Positions 1 through 64,000 of a stretch of 64,000 nucleotides of DNA are shown here, piece after piece. Both the position numbers and the translations under genes were made by a program. The stretch is from an uncultured Planctomycetota bacterium (GTDB taxonomy: Bacteria; Planctomycetota; Planctomycetia; Isosphaerales; Isosphaeraceae). The stretch spans positions 96,001-160,000 of the forward strand of contig CAWGMQ010000002.1 in assembly GCA_963823665.1 (NCBI GenBank), read 5' to 3'. Every line of letters begins with the position of its first letter. Positions within the stretch are counted from its first letter, which is position 1. The notes beneath the pieces are model-generated. The model was not told the DNA's origin. It made no database searches and saw only the letters and a list, made by a program, of their open reading frames with translations.

Positions 1-3000
1 GCCGCCGCACTTCCTCGGCAATCCGCTTGCGAAGCTCATTCATCGGTTCCGCGACAAGGTTCTTCAGCTTCGTCCAGTCGGGCTCTTTGGAGTGGCGTTT
101 GTACTCATCTCGTTCTCCCCGGACACGGTCGCGAAGGCGAGCGGCCTCGGCACGCATCTCCGGGTTGTCCAGCAGCTCTTCCACATCGCGCATTCGATCT
201 GTCCATTGACGGAAGCCCTCGCCGCGGATCGGTCCTCCTGCCCAGGTCGTCCGCCGCTCCACGGTCATCACCTCCGCCCGGGCCGCCGGCCTGTGTATCC
301 CGGCCCCGTTGTCACCTTGCTGCCCCCGCTCGCCATCCGCCGGATTGCCACCCCGAAGACGACGCGGCCCTTGCGCTTGCCCTTGCCCGCCCTGCTGCTC
401 GCCTCGACCTCCAGCTTGTCCGCCACCCTGCTGCTCTTGACCTCCTTGCTGCCCCGGCTGCTCTTGTTGTCCTTGACCCTCGCCGCGGCCCTGCTGCTGT
501 CCCTGCTGGCCTTGCTGTTCTCCACGACCCTGTCGCCCGTCTTGCCCGCCTTGCCGCTCACCGGGCTGCGGCTGACCCTGTCGCCCGTCTTGCCTGCCTT
601 GCTGCTCACCGGGCTGCGGCTGGCCCTGTTGCCCATCTTGCCTACGTTGCGGCTCGCCCGGTTGCGGCTGACCCTGTTGCCCGTCTTGCCCGCCTTGCTG
701 CTCACCGGGTTGCGGCTGACCCTGTTCCTGGCGCCTTCCCGCTTGTCCCGGGCGTTGGCCCTGTCTCGCGCGGGCTCCGATTCGCCGGCTCAGTTCCCGT
801 GGCCTGCGCAATCTCGCGATCGAGCTGGTCGCCGAGGTCCTCAAGCTCGCGCTGGGCCCGCTTGAGCGCCTCTGTTTCATCGCCCAGCACGCTCCGCGCC
901 GCTCGCTCGACCCCTTCACGCAATTGCTCCAGGCCTTGCCCCGCGTGCCGCGACGCCTTCGCGGCATCCTCACTGACTGCCCAGGTCGACCAGTTGCTGC
1001 GAGACCTTGAGCGCGTCTGGGAATCTTCTGCTCACCCGCCTTCCGGGCCGTGTCGTAAAGCTCCTTCGCCAGCAGCGGCTCGCTCTCCTCCGCATCCTCG
1101 AACGGTGCGACGCATTTGCTCGAGCAGTTGATCGAGCCGTTTTTCTTGTTGGTCAAGCCCTTCGCGCACCTGCTTTCGTTCGCCCGAATCGCGCAGCGAA
1201 TGCTGCTCACTCTGGTTGCTGGCTTCAAGCTGTTCGCTGAGCTTTTGCTGATCCTCGCTGAGCCGACGCGCCTGGTTGCGCATGTCGGTCGCTTCCTCGG
1301 TGAACCGATTGGCAGCCTTCTTCCGCAGCTCTTCACGCAGGTCGTTTAACTGGCGGCCCGCCCGTGTGCCCTCGGTCAGGGCCTGCCCGAGCCGGCCTTG
1401 CTCGAGCGCGTCGGAGGCCTGCCGCACATGCTCGCGGCCCTGCTCGATCTGCTCGCGCGCATCGGCCATACGCTCGCGGTTTTCCTCCTGTTCCATCCGC
1501 TCTCTGCAGCTCGTCCGTATCGCGCAGGATCTGCTGCTGCTGATCCCTCAGCCGCTTGAGCTGCCGATCAATCTCCTGTCGCGCCTGCTCCGTCTTGGCC
1601 GCCTCGAGCGCCGACTGCAGTTCCTTCAGCCGTTCGTTGACGTCAGCCTGGCGCTGGGCCAGCTCGCGCAGCCGATTGAGCACCTGACGCGTCTCGCGCT
1701 GCTCGCGCTCTCTCTGCGACAGGTTCTCTGCGGCTCGTGCCGAGCGCTGCTCTTCGTACCGGTTCTCATCGTTCGTGAGCTCGAGCTGCTGAAGCTGCCG
1801 CTGTGCCAGTCTGCCCCCGGAGCTCCGGCTCCCTGTTGCTGCCGCCGCGAGTTATTGTCGAATCACCTGGAATTCTCGGGCGCGCAGCTTGAGCAACGCC
1901 TGGTAGGCAGCCTGCTCGGCAGCGAGGGCCGGCTGCAAGCGCCGGGATCGACGACTTCTCGGCAACGTCCGTCAAGCGCTTCTCGGCATCCTTCATCAAC
2001 CGCGTGGCCTGCTCCAGGCTCGCTTTCGATCGCCGCATCTTGCAGCCGCTCCCCGAGCCCGTCGGCCTTCTCGATCGCCGATTGCTGAGCCTCTTTGAGC
2101 ACCTTGCCGTCCTCGGCGAGCTTGTCGGTCGGCTTGCCGCCGGTCTCGCGTCGCACCAGCTTCCAGGTGCCGTTGATGATCTCCTTCTGAAGCTCGGCCA
2201 GCTGGTCGGAATCGCGGGCGTTGTTCTGCCCGCCCTCCTGTTCCTCGTTCTGGGCTGATCCGCCCGGCGGTTGCTCACCCTGCCGGAAGATCTCCTCGAA
2301 GTGCCGCACCTCGGCAAAGTACATGTCGCCCAGACGTGCGCCGCGCCTGCCCGTCGGGCCCCACGTCCTCGCCCCAGAAGAAATAGGTGACAAGCTGATC
2401 GGGAATCGCTTGCAGGGCCTCGAAGTCCAGCAAATGCTCGGCGCGGACCTGCCGTTTGCCGGCACTGGAAGAATTGAGGACGATCTCACGAGATTCGCCC
2501 CCGGCGATGCTGTACGACAGCCCATGACGAGTTACGCCGAAGTCATCCTCGACGTCGGCCTTGAGCTTGAGCTCTTCGACCGGCGACACCCGAACATCAT
2601 GCGCCGGCTGAGTCGTCTTCACAACCGGCGGATGGTTCCGCGTGACATTCACCACGATCTCGCTCGCCAGCTTGTTGGTGCGCCCATCCTTGTCAACCAG
2701 CTCGACTTTGAACCGCCTGGGATCCGCCAGCGTCATGGTCGTCCGGTAAACATGACGCCCATCCGTGGTACGCCTTTAGCTCGATCGACTTCTTCTCGGC
2801 GTCCACCAGCCGCGCAGTGGCAACATCCTTGTTGAGCCGGCATAAAAGCGTCAGCTCGGTGCCTTCGACGGCCGTCACATGCCGGATATCCTCAACCGTC
2901 TTGGGCTCGAGCGAAGTGTAGCGCGGAAAGATCAGCTTGGCGTCGGTACGCACCAGTTCAGGGTATTCAAAAACCTTGACCTGAAACGTATCCGTGCTCT

Positions 3001-3784
3001 TGCCGCCGTACTCCACACGATAAGCAATGTCCGTCTCCACCGACTCGACTCGGCCGGCAAACGTCGGGTCTTCCAGGCTGCGGATCATTCCTCGCAGCGC
3101 CGTGGGTCCAGCCGGGCTCTCGACAACCAGATTCGCCTCGGCCGGCACAGGGCCCTGGAACCGCGCGACGACCAGCAGCGACGTGCCCCGCTCGATCTCG
3201 GTGTTCCCCGGATCGACCGAAACGCCCGTCCCGCCGGCCAAAGACTTGATCGACCTCGTGCCGCCGACATCCGACCGCGCCAGCGGGCTCATCGTGACCA
3301 GCACCACGAGCAACGAGCAAAGCGCCGCGGCGTGAGCCACCATCGCTCCGCGCAATGTCCAGCTCGGGACTGTTTCATTCCAGTCCGACTTGCGGCGATG
3401 ATCGAGCACTTCTTTGACGACCGCATATTGCAAGAAGCCGAGCTGGCCTGAAGGCGACGCACCAATCTCTTCGACGGCGGCCAGGAGCCCCGTTTTCAGC
3501 TCCGGATGCTTGGCCTCGATACGCCGCGCCACCCAGCGCGGATCGCGCGCCCTCATCTGCGCCCAGGCGACGCAGAGCACGCCCGTCACCAAGGCCACCC
3601 CCGCCAGCGACGCCGTCAGCCACCAATCGTCAATCGGCCCGATCGATTCCTGGAACCAGGCGGTGCGCATCCCGCAGCCCACCAGCGCCCACACCAGCCA
3701 GCACAAGGCCAGGCTGCTGAAGAGCCGCTCATGGCGGAATCGGCGAGCAACTCGTTCCAGTGCTTGAAACAATGACATACTCAT
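1..3784 (-). CDS. Large membrane-anchored coiled-coil protein (DUF4175-like) of the MoxR/BatA operon; several frameshifts; runs off the left edge
   Basis: Starts MSMSLFQALERVARRF (ATG 3784, ATGA overlap with the upstream stop). Three TM segments, an Ig-like region, then Q/E/R-rich coiled-coil fragments in ORFs 2275-2736, 1863-2525, 1333-1683, 1032-1496 and 702-923, then a G/Q-rich tail. Confidence 0.75.
526..727 (-). repeat. Four 48-bp coding tandem repeats (about QGQPQPGEQQGGQDGQ/R)
   Basis: Unit gaccctgtYgcccgtcttgccYgccttgcYgctcaccgggYtgcggct restarts at 526, 574, 622 (more diverged), 670 and 718 (partial). Confidence 0.9.
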
Positions 3785-5900
3785 GTGCCCACTGCCTCCG
3801 CATGAGTCGACCGGCGCCCGGCAGCACGCCGGCCAGCCAGCCAGGTTTCGACGATCAGTACACCGATCGCAGCCAGGATCAGCCACCGCCAGAGTTTCTG
3901 GCGGTTCTCGAGCTCCAGATTGTACATCTGCCGGAGCTCCGCATGATTGAAAGGTTTCGGGGTTTGGCTTGCCAGCCGGCAACCCCACTTTTGCAAGGTC
4001 ACGTCTTCGAGCGCGGCTGTTTTGCTTTCCAGGGGGTCGAGGTTGATCGCAAACGACCTCGTCCCGTCGGGTGTGTCGACCGCGTACACCCCGGGCTCGC
4101 CTGTATCCGCGAAGAACGGGCTGCCCTGCGGGACAGCCGCGATCGTCCCATCCGGTTTGTGGACGGTCAGACCACTGCCGCCTGCTTCGATCGCCGGCAT
4201 CGGCACCTGATCGAAGACCACGTGCGCACCTCCACCCAGGGTAGGGGGGCTTCGTCCCTCCAGTAACCCTGTCATCAAGGCCACAAACTTCGACGACCGC
4301 GCAAGCTGACTATCAACCGGTTGCCAGCCGCTCGCAAACACCACCAGCCGTCCCTTCCCCACGGCTTTCTCGATGACGGCGGCGTCGCCCGGCTTCAAAC
4401 CGGGCGATGACGTTGGCCTCGCCCAGCGATTCCGGCTTGATCAGCCGATGCTTCCAGAAATGGATCTTCGTGAAGTCGTTGAACTGGGCGCCGGCAAGCG
4501 GCGCAAAAAGCGGATGGTCGAACTTGATCTCACCCAGCATCACATCTTTCGAGGGCGCTTCTTCAATGGCCCAAGGCGCGACACCAGCAATCGTGGCGAG
4601 GGTTTCAGCACGACCGGGTGCAGCAGCCACGAACAGCAGGGTTCCACCGCCGCGCACATATTGCTCGAGCACGCTGCGCGTTCGCCCCGCTCGTCTCCGC
4701 TGTCAAAATCACAAGCGGCACGGCCGAGGGCTTCTCGAGCGCGACAGCCTTGTTCGGAAGCTGAGCAACGATGCGAATGGTGCGCCTCGGAGTGTCGACG
4801 AACACTCTCTCGAGGTAATAAAGAAGACCCGTGGAATCATCAGCCCGATCGCTGCCGATATAAACGACCGTCTTCTCGTCTCGTCGCTCATCCGCGAAAT
4901 ACACCGTGTTGTCGTATCCGCGCTCGTCGCCGCGCAGCCGGAGCAAACGATAGAGCCCCTGACCCTTCGGCCGCGGCACGTGCATCACGCGGCTCTCTCC
5001 AGGTGGAACGTAAACCTCCACGGGCGGGTCGGCCGCTTCTTTGTCGTGCTCGTCAACCCACACCAGCTCAAATTTCTCGCGCCGTGACGATGGATCGTTC
5101 AGCACCCGGACTCGCCGGCTATTGTTTGTAGCGGCCGGATCCGACTCGGCAGACTCCGCGAGCACCGCAAGGCCCGCATTCGACCCGGCATCAGTAACGG
5201 TCTTCAGTTCGAGGTCGACGTCGGAGGGCCATTCAAAACCGCCAAGCGCGTCCAGCCGGCTTCCCTGGGGAAGGTCGCTGATCAAAATCACCCGCCGCGG
5301 CATTCGCCCGCTCTTCTCGCTGGTATCCGCCTGCTCTTCGACTACTGAAACCACGTCGATCAGAGCCTGCCCCAGGTTCGTACCGCCCCACGAAGGCGCC
5401 AGTTGAGCGAGCTTCGCCTTGGCAATGGCATCACGCCGGGCCGCATCAAGCGTCGCCGATTCCCGGAAGCTTAAAAGGGGCTGGGTCTGTACATCAAACG
5501 AAAACACAGCCAGTTGGTCGGCAGGCCGGCGATCGGCAATCACCTTGTTCGCCATCTCGAGCGCCCGGGCCCATAAGTCGCCCCGCCGCATGCTGGCACT
5601 CGTGTCGATCAATACGGCCACTCGCCGCCGCTCGACGTCGCTGAATCCCAGGCGAGCCGCCTCACGCAGAAACGGCCTCGCAAACGCAAAAGCGAGCAAG
5701 CAAAGTGCCGCCGCTCGCAAGAGCAGCAGGAGCAAATGGTCCAGCCGGCTTCGCCTGGTGAGTCGCGGCGGAGTCGGCGCTAGAAACATCAGCGAGCTGA
5801 ACGGCACCTCTCCGCGCGGTGACCGGCGGATCAAATGAAATACGACCGGAGCGACGAGCGCCGTGAGCCCAAGGATGTACAGCGGCGTGAGGAAGCTCAC
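3781..5900 (-). CDS. BatA-type N-terminal double-TM + VWA domain protein (frameshifts near 4670 and 4400)
   Basis: MSFLTPLYILG...PVVFHLIRR...VPFSSLMFL; DTSASM MIDAS motif; C-terminal LWRWLILAAIGVLIVETWL. Confidence 0.85.
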
Positions 5901-6901
5901 CGTGCCCCTCCTCGACCAGGCGCAACCCGGCGCCCCGGCCGTCGCACCCGGCGCATCCGCGCCCTCAGAAGATCGAAGAGAACAAGCTCGAGGGGCCGGT
6001 CTGTCGTGATCGACTCGTATTCAATCCCCAGATCGACGCAGGCTCGCTCAACCTGCGCGGCGTGAGCGGCAAACTTTCGCAGGTATCCCTCCCGGGCCGC
6101 GGCCGGGTCGATGTACAGTTCCTTGCCCGATTCCACGTCGTGAAACATCGCGGGTGCCGTGAACGTGAAGTTCACCTCTGCCGGGTCGAGCACCCGCAGC
6201 ACGACGACGTCATGCCCTCGAGAACGCAGATACCCAAGCCGCGTCTGCAACGAATCCGCCGGAGCAAGCAGGTCCGAGATCAACACGATCAACCCGCGTT
6301 TCCGCACCGTCGCCGCGATCTGTTCGAGCGGCTCGACCAGATTCGTCGCCCGCCCTTCCGGCTCGCGATCAAGCGCGGCCATCAACCGGCGGAGATGGCC
6401 CGGCCGATACCGCGCCGGCAGATAATCCGTGATTCGATCCTCGAATAAGAGCAATCCAACGGCGTCGCGCTGGCTCGCCAGAAAGTAGGCGATCGTGGCC
6501 GCCGCCGTGCGTGCATAATCGCTCTTGCTGTAGGGCCCCGATCGATAGCCCATCGAACGGCTCGTATCGACCACCAGGTTGCAGCGCAGGTTGGTTTCAT
6601 CCTCGAACCGTTTCACGTAATACCGGTCCGACCGCGCGTACAACCGCCAGTCGAGATAGCGAGGGTCATCGCCCGGGCTGTACTCGCGATATTCGCTGAA
6701 CTCGACCGAGAACCCGTGGTAGGGGCTGCGATGAATGCCCTTGATGAATCCTTCGACCGCCACCCGCGCCCTGATCTGAAGACTCTTGATACGCATCAAC
6801 GTGCGCGGATCGATCAGAGAATTGCCGGCGTGCGCCCCTGCATCGCCCTGCGACGTGCTTGGCCCGGACCCGGAAGCTCGGTGTCGCTCAAGCACGGGCA
6901 T
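5897..6901 (-). CDS. DUF58 domain protein
   Basis: GIHRSPYHGFSVEFSEYREYSPGDDPRYLDWR...YVKRFEDETN; adjacent to MoxR. Confidence 0.93.
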   Translation of the reverse strand: MPVLERHRASGSGPSTSQGDAGAHAGNSLIDPRTLMRIKSLQIRARVAVEGFIKGIHRSPYHGFSVEFSEYREYSPGDDPRYLDWRLYARSDRYYVKRFEDETNLRCNLVVDTSRSMGYRSGPYSKSDYARTAAATIAYFLASQRDAVGLLLFEDRITDYLPARYRPGHLRRLMAALDREPEGRATNLVEPLEQIAATVRKRGLIVLISDLLAPADSLQTRLGYLRSRGHDVVVLRVLDPAEVNFTFTAPAMFHDVESGKELYIDPAAAREGYLRKFAAHAAQVERACVDLGIEYESITTDRPLELVLFDLLRARMRRVRRPGRRVAPGRGGAR

Positions 6902-7916
6902 CAGTTGCGCAACCCCTTTACGTGTTCCAGAAGCCGGTCGATCACGGTGTCAACGGCTACGCCGTCGGCTTCGGCTCGATAGCCCAGCAGAATGCGGTGC
7001 CGCAAAGTGGGGTGCACCAATGCGCGGATGTCTTCCGGCTCGACGTGGAAACACCCCCGCAAGAGTGCGCGGGCCTTGGCCCCCAGCACCAGCGACTGCC
7101 CGGCGCGCAGACCAGCCCCCCAGCTCACCCACTGATTGATGAAGTCCGGCGCATCCGGCCCCGGGCGGCTCGATGCCGCCAGCCGCACCGCATGCCGCAC
7201 CAGGTCTTCCGCGATCGGCACCTTGCGCACGACTTCGTGAAACTGAAGCACGTCGCGGCCGTCAAACAGAGGCTCGATCACCTCCGTCTTTCGCGAGGTG
7301 GTTTGCTGGACAACCGCCACCTCCTCCGGTTCCGGAAGGTAATCGACGATCACGTTGAACATGAACCGGTCGAGCTGCGCCTCCGGCAGCGGGTATGTCC
7401 CCTCCATCTCGATCGGGTTCTGCGTGGCCAGCACGAAGAACGGTTCTTCGAGGGGATAGCGTACCCCCGCCGCCGTCACCTGGTGCTCCTGCATCGCTTC
7501 CAGGAGCGCCGCCTGCGTCTTGGGCGGCGTCCGGTTGATCTCGTCGGCGAGGATCACGTTGGCAAAGATCGGTCCTTTCACGAACTGCATCCGCCGCCGG
7601 CCTTCGCCGGTTTCCTCGAGAATCTCCGTCCCCGTGATGTCGGCCGGCATCAGGTCCGGCGTGAACTGGATCCGCTGAAACTTCAGGTGGAACACTTGCG
7701 CGATCGTGCGCACAAGCAAGGTCTTGGCCAGCCCGGCGCGCCGGTGATCAGGCAGTGACCGCCGGCAAACAAGCTGATCAGAAGCTGATGCGTCGCCTCC
7801 TTCTGGCCGATGATCACCTTGGAAAGCTCGCGCTCGATCCGGCCTCGGCTCTCGTGGATCTTCTCGACAGCAAGGCGCTCTGAGTCGTAGGCATCGGCGG
7901 CGTCCGGCACAATCAT
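6901..7916 (-). CDS. moxR: MoxR family AAA+ ATPase (frameshift near 7735)
   Basis: VIIGQ...GGHCLITGAPG/LAKT, RIQFTPDLMPADITG, LADEINRTPPKTQAALLEAMQE, ATQNPIEMEGTYPLPEAQLDRF. Confidence 0.95.
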
Positions 7917-7978
7917 CCCTTTCAAACGTCACTTCGGGCGGTCGTCACGGCGATGCCGGTCGCGGCCCAGCGTGCCGC

Positions 7979-8959
7979 TCAGTGAGTCATCGCATAAGTC
8001 ACAATATTGATGCCCATCGGGTACGACTTCTTTGCCGACATCTCATTGAAATAGTCCTCTTCAACCCCTTCGCGCTCCCAGCCATCGCCCAGGTCGGTGT
8101 TGTGGCAGATGATCACCATCATCCGGCCCTTGTCGTCCTTGATCTGCTTGTAGTGAACGGTGCGCGTCCCGGGCCCGTGCCGAAGCTCGCTTTCATAGGT
8201 GACATCCGACCCGAGCCCCCCCCAGGCATCGATGCTAGGAACTTGGGGTTTTTCCTTGAGAGGATAGACGCAATTGAAGATTTTGTGCGTGATCGGCAAC
8301 TCTTCCGGCTCATACTTGTCCTCCGGAAAAACACCCTTTATTTGCTGATAGAACCTTTGGTACTCAAAGTCGCCCCAGAAATCGTCGACCATCAAGAAGC
8401 CGCCGTTCAATAGATAATGGCGCAAGGCCGCCGCTTCCTCCGGCGAGAACGAGAGCCCATGCCCCGGCTCGATCAGATAAAGGAACGGGTAATCGCACAG
8501 GTCCTGGTCGGTCAGGCGTCTCGTGATCGGTTGTGGGTTGACCTTCAGTGAGGTGAGGTCATGCAGCCGCAACGAGAAGTTCAAATCGCTGTCCGGGAAG
8601 TCGGTGCGCCACGGTCCTCCCCACCCATAGCCACCGCCGAAACCGCCGCCGCCGAAACCACCCCCTCTGCCGCCACGACCGCGCCGCGGTTGTTGTTCCA
8701 TGCTCACGAGCGTCGGCACTGTCCGCGTGTCGATCCCCCCCCAACGTCCTCCAACAGAGTCATATTCGACTCGGACAAACGTGAATACATCTTTACGAAA
8801 ATGTTCGTCGACCTTCCATTCCTCCACACCCCTGCGGTCCTCGATAATCGCGCCCGATCGTGATTGCCCTTGCTGACCAAATGTTTGCGCCAGCGCGGCG
8901 CCGGCGAGGACCACGAGGACCGCAACCAGGCCGAGGTGGAATAGGCGTTTTCGGCTCAT
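7979..8959 (-). CDS. DUF4159 domain secreted protein
   Basis: Signal peptide; WRTDFPDSDLN, YPFLYLIEPG, LRHYLLNGGFLMVDDFWG, NTDLGDGWE, MGINIVTYAMTH. Confidence 0.9.
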   Translation of the reverse strand: MSRKRLFHLGLVAVLVVLAGAALAQTFGQQGQSRSGAIIEDRRGVEEWKVDEHFRKDVFTFVRVEYDSVGGRWGGIDTRTVPTLVSMEQQPRRGRGGRGGGFGGGGFGGGYGWGGPWRTDFPDSDLNFSLRLHDLTSLKVNPQPITRRLTDQDLCDYPFLYLIEPGHGLSFSPEEAAALRHYLLNGGFLMVDDFWGDFEYQRFYQQIKGVFPEDKYEPEELPITHKIFNCVYPLKEKPQVPSIDAWGGLGSDVTYESELRHGPGTRTVHYKQIKDDKGRMMVIICHNTDLGDGWEREGVEEDYFNEMSAKKSYPMGINIVTYAMTH

Positions 8960-8998
8960 CGCTCTTGGTACCTGTTTGTTCGGGCGGAGCGGTCCTAT

Positions 8999-11600
8999 CT
9001 ATCGCGAGCGGGCCGCTGGCGGCTCCGGATCCAGCAGCTCGAGCAGTAGTTGGTGGGCTTCTCGGAAGCGGGGCGCTTGCTCAAGCGACTTGAGCACCTC
9101 GCGCCGGGCTTCCTGGGGCTTGCCGGCCCGGCGAAGCAAGCTCGCCAGGTGATAGTGCACTGAGGCCGGATCGGTGTCGTCGAGAGTCGCCAGCGCGCGG
9201 TACGCGCCGATCGCCTCATCAAGCGACCCCAGCTCCTCCGACGCGCGGGCGAGTCCGCGGAATGGCGGCGGGATGAGCGGATTGACGGCCAGCAGTCGCC
9301 GGGCATTCTCGCCCAGAGCAGCGCCAATCGCCGGCCGCGTCGGCAACTTCCATCAGCCTCAGGTAGGCCGCGCTTGCGTCGCCATCCCTCATCGCCAGCT
9401 CCTCGAGGATCGTGTGTTCGGCCGCGGGATCCCCTAGTCGTCGATAAACCGCGGCCAGCAACAGGTAAGCGTTATCGCCCCCGACGTATCCCGGATAAAT
9501 GGCCTTGAGCTTCTCGAGAACGTCTTTCGCTTGAGCCCACTTCCCCTCGGCGACCAGCGTCGCCCCGGACCGCTTCAATCCCCAAAAGCTCTTCGGATGC
9601 TTTTCGAGCCAGGCCGCTACAACCGTTGAATCCGCGTCAACCGGCAGATCCGGCTCCTCCCAGGTCGCCCCCGGAGCAATCTTCTCCGCTCGCTCCCGCG
9701 CAAACTTTCTAAATTCGCCATCTATTTGATCTAGCGTCATTTTCGTGCGGTTCGGCAGGCCCTCGTTCATCGGTATGCCGGCACCGAGATCGTCCAGCAG
9801 CCCCTTCACGGCAGGCAGGCCGAACCGCTCAATCAGAAATTCAACGGCAAGGGCGGACTCAAAGTACGCAAACTGCACGTCCAGTGGAGTCTTGGCCGTT
9901 AAGAACGCGGAACTCAGGCGGCTGATCGGCGTGAGCCCGTCCGAGAGAATCATGGCGCGATAACGCGGGTCAAAGGCCGTCGCCCAGGCAGGATCTGCTT
10001 GCCCTTCCTCGTAAACGGAGATCCCCTCGCTCAGCCACCGGGGCATCTTGTTTCGAGTTTTCCCAAGAGTCACCACATGGCAAAATTCATGCCAAAGCAC
10101 GGCCTCCCAGTTTGAATGGTGTTCGCCCTGCGACGCTGGGCTCCTCGCCGTGACAACTCGGCCGAAGCACACACCCAAGAGCCCCTCCGCCCCAGGCAAG
10201 CCGAAAGTCCGCACCGCAAATTCCTTCTGCTGCGGAAAAACCTCGACGATCACCGGTTCTTTCAGCGTGACACCATACTTCGCCACCAGCGTTTTCCTGG
10301 CTCGCGTGAGCAGCTCCAGGACGCGCGGTCCATACAGCTCCGCCTCGCGGGCGTCCATGCGCAGAATGAGGCCCTCGTCTTCGAGCGTCCGGAAGCTCGA
10401 CAGTCGGTCGCGAAGCGTCACCAGGTTATACGCGACTACGTTGTAGCCATCCTTGCTGAAGATTTCAGCAGCGAGCTTCCAGCCTTCTGTTTCTTCCCCC
10501 AGCCGAAGAAGGTCCTGGCAGAGCTGCAGCTTGGCTGGCTGATACCCGGGATCAAACGCTAGCGACTGCTTCTGACGTTGCGCCCCTTCCGCAAATCGGT
10601 ACTTCTGCGACAACTTTCGTCCGATGATGTGGTCGACTTCGGGGTTCGCGTCCCACCGCGCGAGCGCCTTCTTGCGAGCCTCATCTTCTCCGGCTTGATC
10701 ACTGCGAAGGTGCGCGAGGACCGCCTCATACGCGTACGCCCGCGACTCACGCGGGTTCACGTTGAAGACCTCTTTCAAGACCTTTTCCGCCTCGGCGTAA
10801 CGCTCGCCGTCGATCATGGTATCGGCCACGAGCAGCAGGCTGTCGACGTGACTGGGGTTGATCTTCAACGCCTGCGCCAGCGCTTTGCCGGTCGCCTCTC
10901 GATCGTCGTTCGCGAGTGCACGAGCCATCAGATAATGAAACCGGGGATCGGCTGCGGCCTCCTTCGGGGCCTTTCGCAACGTCTCGGCCGCGAGGGCGTA
11001 ATCCTCCTTGTCCAGCGCCATCTCCGCAGTGGCAAACCACCCCTCGACGAAACCAGGCGCTTGCTTGGTGACGACGTCATAGCACTGGTCCAGCACCTTG
11101 CGCGCATCCTCGCCGCGCAGCAAAAACAACCGCCCGACCGTCACCCAACCCTCGGGAGTCGCGTAGCGCCGCGGAGAGTTCTGGAAAAGCTTCGTGATCG
11201 TCTCGAGCTCGAGCGCCGCGTCCCCTGCCTGGCCCGTCTGACGATAGATCTGACTCCCGAGCAGATGCAGCGATATGCTCGCAGGGAAACGAATCAAGGC
11301 CTCCTCAAGAGCGGCAATCGCTTCCTTGTCTCTTCCCCTCGCCAGCTCCGTCTTGATCTTCAAGTGCCGCCACGCTTCACTCCACCCGTCATTCTCCATT
11401 CCGGCGTCGACCGCCTTCGCACACTCGTCGTACTTGCCCGTTCGGAACAATATCTCTGCGTCATCGAGATCCGCTGCAATCGCTTGCGAGCACAAGAAGC
11501 CGAGACACAACGAAAGAAGCGTTTTTTGCAAGCGGCCGAGGCTGCCAGCACAACGAAATCCACCGTGCGACGTCCAACATTGCGACGCTGACGCGAGCAT
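8999..11600 (-). CDS. TPR-repeat protein with peptidase MA-like (gluzincin) domain (frameshift near 9320)
   Basis: TPR-like helices; VLWHEFCHVVT...PRWLSEGISVYEE (HExxH...E); C-terminal TPRs in ORF 8999-9346. Start uncertain. Confidence 0.8.
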
Positions 11601-11787
11601 TCCGCCCTTTCGTTCCGGAGAAATTACTTTCCTCGAAAGTAGGCAGATGGCAATTATAGCGGCGTACCGACCGACAGTGCCACCGTCCTCCGCACGCGCA
11701 AGTCGCATAACCGTAGGTCAGGCTTCAGCCTGACGATCGCTTCCCGTTCTCCCCACGCGCGTCCCGCATCTACCGAGGATTTCTCTG

Positions 11788-12909
11788 ATGTACCTGCTTT
11801 GGCTAGCCGCGCTGTCCCGCTTCGCCTTGGCCCAAGACCCGCCAACAGCATTGCGGCACGTCGTCGTTTATCGCGAGGAAGGTCGATTCGCAGGCTGGCC
11901 GGCCAACCACGGAATCTGGTCGTGGGATGACGAGATCCTGGTCGGATTCAGTCGCGGAACCTACAAGGATCGTGGGCCGTTCCACCACATCGACAAAGAA
12001 AAGCCCGAGGAATTCCTCCTGGCACGTAGCCGAGACGGGGGGCTCACCTGGTCGGTTGAAGTTCCGCAACCCAGTGGGGCATTAGCCGGCACACCGGGCA
12101 TGCGCCACGGAATCATGCCGCCCGGGCTGATGCCCGATCAACCCTCCGAGCTGCGCACTCCCATCCGCTTCGACCATCCCGACTTCGCGATGACCATTCG
12201 AATGGAGAACAGCAACAACGGCATGTCCCGGCTGTTCTTCTCATACGACCGGGGTAAGAGCTGGCGCGGTCCATACCGCCTGCCGATCTTCGACCAGAAG
12301 GGCGTTATGGGCCGGACAGACTACATCGTCGATGGTCGTTCCCGCTGCACGCTTTTTCTCACCGCATCCAAATCGAACAGCCGCGAAGGTCGGCCTTTCT
12401 GCGTGCGTACGGACGATGGCGGTTTGACATGGCGGTTTCTCTCATTCATTGGTCCCGAGCCCGCCGGTTATGCAATCATGCCCTCGTCTGTGAGGCTCTC
12501 GCCGCGCGATCTTGTCACGACCATCCGACGGCAGGATCCACCGCGAAGCTGGATCGACGCCTATGCGTCTCACGACGACGGATTGACCTGGACGTTCCTG
12601 GCAACGCCCGAGCCTGATACCGGCGAAGGAAACCCACCCAGCCTGCTCCGCCTTCCCGACAACCGGCTCTGCCTGGTTTTCGGCTCGCGCAGAGAGCCTT
12701 TCGGAATTTACGCCCGCTCAAGCGACGACCTCGGTAAGACGTGGTCCCGCCGGATCACCCTGCGCGACGACGCCGGCGGCCGCGATATCGGTTACGTCCG
12801 ATCAATCATCCGGCCCGACGGCAAGGTCGTAGCGGTCTACTATTATCACGATCAGAAAGCGCCAGTACGCTACCTGGCGGCGACAATCTGGGCGCCCGCA
12901 AGCTCGTGA
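11788..12909 (+). CDS. Sialidase/BNR-repeat family protein
   Basis: Signal peptide; Asp-boxes SRDGGLTW, SYDRGKSW, TDDGGLTW, SHDDGLTW, SDDLGKTW. Confidence 0.88.
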   Translation: MYLLWLAALSRFALAQDPPTALRHVVVYREEGRFAGWPANHGIWSWDDEILVGFSRGTYKDRGPFHHIDKEKPEEFLLARSRDGGLTWSVEVPQPSGALAGTPGMRHGIMPPGLMPDQPSELRTPIRFDHPDFAMTIRMENSNNGMSRLFFSYDRGKSWRGPYRLPIFDQKGVMGRTDYIVDGRSRCTLFLTASKSNSREGRPFCVRTDDGGLTWRFLSFIGPEPAGYAIMPSSVRLSPRDLVTTIRRQDPPRSWIDAYASHDDGLTWTFLATPEPDTGEGNPPSLLRLPDNRLCLVFGSRREPFGIYARSSDDLGKTWSRRITLRDDAGGRDIGYVRSIIRPDGKVVAVYYYHDQKAPVRYLAATIWAPASS

Positions 12910-12988
12910 GATTGCACCCTTTTGACCATCGGAAATGATGAGCATCAGGATCGCAGAAACTCTCGTCGAGTCGAAGCGACGCCGATTC

Positions 12989-15900
12989 TCATTCTGGCAA
13001 TGAAGTCACCAGTTCGAGCTGCTTGCCCGATTCATGGTTCTCGCCAGGAGTGGATTCCTGCTTCTTCTGACCGAACCACTGGATCACGTAGTAAAAGACC
13101 GGTGTGAGGAAGATGCCGAACAGCGTGACCCCGAGCATGCCCGCGAAGACGGCCGTCCCGAGCGCGCGGCGCATCTCGGCACCGGCCCCCTCAGCCAGCA
13201 CCAGCGGCACGACTCCGAAGATGAACGCGAAAGACGTCATCAAGATCGGTCGCAGCCGCAGCCGGCACGCGGCGACGGTCGCTTCTGCTCGCGGCATACC
13301 TGACTCCTGGCTCTGCTTGGCGAATTCCACGATCAAAATGGCGTTCTTGCTGGCCAGGCCCACGAGCACCACGAACCCGATCTGGGTGAAAAGGCTGACA
13401 TCCATGCGGGCCAGGTAAACACCCACCAGCGAGCACAGCAAGCACATCGGCATCACCAGGATCACCGCCAGCGGCAGTTTCCAGCTCTCATACTGGGCCG
13501 CCAGCACCAGGAACACGAAGACGACCGCCAGCGCAAACGCGATCGTGGCGCTATTGCCCGCATTGAGCTGCATGTAGGCCAGCTCGGTCCAGTCGGGCGC
13601 CATCGACCGCGGCAACTCCTCGCGCGCGACTTGCTCCATGAGCGCAATCGCTTCTCCAGAGCTCGTCCCCGCCGCCGGATTGCCGGTGATCGCGGTGCTG
13701 GAATACATGTTGTAGCGCATCACCATCACCGGCCCGCTGGTGCTGCTCACGTCGAGCAGCGTGGCCAGGCGGATCATATCCCCCTTCGTGTTCCGCACCT
13801 GAAGTTGACCGATATCGCTAGGGTCGCCGCGGAACTGCTGATCGGCCTGGATGTTCACCTGCCACGACCGGCCGAAATTGTTGAAGTTGTTGACATAATA
13901 AGAACCCAGGTACACCTGCAACGTGTTGAACAGCTCGCTGACCGGCACGCCCAGAGCCACGCACTTGGTCCGGTCGATCTGGAGGTACAGCCAGGGCGTG
14001 TTGGCACGCGAGCTGTTGAAGAGGCCCTGGAGTCCCGGCGTCTGGTTGCCCCGTTCCACGATCGCATCGCTCACCCGCTGCAAATACTCCAGCCCGAGAT
14101 TCCCGCGATCCTCGATGATCAGCTTGAAGCCGCCGGTTGTGCCCAGGCCGTCGATGGGCGGAGCTCCGAACGCAGAGACGATCGCGCCGCGCACCTTGCT
14201 TTGACAGCGTCGCTTCAGATCCGCGGCAATCTCGTCGGCCGTGAGCTTGGAGCCATGCCGCTTGGAAAACTCCTCGAGCATGACGTACATCGAGCCGAGA
14301 TTGGGCGCGTTGGCATTGAGGAGCAGCGACTGGCCCGAAACGCCGACGGTGTGCTCAACCCCTGGAGTGCCCCGGGCCTCGGGGTGACCGACAATGGATG
14401 TGACGGCGTCAATCACCTGCTTTCTCTCGCTATTGGAAATCTGGTGGGGAGCCCACATGCCGGCAAGTAGCTTTTTGAGTTCTTCAATCCGCCGGGCGTG
14501 TTCTGGCAGACTTTTCTCATTGGTGTCGGCGACCAACTGGCGATCCAGATCGAAGATGCGGCAGTAAAGCGTTTGATTCACTAGAGCGACGGCGACCAGG
14601 CCCTCGCCTGCTGTCGGGATGCGGCTCACGTCGTTCGTCGGCGAAATCACCTTCAGATCGTACCCACCCGACACCTTCTCGATACGTGCCATCACGCGCT
14701 GAGTACGCTCCACCGATGCGGAATCCGGCAACTGCACGTTCAGCAGCAGATACCCTTTGTCTTGCTGCGGAACGAATCCCGTTGGTGCGTGGTTGAACTG
14801 CCAGTAAGTCAGCACCAGGAGACCGCCGTAGAGCATGAGCACGATGGCGCTGATGCGCAGCACGCCTCCGACAATGCGGCCGTAGACCGCGATCATCCGG
14901 TCGAATAGACGGTTGAATCCCCTGAACAGCCAGCCCAGGACGGCGTTCACCGGCCGGATGATCAAGAAGCCGATCACTCCACCGACGAGCGCGCCGGCGG
15001 AGAAATAGGCGGCGGTGACTCCACGAGACGTCCAGTCGGAGACTTCCGACAGCTCGGCGCCGCTGCCGGCGGCCCAGGCAGGCCAAACCGACCGGCGAGG
15101 TATTGAGGCCCGTAGTACATGACCAGCAAGCCTCCCACCACCCCGAAGATCCACCATGGCAGCGCCTCCCGCTTCAGCTCATGACCATGGGCTCGCTCCT
15201 CCGTCTTGAAGATCAGCACCGCCCGCGAGGGAGTCATCGTGAGCGCGTTCATCGCCGAGATGATTGTCGAGACCGCAATCGTCACCGCGAACTGCCTGAA
15301 GAACTGGCCCGTGATCCCACCCAGGAAACAGCACGGCACGAACACCGACGACAGCACAAGCGTGATGGCCAGAATCGGGCCGGTGATCTCTTCCATGGCC
15401 TTGATCGTGGCCGTCCGTGAGTCGAGCCCGGTGGCGATCAGCCGTTCGATGTTCTCCAGCACGACGATGGCGTCGTCGACGACGATGCCGATGGCGAGCA
15501 CCAGCCCGAAGAGCGTCAAGTTATTGAGCGAGAAGCCCATCGCCGCCATGATCGCGAACGTGCCGATCAGCGAGACGGGCACGTCGATCATGGGCAGGAT
15601 CATGGCCTTCCAGTCCTGCAAGAATACCAGTACGACGATGCCCGACCAGGATCACCGCGTCACGCAACGTCTTGAAGACCTCGTCAACCGACTCCTGAAT
15701 AAACGGGGTGGTGTCGTACACAATCTGGTAATCCACGCCGTCGGGGAAGCGGGTCTTGAGCTCCCTCATCTTGGCCTTGACGCCGGCGGCGGTGTCGAGC
15801 GCATTTGAGCCGGATAGCTGGTAGATCGAGATCGCCACCGATGGACGGCCGTCTAGGGTGCAGGACTGGTCATACTGCCTCGAGCCCAGCTCGACCCGCG

Positions 15901-16843
15901 CCACGTCGCGCAGTCGCACAATTCCGGGCACTTGAGGCAACGCGCCCTGGTTGCTCGCCCCGCCCTGATCTGCCGCCCCTCCTTCTGCCGTCTCGCCGCT
16001 CTGCCCACCCTGGCTCTGGCCTCCCGAGCCGCTCGCGCCCCCCGCTGACGACGGCATCTGCGGGTTCGACTGATTTCCGGCCTTCAGGATGATCGCTTCG
16101 AACTGCTCCGGCTCGATCAGCCGGCCCAGCGTATTGATCGTGAGCTGAAACTGCTGGCCGCGGGGAACGGGCTGCTGGCCGATCTGGCCGGCGGCGACCT
16201 GTAAGTTCTGCTGACTGATGGCCGCGACGACATCCATCGCACTCAAGTTGAGCGACGCCAGCTTCTGCGGGTCGAGCCAGGCCCGCAGGCTGTAATCTCG
16301 CTGGCCCAGATAGGTGATGCCCGCGACTCCGGGAAGCCGCCCCAGCTCATCCTTCAAGTAAATGGTCGCGTAGTTGCTCAAGAATGTGCTGTCGTACTGA
16401 CCGTCAGGGGATATCAGGTTGACGATCATCAGCGTGTTGGGCGACATCTTCTTGACGCTGATGCCCTCGTTCTGCACGAGGGGCGGTATGACCGGCAGCG
16501 CCAGCGAGACGCGATTCTGCACCAGCACCTGCGCCATGTCGGTGTCCATCCCCAGCCGGAACGTCACCGTCAGATTGTAGGCGCCGTCGTTGGTGCACTG
16601 CGACGACATGTACATCATGTTCTCGACGCCGCTGACCTGCTCCTCGATGGGCGCGGCCACGGTATTGCGCACTGTCTGCGCATTGGCACCCGGATAAATG
16701 GCCGTGACGAGCACCGTCGGCGGCGTCACCTCGGGGTACTGTGCCATCGGCAGCGTGAAGACGGCCACGCCTCCCGCCAGTACAAATACGACCGAGAGCA
16801 CGATGGCAAACACCGGACGGTCGATGAAGAAGCGCGAAATCAC
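12989..16843 (-). CDS. RND efflux permease (AcrB/HAE1 family), copy 2 in operon order; frameshifted
   Basis: GTG start (V/M)[61 protein letters not shown]. Confidence 0.92.
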
Positions 16844-19800
16844 GGCTCTTGGTCTCCATCCGGCCCACCGGAATCGACAGGAGAAACGAGGGACGATGCG
16901 TTCGCCCTGGACCGCTGCCGGATCAGTCTGATGAAGGACAAGCACCCCTAAAGCGGCCAGGCATCCCGCCGAGCCGCAGAGCCAGAGCGCCCGCGGCAAT
17001 GCGAACACGCCGAGCTGCGCCAGCACGTAGCCGATCAAGAGCCCGGCGATTCCCGACAGCAGCGTCGACCCGGCCCATCGAACCGCCGCGGTCTCCAGCA
17101 GCCGCGTCTCGGTCAATCCCTGGATCACCGAGAAGAAGACCGGCGTCAAGAAGATGCCGAACATCGTCACGCCCGACCATGCCGCTGAACACGGCAATGC
17201 CCAGCGACCGGCGCATCTCGGCGCCGGCGCCGGCGGCGATGGCCAGCGGGATCACGCCGATGATGAACGCAAACGATGTCATCAGGATCGGACGCAGCCG
17301 CAGCCGGCATGCCTCTCGCGTCGCGTCGAAGCCGAGACCAGCCCTCGAGGTGCTTCTGCTTGGCGTATTCGACGATCAGGATCGCGTTCTTGCACGCCAG
17401 CCCCACCAGCACCACCAGCCCGATCTGCACGAAAATGTTGACGTCCCGGCCCGAATAGAGCACCCCCGATACCGAGCACAACAGACACATCGGCACCACC
17501 AGGATCACCGCCAGCGGCAGCGCCCAGCTTTCGTACAGGGCCGCCAGAGCCAGGAAGACGCTGGCCACCGCCAGCGCGAAAACGAACAACGCGGGGTTCT
17601 TTTCCGCCGCCCGGATCTGCACGAACATCAGCTCGGTCCACTCCTCCCTCATCGACAAGCGGCAGGCTGTCGTGGGACGCAGCGTTGATGGCCTTGATGG
17701 CGTCTCCCGAGCTGAATCCCGGCAGCATGTTGCCGGTGATTGACGCAGACGTGTACAGGTTATAGCGCGTGACGACGATGGGCCCGCCACGATCGCTTTT
17801 CACCTGATTCACGTTGACCAGGGTGCCGAGCGGGACCATCTCGCCACGGTTGTTCCGTACCTGGAACAGGTTCAAGGCCTCGATCCGGTTGCGGTATTCG
17901 CCCTCTGCCTGGACAGTCACCTGCCAGTGGCGGCCGAACTGGTTGAAGCTGTTGACGTACAGCGAGCCCAGGAGCATCGACAGCGTCTGATTGACGTCCT
18001 CGAACGCGACTCCCAGGGCAACGGCCTTGGTCCGGTCGATGTCCAGCCAGATCGACGGCGCGTTGGAGCGGAACCCGGTCGCTACGTCGGCCAGACCGGG
18101 CAGGCTCCGCAGCCTGCGCGTCAAGAGGTCGGTCTCGGTCTGCAGATCGGTGAGTCCGCGGCCGCCGCGGTCCTCGACCATGATCTTGAACCCGCCCGCA
18201 ACGCCCAGGCCCGGGATCGGCGAGGAATTTCGCACGCTGACGATGGCATCCTTGACCCGCTTTCTGTACTCGGGTATCAGCCGGGCCATGATGTCATCGG
18301 CGTGCAGCCCGAGAGGGGCCAGATCGAGAATCGACTGCCAGCGCCTCGATCACCCGGCGCTTCTCGCGCCCCGTCAGCTCATGAGGAGCCCACAAGCCCG
18401 CAAGCCGCTCTCCTTCAGACGTTCGATTTCTCCGGCCTGTCCCAGAAGCTTCTTCTCATCCGTGTCGACAACCGGCTTGCCCTGGCGGTCGAACACGCGG
18501 AAATGGAGCACGTCATTGACGGAGGCCACGATGTTCAGGTCGTTGCCTGCTGACGGGATCTCAGTGACGTCCTCGAGCGCAGGCATCAATCGTACGTCAG
18601 ACCCGACGGCGGGTCTCGGCTTGCCGAACGTGCCCTCCCGGATCCGCCTGGGCCACGCCAGCAAGTCGGCGAACAATCCTCGGGGCCTCCGTTCGTCGAA
18701 CGGCTCCAGGACGACGAACATCGAGCCGAAATTGGAGGCGTTGGACTGGAGCAGAAACGACATTCCCGCGAGGCTGACCGCGTGGGCCACGCCCGGCGTC
18801 GCGAGCGTGATCTTGTCGACCAGGGCCATGGCCTCCTTGCGTGCGCTGCAGCGATGCCGAGTCGGGCAACTGCACGCTGAGGATCAGCCGGCCCTGGTCT
18901 TGCTGGGGAATGAAGCCCGTGGGTGCCTGCTGGAAGACCCGATACGAAAGCGCCACCAGGCCGCCGTAGACGAGCAACACGACGAGACTGATGCGCAGCA
19001 GCCTGCCGACCAACCAACTGTACCCGTGGGTGACGATGTCGAACAAGCGGTTAAAGCCCCGGAAGAGCCAGCCCAGGACCGCATTCACCGGCCGAATGAT
19101 CAACCAGCCGACCAACCCGCCGACTAGCAGCGCCCGGAGGCGCGAAGTATGCGACCGTTATCGCCCAGTACATCCAGCCGGTGCCTTCCGCCTTGCCGGT
19201 TTCACTGGAGGAGGCAGGGAGACCAAACCGCCCGCCCAGATAGTCTGGCCCGTAGAGCACAGTCAACAGACCGCCTACCAGGGCGAAGAACCACCAGGGC
19301 AACGCCTCACGCTTCAGCTCATGGCCACCGTGAGCCGCTTGCTCGGTCTTGAAGATCAGCACGGCCCGCGAAGGCGTCATGGTCAGCGCGTTCACAGCCG
19401 AGATGATCGTCGACACGGCGATCGTCACCGCGAACTGCCGGAAGAACTGGCCCGTGATCCCGCCCAGGAAACAGCACGGCACGAACACCGACGAAAGCGC
19501 CAGCGTGATGGCCAGAATCGGGCCGGTGATCTCCTCCATGGCCTTGATCGTGGCGGTCCGCGCGTCGAGCCCCGTCGCCATCATCCGCTCGACGTTTTCC
19601 AGCACCACGATCGCATCGTCGACCACGATGCCGATCGCCAGGACCAGTCCGAATAGCGTCAGGTTGTTGAGCGAAAAGCCCATCGCCGCCATGATCGCGA
19701 ACGTGCCGATCAGCGAGACGGGCACGTCGATCATGGGCAGGATCATGGCCCTCCAGTCCTGCAGGAACACGAGCACCACGATGCCGACCAGGATCACCGC

Positions 19801-20864
19801 GTCGCGCAGCGTCTTGAAGACTTCGAAGACCGACTCGCGGATGTACGGGGTCGTGTCGTAGGCGATTTCGTAGTCCAGTCCCTCCGGAAAGCGGGTCTTG
19901 AGCTCTTCCATCTTCAGCCGCACCCGGTCGGCAACGTCAAGCGCATTGGTGCCGGGAAGCTGGTAGATGGAGAGGCCCACCGACTGGTGGCCGTCGAACG
20001 TGCAAGACTGGTTGTAGTTCTGCGCGCCCAGCTCCATCCGCGCCACGTCACGCAGGCGGACGATCCCCGTCGCTGGATCGTCCGAATCAATCGAGCCGGC
20101 CTTGACCACGATCGCCCCGAACTGCTCCGGAGTCGTGAGCCGGCCCAGCGTGTCGATCGGCAACTGGAACGTGTTGACCCTGGGCGCGGGCATCTGGCCG
20201 ATCTGGCCGGCGGGCGCATCGATGTTCTCGGTGCGGATGGCGTTGGCCACATCCATGGCGGTCATGCTGCGCGACGGCCAGCTCCTGCGGCTTGAGCCAG
20301 GCGCGGATGCTGTAGTCGCGCTGGCCCATGTAAGTTGATGTCGGAGACGCCGTAGACGCGCAACAGCTCGTCCTTGACGTAGATCGTGGCGTAGTTGCTC
20401 AGGTAGATGTCGTCATAGCGATCGTCGGGCGAGAAGAAGTTGACGATCATCAAGATATCGGGCGTTCTCTTGCGGATCGTGATCCCCTGGTTCTGGACTT
20501 CGGGCGGCAACTGCGGCATGGCGAGCGCCACGCGGTTCTGCACCATGACCAGGGCCGAATTGACGTCGGTGCCGATATCGAAGGTGACGGTCAGCGTGTA
20601 CGACCCGTCGTTGCCCATCTGCGAGGACATGTAGAGCATGCCCTCGACGCCGTTGACCTGCTGCTCGATCACCGCGGCCACCGTGTCGGCCACGACCGGG
20701 GCACTGGCCCCGGGGTAGTTGATCGTCACCGAGATCCCGGGGGGAGTGATCCGGGGATACTGCGCCATCGGCAGCCAGACCAGGGAGATCCCGCCGATCA
20801 AGGTGATCACGACCGAGAGCACCGTCGCAAAGATCGGTCGATCGATGAAGAATCTGGAGAGCAT
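16840..20864 (-). CDS. RND efflux permease (AcrB/HAE1 family), copy 1 in operon order; frameshifted
   Basis: [60 protein letters not shown]; extra C-terminal TM hairpin; probable GTGA overlap with the next gene. Confidence 0.9.
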
Positions 20865-20880
20865 GCCGCGCGGCCCTCGA

Positions 20881-23323
20881 TCACTCGGCTTTATCGACTG
20901 CCGGCAACACCGACGAGCCGGGCGCTGCCGACGGTTGAGCAGCCCGGGCGGCTGGGCCGAGCGTCGGCATCGGCACCCGTTCCGGTTTGATCTTCCCACC
21001 CTGCCGGGTCTGCAAGATTCCGCCGCTCAAGACCCAGTCGTCCGGCTTCGAGTCCCTCTTCGACCGCCCTCAAGCCGTCGGGCTGAAGGGCGCCCGTCGT
21101 GATCCGGCGCGACTGGACCTTGTCTTCGGCATCGAGCACGTAGACGTACTTCTGCCCCTCGTGATCCGACGCAATGGCCCGGTCGATCACCAGGAGCGCA
21201 CGGTGAGGCTCCCCGATCGGCAGACGGATTCTCACGAACCGGCCCGGCGCCATCAGCCGGTGGCCGCTCTTGAGCATTGGGGTTGGCGAAGACACCTCGC
21301 ACCAGGATGCTGCCCGTCGTGGGATTGACCTGGTTGTCGACGAAGTTGATGGTCCCCTGGTGCGGGTAGCCCTCCTCGCCCTGGAGCCCCATGAGGACCG
21401 GTATCTTGGTACGGTCCTTGGGCAGCCGCAGCTTCCCTTCGTTGAGTGCCCTGCGATGGCGCAGCAGGGTGGGCTCGTCCATCTCGAAGTGAACGTAAAT
21501 CGGGTCGACCGACACGATCGTGGTCAAGCGTGTCTGGTTCTGGGTGACCAGGTTGCCCAGGGTTTTGCGGTAGTAGCTGATCTGGCCGTCGATGGGCGAG
21601 AGCACCCGCGTGAATTCGTGGTTCGAGCCGGGAGATCTCCATGCTTTTTTCATAGGCATCGACCCTGGCCTGGGCCTCATCGGCGATCGCCTCGTCCTGA
21701 TCAATCTGCTGCGGGCTGACCGAGCTGGGCCGGATCAGGTTGACGGCCCGGTCACGGGCAAGGGTTGTCCTGGCCAGCTTGAGCTGGGCCTGATAGAGAT
21801 TGACCTGGCCCTGGGCCTGGTCGAGCTGGGCTTTGTAGGGCCGGCGATCAACCACGAACAGCAAGTCTCCTTCCTTCACCTCGGCCCCTTCTTGAAACGG
21901 CATCTGGACCAGGTAGCCGGTGACCATGGGGATGATGTCCACGGTCTGAACGGCCTTGGTCTGGCCGGTAAAGTCGACGTAGTCGGTGATTTCCCTGCGA
22001 AATCGGCCTGGCTGACCGGCAGCACCGGCGGACTGGCTGGAACCGGCTTTGGCCGACTTGGTCTTGGGCTCCGCCGCTTTTTGATCGGCCACGACCGGCT
22101 GGCCGAACATCGGCATCGCCACCCGCTCCGGCCGGATCAGCATTCGCGGCCGGATCTGCAAGAGGGCGCCGCTGACGATCCATTCGTCCGGCTTCAACCC
22201 GTCTTCGATCACCCTCAGGTCGTCGTCCTCGAGCGCACCGGCAGTGACCCGGCGGGACTGAACCTTGTTGTCGGCATCGAGCACGTAGACGTACTTCAGC
22301 CCCTGATCCGACGCAATCGCTCGATTTCGCACCAGGAGCGCCCGGTGCGGCAGGCTGATCGGCAGGCGGATTCTGCGCGAACATACCGGGCGAGATCAGT
22401 CGCCGGCCCCCCTTGGGCAGCGGGTTCGGGAATACAGCTCGCAGCAGAGTGGTGCCCGTCGCTGCATTGCTCTGGTTGTTGACCAGGTTGACGGTCCCCT
22501 GGTGCGGGAAGCCGATCTCCCCTTGCAGCTCCATGGAGACCGGCATCGGCTCGATCCTTGGTCGACTCGCCCTTCCGTTCGTTCGATCGGCCTTCAGGTA
22601 TCGCGTCGAGCGTGGGCTCGTCCACCTCGAAGTAAACGTACATCGGGTCCACCGACACGACCGTGGTCAAGAGCGTCTGATCCTGGTTGACCAGGTTGCC
22701 CTTGGTCATGTAGTAACGGCTGATCTGGCCGTCGATCGGCGACAAGACCTTGGTGAATTCGTAGCTGAGCTTGTAGAGCTCCATGCTCCTCTGGGCGGCG
22801 TCGACCCTGGCACGGGCCTCGTCGACCACCGCCTGCTCCTGGTCAAATTGCTGCGAGCTGACCGAGCCAGGCGAGCGGACGTTGATGGCCCGATTCCGGG
22901 CCAGGGTTCGTCCTGGCCAGCCTGAGCGAGGCCTTGTTGAGATCGACCTGGCCTTGAGCCTGGTCGAGCTGGGCCTTGTAAGGCCGGGGATCGACCTCGA
23001 ACAGCAGGTCTCCCTTCTTGACCTCCGCTCCTTCCACGAACGGCATCTGGACCAGGTAGCCGGTGACCTGGGGGATGATCTCGTTCGAGAAGATGCCCTT
23101 GGTTTGCCCGGTGAATTCCGCGTAGTCGGTGACTTCCCTCTGGAACGGGCTGGCTGACCGGCACCACCGGCGGCTCTGCCGGCGCGATCTTCGCCGCATT
23201 TGACTGACAGCCAGCAACACCAGCCGCGAGTGTGCAGGAAACACCGAAGCACAGCAACACTCGCCAGGTCTTCGACCCGGTCGGGCAGAGGGATTTCAGG
23301 CGAACGTGGCGTGGGGCGCTCAT
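20881..23323 (-). CDS. RND periplasmic adaptor (MFP) lipoprotein with two tandem MFP modules; frameshifted
   Basis: Lipobox-like LAAGVAGC. Module 1: REVTDYAEFTGQ...VTGYLVQMPFVEGAEVKKGDLLFEVDPRPY. Module 2: REITDYVDFTGQ...VTGYLVQMPFQEGAEVKEGDLLFVVDRRPY. Confidence 0.85.
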
Positions 23324-24083
23324 ATTTGATCCAACCCCGGTAAGAGAGAATGGTGGCGGGCGTTTAATTATAAATCAAACTCGTCAAGCAGCACCGAGGT
23401 GTGAAATGCGGGGCGTCTAGGGAAATCATTCCAACGAAGATCTCACACATTACCATAAAGAACCGAGACGATGATATGCCCCCAGAGACAAGGAAGAACT
23501 TTCTCGATCCGAGCCAGAATGTGGCGATTCGGTCGGCAGTGCACTCAGGATACGCGTTCGCGCGGGCTCGTCGCTCGTTCGGCCTCTGAAGAGCCGGCCC
23601 GGCGCATTCCGGCAAGAAATATTTACACCCGCCGTCCCGAGTACCCACTACAACGTGGCGTGAGCGGAGTTCATAATACTGCGTTCCCAGCTTGATGATG
23701 GGCCGCTATGGTGGCTTCCCCGCACGGAGATGCCGACGGCCCACGGTTGGGCGTTCTCTCGCCTGGCGCTAGGAGGACAAAGTCCGATGCACACTCGTAG
23801 AAGACTCCTGCTCCGTTTCGTCGTCTGCTGTGCCACGATGTCGCTGTTCGTCGCGACGGCGACGGTGTTCGCCGAGGAGCTGATTGGCGCGCTCACCAAA
23901 GTCGACGTCGAGGGCAAGAAGATCACGGTTGTTGACAAGGACGACAAGGAAACCGAGATCAAAGTCACCGACGAAACCGAGTACCCCACGAAGAAGGATA
24001 CCAAATACGACCTCGAGAAACTGAACGGCTTGGTCAAGGAACGGACCGATGCCGGTAAGAAAGTAAACGTCAAAGTAACTTAT

Positions 24084-25994
24084 GACGTCTCCGACAAAAG
24101 TTCGTCGAGTTTAGTTTTCTGCGCAAGTTAATGTAAAATCTGAGTTTATGTCCATTTCTCCCTTGACTCTAGCGAGGCGCACCTCTACATTCAAGTATCC
24201 CCTGCGAAAGGAGTTGCGCCCGCCATGATCCACATCGTTGACCCGCGGCAAAACCGCCTGTTCGACCCCTTCGAGGGCGTCATACCTCCCGCCGGTCAAC
24301 GGATCATCAGCTCGGGCTGGCAGGGAGTCTTTCGACACGTCCTCCTCAAACTGATGCCCGTAGGTCAACTGGCCCAGCATTTCAGCCGGGAACTGGGAGC
24401 CCCCACCAAGGAACTGTACTCGATGGCCGGCTTGGTCTTCATGACCGACTTCTTCGACTGGACCGCCCAAGAGGCCGCCGAGGCTTACATCTTCCGCAGC
24501 GACGTCCAATACGCCCTTAACTTGGAGCCCGGCGTTGAAGTGTCGTCGCGCACGGTCGAGCGTTACCAAAAGCTCTTTCGCGAGAACGAACTGGCCGCTC
24601 AGGTCTTCCACGACGTGACGATTGGACTGGCGGAAAAGCTCGAACTCGACATCTCCCGCCAGCGGCTCGACTCGACCCACGTCTTTTCTCACATGGCCAG
24701 CTTTGGTCGCACCAAGCTGATGGCCGTGGCAATCAAGCGGTTCCTGACCCAGGTGATCCGGCATGCCCCTGAGCGGTACGCCGCGTTGCCCGCGGAGTTC
24801 TGCGGGCGCTACGAACCGGCAGAATCGCAGTTGTTCGCCGCCGCCAAGGATGCCGAGGCTCGACAGCGGTCGCGGCAGCAAGCAGCCGAGGACTTGTGCT
24901 GGATCATCGACCACTTCGCCAATTGTCCCGACATGACGGCCCGGTCGAGCTACAAGGCCCTAGTCACGATCTTCAGCCAGCAGTGCGAACTGAGTGAGGG
25001 CAAAGTTGTCGTGAAGGCCAAGACCGGCGGTGACTGCGTTCAGAACCCGTCCGACCTCAGCGCCGGCTACGACGCCCACAAAGGTAAGGGCTATCAGGTG
25101 CAGATCACCGAGACGTGCAGCTCTGAGAACGAGGTGCAGTTGATCACAGGCGCTCTGCCGCAGGGTGCCGCGGAGCACGACGGCACGGCGGTGGTGCCGA
25201 TGCTCGATCAACTCGAAGACTCGAAGTTGTTGCCCGAGGAGATGCTGGCTGACACGCTCTACTGCGGCGACGAGAACGTACAAGCGGCCGAGGACCGCGG
25301 CGTGGAGCTGGTCGGACCGATCCCCGGTCGGGAGCCGGCAAGCGACCCTGGGCGCTGACGCTGGACGACTTCGCGGTGGATGAACGGACCGGGCGGGTGG
25401 AAGCCTGTCCGCAAGGGCACATGCCGCTTGTGGTCGAGCGGAACGAAGAAGTAGGCACGACGCGAATCCAGATGGCGGCGGCAGCGTGCGAAGGATGCCC
25501 GTTCCGCACGTCGTGCCCGATCCACCAAACGCGGGATGGTCGCTACGAGCTGGATTTCAGTGACAAGGATCATCGGATGGCTGGGCGTCGCCGGGAACAA
25601 GAGACACCGGTATTCGCGGAGCGGTACAGGATGCGCTCGGGCATCGAGTCGACCAATAGCGGCTTGAAGAATCGGCTGAGGTTGGAACGTCTGCGAGTGC
25701 GAGGCCGCGGGAGTGTGTTCCGTGTGATCCTGCACAAAGTGGCGGGCTGGAACGTGCTACGGGCGGCAGCGTCGAAGAAGCTGCGCGCGTGGGTGAGCCG
25801 CGAAGTGGCCCAGACGCTGAAAGGAGCTGAATCTGGGCCAACTGGGCGACTCTGCGCGCTCGTTCTGAGGCTGTGGGACGGTTTTCAGATGATTTTCCGC
25901 GGTTCTCACGGCTGTTCGGTTGATCTTGGAGGCTGTTGGGCCGCTTGAGCGTGCATCACTGACAATTCACAGGCGGCATTCTGTCGGCAGCGTC
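24084..25994 (+). mobile_element. Insertion sequence, IS1182-like, 1911 bp
   Basis: Imperfect terminal IRs gacgtctccgacaaaa / rc gacgctgccgacagaa; flanking direct repeat ACTTAT at 24078-24083 and 25995-26000. Confidence 0.9.
24225..25948 (+). CDS. DDE transposase (IS1182-like), frameshift near 25350
   Basis: QRLDSTHV, QNPSDLSAGYDAHKGKGYQVQITETC, LADTLYC, CPQGH...CEGCPFRTSC, YRMRSGIESTNSGLK. Confidence 0.9.
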
Positions 25995-26327
25995 ACTTAT
26001 GACAAAAACGTCGCCTCCAAGATCGAATTCCAGAAGAAGGCAACCAAGAAGAAGGATAATTGATCCCGCGGCCGAAGTTACCACGTTTACAAACCCACCA
26101 CGCCCCTCCAGTCGCGCGTGACCACGAAAGGTCTCGCGCGTCTCGTTCGCTGTGCCCACCGCATACGCCGCCATGCGTGCATTGCGCCACGCGGATTCGT
26201 AACCTCATGCGCCGCAAAATGCGAAATAGAGCGAGCTCACCATTTATCCAAGAAAAATGGACGCGCCGGTCTCTCGAACACAAGAGTAGGGTAAATCGAT
26301 TCGAGAGAACGGGAGGTCGCTCCGAAC

Positions 26328-27961
26328 ATGCCGGGAGAATCGGCGCGCCAGCTCTTGCACAGCTCAACACGCTTTTTCGCAGCGGAGTGGCCGGGCCACT
26401 GAGCGATGACGAATTGCTCCAGCAGTTCGTGGCCGGTGCGGATGAATCCGCCGAGGCCGCGTTTGCGGCCTTGGTCGACCGGCATGGCGCCATGGTTCTT
26501 GGGGTTTGTCGCCGGGTGTTGGGCAATCGACACGCCGCCGAAGATGCGTTCCAGGCCACGTTCCTGGTGCTTTCACGAAAAGCGCCGGAGATTGCAAGGC
26601 GGGAGCAGTTGGCTGGCTGGCTCTACGGCGTCGCCCGTCGCGCCGCGCTCGATGCCCGCGCCCGAGCCTCCCGCCGGCGAGCCAACGAGAAACGCCTACG
26701 TATCATGACAGCGGCAGACGACGCCGACGAGATTCAGATGACCGAGCTTCGCTCGATTCTGGACGAGGAGCTAGGCCGCCTTCCGGAGCGCCACCGCGCT
26801 GCACTCATTCTGTGCGAGCTTGAAGGCCTCTCTCGCCGAGAAGCCGCCGGCCGGCTCGGAGTGTCCGAGGGAACGCTTTCAAGTCGATTGGCCCGAGCCA
26901 AGATGAGGTTACGAGAACGCCTCACCCGGCGCGGCCTGGCTCTCTCTTCGGTTGCGCTCGCCACCGCGTTGACTCAGGATATTCAAGCACTGTCCGTCCC
27001 GCCGTCCCTCGTTGATTCGACGATCCACATCGCGGCCATGGTCGCGACCAGTTCTTCCCTGGCCGAAGTTGCCTCGACTTCGATCGTCACACTGACTGAA
27101 GGAGTCCTGAAAGCCATGCTTCTGTCCAAACTCAAACTCGCCTTCCTCGGCGTGATCACCGTCGCGATTCTCGCGACGGGAGCCGGCGTGGTGGCACAAG
27201 ATCGTCCGTCTGACAACGACCGCCTCAGAAACCTTGAGCGTAAGGTCGACAGGCTCCTCGAAGTCCTCGGCGGGGCCGGCCGGCGCACGACGACGAGCCC
27301 CGCACAGAATTCCACGCCTGAGTCCAATGAACCAGCTCCGGTGGTAGCTTCAACACCCGCCGCTCCAGCCGCACCCGCTGCCATCGCGGCTGTGCCACCC
27401 CCCCCGGTCGCGCCCGCGATGCCCGCCGCTGCGCCCGCCCCGGCCGCCACACCGCAGCCTGAGGTTCTCGCAAATCGCTCCAGTCACACCACCCCCCGCT
27501 GCACTACCCGGGATGGCACCTCCAGCTCGTCCGGGCCAATCCAGCTCGCTCAATCGGCGAGTCGACATGCTCGAACAGCGGCTGGCTAAGCTGGAACAAC
27601 GACTGGCCGAATTCGAGCGGCGCTTGGGCAGCGCTGCGCGGCCAATGCCTCCGCCCCATCTGCCGGATTCGCGACTACACCGCTGCCTGCTTCTCGAGCT
27701 CTGGCCCCCTCCGGCGCTGCTCTCAGCGTTCCCCCCGTGTCTCCGACGGGTACAGCGCCCGCCGGCGGCGGTCCTCTAGCCCCAGTCCCCCCAATCCCGC
27801 CCTCAGAGGGCGCACCGACATCCGCGCCCGAAGGTGATGCTCTACCATCCCCGGGTGCAGTGCTCGCGGACGAACCCTCGCGCGCTGAGATCTCCGCCGC
27901 GGAGCCTCCCGCGGCCACGGTGCTGCCGCCGACTTCAGTTGAAGCACCTCGTTCGAACTGA
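26328..27961 (+). CDS. ECF sigma-70 factor with TM segment and Pro/Ala-rich C-terminal extension (frameshifted)
   Basis: RBS gggagg + ATG 26328; LSDDELLQQF, AFAALVDRHGAMVLGVCRRVL, AEDAFQATFLVL, GTLSSRLARA; two short coiled segments (RLRNLERKVDRLL, RVDMLEQRLAKLEQRL). Confidence 0.85.
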
Positions 27962-28102
27962 TCCCCAAAGCGAATCGCGTCATTCGATCGCCCGCACCTT
28001 GTCAGCCGGTCCCGACCGACCGTGGCCCGCACCTTGTATGCTTCTCAGAACGGGAGCATCATGGTTCTCATTGGGACTGACCGGCTGACGAGGGGGTGGC
28101 GC

Positions 28103-28726
28103 ATGCCTTTGTACCGGTTTTCCATTCCCGCGCGGATTCTCTCAGTCGTCATCGCGATCGCCCTGGTGTTGAATCTGGGCTGCGGTAACGCAGATCCGCT
28201 TCCATCCCCTCAACAATTGACGATCAAGCTTCGGAGTACAGCGTTCGCTGACGGTGGGATGATCCCTCAAAGGTTCACCTGTGACGGATCAGATCGATCG
28301 CCAGATCTGAGCTGGTCCGGGGTGCCCGAGAACTCCCGCACACTGGCGCTGATTTGCGACGATCCCGATGCACCCGCCGGCACCTGGTCGCACTGGGTCG
28401 TTTTCAATCTGCCCGCTCAAGTCACGGGTCTCAAAGAGGGAGTTCCCGCGAGCGAGCGCGTACCGAACACATCGATGGAGGAATCATCGCCCGCAGGAAG
28501 CGATCGCGACGCAACACAGGGCAAGAACGATTTCGGTAAGCTCGGCTACGGAGGGCCATGCCCGCCCGGCGGAACTCACCGCTACTTCTTCCGGCTCTAC
28601 GCGCTCGATGCCAGGCTCGAGCTTGGACCCGAAGCTACGCGGGCCAATGTGCTCAAGGCGATCAAGGGCCACATCCTCGCCGAAGGACGGCTGATCGGCA
28701 AATACACCCGAGGCGCAAAGGACTGA
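28103..28726 (+). CDS. YbhB/YbcL family (PEBP/RKIP-like) lipoprotein
   Basis: LALICDDPDAPAGTWSHWVVFN, GYGGPCPPGGTHRYFFRLYALD; lipobox-like LNLGC. Confidence 0.93.
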   Translation: MPLYRFSIPARILSVVIAIALVLNLGCGNADPLPSPQQLTIKLRSTAFADGGMIPQRFTCDGSDRSPDLSWSGVPENSRTLALICDDPDAPAGTWSHWVVFNLPAQVTGLKEGVPASERVPNTSMEESSPAGSDRDATQGKNDFGKLGYGGPCPPGGTHRYFFRLYALDARLELGPEATRANVLKAIKGHILAEGRLIGKYTRGAKD

Positions 28727-28912
28727 TCGACCACAAGGAGTGGTTTTCATCCTTTACCGAGTCGGTCGTTTCGTCTGTACACGTCGACGGTTAGCCGGTA
28801 GAAGCATCTACGGCGCCTACCAACGCAGAGTTGGGTGGCATCACACACGCGTTTGCCGGACGGTGGTTGCATTGGTCGCATGTCCGTCCGCAGCAACGGA
28901 GAACGAAGCGCG

Positions 28913-29944
28913 ATGGCAGCTCCGAGGCGATGGTTCCTCATTGGCATTCTCGCCTCGACCGCGCTCGCACCCGGCCGAGCCGAGGGATCCGGGGAATTAA
29001 AGCTCAGCAAGGACTTCCTCGACGCGATCGTTGAAAAACTCCCACCTTGCGCCTTTGATAAGGCTGACCGATATCGCGGCTCGGTCCATTCGTTCCGGCT
29101 CAATGCAATTGAGGTTCGCACGCGACGGCTCTTGATCGGCTGCCAGATTGAAGGCGAGTTCCACCCGCCGGTGAGCGGCCCCATCTCCGATCGCGTCGGT
29201 CGCAGTCCGGATACGCAGGAAGGATGGCGGAAGTTTCGCTTCGAAGTCAAAGCCAGCGTCAACATCGAACCGGGGCCGAACGGTGCACCTCGGTTTCGGA
29301 TCGAGATCGATGAAGTCAAGCGCCGTGAGCTGGACGGCTTTTCGGGCGTGGTCGCCCGCTTTCTTGGTCAGTATTTCGATGAGCTGGTAACGCAGATCGC
29401 CGGTGGCAGGGCCTCGAAGCTCAACCGGAAGCTGAACGACGAGATCCAGAAGCGGGTGACGCTATTCAAGGATTATGGCATCCTGTGCGGTATCGACTAC
29501 AAGAAGACCGAAATCGCCCTTCATTTCGACGCCACGCGATTTCAGCTCGAAGGTATCACCGGCTACGTCTTCGCAGAGCCGCTTCCGGGCACCACTCCTC
29601 TGGAGCGCTGGCTGCACCCGAAGAACGGATCACACTACTACACGACCACTCCGCATGCGCCCGACCGACCCAACTCCGTCAGCGATGGAGTCTGCTGCCA
29701 TGTGTTCAATTCCCCGATTCCCGATTCCGTTGCCGTGTATCATTGGCGCGCCCCCCGCGACGATTTCTACACGACGGCGCCGACCGGTGAAAATGCCCCC
29801 CGGCTCGGGTTCAATCCACAGGGAATCGCGTTTTATGTTTACAAAGATCCCCAGCCGGGCGCGGTTCCGCTGTACCGCTTCCACGACCCGGTTCGCCACC
29901 AGCACTTCTACACAACTCATCCTCATGCGGAATTTGCCAAGTAG
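28913..29944 (+). CDS. Secreted hypothetical protein with C-terminal HxYT repeats (DUF5648-like)
   Basis: Signal peptide; three repeats PLERW..SHYYTT, AVYHW..DDFYTT, PLYRF..QHFYTT. Confidence 0.7.
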   Translation: MAAPRRWFLIGILASTALAPGRAEGSGELKLSKDFLDAIVEKLPPCAFDKADRYRGSVHSFRLNAIEVRTRRLLIGCQIEGEFHPPVSGPISDRVGRSPDTQEGWRKFRFEVKASVNIEPGPNGAPRFRIEIDEVKRRELDGFSGVVARFLGQYFDELVTQIAGGRASKLNRKLNDEIQKRVTLFKDYGILCGIDYKKTEIALHFDATRFQLEGITGYVFAEPLPGTTPLERWLHPKNGSHYYTTTPHAPDRPNSVSDGVCCHVFNSPIPDSVAVYHWRAPRDDFYTTAPTGENAPRLGFNPQGIAFYVYKDPQPGAVPLYRFHDPVRHQHFYTTHPHAEFAK

Positions 29945-29983
29945 ACGCGCACACACAAACACGACTGCGAGCAGCCCTGCGCC

Positions 29984-31261
29984 TCACTCCTCACCGGCGA
30001 GGATTGCAGACACGCCCTCGATGACCCGAGCTACTTCTTCGCTTGTTGAGTAACAGGCACAGCCGATCCGGACGAACCCTGAGTCGCCCACGCCCAGCCG
30101 TCGCGCGACGGTTGTCGCGTAAAAGTCGCCATGAGACGCAAACACGCCCCGGTCCGCGAGCCGCCGGGATACCTCTGCCGAAGCGTGGCCTCTCACGGTG
30201 AACGAGAGCGTGGGCGTTCGCCGCGCCTCTGGCGGAGGGCCGAAGAGCGTCACGCCGGCGAGATCGCCCAGTCCTTCCCAGAGCTCTTTCAGCAGCACGC
30301 AACCTCGCTGATGAAAGCTCTCGAACACGCAGCGCAGGCGCGCTCGGCGGTCGGCGCACGTCGTTCCCTCGGCAGGCGTTGCCAGTGAAGCCACGTAGTC
30401 CACCGCGGCTGCCGCGCCAACGATACCCTCGTGGTTCTGCGTTCCGGTCTCGATCCGTTCCGGGGCTCCTTCCGGCGCGGGCTCGAGCTTGGCAACGTCA
30501 AGCGCGTCGAGCTGCTCTCGCCGGCCATAAAGCACGCCCAGATGCGGTCCGTGGAACTTGTAGGCGGAGCACGCGAGAAAGTCGCAGCCCCACTCCTTCA
30601 CGTCGATTAACTCGTGAGGCGCGAAGTGTACGGCGTCGATGAACGACACTGCTTCGGCCTCGCGCGCCATCGCAACAGCGCGAGCAACATCGTTGATCGT
30701 CCCCAGAGCATTGGAAGCCGCGCCAATCGCTAGCAGCCGGGTGCGGTGGTCGTTGAGGCACCGAGCTAGGTCGGTCCAGTCCAGTTCGCCGGTTTCCGGA
30801 ATCATCCGTGCTTGCAAGATCTTCACGCCGCGTTCTCGTTCGAGCGCCCGCCACGGATCGATGTTGGCATGATGATCGAGCTCTGTGACAACAACCGCGT
30901 CGCCCGCGCCCAAGCGACGCCCGAGCGCTCGCGCCAGATGAAACGTCAGTGTGGTCATATTTGCGCCGAACGCAATTTCCGCGGGCGTCGCATTCAGGAA
31001 GTCTGCGAGCGCGATCCGCGCTTCGAGCAGCGCCGAATCCGTTTCGGCACTGCTCGGAAACGCCCAGTGTGTGTTGGCGTTATGGTGATACAGATAATCG
31101 AGCATCGCCTCGGCGACGACTCGCGGAACCTGCGTTCCCCCCGGCCCGTCGAAATAAGCAACACGATGGCCGCGATGAATACGTTCGAGCGCTGGAAAGT
31201 CAGCGCGGATCTCGTTCGTCGACGCAACCGTTAAACGAGCCTCGATCGTGCGATGCGTCAT
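29984..31261 (-). CDS. Cysteine desulfurase-like class V PLP enzyme
   Basis: YFDGPGGTQVP, ELDHHANIDPW, DAVHFAPH, CSAYKFHGPH, ETGTQNHEG. Confidence 0.93.
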   Translation of the reverse strand: MTHRTIEARLTVASTNEIRADFPALERIHRGHRVAYFDGPGGTQVPRVVAEAMLDYLYHHNANTHWAFPSSAETDSALLEARIALADFLNATPAEIAFGANMTTLTFHLARALGRRLGAGDAVVVTELDHHANIDPWRALERERGVKILQARMIPETGELDWTDLARCLNDHRTRLLAIGAASNALGTINDVARAVAMAREAEAVSFIDAVHFAPHELIDVKEWGCDFLACSAYKFHGPHLGVLYGRREQLDALDVAKLEPAPEGAPERIETGTQNHEGIVGAAAAVDYVASLATPAEGTTCADRRARLRCVFESFHQRGCVLLKELWEGLGDLAGVTLFGPPPEARRTPTLSFTVRGHASAEVSRRLADRGVFASHGDFYATTVARRLGVGDSGFVRIGCACYSTSEEVARVIEGVSAILAGEE

Positions 31262-31415
31262 GTGAGCTCTCTCGGCATACCGGCGCTGCCGGCTGCGCGA
31301 TTCGAGTCCGGCAGTCTGAGCCAGCTCGGGCTGGCATCTGGGCGTTCTCTCGGCGAGGATGGGTCACGTGCATCGTAACCATTGTCAACCTGGGAAGCGA
31401 GTCGGGAGCACGTTG

Positions 31416-31706
31416 ATGATCTGTGTGGCCGTAATCTACGTCGTCAAGGCGGGATACGAAGACGAGGCCGTCGCGCTATTCGACAAACTCACCGTGCACA
31501 CGCGTGCCGAGCCGGGCTGCCGCATGTACCTGGCACACCGCTCGATCAGCGAGCCGCGACGGTTCTTCCTCTACGAACAATACGACGATCAAGCCGCGCT
31601 CGATGCTCACCGGGCGGCACCCCACTTCGAGCAGTACGCCAAGGGCGGCCTCTTCCCCATCATCGAAAGCAGATCCCCCGAGATTTACAGTCCGCTCGGC
31701 GACTGA
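31416..31706 (+). CDS. ABM-family putative quinol monooxygenase
   Basis: TRAEPGCRMY, FFLYEQYDDQAALDAHRAAPHF. Confidence 0.9.
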   Translation: MICVAVIYVVKAGYEDEAVALFDKLTVHTRAEPGCRMYLAHRSISEPRRFFLYEQYDDQAALDAHRAAPHFEQYAKGGLFPIIESRSPEIYSPLGD

Positions 31707-31930
31707 AATTGACATAGAAGCCAGCGCGGGCAAGCCCGCCATTTCGGCGCAAGCCGAACGACGCGCCGCGACGACATCTCCGTCAACAAAGCGCGTGCTT
31801 GAGACTCTCCGTGACGGGAGACCCACTCCTAAGAAAAAAATGGGCGCGCAAGTTCCACGCCTGGACTCGAACAGCCACCGGCGCTCGAGCCAGGCGTGAG
31901 CCGATCACACACCTCAAAGCCTCGGAACGC

Positions 31931-32693
31931 TCACTTGGGGTTGATCGCCGGAGGCGCTGGAATTGTTGTTCGCGATGGAGCGGTCACACCGGATGGGACC
32001 GTCGCCGGGGGTGTACTACCCGCTGGCAAGTCTGTATTCGGGACATTGTAGGTCGTGGGAGTGTACACAGTACCTGTCGTAGCCGGGGCGAGCGAGCCCG
32101 TCGACGTGCCCGCAGGGGTTGTCGCGGCCGGGACCGTGTAATAGGTCGGCGGCGTATAGTAGTAACCGGGGCTGCTCGTGTAGTAGTAAGTCGGTGTCGC
32201 CGTGTTGGCTGCGGTCGTGTAGTAAGTTGGCGTCATCGGCTGCACGAACCGGCGCCGGAACAGACCGAACGGGAAGCCACGACGAACCGGTGTGTAGTAC
32301 GTCTGTGCAGGCACGGTGTACACCGGAGCCGAACCGGTGGTGTAATAGTAATACGTCCCCGGCGCTGCCGTGCCGTACACCATGTTTCCGTTGCGTGCGG
32401 GGTAGTAGTAGGTCGTGCCGTTCGTCGGAACCGTTGTTGTCGCGCCCGGCCCAGCTACGGAACTTCCGGAATTGGTCGCGGACGCAGGCGATACTATCGG
32501 GTTCGCCACGCCTTGCTGTATCGCAGTCGACGGATTTGTCACTGCGGCTGCCTCAGATGCTTGGATGTTGGGAACCGAACTACTCACCGCCGATGGCTGA
32601 GTGCTGGGCTGTTGCGCGAAGAGACTGGTTCTCGCCGACCCAAGCAAGAATGGCTGCGGTCAGCATGACACAGAGGCCCAGGTTGCTGCGCAT
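31931..32693 (-). CDS. Secreted low-complexity Thr/Tyr/Pro-rich protein (frameshift near 32620)
   Basis: GGAGGA RBS + ATG 32693, hydrophobic leader; YYYT/P repeats; VRRGFPFGLFRRR motif. Confidence 0.7.
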
Positions 32694-32870
32694 GGTGAAG
32701 TCCTCCATAGTGACATGGTCCTCAAGAACTCAACGCAAACGTGCCAAATGGCTGGCAAAAAGCATGCCGTCCAGGGTTCCGATGGTTGGTCTTGTCCTGG
32801 TAGAAGTGAATACAAAACGAACGCGATCTGACATGAGTTTGATTCAGACGTCCGGCATCATGGCAACCCG

Positions 32871-33281
32871 TTACTCTCTCCGATTCTCCTTCCGGATCAC
32901 CAGCTTCAGCCCGGACCATGTCTCGTCGACGGCACAGACCTTGATGTCGACTAGCCCCAGCGGAAGCGCAATCTCGCGGACCGTATGCTCAGTGACTTCA
33001 GAAGGAACGCCGGAAGACTTCTTCGGCCATGACACCCAGATGATTCCGCTCTGCTTGATCTTCTTCTGGAGAGTTTTCAGCGACGCTCGGAGCTCTGACC
33101 GGCCTTTGGTAAAGACGTGCACCAGGTCGAGTTCGTGTTCGGCCCTCGACAAGATCACCACGTTTTCAGGAAGCGGATCGACGAGCGCCGCATAGTCGCC
33201 AGGCGCATTCACAACGTGAACGATCATCCCTGGCTTGATCCCCAACTTCCGCGCCAGAGGTGTCCCCGAATATCCTGGCAT
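32871..33281 (-). CDS. DUF3052 family protein
   Basis: MPGYSGTPLARKLGIKPG...IWVSWPKKSS...GLVDIKVCAVDETWSGLKLVIRKE. Confidence 0.9.
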   Translation of the reverse strand: MPGYSGTPLARKLGIKPGMIVHVVNAPGDYAALVDPLPENVVILSRAEHELDLVHVFTKGRSELRASLKTLQKKIKQSGIIWVSWPKKSSGVPSEVTEHTVREIALPLGLVDIKVCAVDETWSGLKLVIRKENRRE

Positions 33282-33462
33282 CTGGATGGCGTCTTTCTTT
33301 CTTGTAGCGGCGCGATGGCGCATGGCTTCATACCAGATTGTATCAATCGCCAAGACGGCTCGCTTCTGCGAGTGGTTGACGGCACACTGATGGGCAGCAA
33401 GGCGATTTCAGCAAGAGTCGCCGTCGCATCGATTCCTCTACACCGTCAGCGAGGTGAAGCAC

Positions 33463-34255
33463 GTGTTCGGTTTGTTCAAGCAGCGAAGGCGCAATCGGTT
33501 GAGAGCCTGCGCCCTTTCCGACTGACTGGCTGACGATCGTCGAGAAGAACGTCCGATTTTACACGTGCCTTCCCGAGGCCGACCGGCTCGAGCTTCGAGG
33601 ATTGATCCAGGTCTTCCTCGCCGAGAAGATTTTCGAAGGCTGCGGCGGGCTGGTTTTGACCGACGAGATCAAGGTGACGATAGCCGCCCAGGCGTGCTTG
33701 CTCTTGCTTCACCGTGACACTGACATCTACCCCAGGCTCACCACGGTGCTCGTCTATCCCAGCGCTTATATTGCCAGAGCCATCAAGCCGATTGGAAGCG
33801 GGCTTGCTCTGGAAGGTGAGAACGTGAACCTGGGTGAATCGTGGACCAACGGGATCGTCGTGTTGTCGTGGGATGAAATCCGCGCAGGTGCGTCGGACGT
33901 TCAGGATGGCAGAAATCTGGTGCTCCATGAGTTTGCCCATCAACTGGATCGAGAAGACGGCGCCGTGGACGGGACCCCGCTCCTGGATCAGCGCAGTCAG
34001 TATGTTGCCTGGGCTCGCGTTCTGAATGCCGAGTACGAGCGGCTCAAACGCGAAAGCTGGATGGGGCGGCCCACTGTCCTCGACGAATACGGCGCCACCG
34101 ACCACGCCGAATTCTTCGCTGTCGCAACGGAATGCTTCTTCGAAAAGCCGAGAGTCCTCGAAAAACGACATCCCGAGCTCTACGCCGAATTGCGATCCTT
34201 CTATCGGCAAGATCCCGCGACACTTCTGCCCCAAACTCACCGGCCAGGCCCGTGA
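33463..34255 (+). CDS. Zinc-dependent peptidase M90 (MtfA family); N-terminus frameshifted
   Basis: IAAQACLLLL, GESWTNGIVVLSW, NLVLHEFAHQLD, YGATDHAEFFAVATECFFEKP; GTG start MFGLFKQRRR. Confidence 0.9.
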
Positions 34256-34269
34256 ACGAATGATTCTCA

Positions 34270-35052
34270 TCACGCGGACCAGCGCAATTGAACGAACACC
34301 TCGGCCGTTGCGAACAGGTTCGCAAGCGCGTGCAGCAGCACTGTGAGCAATAGCGAAGAGCTTCCATAACGCACGATGCCGAGATAGAGGCCCATCACCG
34401 CGACTCCCAGGACGCCGTACCAATCGTACTGGAAATGAATGAGTGCAAAAATCGTTGTGCTGACGATGATTGCTGCGACAGGCCCGGCTCTAGACGATGC
34501 GATTCCTCTGTACAGAAACCCGCGAAACAGAATCTCATCGCCCAGCGGCGCCAGCACGACCACCGCGAAGACGAGAAAGGGCGGCTACGAGTTGCGGTAG
34601 AAGTCCACCATGATCTTCGGCACAAGTGGGCGGCTGAGGAAGTACGAGGTTAAATCCGTTCCCACAAGCACGACAGCGAGGCCCGCTATCGCCACGGACA
34701 GTGATCGCGCGGTTGGCCTCCTCAGACCAAGGTATTCTCGGATGGGACACCCTCTGAGCCAGATGAGCAGGATAACAAACCCAGCGAGTGCGGGTGTGCT
34801 CGCGAGCGTCGCCGCTGCCAGCATATTGCCGTTGATCGAGAGATCAGCGACGATCGCCCTAAGATCATCGAGCTTCGCACCAGGCTGTGCTGCAATCTGG
34901 ACGATTGCGAAGATGGTCTCTACCGCGATCTGCACGCCAAACAACACGAACAAACACAGGATAGTCCAGCCCACGGTCCCCAGCGAATCCTCGTATGACG
35001 GCGATCGGTATCGGTCGTCCGGTCCTATGCCCAGGAGTCGACCTACGCTCAA
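34270..35052 (-). CDS. CPBP (CAAX/Abi) intramembrane metalloprotease; frameshift near 34580
   Basis: APLGDEILFRGFLY, FALIHFQY, HALAN; several TM segments. Start uncertain. Confidence 0.82.
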
Positions 35053-35070
35053 CCTCAGTGGAGCGACCGC

Positions 35071-35382
35071 GTGAATACCTGGACCGTTCTGTACTGGATC
35101 GGCTGCATCGTGGGTGCCGCAGGAGGCCTCTACGCTTTACACAGATTCGCGCTTCATCTGGAAGAGCGTGGGCACCTCTACTATCTGAACAAGAAGCCGA
35201 AAAGCAGCACGATCGGCTCCTTTGTCGCCCTGCAAAGAGCACTCGAGCCCCAGGTTCAGCATGTGATCCGCGTAACAGAAGAGACCCATCTCCACGGAGA
35301 AGAGGGCGGTTCCGGCCAGGGTGATCCCGAAGGCCGCAATGCTCTAGGCACCGAATGCACCGAGTCTCCCGGAACGGTCTGA
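35071..35382 (+). CDS. Small hypothetical membrane protein
   Basis: GGAG RBS + GTG; N-terminal TM, then LEERGHLYY motif. Confidence 0.65.
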   Translation: MNTWTVLYWIGCIVGAAGGLYALHRFALHLEERGHLYYLNKKPKSSTIGSFVALQRALEPQVQHVIRVTEETHLHGEEGGSGQGDPEGRNALGTECTESPGTV

Positions 35383-35831
35383 CTCGCCTTCCAGCGGGTG
35401 GCTCAGCACGGATCGAGCAGCGCCAATCGTCGCACAACAACGTCAGGTAGATCGGTCACCGAATGCTTGGTGCCACAAATCGCAGTCATTCCCGGAAGAT
35501 CCTCGCTCGTCCACTCTGGCCCCATCGCCGCCGCCACTGAAACACCGTCCGGCGGCGCTAGAGTCGGGCGAACGACCGTGTCGGCCCAGGCGTATCGAGG
35601 ACGCTCGTATTCAAATCGACGGCCGTGGTCCATGATTCAACGGCTCCCCTTCGCGTCAGTCGGTGACAGCGTGTCCAACACATTCTATCCGCCGATCACA
35701 GCAAAGTTTATGCTCAGTAGAAGCTTGGCAGCCCGATCCGAACGGAAAATTCCCAGGAATTCTGAAATGGCGAGCCCCTCTGAATGTCACTACGGTATGA
35801 GATCGGCCCGATGACGAGAGGGTAACGACGA

Positions 35832-38306
35832 ATGAGACGAGATTCGCAGGCCGCATCGGCAGTAGTCCAGGCTTGCTGGAGTCGAGATGAGACTCCAGCG
35901 AGAACAGACTCGCAACTTGTGCAAGGCTTCATCCGTGGGACCGACGAGTCAGCCGAGGCCGCTTTCGCCGCTCTCGTCGAGCGTCACGGCCCGATCGTCC
36001 ATCGCGTCTGCCTCGACGTCATTGGCAATCTGCATGATGCACAAGACGCCGCGCAGGCGGTCTTTCTCATACTGGCCAGGAAAGCTCGGTCGATCCGAAA
36101 ACCAGAATCACTCGGCCCGTGGCTGCACGGCGTTGCACTCCGCGTGGCGAGACGCGTGAGGAGCCAGGCGGCCAGGCGGAAGTCCGCAGAACGCCAGAAA
36201 GCGGATATCACGACTCGTCAACAAGGTCTCGCAGAACACGGGCACGACTCCATGGGCCACGACGATTTGCACAACGAGATCAATCGGCTTCCCGAAAAGT
36301 ATCGCCGTCCCATCATTCTTTGCTACATGCAAGGACGGACACAGCCCCAAGCGGCGCAGATGCTGGGCTGGCCCTTGGGAACCGTTCAGACTCGTCTTCA
36401 CCGCGGCCGGGAACGCCTGCGCACAAGACTCTCCCGCTCCGGCATGGGCCTGTTAGCACTGACCGGCTCGGACTTGACGAAATCGCTCTCTACGACCGCC
36501 GGTGCGCTTGATCGGCAATGGGCCGAGCAGACCTCTCACGCCGCGGTCCGGTTCGCTGCTGGTAAAACAACGGCAGGTCTTGTCGCTCCATCAGTGGCAG
36601 GATTGGCAAGTTCGGTGCTGACAGCCATGCTCGGTGACTCGCTCAAAACCCTCGCGCTCATCCCGATCGCACTCTTGCTCGTTGCTGCTGGTCTCACCTT
36701 GAACGGGCGTAGAACGACGGAAGTTAAGCCCCGGAATCTGGTCCTCGAATCCCAGTCGACAACGTCTGCGCCACAGACTGATAGACAGCGCACACCAAAC
36801 GCGACAGTACGGCAAGCCTCTGGTGAAACGAACGCCGAAAAGGATGAGCCCCAAAAGCAGGTACCGCTCGCCGATTTGAAAACACGAACCGCCGGGGCAG
36901 CCACTCCGGCGTCCCCTTTGCAGACACCGGTGATTGCGCCACCGCCGCGGGATCCTGTGCTCGACGACGCCAGTCTCTCGAAGCCGCCCACCTCATCAGA
37001 TCACGCGCGGACCCTGGCCCTCCTCGAGCCTCGGTCTGAGCGGGCGCTCAGGCTGGGCCGTGAGCTGTTCGAAAGAGTCTGGGCCAGAGAAGACCCGCGT
37101 GCCCACGGTGGTGATGGCCTCGGACCGGTTTTCAACGGGCAATCGTGCGTAAGCTGTCATAACCTGGGCGGATCAGGCGGCGCCGGGGCAATCGATCGGA
37201 ACATCGAAATCGTCACTGCGACCGGCGGCGATCCTGGCGACTACGCGGGGTTCTCCTATTTCTTCAGCATGGACCTCCCGGCCGGTCGGTTCGAATACCG
37301 CATCGGTGACGGTTCGCAGGCCTCAGCCAAGGGTGAACGAAGAGCCGATCCCAGACTCGCCGCCGGGATCCATGCAGGCTTCCAGCAGTCGCGCAGCGTG
37401 GTGTTGCACCGATTTAGCATCGATCCCACGTACAACGCCTGGCGCGAGTCCGTGCCCGGCCGGCACGGCACCATCCTGATTCGGAGCTCAGAACGGAACC
37501 CGCCTCCTCTGTTCGGAGCGGGGCCGATCGACACCATTCCCTCGGAGGTCATCGAAGCTGCCGCGAAACGGCGGTCTTCCGGTTCGGCGCAAGTCAAGGG
37601 TCGCGTCAGCCGCCTCAAAGATGGACGAGTCGGCCGCTTCGGATGGAAGGCACAAACAGCAACACTCGAAGAATTCGTCCTCTCCGCCGCCGCCGGAGAG
37701 ATGGGGCTGGAAGTACCTGACCGTCACCAGGCCGCTGATCCACGCCTTCCGGGAGTCGCCGCAAGAGGGCTCGACATGGACCAGGACGAATGCAATCTCT
37801 TGATCAACTACGTGCGCAGTCTTCCCGCTCCAATCGCCGCCAAACCCGATGATGACAGGATCGTCTCTCAAATCAAGGCGGGTGAGGCAAGCTTCAAATC
37901 CATCGGTTGCGCCGCGTGCCATTTACCGAAATTAGGCGAAGTCGTGGGCATTTACAGCGACCTTCTGCTGCACGACATGGGCCCGGCGCTCGCCGACGCC
38001 GACACCTACACCGTCTTTAATGGTGAGCCATCAAGGCCCGGCGGTCCCGAGCCCGCAAGTCCGGACCTCGCTCGCGCCGGCACGGAAGCCGCATCCGCCC
38101 GTGAATGGCGTACTCCACCTCTTTGGGGCCTTCGAGCGTCCGCCCCGTACTTGCACGATGGCCGAGCCCCTGGAATTCCAGAAGCCATCACGATGCACGG
38201 CGGCCAGGGTGCGACAGCCGCACGGCGGTTCGCCGAGCTTTCCCCCAGGCGCAGGCAACAGCTCGAAGCATTCCTCATGTCGCTCGCCTCGCCGTCCACC
38301 GATTGA
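35832..38306 (+). CDS. ECF sigma-70 factor fused via a TM segment to a di-heme oxidoreductase (DHOR-like) domain
   Basis: Sigma2/sigma4 (AFAALVERHGPIV, GTVQTRLHRGR); TM LIPIALLLVAAGL; DGLGPVFNGQSCVSCH, RFGWKAQ, IGCAACH, YSDLLLHDMG, WRTPPLWGL, YLHDGRA; one uninterrupted ORF. Confidence 0.9.
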   Translation: MRRDSQAASAVVQACWSRDETPARTDSQLVQGFIRGTDESAEAAFAALVERHGPIVHRVCLDVIGNLHDAQDAAQAVFLILARKARSIRKPESLGPWLHGVALRVARRVRSQAARRKSAERQKADITTRQQGLAEHGHDSMGHDDLHNEINRLPEKYRRPIILCYMQGRTQPQAAQMLGWPLGTVQTRLHRGRERLRTRLSRSGMGLLALTGSDLTKSLSTTAGALDRQWAEQTSHAAVRFAAGKTTAGLVAPSVAGLASSVLTAMLGDSLKTLALIPIALLLVAAGLTLNGRRTTEVKPRNLVLESQSTTSAPQTDRQRTPNATVRQASGETNAEKDEPQKQVPLADLKTRTAGAATPASPLQTPVIAPPPRDPVLDDASLSKPPTSSDHARTLALLEPRSERALRLGRELFERVWAREDPRAHGGDGLGPVFNGQSCVSCHNLGGSGGAGAIDRNIEIVTATGGDPGDYAGFSYFFSMDLPAGRFEYRIGDGSQASAKGERRADPRLAAGIHAGFQQSRSVVLHRFSIDPTYNAWRESVPGRHGTILIRSSERNPPPLFGAGPIDTIPSEVIEAAAKRRSSGSAQVKGRVSRLKDGRVGRFGWKAQTATLEEFVLSAAAGEMGLEVPDRHQAADPRLPGVAARGLDMDQDECNLLINYVRSLPAPIAAKPDDDRIVSQIKAGEASFKSIGCAACHLPKLGEVVGIYSDLLLHDMGPALADADTYTVFNGEPSRPGGPEPASPDLARAGTEAASAREWRTPPLWGLRASAPYLHDGRAPGIPEAITMHGGQGATAARRFAELSPRRRQQLEAFLMSLASPSTD

Positions 38307-38366
38307 TGCGGGAGTCCGTACTGAACGACTCGCCGCGAACTAAAGGAACCAGCTTGCCCGCCGGGA

Positions 38367-40952
38367 TCATTTGACGGGCGCGCCACGCAGCTCCTGTAAT
38401 CGGCGCCGAAGGTCCCAGACCGCCAACTGGTCAAGCTGGTGGATCGCATCGCCTTCATCAAACTCGAGCTCGGTTTCGACGCGCACCCAGCACGCAATCT
38501 GCTCCACACCACCCTCGATCGGAGCCGGGACTCGCCAGCATCGCGCCATTCCGTCGGCACTCGCCGTCGCAAGCCGCCGGTTATCCGCATCAAATGCCAC
38601 ACAGCTCACCGCCCCGCGGTGCACCAGCGCAGGCCCGATTGGCAAGGCGGTCTCGGCATCCCAGAGCCGGACAGTTCCGTCCCGGCTACCCGTCGCGATC
38701 ATCGTGCCGGCGCTGTTAAATGCCAGACAATCGACTGGCCCTCGATGAGAGAGTGGTTCTCCGATCGGTCGAAATGTCTTGGTATCCCAGAGCCTTGCGG
38801 TCCCATCCTGGCTCGTCGTCACAATCGCACGGCCGTCCGGGCTATACACCACGCAACCGGTGTCACCTCGAAGGGGGATCTCCGCCACGGTCGTCCAGCG
38901 CTCCGTTTCCCAGAGTCGCGCGCGACCATCGAGGCAACCGGTGACGAGCATTCGTCCGTCGGGGTTGAAGGCCAAAGTACTCACGGCCGCCGGGTGCCGT
39001 AAATCCTCACCCAGCAGTCTTCCGTCAGCGGCCTCTCGAAATCGTACCACACCGTCGTCGCCCGCCGTGGCTAACCGTGTGCCATCGGGATGGAACGCCA
39101 CGGCCAGCACTCGTCCATCGTTTTTCGCCGGCTCGCCGACCGGACACCATGTCTTGGTCTCCCAGAGCGAGGCAGAAGCGGTTCCGCTCGCCGTCGCGAT
39201 CCTCGACCCATCCGGGCTGAAGCAAAGGGCGGTGACTGCGGCCCCGTGTACGCAGGGATTGCCGGCAGGGGCTGCGGAGTGCGCATCCCACTGCCTCATC
39301 GCTCCGTCATCGCTCGCCGTGGCCACAATTCGCCCGTCCGGGCTGAACGCGATTGCCCGGATGGCCCTCTCGTGGCGAATCGGCGATGAGAGCAGCCCAC
39401 CCTTCGCGACATCCCACAGCCGCAGCACGTGGTCCGCGCCCGCGGTCGCCAGCAATCGCCCGTCCGGGCTGAACACAACGGCCTGAAGCGCCGAGCCGTG
39501 CGCCAGCGTGCGTTCCACCAGTTTCGTCCTTGAATGCCAGCCATGCAGGCTCGCACGAACAGCCCGCTCGATCCCCGGCGAGTCCGGCGGGATGCTCTCC
39601 AGCGCACGCGCCAGCCAGAGCATCCCCTCGTTGGCCATGTCCCGGACGAAGAGGTTCTGCGCTCGCTCGATGCAAAGGCGGCCAAGCGATCGCTTCGCCT
39701 CATGCAGAGCGCGTTCCTGCTCGCTCCGATAGCTCACTTCCGCCAGCCAGACTTCGATCTCTCCGGCAAGCGCAAGCGCCGTCTGGTGGCGGTCCTCCGG
39801 CCTGAGGGCCATCGCTTTCAAGCAGATCGCCTCGAGCTTCGGGTCAATCGACCGGCGCAGTCGTCTCGGCGCCGGAAAGATGCCGCGACTGACTCGATGC
39901 AGCACGTCTTGAAGGTCTCCGGAAGGAAAAGGGCCGTGTCCCACGAGCAAGCAGTAAAGCGTCGCCCCGAGTCCGTAGACATCGCTCGCCGGCTCGACTT
40001 CTGAAAGGCCCGCCGAGGCTTGCTCGGGGCTCATGTATTGCGGCGTCCCGATCGCCGCCCCAGGCCGCGTGAGCGAAAGCTCTACGCCGAGACCACTCTC
40101 GAGAGACGAGCCGGATGGCTCGGACTGAGGATGCGCAGCCGTCTTGGCGACACCCCAGTCAACGACCAGCGTCTCGCCAAATCGCCCGAGCATGATGTTC
40201 TCCGGTTTCAGATCCCGATGCACCACACCCCGGCTGTGCGCGTACGCAACCGCATTGCAGGCGTCAATGAAGCTGCGCAACAGTCGCCGGAATGCCAGCT
40301 CCCGCTCGCCGGGGCTGTGGCCTGCACGCTTGGCTCCATGAAATCGCTCGATCGCTTGTTTGAGTGTTTCCCCCTCAATGAATCGCATTGCGTAATACGG
40401 CCGGCCATCGCTGTGCCGGCCCAGGCCGTAAACCGGCACGATTCCCGGATGCTCCAGCCTCCCGGTCACCATGGCCTCCCTCAAAAAGCGCGATTGGCTT
40501 TGAGGGTCATGCGCGTGGTAGGCCTGAAGCTCTTTGAGCGCCACCTGGCGGTCCAGCTCGACGTCGAGGGCTAGAAACACCTCGCCCAGCCCTCCCTTGG
40601 CATGCGGCCGGATGACCCGGAATCGCTCGGCATCCTCGATCAAGCCCGATGCGTCTTGCGCTCGATCTGCGGTGACTCCAGAACGGTCACCATTCTCCGA
40701 GCGCTTGTCCGGTGGTGAGTAGGCCACGGTCGCCGAATGCCCCGGTTCTCCCCCCTTGAGCTGGCCTTGGACCAGCAGAACCCCGGCTCTGTCGAGCGCG
40801 CCTTGCTCGACGAGGATCTCCTCCATTGACCCACTTTCAGCGCTGTTCCACGCGTCAAAGGCTTCCAGAAGCTGACGATGATCGATCAGCCCGCGCTTGA
40901 GTGCGAGCATCCCGATCACGAGGTCGCTCTCGCCATGGGCGCGTCGCGTCAT
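38367..40952 (-). CDS. Ser/Thr protein kinase with WD40 repeats
   Basis: HAKGGLGEV, VALK, HRDLKPEN, DWG, GTPQYMSPEQA; several AFSPDG...LWD repeats. Confidence 0.95.
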   Translation of the reverse strand: MTRRAHGESDLVIGMLALKRGLIDHRQLLEAFDAWNSAESGSMEEILVEQGALDRAGVLLVQGQLKGGEPGHSATVAYSPPDKRSENGDRSGVTADRAQDASGLIEDAERFRVIRPHAKGGLGEVFLALDVELDRQVALKELQAYHAHDPQSQSRFLREAMVTGRLEHPGIVPVYGLGRHSDGRPYYAMRFIEGETLKQAIERFHGAKRAGHSPGERELAFRRLLRSFIDACNAVAYAHSRGVVHRDLKPENIMLGRFGETLVVDWGVAKTAAHPQSEPSGSSLESGLGVELSLTRPGAAIGTPQYMSPEQASAGLSEVEPASDVYGLGATLYCLLVGHGPFPSGDLQDVLHRVSRGIFPAPRRLRRSIDPKLEAICLKAMALRPEDRHQTALALAGEIEVWLAEVSYRSEQERALHEAKRSLGRLCIERAQNLFVRDMANEGMLWLARALESIPPDSPGIERAVRASLHGWHSRTKLVERTLAHGSALQAVVFSPDGRLLATAGADHVLRLWDVAKGGLLSSPIRHERAIRAIAFSPDGRIVATASDDGAMRQWDAHSAAPAGNPCVHGAAVTALCFSPDGSRIATASGTASASLWETKTWCPVGEPAKNDGRVLAVAFHPDGTRLATAGDDGVVRFREAADGRLLGEDLRHPAAVSTLAFNPDGRMLVTGCLDGRARLWETERWTTVAEIPLRGDTGCVVYSPDGRAIVTTSQDGTARLWDTKTFRPIGEPLSHRGPVDCLAFNSAGTMIATGSRDGTVRLWDAETALPIGPALVHRGAVSCVAFDADNRRLATASADGMARCWRVPAPIEGGVEQIACWVRVETELEFDEGDAIHQLDQLAVWDLRRRLQELRGAPVK

Positions 40953-41087
40953 GGGGTAAACACCGGCCCAAGGCGGACGTCGAAGAAGGGAGGCCCAGAC
41001 CCGCTCCAGACGTGTCGCGCAAGATGAATGGAAATGACCGTCGGGCCGCATTCCAGGTTAGCCGGTTCGACCATCAAGAGAAAGGCG

Positions 41088-42611
41088 TCACGAATTCTGG
41101 ACCAGCCCCTCGAGCTTGCCACTGCTCTGTGCAACCACCTGGGCGGCGACCTGGTTCGGGCTGTACCCTCCAGGAAGTCGCACGAGTGGCTTGCCGTGGC
41201 GATCACAGAACTGCCTGACATCTCCGAACGCGTGGCTCGACCAGCGGATCGCCAGCAACACAACGGCCACATCGGTCCGTGCGATGAGCGGCTCGAATGA
41301 ATCGATCGACTGATGTTCCTTGGTCTCGATCCAGATCAACTCCGAGAGCCCCAGAGCTCGTCGAAGCGATTCCTGCGCTTCGCGGCGCCGTGTTCCCCCG
41401 ATCAGGACGACGCTTCGGCCGTGCAGAAGCCGCCGGGCTTCGACCGCTTCCGGCGGCGGCGCGTGCGAAACAGCCTCTTTGGCCGGCGCTGGTCGCCGTG
41501 CCACGTATCGATCGATTTCACGCAGCACGCGTCGAAACCCATCGGGTAAGTCCTGACGCTCGGGAAGGTCGTCGATCACGCTGATGAGCGCGTTTCGCAT
41601 TTCAGGATTGCTGGGGGGTATGCCGTCCGCAACCAGGTGCTCCACCAGCCGGATAATCGCTTGCCAGTCCTCTAGAGAGGCTTCTCCCGTTTCGATGCGC
41701 GTTGAGTGTTCTTTGATCCGCTCAAGCTCGGAAGCGTGTTGCCTGGTGAGCTGACCAGTCGCTGCCGCCGCTTCGATGCGCGCCAGCAGATCGGACCAGT
41801 TGCCAGGATCTGCCTCATCGTCGGCCCGCATGAACCGCTTCAGATAAATTCGGTGGTGCGCAGCGGTGGTTTTTACCCATTCAAATACCTCTAATTGTTC
41901 GGGCGAGTCCGGAGCAGACAGCCGCTTCAGTGCGATCCTCAAGGTTGACTGTGCCTCGGCCACAAGTGGCAGCATTCGCTCGAATACCTTCGGCCCTTGG
42001 TTTTTTGCCAGCGCGATTCGCGCGATCGCTACGCCCTCGGCCAGCGACTCGAAACAGCCGGCCGTATTCTCGAGCAACGAAAGATCGGCCTGCTCAGAAG
42101 ATTCCGACGCCTTCGCCCAGTAATAGCAATCGGTGAACTTGTCGGCCCACTCGGCGATGTTCGACTCAACCGGCACATCTGGCTCGCAGCGATCGTTCCC
42201 CTCACGGCCTCGCAGAAGCCGCTCGACAGCCCACCGGGCCGCCTCCCCTTTCCACCGGCATCGCGCTTCGATTTCAACGAGCTCGTCGTACGAAGCTTTG
42301 CCACGCGATGCCGATGGAGAGGCACCCCCCAGTTCGCGCTGCGCCGCCAGAGACCTTCCAAGTGTCAGCTTCCGGAGCGGCTCGCCCGTGTCTTCGCCTA
42401 TCGCTTCGGCTCCGGCATCGACCGGCTCAACTTGCCCTGATGGACCTGGCTGCAACGGAGCGGGTTTCGTCTCGACTCGAGAACTCTCCGTCGCCGCCAG
42501 GATCTCCTCCGCCAGCGTCCGCAAATCGGCGCGAAGCTCCTCATCCGTGGCGGCCAGCGAGATCAACTGCTTCGCCTCGGACCTGATCACTTTCATCAGC
42601 CAGTCCGCCAT
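41088..42611 (-). CDS. Hypothetical helical protein with C-terminal DUF2325-like Rossmannoid domain
   Basis: C-terminal GRSVVLIGG...DVAVVLLAIRWSSHAFGDVRQFCDRHGKPLVRLPGGY. Confidence 0.7.
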   Translation of the reverse strand: MADWLMKVIRSEAKQLISLAATDEELRADLRTLAEEILAATESSRVETKPAPLQPGPSGQVEPVDAGAEAIGEDTGEPLRKLTLGRSLAAQRELGGASPSASRGKASYDELVEIEARCRWKGEAARWAVERLLRGREGNDRCEPDVPVESNIAEWADKFTDCYYWAKASESSEQADLSLLENTAGCFESLAEGVAIARIALAKNQGPKVFERMLPLVAEAQSTLRIALKRLSAPDSPEQLEVFEWVKTTAAHHRIYLKRFMRADDEADPGNWSDLLARIEAAAATGQLTRQHASELERIKEHSTRIETGEASLEDWQAIIRLVEHLVADGIPPSNPEMRNALISVIDDLPERQDLPDGFRRVLREIDRYVARRPAPAKEAVSHAPPPEAVEARRLLHGRSVVLIGGTRRREAQESLRRALGLSELIWIETKEHQSIDSFEPLIARTDVAVVLLAIRWSSHAFGDVRQFCDRHGKPLVRLPGGYSPNQVAAQVVAQSSGKLEGLVQNS

Positions 42612-42737
42612 TTCCGCCTCCAGGTAACCAACATTCTAGCACTTCGACTCTTCCTGCTCGTGTCTTCGGCGATGGTAAACTGAAGAAAGTACTGGTATCG
42701 GGATTGATGCCGCTGCCACGTTGACCCGAGTTCCCTG

Positions 42738-43311
42738 ATGCTCGATCGGTTAATTCAAGTCACCCTGATCCTTTCAACCCTGGCACTATGCTGGCTCTGG
42801 ATGATGATCGTCCACGAGCTCGGCCATGTCATCCTGGCCTGGACGTCTGGCGAAACGGTTTCAATAGTCGTCCTCCATCCCCTGGCGATCTCCCGGACCG
42901 ACGCCACCCATGACAAGCATCCGCTCCTGGTGATCTTTGGTGGGCCCGCACTCGGCTCGTTGCTTCCCCTCGCCAGTCTACTCGCAGCCAAGCGCCTGCG
43001 ATCCCGTTTCGTCTATCTGTGGCAATTCTTCGCAGGATTCTGCCTCATCGCCAATGGTGCCTACCTCGGCCTCGGCTCCTTCTCCAATATTGGTGATGCC
43101 GGCGACCTAACTCTGCGCAGGCTGCCCGCAAGCTGTGATGGTCGCGTTCGGAATCGTGTGCGCGCCCGCAGGCCTCTGGCTCTGGAACGGCCTCGGACCC
43201 CACTTTGGCATCAAAGTCCCCAACGGCAAAGTGGACCGGACAGCCGCGCTGGGCGCTCTGGCGGTGCTGTTCATCACCGTGATCGCAGAACTCCTGATTT
43301 CTGCGCGATGA
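42738..43311 (+). CDS. M50-like membrane metallopeptidase (frameshift near 43110)
   Basis: IVHELGHV (HExxH), GGP, GDAGDL; shifted frame continues VMVAFGIVCAPAGLWLWNGLG...LLISAR*. Confidence 0.75.
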
Positions 43312-43406
43312 AGACCGCCCCCCGAACCGCGCGATCTCCAGTTGTGTCCGCGAAGCGTGTATCGACAGGATCCTCTCGAACAAGCATTCATGTACAAGGA
43401 ATACCC

Positions 43407-43883
43407 ATGAACCGCAACCTGATCGAAACCTACGCCGCCGGTGGCCAGAAGCTCCGGCATGCCGTCGCGGGGCTGTCGCGCGAAGACCTGACCGCTCGCC
43501 CCGGACCTGGCGCATGGTCAATCCAGGAGCTGGTCATCCATCTCGCCGACAGCGACGCCATCTCCATCGACCGCATGAAGCGAATGCTCACCGAAGACAA
43601 TCCGTGTCTCCTCTATGCCGACGAATCTGCCTACGTCGAGCGACTTCATCACGACGACCAGTCGATTGAAGACGCGTTGACCCTCGTCGAAGTTAGCCGG
43701 CGGCAATGGTCGCGCGTGCTCCGGCTGTTGCCCGACGAAGCATTCTTGCGCCAGGGCACGCACAACCGTGCCGGAATCGTCACCGTGGGCCATTATGTCG
43801 AGAATTATATCAAGCACCTCGATTATCACCTCGATTTCCTCAAGGCCAAGCGCGAGCGACTCGGGAAAGCCCTCTCCGAGTAA
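43407..43883 (+). CDS. DinB family protein
   Basis: aagga RBS; PGAWSIQELVIHLADSD, HLDYHL. Confidence 0.9.
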   Translation: MNRNLIETYAAGGQKLRHAVAGLSREDLTARPGPGAWSIQELVIHLADSDAISIDRMKRMLTEDNPCLLYADESAYVERLHHDDQSIEDALTLVEVSRRQWSRVLRLLPDEAFLRQGTHNRAGIVTVGHYVENYIKHLDYHLDFLKAKRERLGKALSE

Positions 43884-44012
43884 TCCATCCCCCCAAAGCC
43901 AGCTTCCCTCGGATCGAGTCGTGGCAGCCGATCGCAAAAGCCGGTAAATTATCGATCAGTTGTTTAACACGACAAAGCGGCAGCATGCTGTTGGCCGAGG
44001 GAGGTATGAGCC

Positions 44013-47000
44013 ATGCGCAAGCACTGGCAAGGTTGCACGTGGGGCGTTCTCTGCACGCTCGCCTGGGCACTCATCGCCGACGCACAGGCACAGCCGGCGT
44101 CTCCCGTTGCGCCCCTCATCCTGCACGCCCGAGTTCGCGAAGCTCGGCCACCTTCCAGCCCTGAAGCGTCCCAGACGCAAGAGAAAACGCTCCGCTGGGA
44201 ACCAGCCCATACGGCCATCATTATCTGTGACATGTGGAACCAGCACTGGTGCCGGGGAGCAACTCGCCGGGTCGGCGAGCTCGCTCCCGCGATGAATCGA
44301 ACAATCGCCGCAGCGCGGGCCAAAGGCATCCTGATCATCCACGCCCCCAGCAGTTGCATGGAAGCCTATAAAGATCACCCCGCACGGAAAAACGCCCAAG
44401 CGGCCCCCAAGGCCGCGAACCTGCCCAAAGACATCGCCCAGTGGTGCAACAAGATTCCGTCTGAGGAACAAGGCATATACCCGATCGACCAGTCCGATGG
44501 CGGCTGCGACGACGGCCCGCAATGCCCCCAGGGCTCTCCCTGGAAGTCCCAGGTCGCGGCCATCGACATTCTCCCGCAAGATGCCATCAGCGATTCGGGC
44601 GAAGAAATCTGGAACCTCCTCGAATCCCGTGGAATCACAAACGTGATGATCATGGGTGTGCACCTGAATATGTGTGTTCTCGGCCGGCCATTCGGCCTGC
44701 GAAACCTCTCCCGATCGGGCAAAACCGTCGTCCTGGTCCGCGACCTGACCGACACGATGTACAATTCGCGGATGTGGCCTTATGTCAGTCACTTCGAGGG
44801 CACCAACCGCATCGTCGAGCACGTTGAGAAGTACGTAGCTCCCACGATCCTCTCCACCGAGTTGACGGGCCAGCCCGCGTTCAAGTTCCAGCCCGACGAC
44901 CGCCCCCGCATCGTCTTTCTGATCGGCGAAGATGAATACAAGACCGAAACAACCCTGCCGGCATTTGCAGTCAAGGAGCTCGAGCCGCTCGGACTCCGCT
45001 GCACGATGGCGATCGCAGACCCGAAAACCCCCCACAATTTTCCCGGCGCTCTTGCACTCGATGACGCCAACCTGCTGGTCTTGAGCGTTCGCCGGCGTGC
45101 ACCAAGTGCCGCCGAGATGGCCCTCATTCGGCGCTACATCGAAGCCGGCAAGCCACTCATCGGCATCCGCACTGCCTGCCACGCCTTCGACACCCGCGGC
45201 AAGGCACCGCCCGGCCATCTTGAGTGGACATCGTTTGATCCCGACGTACTCGGTGGTCATTACACCGGACATCATGCCAATAACGCGCCTCCAACCATCG
45301 AGAAGGCACCTGGCGCGCAAGATCTTCCGATCCTCGCCGGTGTGAGCACACCCTTTCCAGCCTCCGGCTCGCTCTACAAGACCAGTCCACTGGCAAATAC
45401 CGCCGTTCCGCTCTTGATGGGAAAGGCCGGCAATCTGCCGGTCGAACCCGTCGCCTGGGTCAATCGCAAAGGCGCGTTGCGCATCTTCTACACCTCGCTG
45501 GGACACCCTGGCGATTTCGAGCGGCCCGAATTCCGCCGCCTGCTCAAGAACGCCATTTTCTGGGCCCTTGACCGCCAGCCAGCGCCGCAAGCCAAGGATC
45601 GCACAACTGCCGCGGGCAACATTAACAGTCCGCCGTCGGAGAATCGCCTCCCTTTTGATCGAGGCCAAGACTCGCGTTCGCCACGCGCCGCCTTGGCCTC
45701 CTTCCAGGTTCCCGGCGATCTCCAGCTCGACCTTGTCTTGTCCGAGCCAATCGTTCGCCAGCCCGTCTCGATTTCCTTCGACGAGCGAGGCAGGCTCTGG
45801 GTGGTTCAGTATCTCCAGTATCCCGTGCCCGCCGGATTGAAAATGGTCAGCCACGATGGCGTCTGGCGCGCCGTCTACGACAAGGTCCCACCCCCTCCGC
45901 CACATCATTTTCGCGGCAAGGACAAGATCACGATTCATGAAGATACCGACGGCGACGGCGCCTTCGACCGCCACAAGACGTTTCTCGATGGTCTGAACAT
46001 CGTCACGGCTCTCGCGCATGGCCGAGGCGGCGTATGGGTTCTCAACCCGCCTTACCTCCTCTTTTACCCGGATCGCAATCACGATGATGTGCCCGATTCC
46101 GACCCGGAAGTCCACCTCCAAGGTTTCGGCCTGGAAGACACTCATTCCGTCGTCAACAGCCTTCGCTGGGGCCCCGACGGCTGGCTCTACGCGGCCCAGG
46201 GGTCGACCGTCACCGGCCATGTCACTCGCCCCGCTCTTGATGCCGGCAAAGAACCACAACACTCCATGGGTCAATTGATCTGGAGGTATCACCCTGAGTC
46301 GCATCGTTACGAGGTTTTTGCTGAAGGAGGAGGTAACGCATTCGGCGTTGAGATCGACGCCAAGGGACGCATTTACTCCGGCCATAACGGCGGCGACACC
46401 CGCGGCTTCCACTACGTCCAAGGCGCTTTTTACCAGAAGGGCTTCAACAAGCACGGGCCGCTTTCAAACCCTTACGCTTTTGGCTACTTCCCGGCGATGA
46501 AACACAATCGGGTTCCTCGGTTTACCCATACGTTCGTCATCTACGAGGCTGATGCACTTCCGCAGCCGTATCGTGGCTTGCTCTTCGGAGTCGCACCCTT
46601 GTTGAACCACGTGGTGATGAGCCGCGTTTCTCGCGACGGATCCTCTTTCCAGACCGAGGACGTTGGCCTGGCCGTCTCTTCGCGCGATCCTTGGTTCCGT
46701 CCCGTGGACATCAAGCCCGCACCCGACGGATCGCTCTATATCGCCGATTGGTACGACCGCCAGGTCAACCACTATCGCAACCACGAAGGCCAGATCGACT
46801 CCGGCAACGGACGGATCTATCGCCTCCGGGCCCGCAGCTCGGTCGCTGCACCGTTCAAGAAGCCGCTCGATCTCTCTCAACTGACCACTACCGGTTTGGT
46901 GCAGCTCCTCGATGATCCCAACCGGTGGACGCGAGAAACCGCACAGCGGCTGATCGCGGACCGGCGTGACCCAGCCATCGCGCCCGAGCTCGTTCGACTG

Positions 47001-48574
47001 CTGACCGAGAAAACTGGCCAGATCGCACTCGAAGCACTCTGGGCCTTGAACGGCATTGGAAAGCTCGACGAAGCAGTCGCACTCAAATCGCTCGATCATC
47101 CCGACCCCTACGTGCGGCTCTGGACCGCACGCCTTCTCTGCGACGCATCCCGGGTAACACCTGCCGTGTCCCGGGCGCTCGCCCATCGCGCCGCGATCGA
47201 GCCAGGTGTTGAGGTTCGTAGCCAGCTTGCTTGCTCCGCAAAACGTCTGCCGGCACCTGATGCGCTGCCGATCATTCGCGCGCTCCTCGCTCACACTGAG
47301 GATGAGCGAGATATCCACGTTCCCCTGTTGCTGTGGTGGGCGCTCGAAGCGAAGGTCGCATCCGACCCCGAGCTCGTGCTGGCCGCTTTTTCTGAGAGCG
47401 ATATCTGGAACCTGCCCATCGCGAAAAAGACGATACTCGAGCGGCTGATGCGCCGATTCGCCGCCGCCGGCACCAGGCAAGATTTGAGCCAGTGTGCCAG
47501 ACTGCTCGCCCTGGCACCCGGCCCGGAACACGTCAAGCATCTGATGGCAGGTTTCGAGTCGGCCTACGCCGGACGTTCGCTCGCCGGCTTGCCGCCGGAG
47601 CTGGTCGATGCTCTCGCGAAATTTAGCGGTGATTCCATCACGCTCGGCCTTCGGCGTGGCAAGAACCAGGCGATCTCCGATGCTCTCCGCATCCTGGCCG
47701 ACCCGCACGCCGATCGGACCAAGCAGCTCCAGATCCTCCAGACGCTTGGTGAAGTTCGACTCCCCGTTGCCGTGCCCGCCATTCTGCGTCTCGCGTGCGA
47801 GTCGTCTGACAACGCCCTCCGCTCTTCCGCCTTGATTGCCCTCACCGGATATGACGACCCGGCTATCTCCGCCGCCGTGATCAAGACCTGTCCCAGCATG
47901 CCCGACGATGTGCTGGCCTCGGCCCAGAGCATGCTGTCGTCGCGCCGAGCTTGGCGCACGAATTCCTCAAATCCATCGAGGCCGGGACAATCGACGCTCA
48001 TAGCGTTCCCAAAGAAATCGTGGAAAAGTTGATGCTGCTGGGCGATCCCGCGATCAACAGCACAATCACCCGTCTTTGGGGACCGTTGAAACCCGTTTCG
48101 ACAGCCGAACATCACGCCAGGATCACCCGCTTCGCCGCCATGATTGGTGAAGGATCCGGAATTCCCAAGCCCGGCAAGCAGATCTTTGAACAGCAATGCG
48201 CCCGGTGCCATTCGCTCTTCGGAAGGGGTGGAAAGCTCGGCCCCGACCTCACGACGTACCGTCGCGATGATCTGGAAACGATGCTCCTGAACATCGTCAA
48301 TCCCAGCGCCGAGATTCGCGAAGGATTCTCGGGCTCGATTGTCGCCTCGAGCGACGGACGCATCCTTTCCGGTGTGATCGTCGAGCAAGACAAGAACGTC
48401 GTCATCCTGCGCGACAGCGACGGCCACGACGCGATCCTGGCCCGAACCGCGATCGACGCCATGCGGCCCGCCGAAAAGTCTCTGATGCCCGAGGGATTGC
48501 TCGACAATCTCACCCCCCAGCAACTCCGCGATTTGTTCGCATACCTTCGAAGCACACAGCCTCTCGTTGACTGA
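44013..48574 (+). CDS. Isochorismatase-like + ThuA-like + PVC-type membrane-bound dehydrogenase (beta-propeller, HEAT-like repeats, CxxCH cytochrome c); frameshift near 47960
   Basis: IIICDMWNQHWC, GVHLNMCVLGRPFG; RIFYTSLGHP; FDERGRLWVVQY, WFRPVDI; C-terminal CARCH, GPDLT, SLMPEGL. Confidence 0.9.
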
Positions 48575-49328
48575 TCTGATCCCGAAGCAAGCTGACAATT
48601 CCGGCCACGCGCCGAGCGTCGACTCGCGGCCACGAGCGCTCTGACCCATCGCACACAGCAGGGTTAATCACCCCCGACGTCATTTCACACACACCCGACC
48701 CAAGATGCACCTCCGTCACCTTCCCACGCCTCACCACCTGCACCACGCTATCCCCGTCCAACCGACCGCCGGCCATGACCACCAGCCGGCCGTTTGCACG
48801 GTTCACGAGCTCCGCCAGGTTCTCGACCCCCTCGAGGGCCGTGGGCCGGCCTCCCGACGTCAACACCCGATCGACACCCAGCTCAACCAAACGATCCAGT
48901 GCGTCCAGGAAACAATCCACCTGGTCAAATGCCTTGTGGAACGTCACCGCAAGCGGCCGCGCCAGCGCGACAAGCTCGGCGGTCCGATCGGCGTCAATCG
49001 TTGCGTCGGCTTTCAAGACGCCCACGACAACACCGGCGGCCCCGAGGTCTTTGGCCGATTCGATGTCATGGTGCATCACCGCTAGCTCAACGTCCGAGTA
49101 AACGAAATCGCCCGCACGCGGACGAATCAAGACATGCACCGGAATCCTCAGAGTTTGACAACATAGCGCAATCGCTCCAGCGCTCGGCGTTGTGCCCCCA
49201 ACCGACAGGTTGTCGCATAACTCGACGCGGTCTGCGCCGCCGGCTTCTGCGGCAATGGCCGACGCCACATCACTCACGCAGACCTCGACCTTCACGGGCG
49301 CGGCTGCTGCGACACCATGATCACTCAT
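48510..49328 (-). CDS. cutC: Copper homeostasis protein CutC
   Basis: VEVCV, GGADRVELCDNLSVGGTTPSAG, HVLIRPRAGDFVYS, TFHKAFD, RVLTSGG. 3' end uncertain (overlaps the neighbouring gene). Confidence 0.9.
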   Translation of the reverse strand: MSDHGVAAAAPVKVEVCVSDVASAIAAEAGGADRVELCDNLSVGGTTPSAGAIALCCQTLRIPVHVLIRPRAGDFVYSDVELAVMHHDIESAKDLGAAGVVVGVLKADATIDADRTAELVALARPLAVTFHKAFDQVDCFLDALDRLVELGVDRVLTSGGRPTALEGVENLAELVNRANGRLVVMAGGRLDGDSVVQVVRRGKVTEVHLGSGVCEMTSGVINPAVCDGSERSWPRVDARRVAGIVSLLRDQISQREAVCFEGMRTNRGVAGG

Positions 49329-49335
49329 CTCGCCC

Positions 49336-51012
49336 TCAAGATCCGATCCCGGCGCTTCGACCGAAGCAAACCAGCGTGATGTCGTCGAACTGTGATCGTC
49401 CCGACTGGTGCTCGCGAACTGTCGCCAGAATCGCTTCGCCCACCGCGGTTGCCCCCTGCGGTGCCTGAACCAGTGCCTCACGAAGACGCTGTTCCCCGAA
49501 TGGCTTGTCCCGTCGATCCCGCGCATCGGTCACCCCGTCGGAGTAAAGCACCACCACGTCGCCGGGTTCAAGTGCGACCGTGATCGCCTCATAGCCTCCG
49601 CCGCCGTCGATACCCAGTGGCGTCCCGGACTCCGTGCGACCCACCTCCTCGATCACGCCGCCGGACCGCCGGACAAGCGGACACGGATGACCAGCGCTGG
49701 CAACCGTCAAACGATGTGATCGTGGGTCAAGCTCCGTGAACGCCAAGGTCACAAATCGGCAGTCGAACTCCGCACTGCATACCCGATCGTTCACTTTCGA
49801 GAGCACCTCTCCAGGCGCAACCCCCGCGCGGACGAGGTGCCGCACCTCCGGACAGATTCCGGCCATCATGAGCGCCGCTGGCACGCCTTTGCCTGCAACG
49901 TCCCCGAGGATAATCGCCCAGCGGCCCGCCTCAGACTCCCCGAGCGCAGTCGACCCGACCGGGATGTAATCGTACAGATCGCCGCCAACCTCTTCCGTGG
50001 GTCGATAACATTCCCAGAACGCGTAACCCGGGATGCCGGGCCGGTCTCTCGGCAACAGTGCGAGCTGGATCTGACCGGCCGCCGCCCATGACGCTCGCTT
50101 CTTCACCAGCGTGTGGTTCTCCACAGCAATCCCCATCGGTACGGCCAGCGCCGCCAGCAGGTCAAGCTCCGGGGATGTGAATCGCTCTGTATCCATTCGG
50201 CTGTCGAGCTGCACCATTCCGACCGGCTTGCCGTCGCTACCGGGCAGCGGCACGACCAGCGCTGTTCGTAGCGAGGAAGCCACGCTCTGCTGACTCTTGT
50301 AATCCGAGTCGAGCGTCGCATCCGAGATCAACACGGCTTTGCCCTCCTCGAGAACCTGACGAGCAATCGTCCGGGAGAGCGACGGCGTCTCCGGCGGACC
50401 GCTGCGCCGCCGCGCCGCCCGTAAGGGAAGCGTTCCGTCCGGCTCCACGGTCAAGACGAAGCCACGCTCCGCCCGTGGAAACACAGCCATCAGCCCATCC
50501 AGCACCCGCGCAAACATCTCGTTCAGATCGGCCCCCCCGAGCGCGCGGTTCACATCGAGAATCGCCTGGAAGGCTTCGACCGGCTGCGCCAGCCGCCGTG
50601 CCAGCCGGATGGAGCTCAGGTCCTCAATCGACCCCAGCACCGTCGAGCGCTCCTCATCGTCTTTCCGAAGCCCGACAGTTGGATCACGGAAAATCAGTTC
50701 ATGCTCGAATATTCGCACCCGGCAGCCGTCGCGCAGACGAACAGCGTGGAACGGCATGAGCTTCTTGTCGTCAACGTAACTGTGGTTCTGGCTGTCGAGA
50801 TCGACCAGGTGGCAAGAACCATCCGTCCGACGTTCAACCCGGGCGTGATTCCGGGAGACCTTTGCGTCGTCGATCTGGATATCCGAGCCGCGCGTGCGGC
50901 CGATGTGAAGGTCGGTCCCCGTGATCTCGAACACGCGCACAACCTGACCGTCCCGGATCAATTCAAGTGTCGGAACGACTGGCTGCGATTTGAGATTCTT
51001 TGGCCCGTTCAT
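49336..51012 (-). CDS. FHA-GAF-SpoIIE (PP2C) phosphatase
   Basis: FHA IGR..VSRNHA..DLDSQN; GAF region; VGGDLYD, GDVAGKG, ASAGHP, LYSDGVTDA, DDITL. Confidence 0.93.
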   Translation of the reverse strand: MNGPKNLKSQPVVPTLELIRDGQVVRVFEITGTDLHIGRTRGSDIQIDDAKVSRNHARVERRTDGSCHLVDLDSQNHSYVDDKKLMPFHAVRLRDGCRVRIFEHELIFRDPTVGLRKDDEERSTVLGSIEDLSSIRLARRLAQPVEAFQAILDVNRALGGADLNEMFARVLDGLMAVFPRAERGFVLTVEPDGTLPLRAARRRSGPPETPSLSRTIARQVLEEGKAVLISDATLDSDYKSQQSVASSLRTALVVPLPGSDGKPVGMVQLDSRMDTERFTSPELDLLAALAVPMGIAVENHTLVKKRASWAAAGQIQLALLPRDRPGIPGYAFWECYRPTEEVGGDLYDYIPVGSTALGESEAGRWAIILGDVAGKGVPAALMMAGICPEVRHLVRAGVAPGEVLSKVNDRVCSAEFDCRFVTLAFTELDPRSHRLTVASAGHPCPLVRRSGGVIEEVGRTESGTPLGIDGGGGYEAITVALEPGDVVVLYSDGVTDARDRRDKPFGEQRLREALVQAPQGATAVGEAILATVREHQSGRSQFDDITLVCFGRSAGIGS

Positions 51013-51264
51013 CGTTTAGCCCCACAGACAGCCGTTTCGAGCCGGACTCGTCCCGCGCTGAACACAAACCATACGTCGCTGCCAGCTTCGGCACCCGCTG
51101 GGCGCACCTTCGGTCAGCAGCCAATTGTATCGCTTTGGGCGGAGCCCGGCGATCAAAACAGTTGGCGTGTCGCTCCCGAGCCGATTAACATAAGCTCTAC
51201 GCGAGCGCGCCGAACGGACTGCGGTGCGCTCCGCAGCCTCGATCCCTCCACAGGAGACCCCGCC

Positions 51265-52611
51265 GTGACTGACCGACCGCAAGCCGCCCGCCCGATCAAT
51301 CCCGCCTGTTCCTCCGACTCCTCGCAACATTCCAGCCGGCGCGATTTCCTTACGAGCTCGACCGCTGCACTTGCGGGAGCAAGCGCCCTGGCCACCGCCG
51401 CCGCAGTCTTGCCGGTGCCCATGGTTCACGCCGGTGGCAGCAGCACCATCAAGATCGGTCTGGTCGGTTGCGGCGGACGCGGCAGTGGTGCCGCCGAGGA
51501 AGCGTTGAAAGCCGACTCCGGCACCAAGCTGGTCGCCGTTGCCGACGCGTTCCAGGACCGGATCAATGATCACCTCTCGCACCTCAAGGAGCTGCCCGTC
51601 GGCTCCCGGATCGATGTTCCCAAAGACCGTCAATACACCGGCTTCGACGCCTACAAGCACGTCATCGACCAGGTCGACCTGGTCCTCCTCACCACGCCGC
51701 CGCATTTCCGGCCCCTTCACCTGGCCTATGCGGTCGAAAAAGGAGTGAACGCGTTTGTCGAGAAGCCGATGGCCGTCGACGGCCCCGGTCTGCGCAAGTA
51801 TCTCCAGGCGTGCAAAGACGCCCAGGCCAAGAACCTCTCTTTGGTCAATGGCTTCTGCTGGCGCTACGACGCCCCCCGCCGCCAGACCATGAAGCGCGTG
51901 ATGGACGGCCAGATCGGCGACATCGTCGCCATCGAAACAACCTACAACTCTCAGGGTGTCTGGGAGCCGCGTAAAACCCGCGAACAATGCGACTCCGACA
52001 TGGAATACCAGATGCGCAACTGGTACTACTACTGCTGGCTCTCCGGTGACCACATCACCGAGCAGGCCGTCCACGGCATCGACACCATGGCCTGGGCCAT
52101 GAACGACATGCCGCCGGTGAAATGCTGGGGCGTCGGCGGCCGCCAATCGCGCACCGATCCCAAGTACGGCAATATCTGGGACCATTTCTCCGTCGTCTAC
52201 GAATACCCGGGCAATGTCCGCGGTTACCACCACTGCCGCCATTGGGTCAACACGCCTCCCCAGGTCAAAGACTACGTGCTCGGCAGCAAGGGCACGGCCG
52301 ACGTCTTCGGCAATGCGATCACGGGTCCGAACAAGTGGCGTTATCGCGGTCAAAAGAAGGACAGCATGTACCAGGTTGAGCATGATGAGATGTTCGCCGC
52401 GATCCGTGCCGGCAAGCCGATCAACAACGGCGAAAAAGCCGCCGGAACGACACTCCTGGCCCTGATGGGCCGCACCGCCGCCTACACGGGCGAGGTCATC
52501 ACCCCCGAGATGATCCTCACGTCCAAGGAAGACCTGAGCCCCCCCAAGTACGAATTCGGCGCTCTGACTCCAGCGCCAATCCCCGTGCCCGGCACCACAA
52601 AGTTCGCTTGA
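51265..52611 (+). CDS. Tat-exported Gfo/Idh/MocA oxidoreductase
   Basis: caggag RBS + GTG; SRRDFL Tat motif; IGLVGCGGRGSGA; EKPMAVD. Confidence 0.93.
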   Translation: MTDRPQAARPINPACSSDSSQHSSRRDFLTSSTAALAGASALATAAAVLPVPMVHAGGSSTIKIGLVGCGGRGSGAAEEALKADSGTKLVAVADAFQDRINDHLSHLKELPVGSRIDVPKDRQYTGFDAYKHVIDQVDLVLLTTPPHFRPLHLAYAVEKGVNAFVEKPMAVDGPGLRKYLQACKDAQAKNLSLVNGFCWRYDAPRRQTMKRVMDGQIGDIVAIETTYNSQGVWEPRKTREQCDSDMEYQMRNWYYYCWLSGDHITEQAVHGIDTMAWAMNDMPPVKCWGVGGRQSRTDPKYGNIWDHFSVVYEYPGNVRGYHHCRHWVNTPPQVKDYVLGSKGTADVFGNAITGPNKWRYRGQKKDSMYQVEHDEMFAAIRAGKPINNGEKAAGTTLLALMGRTAAYTGEVITPEMILTSKEDLSPPKYEFGALTPAPIPVPGTTKFA

Positions 52612-52886
52612 GAGCAGACCGTGCAGTCTCCTTCCCACGCTCCCGCGTGAGAATGCCCACCGTTTCGACACGGGTGGTGTCTCACGCCCACGAACGCATC
52701 GGCTTGCCTTGCGCAAGTGTAAATGCAAGTTGAGTTTTCGTCGTTTTTTCGGGCGCTCAGCCATCGATAAAAAATGATAAAAAGTGATTAAAATTCTGAG
52801 AAATCTTCGCCCCGCGAGCCGTTCCCAGTCCGGGGGGGTGCCCAGCCCTCCGCCCCAGCCCACCCCTGGTCCCGCCGCGAGCATGT

Positions 52887-53077
52887 CCCTCCGTCCTCCG
52901 CACGCCACCCTCCGTCCTCCGCCCTCCGTCCTCCGCCCTCCGCCCTCCGCTTGGGTTCGTTCGCGCAATCTGGCCACGTTGTCAAGTCCCATTTCGTTCT
53001 CGTTTTGTGATTCAATCACAAGTCGAGCCTCAACTTATGCATTCCCAGCCACGTGAGCCCGCTGGGTTCGTTCGCGC
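52887..53077. repeat. Intergenic heptamer array (YCCTCCG) plus two copies of tgggttcgttcgcgc
   Basis: Eight YCCTCCG units with one interruption at 52887-52949; exact 15-mer at 52952-52966 and 53063-53077. Confidence 0.8.
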
Positions 53078-53663
53078 GTTTTTCGCCGCCGAACAATCGG
53101 GTACAACCCTTCGCATTCAGAAAACCCCGAGTCCAAGTTCGCGTAGCCTGCTCGGAAACAGGGCCACCACCCAAGCGTGATCGATCGAGAAGGTCCATTC
53201 GGCGATACCGTGCTGGGTGCGACTCGTGTAGTTGACGACGAAGATGAGGACGAGGAGAAGGAGGTGGTTCTCATTGCCCCGAGCCGACTCCGGTGTCAGC
53301 GATCGAGACTCAGATAGGTAGATTATATCATGAGCCTCGTGGATCGGTTTATGTTTTCGATCAGGAAATCTGGATTTCTTCTGCGGGTCAGAGCGAATAG
53401 AACGATCATCACGATCGCAACGACTGAACAGGGAAGATTTGCGCACCGATTCTGCCAGAAACAGGCGTTTCCGAATGCTTGATAAGCGACAGCCGAGCTC
53501 GGCCTGATATTGCCAGGTGATACCCGTTCACCGCCTTCGGGGATGCTTGACCAAGCTGGACCGTTGCAATCTAATTGCACGCTAGGTGACCAGAACCCGG
53601 TCCAAAGCGGTTGGGCTCGCCGCTTATCTGCGAACTGTCGATTGATTCCAGGGAGCGGCAGTC

Positions 53664-54911
53664 GTGAACAAAGCCAGCGCGGTTGTCGTCGCAGTGGCCT
53701 TGGCCGCGCCGTTCTCGAGCGCAGCCCGGCAACAACACGACATCGTGGAGGCTAAAGCCGGCGAAACGATCGCCTCCATGGACGAGCTGCGATTTGTTCC
53801 CCCAAAGGACAAGGGCTCGGCGAGCTTGGTCGACGGCAGGTTTGGCCGCGCGGTCCGCTTTCGCTTCGCGGCCGATTCCGCCGGAAGCTTCTTCACAAGC
53901 AACATCCGCGGCACTCCCGCTTGGGACAAGGCTGAGGGATTTTCGTTCTGGGTCAGGGGCGAAGACCAGGCCGGCTTCGGCGGAATCGAATTTATATATG
54001 ATGACGATTACGCGGTCCGGTACGACCTCTGCTTCCCCATCCGGCCGCGCGAATGGACGAAAGTCGTCGCGGCCTGGCGAGACCTCGTCCCCGTGCTGCC
54101 GGGGCCGCGATCGAGGCCCCTGGGTCTGTCCGGCGGCAATCCGCCTTCAAAACTCTCGGCGCTCTTCGTGGGGCGGTGGTGGTACTGGTCGGAGTATCCG
54201 GCGCTGAGCTTTGATCTCGACGAGATTCGGCTGGAGCCCAAGGTTCGAAGGCCCCCGCCGCCGCTTCCGCGCGGAGACCCCCTGGAGCGCACGCGTGCGA
54301 AGCTGAAGGCGGGTCGTCCGGTCACCGTGGTGACGATGGGCGACTCACTAACCGACAAGCGACATTGGGCCAACCGCGAAGTCGCGTGGGTGGACATTTT
54401 GCGCGACGCCCTGAAACAGAAATTCGGCGCCGAGATCACGATCGTCAACCCCGCGATCGGCGGGACCCAGTTGCGGCAAAACGTGATCTTGATTCCGCGA
54501 TGGCTGGCCCTTGCGCCCGACCCGGATCTGGTGATCTTGTTTTTCGGCGGCAACGACTGGGATGCCGGAATGCGCGGCGGTGAATTCTATCTGGCATGCC
54601 TCGACGCCGTGGACCGCGTGCGACAGGCGACGAATGGCAGGTCCGACGTCTTGATCGTCACGACGAACCCCTCGGCGGCGCGGTGGGGCACGCTCGAAGA
54701 GTTGGCGGAAGCCTGCCGCCGAGCCGCTCGGGATCGCCGCGCAGGCCTTGCCGACACGGACCGAGCTTTTATTGAGGTTGGGAAAGACCATCCCGATGGG
54801 CTCTTCGTTCACGACCGGGTCCATCTAAGCCGCACTGGCCACACGGTCGTCGCCGAGACGGTCGCCCGCGCCATCGACTCCGCCGGCGCTCTAGCCGCAG
54901 AATCTCGGTAG
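53664..54911 (+). CDS. Secreted SGNH/GDSL hydrolase with N-terminal carbohydrate-binding-like domain
   Basis: MGDSLT, NPAIGG, FGGND, DRVHL catalytic blocks; signal peptide. Confidence 0.88.
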   Translation: MNKASAVVVAVALAAPFSSAARQQHDIVEAKAGETIASMDELRFVPPKDKGSASLVDGRFGRAVRFRFAADSAGSFFTSNIRGTPAWDKAEGFSFWVRGEDQAGFGGIEFIYDDDYAVRYDLCFPIRPREWTKVVAAWRDLVPVLPGPRSRPLGLSGGNPPSKLSALFVGRWWYWSEYPALSFDLDEIRLEPKVRRPPPPLPRGDPLERTRAKLKAGRPVTVVTMGDSLTDKRHWANREVAWVDILRDALKQKFGAEITIVNPAIGGTQLRQNVILIPRWLALAPDPDLVILFFGGNDWDAGMRGGEFYLACLDAVDRVRQATNGRSDVLIVTTNPSAARWGTLEELAEACRRAARDRRAGLADTDRAFIEVGKDHPDGLFVHDRVHLSRTGHTVVAETVARAIDSAGALAAESR

Positions 54912-55041
54912 CGTGACGTACTCGCGGAGGAAAACAGGGGCGCAATTGGTTTGTCTAGGGGAGGGAAACACAGGGCCTGATAGACAAAGCCCCCAGGTGC
55001 TAGTCTCGCTGTTCTTGTCATGACAGCGCCTGCTCACATAA

Positions 55042-55128
55042 CTGAAGGCTTCCGTCAATACGAATCGCGTCCCGGCTTTCGTCCCTGAAGGCTTCCGTCA
55101 AATACGAATCGCGTCCCGGTTTCCGTCC
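55042..55128. repeat. Near-perfect 43/44-bp tandem duplication
   Basis: ctgaaggcttccgtcaa(a)tacgaatcgcgtcccggYttYcgtcc at 55042-55084 and 55085-55128. Confidence 0.9.
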
Positions 55129-55711
55129 ACGAGCCCGTGCGAAACAGAACGCGAGGTGTCCTCGAAATGAAGGCAGAAACCCACCCGTGTGTAGGGGGAC
55201 TGGGGGATTGAGCCCGCAGCAACTTGCGCGATCGGCAAGGCGCGCAGCGGACGGGAGTACGTGCGGCCTTCGTTCGGATGCGGACGAAGTGGAATGTTTT
55301 CCGTCGATGTTGCCCGCCAGCGCTTGCACATCAGGGCGGAGTCACATCATGCCCGTAATGCGCGGTCGCGGGCCGTCGCTCGAACCGCACTCGCAGCAAT
55401 TGCCGAACCGAGATCATCAGCGCGAAGTTTGCGATCCCTTGGGTGTCTCCCTTCCCTCGTCAAGCGTACAACTGTGTACCGCATGTCGCCGGGTGACCTC
55501 AAACCGATACGGGAAGCGAGCACGACGCAATCGCAAGGCAGGTTTTGACTGCACTGCGACTGTTCGCCGTTCGCTGCTCGCTGCTCACCTTAGCGACGCC
55601 GACCGATCCGAGTGGCTCATCGCGCAGGGCGTCTTCTGATTTCGGACGGCCATCATGGAGCCAAGCACTCTGCCAGAGACTTGTTTGACCCGTGGAGTTG
55701 TGACTTCATGC

Positions 55712-57593
55712 TCACGGCGTTAGCAGAGCAACGTCTGTTCTGCGCTTGGTGAGCTGTCGACTCGTCCGGGGCCGTCGCAATGCAGCTTCCATGCGATCGA
55801 ACCAAGCAACGAGTGCCAGGGTGACATTCAGCCGGCTGCCGGCCAGGGTGTCGCCGATCCCCATTGCATGCTCCCGCATTGCGTGAATCAGCTTCCCGGT
55901 GTCGATCACTCCGAGGTCGTTGAGTCTGGTACCCAGGACCATCGCCTCCAGGCTGGGCAGATTGCGCGAGGCCGCACCAGTAGATGTCATTGAAGCCTCG
56001 CTTGTCGCGCCTCGCTCGGATCGGTTCGGGCACGATGCCGCGCATTGCCTCTCGGAGGACCGGCTTGCGAGTCCCGAGTGATTCGCGGACAGCCCGAGGC
56101 ACACGCAGGCAGAACTCGACGAGCCGCGGGTCGAGGAACGGATGCGAGTTCGCCATCCCCAACGGCGCCGCGAGGTGCCAGGATGACCAGTTGCCGGAGC
56201 ACGTCTGGATCGCGCAGAGGTCCGCGGACCGCTCGGCGGAAGGGGTGTATAGGCTGCGCGCGAAGTCCAGGCCCTTCTCCCAGAGGTCGTGGTCCCGGGC
56301 GAACTCGCGAGCGATCCAGAGGGGAACTGCCGTCGCACTCAGCGCCGGCCAACCGCCTCGACCGCGGCGAAGCCACGTCCCGATGCCGTCGCGCAGGCTG
56401 GGCGGGATATTGGGCCCGAGCCCGCGGCGCCACCAGATGTCCGCCAGGCTCCGGTTGGTCGCCCGCGCCCATCGCCGCGCCTCGGCCAGCGACTCGATCC
56501 AACGACCGCGACGGACGAGGCCGGCAATCTGGAGGGAGCGCCCATCCAGGAAGTCGTCCGCCCCCGTGCCCGTGAGTATGGTAGCCGCGCCCGCCCGGTG
56601 CGCCTCATCGATCAGGAGTCGCTCCATCCCCATCCGGAAGAGTCCGGCATACGGCTCGTCGTGCTCGGGAATCCCCTCGCCAAACCAGTCGAAGTCGAGC
56701 GCCTCGTCAGCGTCAATGAACCGGCCGTCGATGAGTCCGCCCTGGTTGACGACCATCTCGGCGAACGCCCGTTCCCCCGCCAGGTGGGTATTCCGGTAGA
56801 CGAGCGACAGCGTCGTCAAGCGTCGCATGCCGCCGCTCCCATCAAGGCATCGCCGCGCCTGGCAGACCACCGACGAACTGTCCATCCCGCCCGAGAGGTG
56901 CGCCGCGACGGAACCGCGTGCGACCCGCTCGTCGACCGCGCGACGGAGGAGGTCCTCGCAGCGCGCGCCGGCTTCGACCAGGGTGATCGGTTCCTGGCGC
57001 TCAACGAGACCTGCCCAGTCCCAGGTCGTCGTTCGTTGGATGCACGGGCCCGGACCCAACGTAACGAGGGTTCCGGCCGGAACGCGCTGGACCCCTTCGA
57101 AAGGAGTCGTCTCGCCCGGCAATTCGGTGAACGCGTTTGATGCCATAAGGAAGCGCGAGAAGTACTCCAGGTTGTAGGATCGGCGCCCGCCCAATGACGT
57201 GATGTGGGTGCTCACGGCGACGCCCGGGCCGTCGATCGTCCAGTAAAGGGGCCAAGCGCCGAACGGGTCGCGCAGCGCCAGCAATCGCCGCCGCCGGGGA
57301 TCCCAGACCGCGAGGGAGAACTCACCCTCCAGCCTCGCGAGGCCGGCGGCACCGAGCTGGCGATGGACGGCCAGCGCGAACCCCGCGTCGGTTGCCGAGG
57401 TCAGGCTCTCGCGGACCGACGCCGGCAATCCCCGCATGGCTTCGTCGCGGTAGTGCAACCGACCGATCAAGATGGCTGCAGTCGCCAGGACGGGATCCTC
57501 GGCGAACGTGACGAATGATACCGCCGGCGTTCCGATCAAGCGGAATTCCGCGGGCATTCCCGGAAGACAAACAACCTCGAATCCTGGTTTCAT
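55712..57593 (-). CDS. Lasso peptide cyclase (asparagine-synthetase-like C protein); frameshift near 55970
   Basis: LEGEFSLAVWD, RDPFGAWPLY, HLSGGMDSS (PP-loop), LTGTGADDF, HPFLDPRLVEF, KPVLREAM; no N-terminal catalytic Cys; directly after the B gene. Confidence 0.9.
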
Positions 57594-57786
57594 GGCGCAA
57601 CTCCCGATCCAGCAGAGTAGGAACCGAAGGGGACGAATTTCGACACGTCGAACGATTGGCATTGATGCCGGCGGGCGGTCCTGCGGCGGGCCCAGTCTCG
57701 ATCCTCGCGATCCCAGCGGGGCCTGGAGCAGCACTCCGGCGGAATTCCCGACGGGACCACATCTGCCCGGCAGCGCAGACTGCACA

Positions 57787-58560
57787 TCAGCGTGACCCGA
57801 AGTAATGGGCCACCGGCTGGTAGATCGCGCAGTTTTCCGGCTCATCGGTGACCACGCGTCCGCCGCACTCAACCCAGGCATGTGCCTCGAACGGATGCCG
57901 ACGGATGCCGACCTTCAGGACCGCCGGCAGCCCGTGGACCGCTCGAAGGATCTGGTAGCCCACGAGGGCTCGTTCCTTGCAGACCATCGGCAGGAGGACC
58001 CGGCGTGACGCCGCGTCGCGGACAAGCTGATCGACCGCGTCGATCACATCATCCCAGCCTGCGGGAGGGGACGGGCCCCGGTCGGCACGGTGCCAGCGTG
58101 TCCACAGCCGGACCGTGGTGGCCCAGCCGAGCAGCCGGATGCTGAACCAGGCGAGGACCATCAGCGATGCTACCGTAAGGCGGCCCGGAGCAGTGGTCCG
58201 TCCATGTCCGCGGCGACCTCGCGGTTTCTCGCTTTCCCGCGTGGCGGCGACCGGACCCCGATGCTTCACCAGCAGCCTTTTGCGGGCTAACTCGCCCACC
58301 AGCGTGGTGAGATCGGTGCGGATGCGGGCGTGGTCCACGCCGTAGAAGTCGGCAGCTCGATCCACCGCCACGTCGAATCCATCGTCGAGCACGAGCGTCA
58401 ACAGCTTCGTCCCGACCGGGTCGAGGCCATAGAACCGGCCTCGATTCAGGTTCAGCAGGCGAGCGATGCCGTCCTGGACGTCCAGGACGACGTCATTGCC
58501 CAGGCGGAGGCAACGTTCGCCCCGTCCCCGATCTGTGACCGCCTGATCCGTTCCCGCCAT
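57787..58560 (-). CDS. Fused lasso peptide B protein: PqqD-like RRE (B1) + transglutaminase-like leader peptidase (B2)
   Basis: RRE: ARLLNLNRGRFYGLDPVG...FYGVDHARIRTDLTTLVGELARKRLL. Peptidase: VCKERAL (Cys), FEAHAWVE (His), VVTD (Asp). Confidence 0.92.
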   Translation of the reverse strand: MAGTDQAVTDRGRGERCLRLGNDVVLDVQDGIARLLNLNRGRFYGLDPVGTKLLTLVLDDGFDVAVDRAADFYGVDHARIRTDLTTLVGELARKRLLVKHRGPVAATRESEKPRGRRGHGRTTAPGRLTVASLMVLAWFSIRLLGWATTVRLWTRWHRADRGPSPPAGWDDVIDAVDQLVRDAASRRVLLPMVCKERALVGYQILRAVHGLPAVLKVGIRRHPFEAHAWVECGGRVVTDEPENCAIYQPVAHYFGSR

Positions 58561-58588
58561 GGCAATTCCCCCGTTAGAGAAAAGGACG

Positions 58589-58625
58589 GACCGCCCGGGC
58601 GGCGCGGAGCACGCCGCGGGCGGTC
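58589..58625 (-). terminator. GC-rich stem-loop between precursor A2 and the B gene (attenuator/stabiliser)
   Basis: gaccgcccg...cgggcggtc inverted repeat, followed on the minus strand by cgtccttttctct. Confidence 0.6.
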
Positions 58626-58636
58626 GCGCCGGACGA

Positions 58637-58840
58637 TCAAAAGTCGAAGAACCAACGCCCCGGGCCATCATCGAGGCGCCAGCCCGGGCCGCCCTGAAGC
58701 CGGTCCAACGAGCCGAGCACGTAGAGTTGGGGCACCCGATAGGCCGTGGTGAAGCACGGCACCGGCGCGGCCGACTCATCCGCACCGGGAGACTCGCCGT
58801 CTCCGAGAAATCCGTGATACCGTAGCCGCTCTGAGAACAT
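58637..58840 (-). CDS. Lasso peptide precursor A2 (predicted core GGPGWRLDDGPGRWFFDF)
   Basis: gaggag RBS; leader ends YRVPQLYVLGSLDRLQ; core with G1 and D8/D9 (58640-58693). Alternative starts at 58843 and 58849. Confidence 0.88.
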   Translation of the reverse strand: MFSERLRYHGFLGDGESPGADESAAPVPCFTTAYRVPQLYVLGSLDRLQGGPGWRLDDGPGRWFFDF

Positions 58841-58892
58841 CACTGTCATCTCCTCGATTGAAGTACGCGACTGTTCATGGTCGTGAACGACC

Positions 58893-58920
58893 CGGCCGCG
58901 GGCCGGAGGGCCCGCGGCCG
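58893..58920 (-). terminator. Perfect 12-bp stem-loop between precursors A1 and A2
   Basis: cggccgcgggcc-ggag-ggcccgcggccg; no U-tract, so more likely an mRNA stabiliser than a terminator. Confidence 0.65.
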
Positions 58921-58935
58921 CCATCGAAGCAGCGT

Positions 58936-59133
58936 TCAGAACCCGTTGAAGTACCAGCGGCTGGGGCCGTCGTACTCCGAACCGCTCAGGTAGCCCTGGA
59001 GCTTTTCAAGCGAGCCAAGATCGAAGACGGCGGGTTTGCCGTACGCATGGCACGGTGTAGGGCCAGCCGGAGCCGCGGTACGCGGTCTCTCGGGATCGCC
59101 CATCGGATTATAGATGCAGACCAATCGATTCAT
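58936..59133 (-). CDS. Lasso peptide precursor A1 (predicted core GYLSGSEYDGPSRWYFNGF)
   Basis: gaaggaaaggaag RBS; leader ends YGKPAVFDLGSLEKLQ; core with G1 and E7/D9 (58939-58995). Confidence 0.9.
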   Translation of the reverse strand: MNRLVCIYNPMGDPERPRTAAPAGPTPCHAYGKPAVFDLGSLEKLQGYLSGSEYDGPSRWYFNGF

Positions 59134-59206
59134 CGTTTCTTCCTTTCCTTCGTGCTGGGTGTGTGTGTGTGAAAACGATCTGCCTCTGTCGCCTGTCATC
59201 TCGGGA

Positions 59207-59260
59207 TCACTTTTTCCCGAGGATGATCTCAAGTGCATTGCCGATGATGATGTCGATCAT
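59207..59260 (-). CDS. Micro-ORF 3, 17 aa MIDIIIGNALEIILGKK
   Basis: GAGGAGG RBS 7 nt before the ATG; below the ORF-track cutoff as a standalone ORF. Confidence 0.6.
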   Translation of the reverse strand: MIDIIIGNALEIILGKK

Positions 59261-59343
59261 CTCATGGCCTCCTCGTGAACTTGTTGCGGTTCCAGTTCTT
59301 CGGCGACACCGCCCCCGAGGCGGGGCCGCCCGCACCATCGGCG

Positions 59344-59397
59344 TTACTTGCCGATGCTGATCTTGATCACGGCATCGAAATCGAACTCCTCGATCAC
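59344..59397 (-). CDS. Micro-ORF 2, 17 aa MIEEFDFDAVIKISIGK
   Basis: Purine-rich aggaaagaagagag upstream of a GTG; the frame is also open further upstream, so the start is less certain. Confidence 0.5.
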   Translation of the reverse strand: MIEEFDFDAVIKISIGK

Positions 59398-59705
59398 GTC
59401 TCTCTTCTTTCCTGCATGGTGACGGGTCACGAGACCGAGTGAGAAACGGCTCCAGGCTCGACACACGGCCCTGATACCAGGGTTGCGACTTGACTGTCGA
59501 CACAACGCCTTCCGAGGCAGATCGGTCGAGGAGAGGGTCGCCTTGTCGAACCCGATCTCCACGTGAACGCCTCTTTGGCGGTTGTCGCGCGGAGCCCCAT
59601 CCCTGCGCTTCTTCGAGTTTCGACCCCGAGGCTGCGCCAATTGACGAGCTTGCCGGGCCGGCGCACCGACCCGGCCGCGATCGAGCAATCCCGCTCGATC
59701 CGCGA

Positions 59706-59783
59706 TTACTTGCCGACGTTCCTGACAACGGCCTTCACGGCTTCCGTGACGACGACCTGAATCAAACCGCCAAGGCAACTCAT
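59706..59783 (-). CDS. Micro-ORF 1, 25 aa MSCLGGLIQVVVTEAVKAVVRNVGK
   Basis: GAGGAG RBS 7 nt before the ATG; stop followed by hairpin gatcgagc-N6-gctcgatc (59679-59700). Confidence 0.6.
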   Translation of the reverse strand: MSCLGGLIQVVVTEAVKAVVRNVGK

Positions 59784-59902
59784 GGCTTTTCTCCTCGATT
59801 GTGCGGCAGCCGAGGAAGCCGACGCCGGCTTCCATCCTGCCCGTTGACATGCGAGAATTGCGCGAGCTGCCCTCAGCCCCGCTGAAACGAATCGGCAAAA
59901 AA

Positions 59903-60486
59903 ATGGGCGACGAACGACCGGATGACATAACTAGGCTCCTCAGCGAGGCTCGCGCCGGCGCTGGAAGGTGCGCACGAGGAGCTCGTGCGGGCCATCTACG
60001 GCGAGCTACGGAACATCGCGCAAGGGTGGATGCATCGCGAGCGAGCCGACCACACGCTTCAGCCGACCGCGCTGGTCAACGAGGCGTTCTGCCGCCTGCT
60101 GGAGAAAGAATCGCTGGTCAACGCCCCCAATCGCGCGTACATGTTCGCTGCGGCCGCGGAGGCGATGCGCCGCGTCCTGGTCGAGCATGCCCGCGCGCGT
60201 CGGACCAGGAAGCGGGGCGGGAACCGCGTGCGCGTCCCCCTGGACCAGGTCCTCGCCGGTTTCGACGAGCAAGGCGTGGATGTGATCGCCCTGCACGAAG
60301 CGCTCGAGGAACTGGCCAAGGCGTACCCACGGCAAAGCCAGGTCGTCACGTTCCGGTTCTTCGGCGGTCTCCACGGTGCCCGAGGTCGCGGAGGCGTTGC
60401 AACCGAAAGTTTCGGTCACGACGGTTGAGAGCGACTGGCGGTTCGCGAGGGCTTGATTGAAAGATCGGCTGGGGGCCGTGCCATGA
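59903..60486 (+). CDS. Planctomycete-type ECF sigma factor (kinase-associated); frameshifts and an in-frame TGA at 60454
   Basis: DITRLLSEARAG, IYGELRNIA, HTLQPTALVNEAF, MRRVLVEHARAR..KRGG, RFFGGL, TVESDWRFARA*LKDRL; ATGA overlap with the kinase. Confidence 0.88.
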
Positions 60487-63400
60487 CGAATCCCGAACCG
60501 AATCAGCGGGTCTACGCCATCTTCGACCAGGTGCTTCAGTGCGACCCGTCCGACCGGCCGGCCCTGCTCGACGAATTGTGCGCCGACGATCACGAACTGC
60601 ACGCCGAAGTCGAGCGGCTCCTTGGCGCCGACGAGCGGGCCAGCCAAGAGGACTTCCTGGCGCCACCGAAACAACCAGCAGGCGACGCCGACCACCACCC
60701 GCGGCCACCCCTGAGGCTGCACGGGCTGGAGGCGCACGTCCGCTGCCCACAATGCCAGAACCCGATCGGGCTGGCGAACTTGTCTGTCGCCGAGAACGAG
60801 GTGGTTTGCCCCTCCTGCGGATCGAGCTTCCAGTTGGAGCGGGAGTCGACCGTCCCTTGGAGCCTGCGAAAGGGCCAACGGTGGCTCGGCCGATTCGAGC
60901 TGATCAAGCCTGCCGGTCTCGGGGCCTTTGGCACGGTGTACGAAGCTCGCGACCACCAGCTCGCCCGCACGGTGGCCATCAAGGTTCCCCGGATCGGCAA
61001 TCTAGCCACTGAGGATGATCGCGAACGGTTTCTGCGGGAGGGTCGCAGCGTTGCCCAGTTGCGGCACGAGTTCATCGTGGCGGTCCACGAGGTGGGGGAG
61101 CAAGAGGGGGTGCCCTACCTGGTCAGCGACTTCGTGAAGGGGCTGTCACTGTCGGACTGGCTGACCGGTCGCCGGCTGGCCCCGAACGAAGCCGCCCGTC
61201 TCATTGCCGAGATCGCCCGTGCCCTCCAGTACGCCCACGAGCGGGGAGTGATCCACCGCGACGTCAAGCCGTCAAATATCATGTTGGACGACCAACTGAA
61301 GCCGCACTTGATGGACTTTGGGCTGGCCAAGCGCGACGTCGGCGAAATCACCATGACGATTGAGGGCGACGTGCTGGGAACCCCGGCGTACATGAGCCCT
61401 GAGCAGGCGCAGGGGCAAGGCCACAAAGTCGATGGGCGCAGCGACGTCTATAGCCTGGGAGTCGTCCTCTACCAGCTGCTGACCGACGAATTGCCGTTTC
61501 GCGGCAATCCGCGGATGTTGCTGTACCAGGTGCTCAACGACGAGCCCAAACCCCCGCGTAAGATCAACGATCGCATCCCGCGCGATCTCGAGACAATGTG
61601 CCTGAAGGCTATGGCCAAGGAGCCGACACGCCGGTACTCTACTGCGGCCGCGCTTGCCGAGGATTTAGGGCGGTTCTTGAATGGGGAGCCGATCCAAGCT
61701 CGGCCGGTGGGACAGCTCGAACGGTCGGTCAAATGGCTCCGGCGACGGCCCGCGCTGGCGTCCGCCATCGGAGTTAGCCTGGCGGCAGTCGTCGCCCTCC
61801 TCGCACTCGGTTCCTGGTTTACCCTGAGCTTACAGGGAATCAACCAAGGCCTAAGCACGGCGAACGCCGAGATCACGCAGCGGCGGATGGAAACAGAGTC
61901 GGCCGCCAAGAAAACTCGAGAAAGCCTGGTCCGGCTCTCCAGCTCGACGGGCGACCACGCCGCCGAGGACGGTGACTGGTGGACCGCTCTGCTGTGGTAT
62001 CACCGCGCCTGGAAGCTCGATCAGGGTCGCGGCGAGGCCGGTGGCCATCGACAGCGGATCGCGGCGCTCCTCGCACGCTGCCCGCACCTTTTGGGAATCT
62101 GCTTCCATAAGGACGCGGTACTCGAGGCGGAGTTCACACCATCCGGCGAACGAATCGCGACGGTCACCGAGAATGCGCGTGCTTACCTGTGGGAGCCTCG
62201 TCGGAATCAGTGCCTGGCCGAATTGCGCCACGAAGGAGCCGTAGTTCATGTTACGATCGATCCGGCCGGCCAGCGGATTGCCACGGCCGGGAAGGACGGC
62301 TGCGTTCGATTGTGGAACGCCACCGACGGCAAACCGCTCCTCTCTCTGCATCACCCTGCTGCGGTCAATTGGGCCGCATTCAGCGCCGACGGGACGTACT
62401 TGGCCACCGCTTGCACCGATGGTTTCGTCCGGCTCTGGCAGGCCGACACAGGCGCTGTCGGCTCCGTCAAGATCGCGACGGCCGGCGCAGCGCTGTTCGT
62501 TGTCTTCAGCCCGGATAGCTCCCGGTTCTTGACGGTCGATGACTCGGAACATGCGCGGGTCTGGAACGCAGCAACCGGTGAGGCGCAAAGTCCACCTTTA
62601 CCGCACCGAATGCAGCCCGGGAGTCTGGGTCCTGTCGCCAAGGTGCTTCCCTCGTTCAGTCCGGACGGTCGCTGGGTCGTAACGGTTTATAATCACGGCC
62701 GCTCGGACGGCGTGACCGCGTATGAAAAAAGCTCACTGCATTTCTGGTAAGCAGGAACAGAGTTCAGCAGCGTGCCACGGGGCAAAGCTCTCAGCCAGGC
62801 CGTTTTCAGTCCGGACAGCAAACAGGTCCTCACATTTGGATCAACCCGCACGGTCTGGCTGCTGAACGTGCCTGGAGGCCCCGACGCTGGGGAACGGTAT
62901 TTTGAAACTCCGCGCGAGGTGCAACGCGGTTGTTTTTCTCCGGACGGCCGGGTGATCGCCACGGCGAGTAGTGGAGGATGGGTCCAATTCTGGGATCGCT
63001 CGCGCTTGCTTCCCATCGGCGCCACCACGAGCGACAAGCCCGGCATGAGTTTCCGTCACGTGGCATCGCTCACACAACTCGTGTTCAGCCCGGACGGCAG
63101 CTATGTGTTGTCGGCCGGCCACGATGGAACCGCACGATTGTGGCAACTGCCGCCCAGTCAGTTTCGTGGTCGATTTTATGAATTCGACTGCGGCCGAGCC
63201 CACCTGAGTGGGTCGTGGCCGGATCTCGCCACGGGTCTCAGCGTTGCTTATAGTCCTGACGGGAAGCGAGAGATTCGTTTCGGCCCGCCGGGCAAGACAA
63301 CCATCCAAGAGCGCACCCGTAGCCGGGCGGTTGTTACCTTGAATACCGAGGGCGCTGTGCTCGGGGCTGAGTTCAGCGCGGACGGGCAAAGGGTGGCGAC

Positions 63401-64000
63401 CATCGCCATGAACGGGGTGAGGATCTGGTCTGCCCAGTCTGGAGAGGCGATCGGCCCTCGGTTCCCGGTGAATGGCCGCGTGGACTTGAGCCTCGATGGC
63501 CAAGGCCATCGTCTTGCGGCGGCTGATATAAACGGTGCCGTCTACACCTGGGAGGCGGATACGGGAAGAACGCTGGTTGAGCCGTTTCTGGCCCCCTCTG
63601 ACGCAAGCAAAGATCTCGTTCGCGTGAGCGCGGCCGCTCGGCCGAAAGGACCCTCGACCGCCCAGCAATCGGTCATCTCGCTGAGCGAGAACGGCGGACT
63701 ACTTGCCGCTGCGACTAGGTTCAAGACCGGAGCTCATCCAACTGCGGCACTCATCGACGTCGAGACCGGTTCGACACGCTTCGTCGTCACGAAGACGAAT
63801 GCGGTCATTCAGTCTCTCAAACTGAGCCGCGATGGCAAGCACTTACTCATCGCGTCCTCCGACACGACGGCGCGGGTCTACGACAGCGCGACCGGCGAGC
63901 CGGCCGGACCGCCCTTGCGACATCCCAACTTCGTCCGTTCTGCGACATTCAGTTGCGACGGACGGTATGTCGCAACGGCCGATGCGCTGCAAAACGTCCG
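60483..64000 (+). CDS. Zn-ribbon + Ser/Thr kinase + TM + WD40 repeat protein (in-frame TAA at 62748, later frameshifts; runs off the right edge)
   Basis: CPQC..CPSC; GLGAFGTV, VAIK, HRDVKPSN, DFG, GTPAYMSPEQA; WD40-like repeats continue past the stop (AVFSPDSKQV, CFSPDGRVIATAS). Confidence 0.9.

Follow-up and report, generated by a model that had tools for sequence, protein, structure and literature searches.

Of all steps in lasso peptide biosynthesis, leader cleavage is understood least, and threonine at leader position -2 has been treated as nearly invariant. In a 2023 review, Thr(-2) was called invariant (PMC10885120), and the bsf cluster of Bradymonas sediminis, reported in 2023, provided the first validated Ile(-2) leader (PMC10368454). 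The usual leader register is given by Tyr at -17, Pro at -14 and Leu at -12 (PMC10368454). As of 2025, only three phyla had contributed solved lasso structures, and neither cyanobacteria nor planctomycetes were among them (PMC12214591). Members of the subfamily described here, which is distributed over cyanobacteria and scattered planctomycetes, are already present, unnamed, in published RODEO/LassoPred prediction tables (PMC12214591, Supplementary Data 1). Four of the predicted precursors are cyanobacterial (WP_006508560.1, AKV69511.1, WP_190932997.1 and NEO15087.1) and MCA9069098.1 belongs to the Planctomycetota; WP_006508560.1 is the precursor found in locus L012. They resemble the precursors analysed below in the leader end (V/I)-Q-(G/A/N), the same acidic position and the aromatic tail. 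All are predictions without a family or peptide name, cut after Gln-Gly, Gln-Ala or Gln-Asn, one residue later than favoured here, to give an 8-residue ring. Cultured cyanobacteria with a homologue include Xenococcus PCC 7305 and Nostoc ATCC 53789.

The window, a stretch of 64,000 nucleotides from a planctomycete genome of 16.46 Mb (92% complete), carries two precursor genes (A1 and A2), a fused B gene and a C gene, all on the minus strand (Table 1). The initial annotation had proposed a lasso peptide cluster of the order A1-A2-B(fused)-C, and the open reading frames and domain profile matches confirmed that such a gene set is real in a planctomycete. The set for two lasso peptides is probably intact. 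Purine-rich ribosome-binding sites were located upstream of both A1 and A2; no sigma-70-like promoter was found at the cluster, and terminator-like matches were at chance level (4 versus 3.3 expected). The neighbouring genes encode a GDSL hydrolase, an oxidoreductase, a SpoIIE phosphatase and an ECF sigma factor paired with a Ser/Thr kinase-WD40 protein.

Table 1. Features of the lasso peptide locus in the window. The leader cut is one residue later in register ii than in register i.
Feature	Position	Strand	Length	Description and basis
C, lasso cyclase	55712..57593	-	627 aa if read through	asparagine-synthetase-like
Frame change in C	55963/55964			two bases missing in a short GC repeat
B, RRE fused to transglutaminase-like leader peptidase	57787..58560	-	257 aa	profile matches, alignments
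A2, precursor	58637..58849	-	70 aa	ORF, genome precursor profile
A2 core start	58693			Gly in register i; following Gly in register ii
A2 RRE motif Tyr	58741			
A1, precursor	58936..59133	-	65 aa	ORF, genome precursor profile, family alignment
A1 core start	58995			Gly in register i; following Tyr in register ii
A1 RRE motif Tyr	59043			

The DNA alignment identified A2 as a paralogue of A1. As annotated initially, both leaders contain Y-x-x-P-x-(V/L)-x-x-L-G and both cores are free of Cys and share D-G-P-x-R-W-(Y/F)-F. In either register, each precursor combines YxxPx(L/V) with Asp or Glu at core position 7-9, and two neighbouring Asp residues are alternative acceptors in A2; in A1 a Glu lies two residues ahead of the Asp. 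The leader-plus-short-tail pattern occurred twice in the window versus 0.03 times on average over 30 shuffles, a rough control given that the pattern was devised after the family had been seen. A precursor profile search of the genome returned A1 and A2 as its only matches. A second PF13471 match in the genome (C7) was rejected as another cluster, as it scored far better as Transglut_core and no precursor-like ORF was present within 16 kb. Six motif queries built on the A1 and A2 cores retrieved 0 rows from the 4,749-sequence LassoPred table (PMC12214591), in agreement with the initial annotation, in which neither core had been recognised as a known lasso peptide. The accompanying suggestion of novelty for the phylum was overstated, as 6 Planctomycetota rows, one of them from the subfamily, are already predicted in that table, although neither core is listed (PMC12214591).

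The B protein possesses an RRE at about residues 20-97, with a PqqD match (PF05402) at 35-97 (27.8 bits, cut-off 23.4), and a Transglut_core3 domain at 144-250 (66.9 bits, cut-off 26); the lasso B2 model NF033537 was also exceeded (69.9 bits, cut-off 33). The catalytic triad is complete (Cys194, His227 and Asp239), and its Cys, His and Asp are kept in 201, 201 and 199 of 201 B homologues. Two residues are signatures of the subfamily: Phe43, in place of the RRE tyrosine that contacts Thr, and Lys195, directly after the catalytic Cys. Phe occupied the RRE S2 position in all 53 aligned B proteins. The RRE, analysed as a predicted structure, had TbiB1 and TfuB1 as its top sequence and fold matches, while the B2 domain gave no clear fold match in the PDB. 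A complex prediction of B with A1 residues 25-65 scored 0.53, the best of three controls reaching 0.01, so that the complex is weakly supported. Of 157 solved complexes, 116 attained the mark applied, as did 2 of 215 mismatches; in the range from the mark to 0.60 there were only 18 of the solved complexes, together with both of these mismatches. The pLDDT of the partner was at least 46, and agreement between runs covered no less than 42% of contacts. This score may reflect likeness to solved RRE-leader complexes; it came without a list of contacts, does not decide the register and is not counted as evidence here.

The C gene adjoins B and encodes a protein that starts with Met-Lys-Pro, without the N-terminal glutaminase Cys, and contains an SGGMDS ATP loop and a PF00733 domain over the cut-off. 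Its best NCBIfam match was the lasso cyclase model NF033535, although the scores for this model (162 of 525) and for NF033561 (142 of 300), both narrow models against which the frameshifted frame was scored, were below the curated cut-offs. C does not qualify as a glutamine-hydrolysing asparagine synthase, with 125.5 of 267.1 bits for TIGR01536 and no N-terminal Cys, and the PDB contained no close cyclase, only 7ylz (E 5e-8). These low cyclase scores, together with the fact that no characterised member of the clade or subfamily was found in the literature searched, would fit an unthreaded (branched-cyclic) macrolactam or other amide chemistry performed by C. Such an outcome is nevertheless very improbable, as all 26 precursors of the subfamily have Asp or Glu at a fixed ring position and a tail with two or more aromatic residues, the lasso B2 cut-off is exceeded by B and the genes keep their A-B-C layout.

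The initial annotation had already asked for correction of a frameshift in C. The alignment of C with 13 homologous loci is collinear on either side of the break, exactly one codon being absent there, and the short-read contig X3-19, identical over 149 bases, restores the two missing bases; the frameshift is therefore very probably an assembly error. This repair comes from one contig of depth 2, the sole one across the break in a region of patchy read cover. Indel errors look common in the assembly, since besides the neighbouring ECF gene, which has a frameshift and an in-frame TGA, four other ECF genes are in two pieces (150 of 362 candidates scored). A decaying cluster, with a real cyclase frameshift and a lost transporter, would account for the break as assembled and for the state of the neighbouring ECF gene. 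It would also agree with the absence of an adjacent transporter gene and of any PF13748 gene in the 92%-complete genome, and with the cluster not being found in the congener G001 (84% complete). Decay is however very improbable in view of the two extra bases in the short-read contig, the other split ECF genes and the intact B and remainder of C.

Among the 26 precursors of the subfamily, none had Thr(-2) and 23 had Gln at the canonical -2 position. The initial annotation had mentioned neither the missing Thr(-2) nor the changes in B that match it. Because the leaders lack Thr(-2), the cut site is uncertain by one residue, and the numbering of Gly1 and Asp9 is an interpretation, not an observation. 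The Gly1-Asp9 ring proposed earlier, here register i, is still favoured and regarded as probable; it implies Leu(-2) and shortens the leader by one residue relative to the Tyr(-17)/Pro(-14)/Leu(-12) register, and the published table cuts one residue later. In register i, Gly, Ala or Ser is found at +1 in 22/26 precursors versus 8/26 at the next position. The residues placed at -1 (Gln, Lys, Arg, Leu) are common at -1 in other leaders, Gln being present there in 25 of 33 Ile/Val-type leaders. Hydrophobic RRE residues accompanied Ile(-2) or Val(-2) in all 20 outgroup loci. Locus L203, which belongs to the same B clade as the window cluster (clade support 100/99), has a precursor that keeps the usual spacing, carries Ile(-2) and shows Gly1, Gly5, Tyr7 and Asp9 in its core, so that a single leader deletion would align everything. 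L203 is the one locus that supplies a linked precursor for this sister-group argument; the surroundings of the HCW-group B genes in L204 and L209 yielded none. A 'pentapeptide' tag on a gene of L203 proved to be a pattern artefact, the gene encoding a kinase-TPR protein. Register i calls for a 10-residue ring in 1/26 precursors (L212). Shortened spacing was not seen in other leaders, for which the outgroup pattern enforced normal spacing, and the likelihood comparison of the registers omitted the cost of the deletion and used a filtered outgroup. BsfB2 hardly cleaved the I(-2)L variant of BsfA (PMC10368454); Leu is also the residue in the window leaders.

The same pathway at canonical spacing (register ii) would place Gln at -2 and Gly at -1 and yield Tyr1-Asp8 (18 aa) and Gly1-Asp8 (17 aa) lassos, with calculated monoisotopic masses of 2143.93 and 2023.93 for the linear cores and 2125.92 and 2005.92 once cyclised. 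Register ii would need a new S2 pocket in B that accommodates Gln or other long side chains, and the Lys that follows the catalytic Cys in this clade may contribute to it. The gapless alignment of A1 and A2 to the usual leader register (PMC10368454) points to this cut, and the same cut is used by LassoPred for the homologues. The hydrophobic residue ahead of Gln then fits the usual -3 position, the retention of Gln in 23/26 is as expected of a recognition position, and acceptors fall at 7-9 in 26/26 precursors. Some fused-B cores with Ile(-2) (L027, L098, L101 and L109) likewise have Gly4 and Asp or Glu at position 8, and two LassoPred/locus members would start with Gly, where register i gives Asn or Leu. 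Yet these Gly4/Asp8 cores come from a B clade more distant than L203, and core position 1 would vary among Tyr, Phe, Lys, Glu, Asn and Val. Moreover, the RRE Phe appears better suited to a hydrophobic -2 residue, judging from outgroup RREs, and no experimental precedent for Gln(-2) was found in the literature searched. We consider register ii unlikely. Equally doubtful is the idea that the clade peptidase reads Gln at -2 instead of Thr, Ile or Val, by means of an S2 pocket remodelled around the RRE Phe and the Lys beside Cys. If true, it would constitute a third class of lasso leader recognition, polar in kind, orthogonal to the known ones and spread over several hundred cyanobacterial and planctomycete enzymes, with products including Tyr1- and Phe1-started lassos.

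With register i, the locus is read, by a modest preference, as an intact minimal class II lasso peptide pathway of an uncharacterised subfamily, and the cores predicted for this subfamily in public tables may be one residue off. The RRE half of B, identified by domain and fold, would bind Y-x-x-P-x-(V/L) in A1 or A2, and the Cys194-His227-Asp239 peptidase would probably cut after Leu-Gln, with Leu(-2) held in a hydrophobic S2 pocket in which Phe replaces the usual RRE Tyr. By established lasso chemistry, C would then adenylate the Asp9 side chain with ATP and join it with the amine of Gly1 in a ring that encloses the aromatic tail. The predicted products are lassos of 19 and 18 residues (calculated monoisotopic masses 2182.94 and 2062.94 cyclised, 2200.95 and 2080.95 linear), with Arg13, Trp14 and Tyr/Phe15-Phe16 as putative plugs. 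Since solved structures come from three other phyla only, a product of the subfamily would provide the first structure for cyanobacteria or planctomycetes.

As annotated before, neither a transporter gene nor an isopeptidase gene lies next to the cluster. The nearest ABC transporter gene found was 7.6-12 kb upstream, and a profile search detected no PF13748 transporter in the source genome, G001 or G015. The signalling role earlier deduced from this absence was overstated, since related loci often carry transporters (an adjacent gene in 7/18). The peptides might act extracellularly after export by a transporter whose gene lies elsewhere. A role as narrow-spectrum antagonists of other microbes is conceivable at somewhat less than an even chance; a signal tied to the neighbouring ECF/kinase pair seems unlikely, and silent or intracellular peptides seem a little less likely again. 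In one cyanobacterial branch, the clusters include a dedicated pentapeptide-repeat protein, which may be an immunity factor or receptor.

Read in register i, A1 resembles RES-701-3 of Actinomycetota (PMC12214591) in being class II, with Gly1, Gly5, Asp9 and a Trp-Phe-Phe aromatic tail; RES-701-3 differs in its Thr(-2) leader, shorter loop and phylum. This likeness is one of layout only, with no evidence of a shared target. The fusilassin/TbiA-type systems share the YxxPxL leader motif, and their RRE proteins TfuB1 (PDB 6jx3) and TbiB1 (PDB 5v1u, 5v1v) matched the window RRE with E-values of 1e-12 and 8e-9 and an rmsd of 1.4-1.5 Å. TfuB1 is presumably FusE, and its RRE Tyr would be Tyr33, as counted along the aligned chain. 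These systems have Thr(-2) leaders, the RRE Tyr and discrete RREs, so that the window cluster, without Thr(-2) and with Phe for the Tyr, is not of the canonical type. The bsf cluster is similar in its non-Thr leader, the YxxPxL motif and a proposed altered S2 specificity. Its B1 and B2 are split, its spacing is canonical, the RRE Tyr is kept and genes for a kinase, a nucleotidyltransferase and an ABC transporter are present, whereas the window cluster has a fused B, no tailoring genes, the RRE Phe and a shorter leader with Leu(-2), or else Gln(-2). Nor is it a phosphorylated Ile/Val(-2) cluster of the Bsf type, as Gln stands at the canonical position and no HPr-type kinase gene was present between 50000 and 64000. 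The window cluster is not a new kind of system. Whichever register holds, its three components depart from the Thr(-2) rule, and the enzyme shows two changes that match.

The lasso-peptide cluster that the initial annotation had described in this planctomycete, with the order A1-A2-B(fused)-C, was borne out, as all four genes and their domains were located on the minus strand. The PqqD and Transglut_core3 domains of the fused B protein each scored above cut-off, and the cut-off of NF033537 was also passed. Its predicted model (mean pLDDT of 88) resembles TbiB1 and TfuB1 in the RRE half. The cyclase C has an SGGMDS loop and Asn_synthase and GATase-like domains and lacks the N-terminal Cys; its top-scoring model was a lasso cyclase (162 bits), with none of the narrow cut-offs reached. 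The window holds a genuine lasso cluster, which is probably intact. It is situated on contig C2 of the genome G000 (16.46 Mb, 12 contigs, 91.9% complete). Two findings support a planctomycete identity, namely 41 TIGR02999 ECF genes above cut-off and the precursor of a same-family genome, G1234, which equals a LassoPred row labelled Planctomycetota.

Positions of the cluster genes and neighbouring features in the window
Feature	Position	Strand	Remarks
A1 lasso precursor	59133-58936	minus	
A2 lasso precursor	58849-58637	minus	
B fused RRE-peptidase	58560-57787	minus	PqqD, Transglut_core3, NF033537
C lasso cyclase	57593-55712	minus	Asn_synthase and GATase-like domains
Three tiny ORFs (17, 17 and 25 aa)	59207-59260, 59344-59397, 59706-59783	minus	upstream of A1
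Divergent ECF sigma factor (TIGR02999)	about 59910-60455	plus	
Dispersed repeat (roughly 115 bp)	54971-55085		right after GDSL gene

A frameshift in C near 55970, already noted earlier, is present in the assembly. Among 17 loci compared with C, 14 matched the N-terminal frame and 13 the tail frame as well. The two frames are collinear with the homologues, one codon being absent at the break (e.g., a 3-base gap relative to loci L011–L014), and C read through is 627 aa long (homologues 588–658 aa). In the short-read run X3, a single 151-base contig of depth 2 covers 55896–56044 with zero substitutions and two additional bases, GC, behind 55963, although at a depth under 5 a lone contig can be in error, and the run is possibly not independent of the assembly. 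The extra GC falls within a dinucleotide repeat and is exactly the change demanded by homology. Elsewhere in the assembly, four ECF genes besides the one next to the cluster are split into two pieces. Given the collinearity and the two restored bases, the frameshift is almost certainly an artefact.

The main peculiarity of the cluster concerns the leader. From 22 of 23 loci examined, 26 distinct precursors were recovered; L196 yielded none, and the count leaves out L091, L094 and L095, which likewise lacked a recognisable precursor. All 26 match Y-x-x-P-x-(L/V/I)-x-x-x-G-x-hydrophobic-x-x-(V/I/L). With the leader register Tyr(-17), Pro(-14), Leu(-12) taken from the available text of Duan et al. 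(PMC10368454), the canonical -2 position is never Thr, the residue normally read by the lasso peptidase, but Gln (23), Lys (1), Arg (1) or Leu (1). The same source, in the part available, suspects an RRE Tyr (Tyr33 in FusE) of engaging Thr(-2). In this column Phe occupies 53/53 aligned proteins of the subfamily (window-like clusters without Thr(-2)) and 184/201 of a wider set. The RRE Tyr pairs with Thr in 29/29 loci, Met/Ile/Leu/Val/Cys with Ile/Val in 20/20, and Phe with Gln/Lys/Arg/Leu in 16/16 subfamily loci and also with Thr in 2 loci of the outgroup, counts which include kin and hence are not independent. Outgroup candidates were kept when they had a start Tyr and Thr/Ile/Val at the -2 place (73 kept, the rest dropped as likely spurious). 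The catalytic Cys is followed by Lys/Arg in 21/21 subfamily loci and by Leu/Val/Ile in 145/145 others; one of the two scan patterns held the motif itself, and similarity searches gave Lys in 199/201.

A large, mostly acidobacterial set of Ile/Val(-2) precursors with an A-Y-x-A-D-E-like tail was also noticed (L046, L047, L057, L059, L067, L086, L087, L141, L147, L148, L151, L162, L163, L169 and others). Because an acidic residue at positions 6–10 is absent from 11/33 Ile/Val-type cores, some of these may not be ordinary lassos.

The Gly1-Asp9 ring proposed earlier places Leu at -2 and Gln at -1 and shortens the leader by one residue. This cut puts Gly/Ala/Ser at +1 in 22/26 precursors versus 8/26 for a cut one residue later, and Gln is the usual -1 residue of Ile/Val leaders (25/33). 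Residue likelihoods, from which the deletion cost was omitted, preferred it too. L203, of the same B clade, combines normal spacing and Ile(-2) with a Gly1/Gly5/Tyr7/Asp9 core, and three similar cyanobacterial LassoPred precursors, compared by precursor alone, have Val(-2), Gly5 and Asp9. On the other hand, the deletion has to be assumed, an acceptor falls within 7–9 in 25/26 precursors rather than in all 26, as with the later cut, and BsfA I(-2)L was cleaved only slightly. The later cut, giving Gln(-2), Gly(-1), Tyr1 or Gly1 and Asp8, needs no indel and is where LassoPred cuts all five subfamily rows examined. A complex prediction gave no contacts for the register. On balance the Gly1-Asp9 ring is the probable one, the Asp8 ring is rather unlikely, and there is only a slight chance that neither is correct.

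B had 64 other matches at E <= 0.001, of which 63 were fused proteins (37–50% identity), the named ones mainly from Nostocales plus one Gemmataceae MAG. With a profile, E <= 1e-30 was reached by 289 clusters (50% identity), and named loci include Nostoc, Xenococcus, Richelia, Gemmataceae and Pirellulaceae. In the tree of B2 domains the subfamily forms one clade (20 rows, support 100/97). A group of HCW-motif fused B proteins (P0112 and 78 related proteins; L203, L204, L209) falls inside the same clade (99/96), and in the full-length B tree the clade including this group is supported by 100/99. One cluster of the HCW group contains a member named from Ktedonobacteraceae. The distribution of the subfamily is patchy. 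Among 60 relatives it occurs at least in G015, with a weak split match with a Thr leader in G034, and a stricter first look at 400 other genomes of the phylum gave at least one match, G180, with Thr leaders. The HCW-group profile matched at least one of 400 other genomes of the class, and matches were found in at least 5/301 and at least 12/401 cyanobacterial genomes. The cluster was not found in the congener G001 (84% complete), which shares the downstream GDSL gene (87–88% identity). Synteny stops near the 115-bp repeat, of which G000 has at least seven other copies (79–88% identity) and G001 several.

Regarding novelty, the available part of LassoPred (PMC12214591) lists 4,749 RODEO predictions, in which Cyanobacteriota occurs 213 times and Planctomycetota 6 times, and states that solved structures came from three other phyla only. 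A term search of its table found unnamed subfamily members, one of them planctomycete, and a precursor of the same-family genome G1234 is identical to a row labelled Planctomycetota. None of the 4,749 predictions matched any of six motifs taken from the window's cores. A literature search of listings and abstract openings, mostly outside subscription papers, found no paper on the subfamily, Gln(-2) or a characterised planctomycete lasso peptide; nothing on these was present in the available text of PMC9576775 and PMC13381572, nor the term 'lasso' in that of a 2025 planctomycete metabolite review (PMC12078418). Predicted Ile/Val/Ala(-2) precursors are listed by Kretsch 2023, according to the available text of Duan et al. 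(PMC10368454). The phylum novelty suggested earlier is overstated in view of the Planctomycetota rows. The subfamily is present in prediction tables but, as far as found, neither described nor tested.

The tiny ORFs upstream of A1 are Ile/Val-rich, with Gly-Lys or Gly-Lys-Lys at the end; a strong ribosome-binding site precedes two of them, and a 22-nt repeat is common to two. No counterparts were seen upstream of six related precursors and no DNA match in G000, G001 or G015. They possibly encode small amphipathic peptides. The ECF gene is shifted in frame by one base near 60370 and has an in-frame TGA at an expected Trp, and the Ser/Thr kinase-WD40 gene downstream is likewise in two ORFs, reflecting either error or decay. 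An ECF gene adjoins four of five planctomycete-type loci (the window, L015, L019 and L097; not L008) and may point to regulation, although such genes are abundant (41 TIGR02999 genes above cut-off in G000).

Every one of the 26 tails has two or more aromatic residues, suggestive of plugs and of a hydrophobic face for binding. No transporter adjoins the window cluster and, in a non-systematic search, no scanned neighbour scored as an isopeptidase-type peptidase, from which signalling or export in trans had been proposed. Since an adjoining transporter was confirmed in at least 7 of 18 related loci listed (L016, L018, L019, L097, L207, L212, L213; ORFs scanned in part), the subfamily peptides appear to be often exported and the missing transporter is weak evidence for signalling. 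ABC ATPase and ABC-2 permease-M1 peptidase fusion genes lie 7.6–12 kb upstream of A1 (L214:4721-9306; G000:C2:162721-167306) and are, by proximity only, candidate exporters in trans. A stand-alone ABC membrane-domain gene (PF13748), not found in G000, stands beside three planctomycete-type clusters (L019:4483-5484, L097:8750-9664, L203:10039-10953). Two radical-SAM genes, one SPASM-bearing, upstream of the Pirellulaceae cluster (L019:1326-4292) may act in tailoring or belong to a separate system. A PhyH-type dioxygenase immediately after C and an upstream FkbM methyltransferase were seen in Nostoc MG11 (L011:8614-9597, 3072-3878), and a second cyclase and an acyltransferase at L097:7-2527.

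A pentapeptide-repeat gene, absent from the window cluster, lies within 9 of 14 cyanobacterial clusters (L012, L013, L016, L017, L018, L020, L210, L211, L213), among them all seven rows of one clade, either separating A from B on the opposite strand or lying between B and C; several of the proteins begin with a hydrophobic stretch. As the four genomes checked hold 35–59 pentapeptide-repeat matches apiece, the pairing looks like one retained association; a literature search at the level of titles found no paper on it. Pentapeptide-repeat proteins shield gyrase in other systems, and by analogy the gene hints at antagonism as a role.

The chemistry of the window cluster would follow established lasso biosynthesis, as presented in the available text of PMC10885120 and PMC10368454. 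The cluster has the gene-level features of the lasso family, with the cyclase below the narrow cut-offs, yet its leaders are neither of the Thr(-2) type nor of the Bsf type (Ile(-2) leader, kinase-type cluster), and it owes its worth more to this altered leader recognition than to the phylum of its host.

Follow-up and report, generated by a model that had tools for sequence, protein, structure and literature searches.

Three micro-ORFs (ORF1, ORF2 and ORF3) lie directly upstream of a pair of lasso peptide precursor genes, A1 and A2, and judged by their sequence they are real small genes. The reading we favour, at a rough probability of 0.45 and so a little short of even odds, is that they encode membrane-associated, unmodified micro-peptides which would be co-transcribed with the lasso genes from an ECF-proximal promoter region and act as accessory or feedback factors in the producing cell. 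The window analysed here is a 64-kb stretch of the 16.5-Mb genome of a planctomycete soil bacterium. The micro-ORF locus occupies 59207..59783 of its minus strand, within a 767-nt gap, and the gene order on that strand is ORF1-ORF2-ORF3-A1-A2-B-C, i.e. micro-ORFs first and lasso genes downstream (Table 1). The start of ORF1 is 120 nt from the start of an ECF sigma factor gene that diverges from it on the plus strand, and 73 nt separate ORF3 from A1.

Table 1. Features of the micro-ORF locus and its surroundings (window positions).
Feature	Position	Strand	Description
Lasso cyclase (C)	55712..57593	-	Last ~60 conserved residues out of frame (real damage or an indel in the assembly)
Fused RRE (PqqD) and B2 leader peptidase (B)	57787..58560	-	NF033537 above cut-off
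Lasso precursor A2	58637..58840	-	67 aa; A1 paralogue (protein z 16)
A1-A2 spacer	58841..58935	-	12-bp hairpin at 58893-58920, z -3.83
Lasso precursor A1	58936..59133	-	65 aa; putative core from Gly, Glu/Asp at 7 and 9; leader/core split inferred
ORF3	59207..59260	-	17 aa; strong RBS; net charge 0; LGKK end; h-D/E-I-I-h-G motif twice
ORF2-ORF3 spacer	59261..59343	-	Hairpin and RBS; resembles A1-A2 spacer; z 3.97, top non-self score among 2529 post-stop segments
ORF2	59344..59397	-	17 aa; GTG start; weak RBS; net charge -2; alternating pattern rather than helix; IGK end; confirmed by two short-read contigs
ORF2 5' leader	59398..59470	-	Resembles A1 leader; z 3.24, 0/500 shuffles
Hairpin pair directly 3' of ORF1 stop	59653..59704	-	z -4.55, 0/200 shuffles
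ORF1	59706..59783	-	25 aa; amphipathic helix; net charge +2; VGK end; confirmed by short-read contig
RBS of ORF1	59791..59796	-	GAGGAG, inside a 12-nt stretch identical to one before A2
Bipartite ECF promoter-like element	59829..59857	.	8 nt, 12-nt spacer, 9 nt; 46 nt from ORF1 start and from ECF start
ECF sigma factor, PF07638	59903..60456	+	Three frames; profile positions 25-153, then 155-177 in another frame; N-terminal piece by eye
Ser/Thr kinase with WD40 repeats, ECF partner	60483..62750	+	

The coordinates, strand and translations given for the three ORFs in the original prediction were all reproduced, as were several of the signals that it had described. GAGGAG (59796-59791) and GAGGAGG (59274-59268) each lie 7 nt 5' of an ATG, that of ORF1 and of ORF3 respectively; ORF1 and ORF2 finish in an identical 11-nt 3' end; and the ribosome-binding site (RBS) regions of ORF1 and A2 have 12 nt in common. 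Its account of the starts holds for ORF1 and ORF3 but not for ORF2, which begins with GTG rather than ATG and has a weak RBS. Pairing with a standard anti-SD motif gave -8.9, -4.3 and -11.8 kcal/mol for ORF1, ORF2 and ORF3, against a baseline in which 23% of all 3429 ATG/GTG codons in the window reach -4 kcal/mol; a search of the assembly for the 16S 3' end motif was negative.

The trio is unlikely to have arisen by chance. With thresholds chosen after the ORFs were known, dinucleotide shuffling of the 767-nt gap (3000 times) gave at least three hydrophobic micro-ORFs in 0.1% of cases, and none of the shuffled sequences contained at least two with a strong SD or at least two with a shared C-terminal dipeptide. 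Under equally post hoc thresholds, two SD-led hydrophobic micro-ORFs were found in 0 of 1220 real windows and three with a shared ending in 2. GC content at codon positions 2/3 is 0.38/0.75 in ORF1, 0.19/0.88 in ORF2 and 0.19/0.75 in ORF3, and by full codon score the three rank 8, 3 and 5 among the 733 micro-ORFs of the window. This score reflects largely amino-acid make-up, since ORF1 and ORF3 have weak values when synonymous choice alone is scored (0.02 bits per codon, as compared with 0.01 for A1). The ORFs are weakly alike in pairwise DNA comparison (P=0.003 for ORF1-ORF2, 0.023 for ORF2-ORF3 and 0.064 for the remaining pair), and their pairwise protein similarity is not significant (P 0.09-0.22); the retention of start, frame, hydrophobicity and GK end despite diverged DNA argues for selection on the peptides. 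Longer frames that overlap them (194, 173 and 72 aa) were considered as true genes and rejected, as their spacer part looks non-coding and no family is matched.

Short-read contigs cover ORF1 (59683-59909) and ORF2 (59250-59415 and 59273-59423) with zero differences. The 3' part of ORF3 (59207-59249), with its A run, is covered by none of the listed short-read pieces; with this stretch uncovered and frame breaks close by in the assembly, the GKK end of ORF3 is the least secure. There is one such break in the lasso cyclase and two in the ECF sigma factor, and a large DUF7133/HEAT/cytochrome c gene at 44013-48574 is also broken (44013/47951). Breaks in three separate genes suggest indel errors in this assembly, although for those in the cyclase and ECF genes assembly error and real decay both stand as readings; apparent recent gene damage elsewhere in the same genome may also reflect indel errors. 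The stretch from ~54.9 kb to the end of the window at 64 kb lacks an orthologous counterpart in G001, an 84% complete genome of the same genus. A repeat at 54971-55086, present in many copies in both the host genome and G001, forms the left edge of this strain-specific region with the lasso cluster, and a further sequence at 52890-53540 is also found in many copies in both genomes.

The DNA between the micro-ORFs resembles that between the lasso precursors. When 21 pairs of flanks were aligned, two had P<0.01 and scored better than all 500 shuffles, namely the ORF2-ORF3 and A1-A2 spacers and the ORF2 and A1 leaders; these are the two pairs predicted by duplication of a cassette. Among 3915 real SD-led upstream regions used as controls, 4 score as high as the spacer and 11 as high as the ORF2 leader, and in matched subsets the corresponding numbers are 1/577 (strong-SD regions) and 4/390 (purine-rich regions). 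Identity between the spacers is no more than about two-thirds, and their match falls to P=0.011 without the last 20 nt. Four exact repeats of at least 11 nt were observed, a count equalled in 2/2000 shuffles, but at least four also occur in 6 of 86 real windows. Significant hairpins follow ORF1 and A1 (Table 1) as well as A2 (z -2.50); the one 3' of ORF2 falls short of significance (z -0.17) and none was found after ORF3. Neither the coding DNA nor the protein of ORF1-3 is similar to that of A1/A2, and descent of ORF2/ORF3 from A1/A2 coding DNA was rejected on this ground. A DNA alignment of the two cassettes as whole blocks is not significant (z -0.47), and a search of 251 class genomes with the A1-A2 spacer returned short GC-hairpin matches only. 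Non-coding likeness without coding likeness points to a single array of five peptide genes that would have arisen by duplication of a two-gene cassette, with differing coding content in the two copies. Because they are adjacent and have gene-spacing DNA in common, ORF1-3 are probably made together with the lasso genes.

The same observations could be read differently, with the duplicated precursor-type signals now flanking leftover ORFs, perhaps translated but functionless, in an island that is decaying. Such a history would account for the lack of homologues in the collections searched, for the region of 54.9-64 kb that lacks an orthologous match in the same-genus genome, for the cyclase and ECF frame breaks, for the GTG start and weak RBS of ORF2 and for the weak synonymous codon signal in ORF1 and ORF3. 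We nevertheless consider it unlikely, given three intact hydrophobic frames that end in GK and combine low GC2 with high GC3 despite diverged DNA, and coding parts without A1/A2 descent; moreover, an unrelated large gene (44013/47951) is frame-broken too, as assembly indels would produce.

In the lasso cluster itself, A1 has one homologue (50%) with the same start and no Pfam or NCBIfam match. The closest homologues of B are 45-50% identical, and the closest named one is a Nostoc 'lasso peptide biosynthesis B2' protein at 39-43% identity. Lasso precursors carry an N-terminal leader that B1 recognises and B2 cleaves, as set out in part of PMC6993621, and the ring is closed by Asp/Glu and comprises 7-9 residues, according to a section of PMC8498205. 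ORF1-3 were predicted to lack lasso leaders, and indeed show no similarity to A1/A2. In having A1, A2, a fused RRE-peptidase and a cyclase in one row the locus is like multi-precursor lasso clusters with a fused B1-B2; unlike them, it adds three non-precursor micro-ORFs which share the leader and spacer DNA of the precursors and which were found in none of 13 relatives. Among the 120 other genomes of the family, three have a homologous fused-B cluster; further ones were located on metagenome contigs and on one Nostoc plasmid, and no new cluster was found in 401 class genomes. Conservation upstream of such clusters had been set beforehand as the check on the micro-ORFs, and here the expectation failed: hydrophobic GK micro-ORFs are absent from 13/13 clusters with 498-2530 nt of upstream sequence, all of them distant (B protein 28-47% identical; one locus with 78 nt upstream, L041, was left out). 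Three ORFs ending in G-K/R upstream of the 13 clusters are hydrophilic, and a bulk scan of distant loci gave three unrelated matches. As the clusters are distant, this means that the micro-ORFs do not belong to the usual make-up of such clusters and does not show them to be non-functional. At one of the loci surveyed (L027:7480-8090, G015:C546), the lasso precursor is preceded, instead of by micro-peptides, by a pair of small ORFs whose N-termini resemble signal peptides, one of the pair being Cys/His-rich.

None of the collections searched yielded a homologue of ORF1, ORF2 or ORF3, so that the peptides are known from a single genome. In the host genome, searches by DNA, ORF1 protein and patterns gave no true match among the best 100 of 121 and the best 100 of 120 matches. 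The 121 family genomes yielded DNA matches of only 21-47 nt and nine matches to an RBS-to-GK pattern, versus two in reversed controls, none of which was a hydrophobic micro-gene on inspection. Among 401 phylum genomes the pattern had three other matches, two without a start codon and one in a protein C-terminus, and neither plasmids nor viral contigs contained an ORF1-3 homologue. ORF1 extended by five upstream codons had 0 matches among 1.84 billion representatives, a search in which a 25-aa query has little power, and a collection of 15 billion proteins includes A1 and A2 of this very contig and does not include ORF1. In the ESM Atlas, unnamed clusters of 27-41 aa were returned at 0.91-0.92, where recognition is below the reliable level, and a second search there returned nothing. 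ORF2 and ORF3, at 17 aa below the size limit of most protein tools, were sought by pattern only. Searches of open-access papers, main articles only, brought up nothing on arrays of micro-peptides within lasso operons, nor on such planctomycete small proteins.

The three peptides differ in character. ORF1 has the helical hydrophobic periodicity described for it in the original prediction, its moment lying above that of shuffles (P=0.046); neither ORF2 (P=0.94) nor ORF3 (P=0.76) does, and the periodicity of ORF2 is closer to that of a strand (P=0.08) while ORF3 shows neither. Net charges are +2, -2 and 0 for ORF1, ORF2 and ORF3. Only ORF1 has a long uncharged run (13 residues; 4 in ORF2), and the best stretches of 15 contain 10, 9 and 10 hydrophobic residues in ORF1, ORF2 and ORF3, with charged residues within each stretch. 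Calculated monoisotopic masses are 2569.4, 1954.0 and 1853.1 Da (+28 if formylated). The comparison with staphylococcal PSM-alpha peptides that had been proposed thus holds for the tandem small genes, for lengths of ~20-25 aa, for hydrophobicity and for the amphipathic ORF1, and breaks down for ORF2 and ORF3, which are not amphipathic helices, and for charge, as two of the three are not cationic. According to parts of PMC12607899, PSMs form amphipathic helices, leave the cell through Pmt/AbcA and are conserved genus-wide; the operon in the window has no dedicated exporter, and no conservation was found. Three or four tandem leaderless peptides also make up garvicin KS, the cereucins and aureocin A70. 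Such multipeptide leaderless bacteriocins are, as far as bioRxiv 10.64898/2026.09.04.749385 and PMC6131525 describe them in the relevant sections, cationic, ~30-34 aa long and encoded with immunity and export genes, unlike the 25/17/17-aa peptides of the window with charges of +2/-2/0 and with lasso and ECF/kinase genes as neighbours. Type I toxins such as Ibs/Sib and Ldr/Rdl are alike in that short hydrophobic ORFs with polar C-termini are repeated in one intergenic region, and ORF1 and ORF3 reach the 10-of-15 hydrophobicity threshold stated in part of PMC2887945, with charged residues inside the stretch. Toxin loci of this type lie >400/>250 nt from flanking genes and come with antisense RNAs; in the window the distances are 120 nt (ECF gene) and 73 nt (A1), and Rfam and promoter scans detected no antisense unit.

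These comparisons bear on the proposal made originally, a composite operon in which leaderless secreted peptides, membrane-active or signalling and either PSM-like or multipeptide-bacteriocin-like, act with the two lassos. Part of it survives: the ORFs are real small genes, probably co-transcribed with A1/A2, being on the same strand at 73 nt and sharing leader and spacer DNA. The likeness to PSM-alpha is confined to ORF1, and no exporter, immunity, transporter or isopeptidase gene was seen in the operon. Secretion would suit a tandem array of hydrophobic 17-25-aa peptides with Lys tails and an amphipathic ORF1, co-located with antimicrobial-type precursors and built on a scaffold in common with them, and the strand of the array also carries, at a distance of ~7-11 kb, genes for an ABC ATPase and a large permease/aminopeptidase-like protein. 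The ABC ATPase gene is, however, ~10 kb off, beyond the kinase and outside the operon, and the opposite-strand ECF/kinase pair separates the ABC genes from it. With ORF2 and ORF3 neither helical in the required sense nor cationic, with known multipeptide leaderless bacteriocins longer and cationic, and with the micro-ORFs missing upstream of 13/13 homologous clusters, we regard secretion as rather improbable.

Translation of the micro-ORFs, rather than their products, might instead matter, the Ile/Val-rich frames acting in cis as leader peptides that tune read-through into A1-C or access to an RBS by attenuation or coupling. There are seven Val in ORF1 and six Ile in ORF3, strong hairpins follow ORF1, and a 2-codon ORF in the ORF2-ORF3 spacer has a stop that overlaps the start of ORF3, whose RBS is partly paired. 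Against this, no U-tailed terminator was found between ORF1 and A1 and no Rfam match had a meaningful score; A1 and A2 have the same hairpin layout 3' of them, the downstream genes are unrelated to branched-chain amino acids, and a shared GK end would not be needed. Cis action is accordingly more doubtful again.

G-K and G-K-K are the amidation motif of animal peptides, and the C-termini might therefore be signals for PHM-like copper monooxygenases. The host genome has eight PF03712 matches, seven of them over the cut-off, and 14 control genomes have none; these matches to the copper monooxygenase C-terminal domain are on contigs C3, C6, C10 and C12 (L181-L185). None of the eight is on the micro-ORF contig, however, and the peptides have no signal peptide. 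A second form of substrate, ORF2 as a leaderless target of the cyclase, has a precedent in the leader-free lasso formation reported in part of PMC6993621, which relied on removal of Met before Ala. ORF2 alone has an Asp at position 8, ORF1 and ORF3 having no Asp/Glu at 7-9, and it would retain its Met, unlike the published case as described there. Modification in either form is very improbable, and chance or artefact takes the small remainder.

The divergent genes upstream of ORF1 belong to a kinase-associated ECF module. As in ECF43, ECF59-62, ECF217 and other such groups covered in sections of PMC7826278, an ECF gene sits beside a Ser/Thr kinase gene and a conserved element lies 5' of the sigma gene. 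A matrix for this element, built from 4 of 11 close ECF loci with the window excluded and with a selection pattern written after the window had been seen, scored 25.8 at the position in Table 1 versus 12.5 for the next best of 127,940 positions. In the tree, the ECF of the window forms a long branch next to a sister clade (support 99/98; SH 94) that occurs in roughly a third of the family genomes; in this clade, pairing with a kinase was found at 4/4 loci checked and a variant of the element at 21 of 30 loci. The array may be under the control of this sigma factor. Since ECF sigma factors usually autoregulate (PMC7826278, in the section concerned), the element may face the sigma gene, and at its constant distance from the ECF start it may drive that gene alone.

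In the sister clade a hydrophobic small ORF diverges from the ECF gene at 17/30 loci by a fixed rule (18/30 with L244), and the same test of box and position on 27 other ECF loci gave 0/27. The ORF is unannotated, and its product has a conserved hydrophobic N-terminus followed by variable cargo. ORF1 occupies the same slot, being the first SD-led ORF that diverges from the ECF gene, and the start of ORF3 resembles the hydrophobic N-terminus. When residues 2-8 of ORF3 were compared with 5327 SD-led starts, first ORFs of the clade ranked 1st, 2nd and 4th (two of these being orthologues) and a fourth clade ORF 35th, and the top match of a four-locus profile was the start of ORF3, in register although at E 0.31. 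An HMM of the small proteins, on the other hand, places ORF1, ORF3 and ORF2 at ranks 532, 762 and 3302 of 4334, i.e. not as members; PSSM scores are 17-33 bits for members, 3.6 for ORF3 (a value reached by 15/321 hydrophobic controls), -4.3 for ORF1 and -14.3 for ORF2; and sister-clade leader profiles did not match the window leader (rank 248 of 127,920). Descent of ORF3 from this family is a lead, not a result, with the odds against it. The module of the window differs from known kinase-associated ones in that its sister clade has a divergent small hydrophobic ORF without a Pfam match (two members tested), to which the window peptides do not belong. ORF1-3-like peptides are absent at the 11 closest ECF loci, including one 71% identical, and 41 related ECF loci contain two GK-ending micro-ORFs, neither of them an SD-led gene in the divergent slot; ORF1-3 are therefore no fixed part of the ECF module.

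Under the membrane-associated reading that we prefer, ORF1-3 would be translated as the first cistrons of a single transcript, ORF1-ORF2-ORF3-A1-A2-B-C, switched on either by the kinase-activated sigma factor or by a promoter back to back with the sigma gene's own. The cassette [leader-gene-hairpin spacer-gene] would have been duplicated, with one copy carrying the lasso precursors and the other micro-peptides. In RiPP operons, hairpins stabilise the upstream mRNA and so provide precursors in excess of enzymes; here they would likewise let the peptides outnumber the enzymes. Not being lasso substrates, the peptides might partition into the inner membrane of the producer by a hydrophobic face, with the Gly-Lys tail as an anchor, and there modulate the kinase, lasso maturation or lasso release. 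Small membrane proteins modulate other signalling systems in this manner. A more far-reaching version, in which a kinase/ECF-controlled RiPP operon contains a new 17-25-aa leaderless class in a duplicated cassette, the unmodified G-K(K) peptides and two lassos form one membrane-active or signalling system, and ORF3 is a truncated offshoot of the ECF-lineage small membrane protein family, is itself unlikely. If real, the arrangement would show a RiPP operon gaining unrelated micro-peptides through a copied precursor expression cassette with its coding part swapped, a route to composite peptide systems that is invisible to gene callers, and it would offer a concrete handle on the targets of planctomycete ECF/kinase pairs. 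We attach moderate weight to these implications, because the evidence is at the sequence level and from one genome only.

Several further observations concern the ECF module and the host genome. A bipartite motif with a fixed 12-nt spacer lies at -45 to -65 nt from the ECF start in 21/30 sister-clade loci (L236-L265), and its second half is different in 4/11 closer loci (L266-L273); both variants are candidate group-specific ECF promoters. The sister-clade matrix has two high matches in the window, at 18502 (-; 21.5) and 53904 (+; 21.3), with the next at 15.1, and that at 18502 lies ~200 nt before a same-strand gene starting at 18289. The small proteins of these sister-clade loci are 40-150 aa long with a conserved 16-residue hydrophobic N-terminal segment (17-33 bits leave-one-out); examples are found at G000:C8 near 966.8 kb, G001:C2 near 143.3 kb, G103:C18, G068:C41 and G017:C112. 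Two members had no Pfam match and one matched only itself in 5.8 billion proteins. Codon differences across eight pairs are 62/43/75 by position, and the family is a candidate small membrane regulator of ECF/kinase modules. Elsewhere in the host genome, a tandem repeat at G000:C8:542338-542673 carries five copies of a 12-mer at an exact 81-nt spacing.
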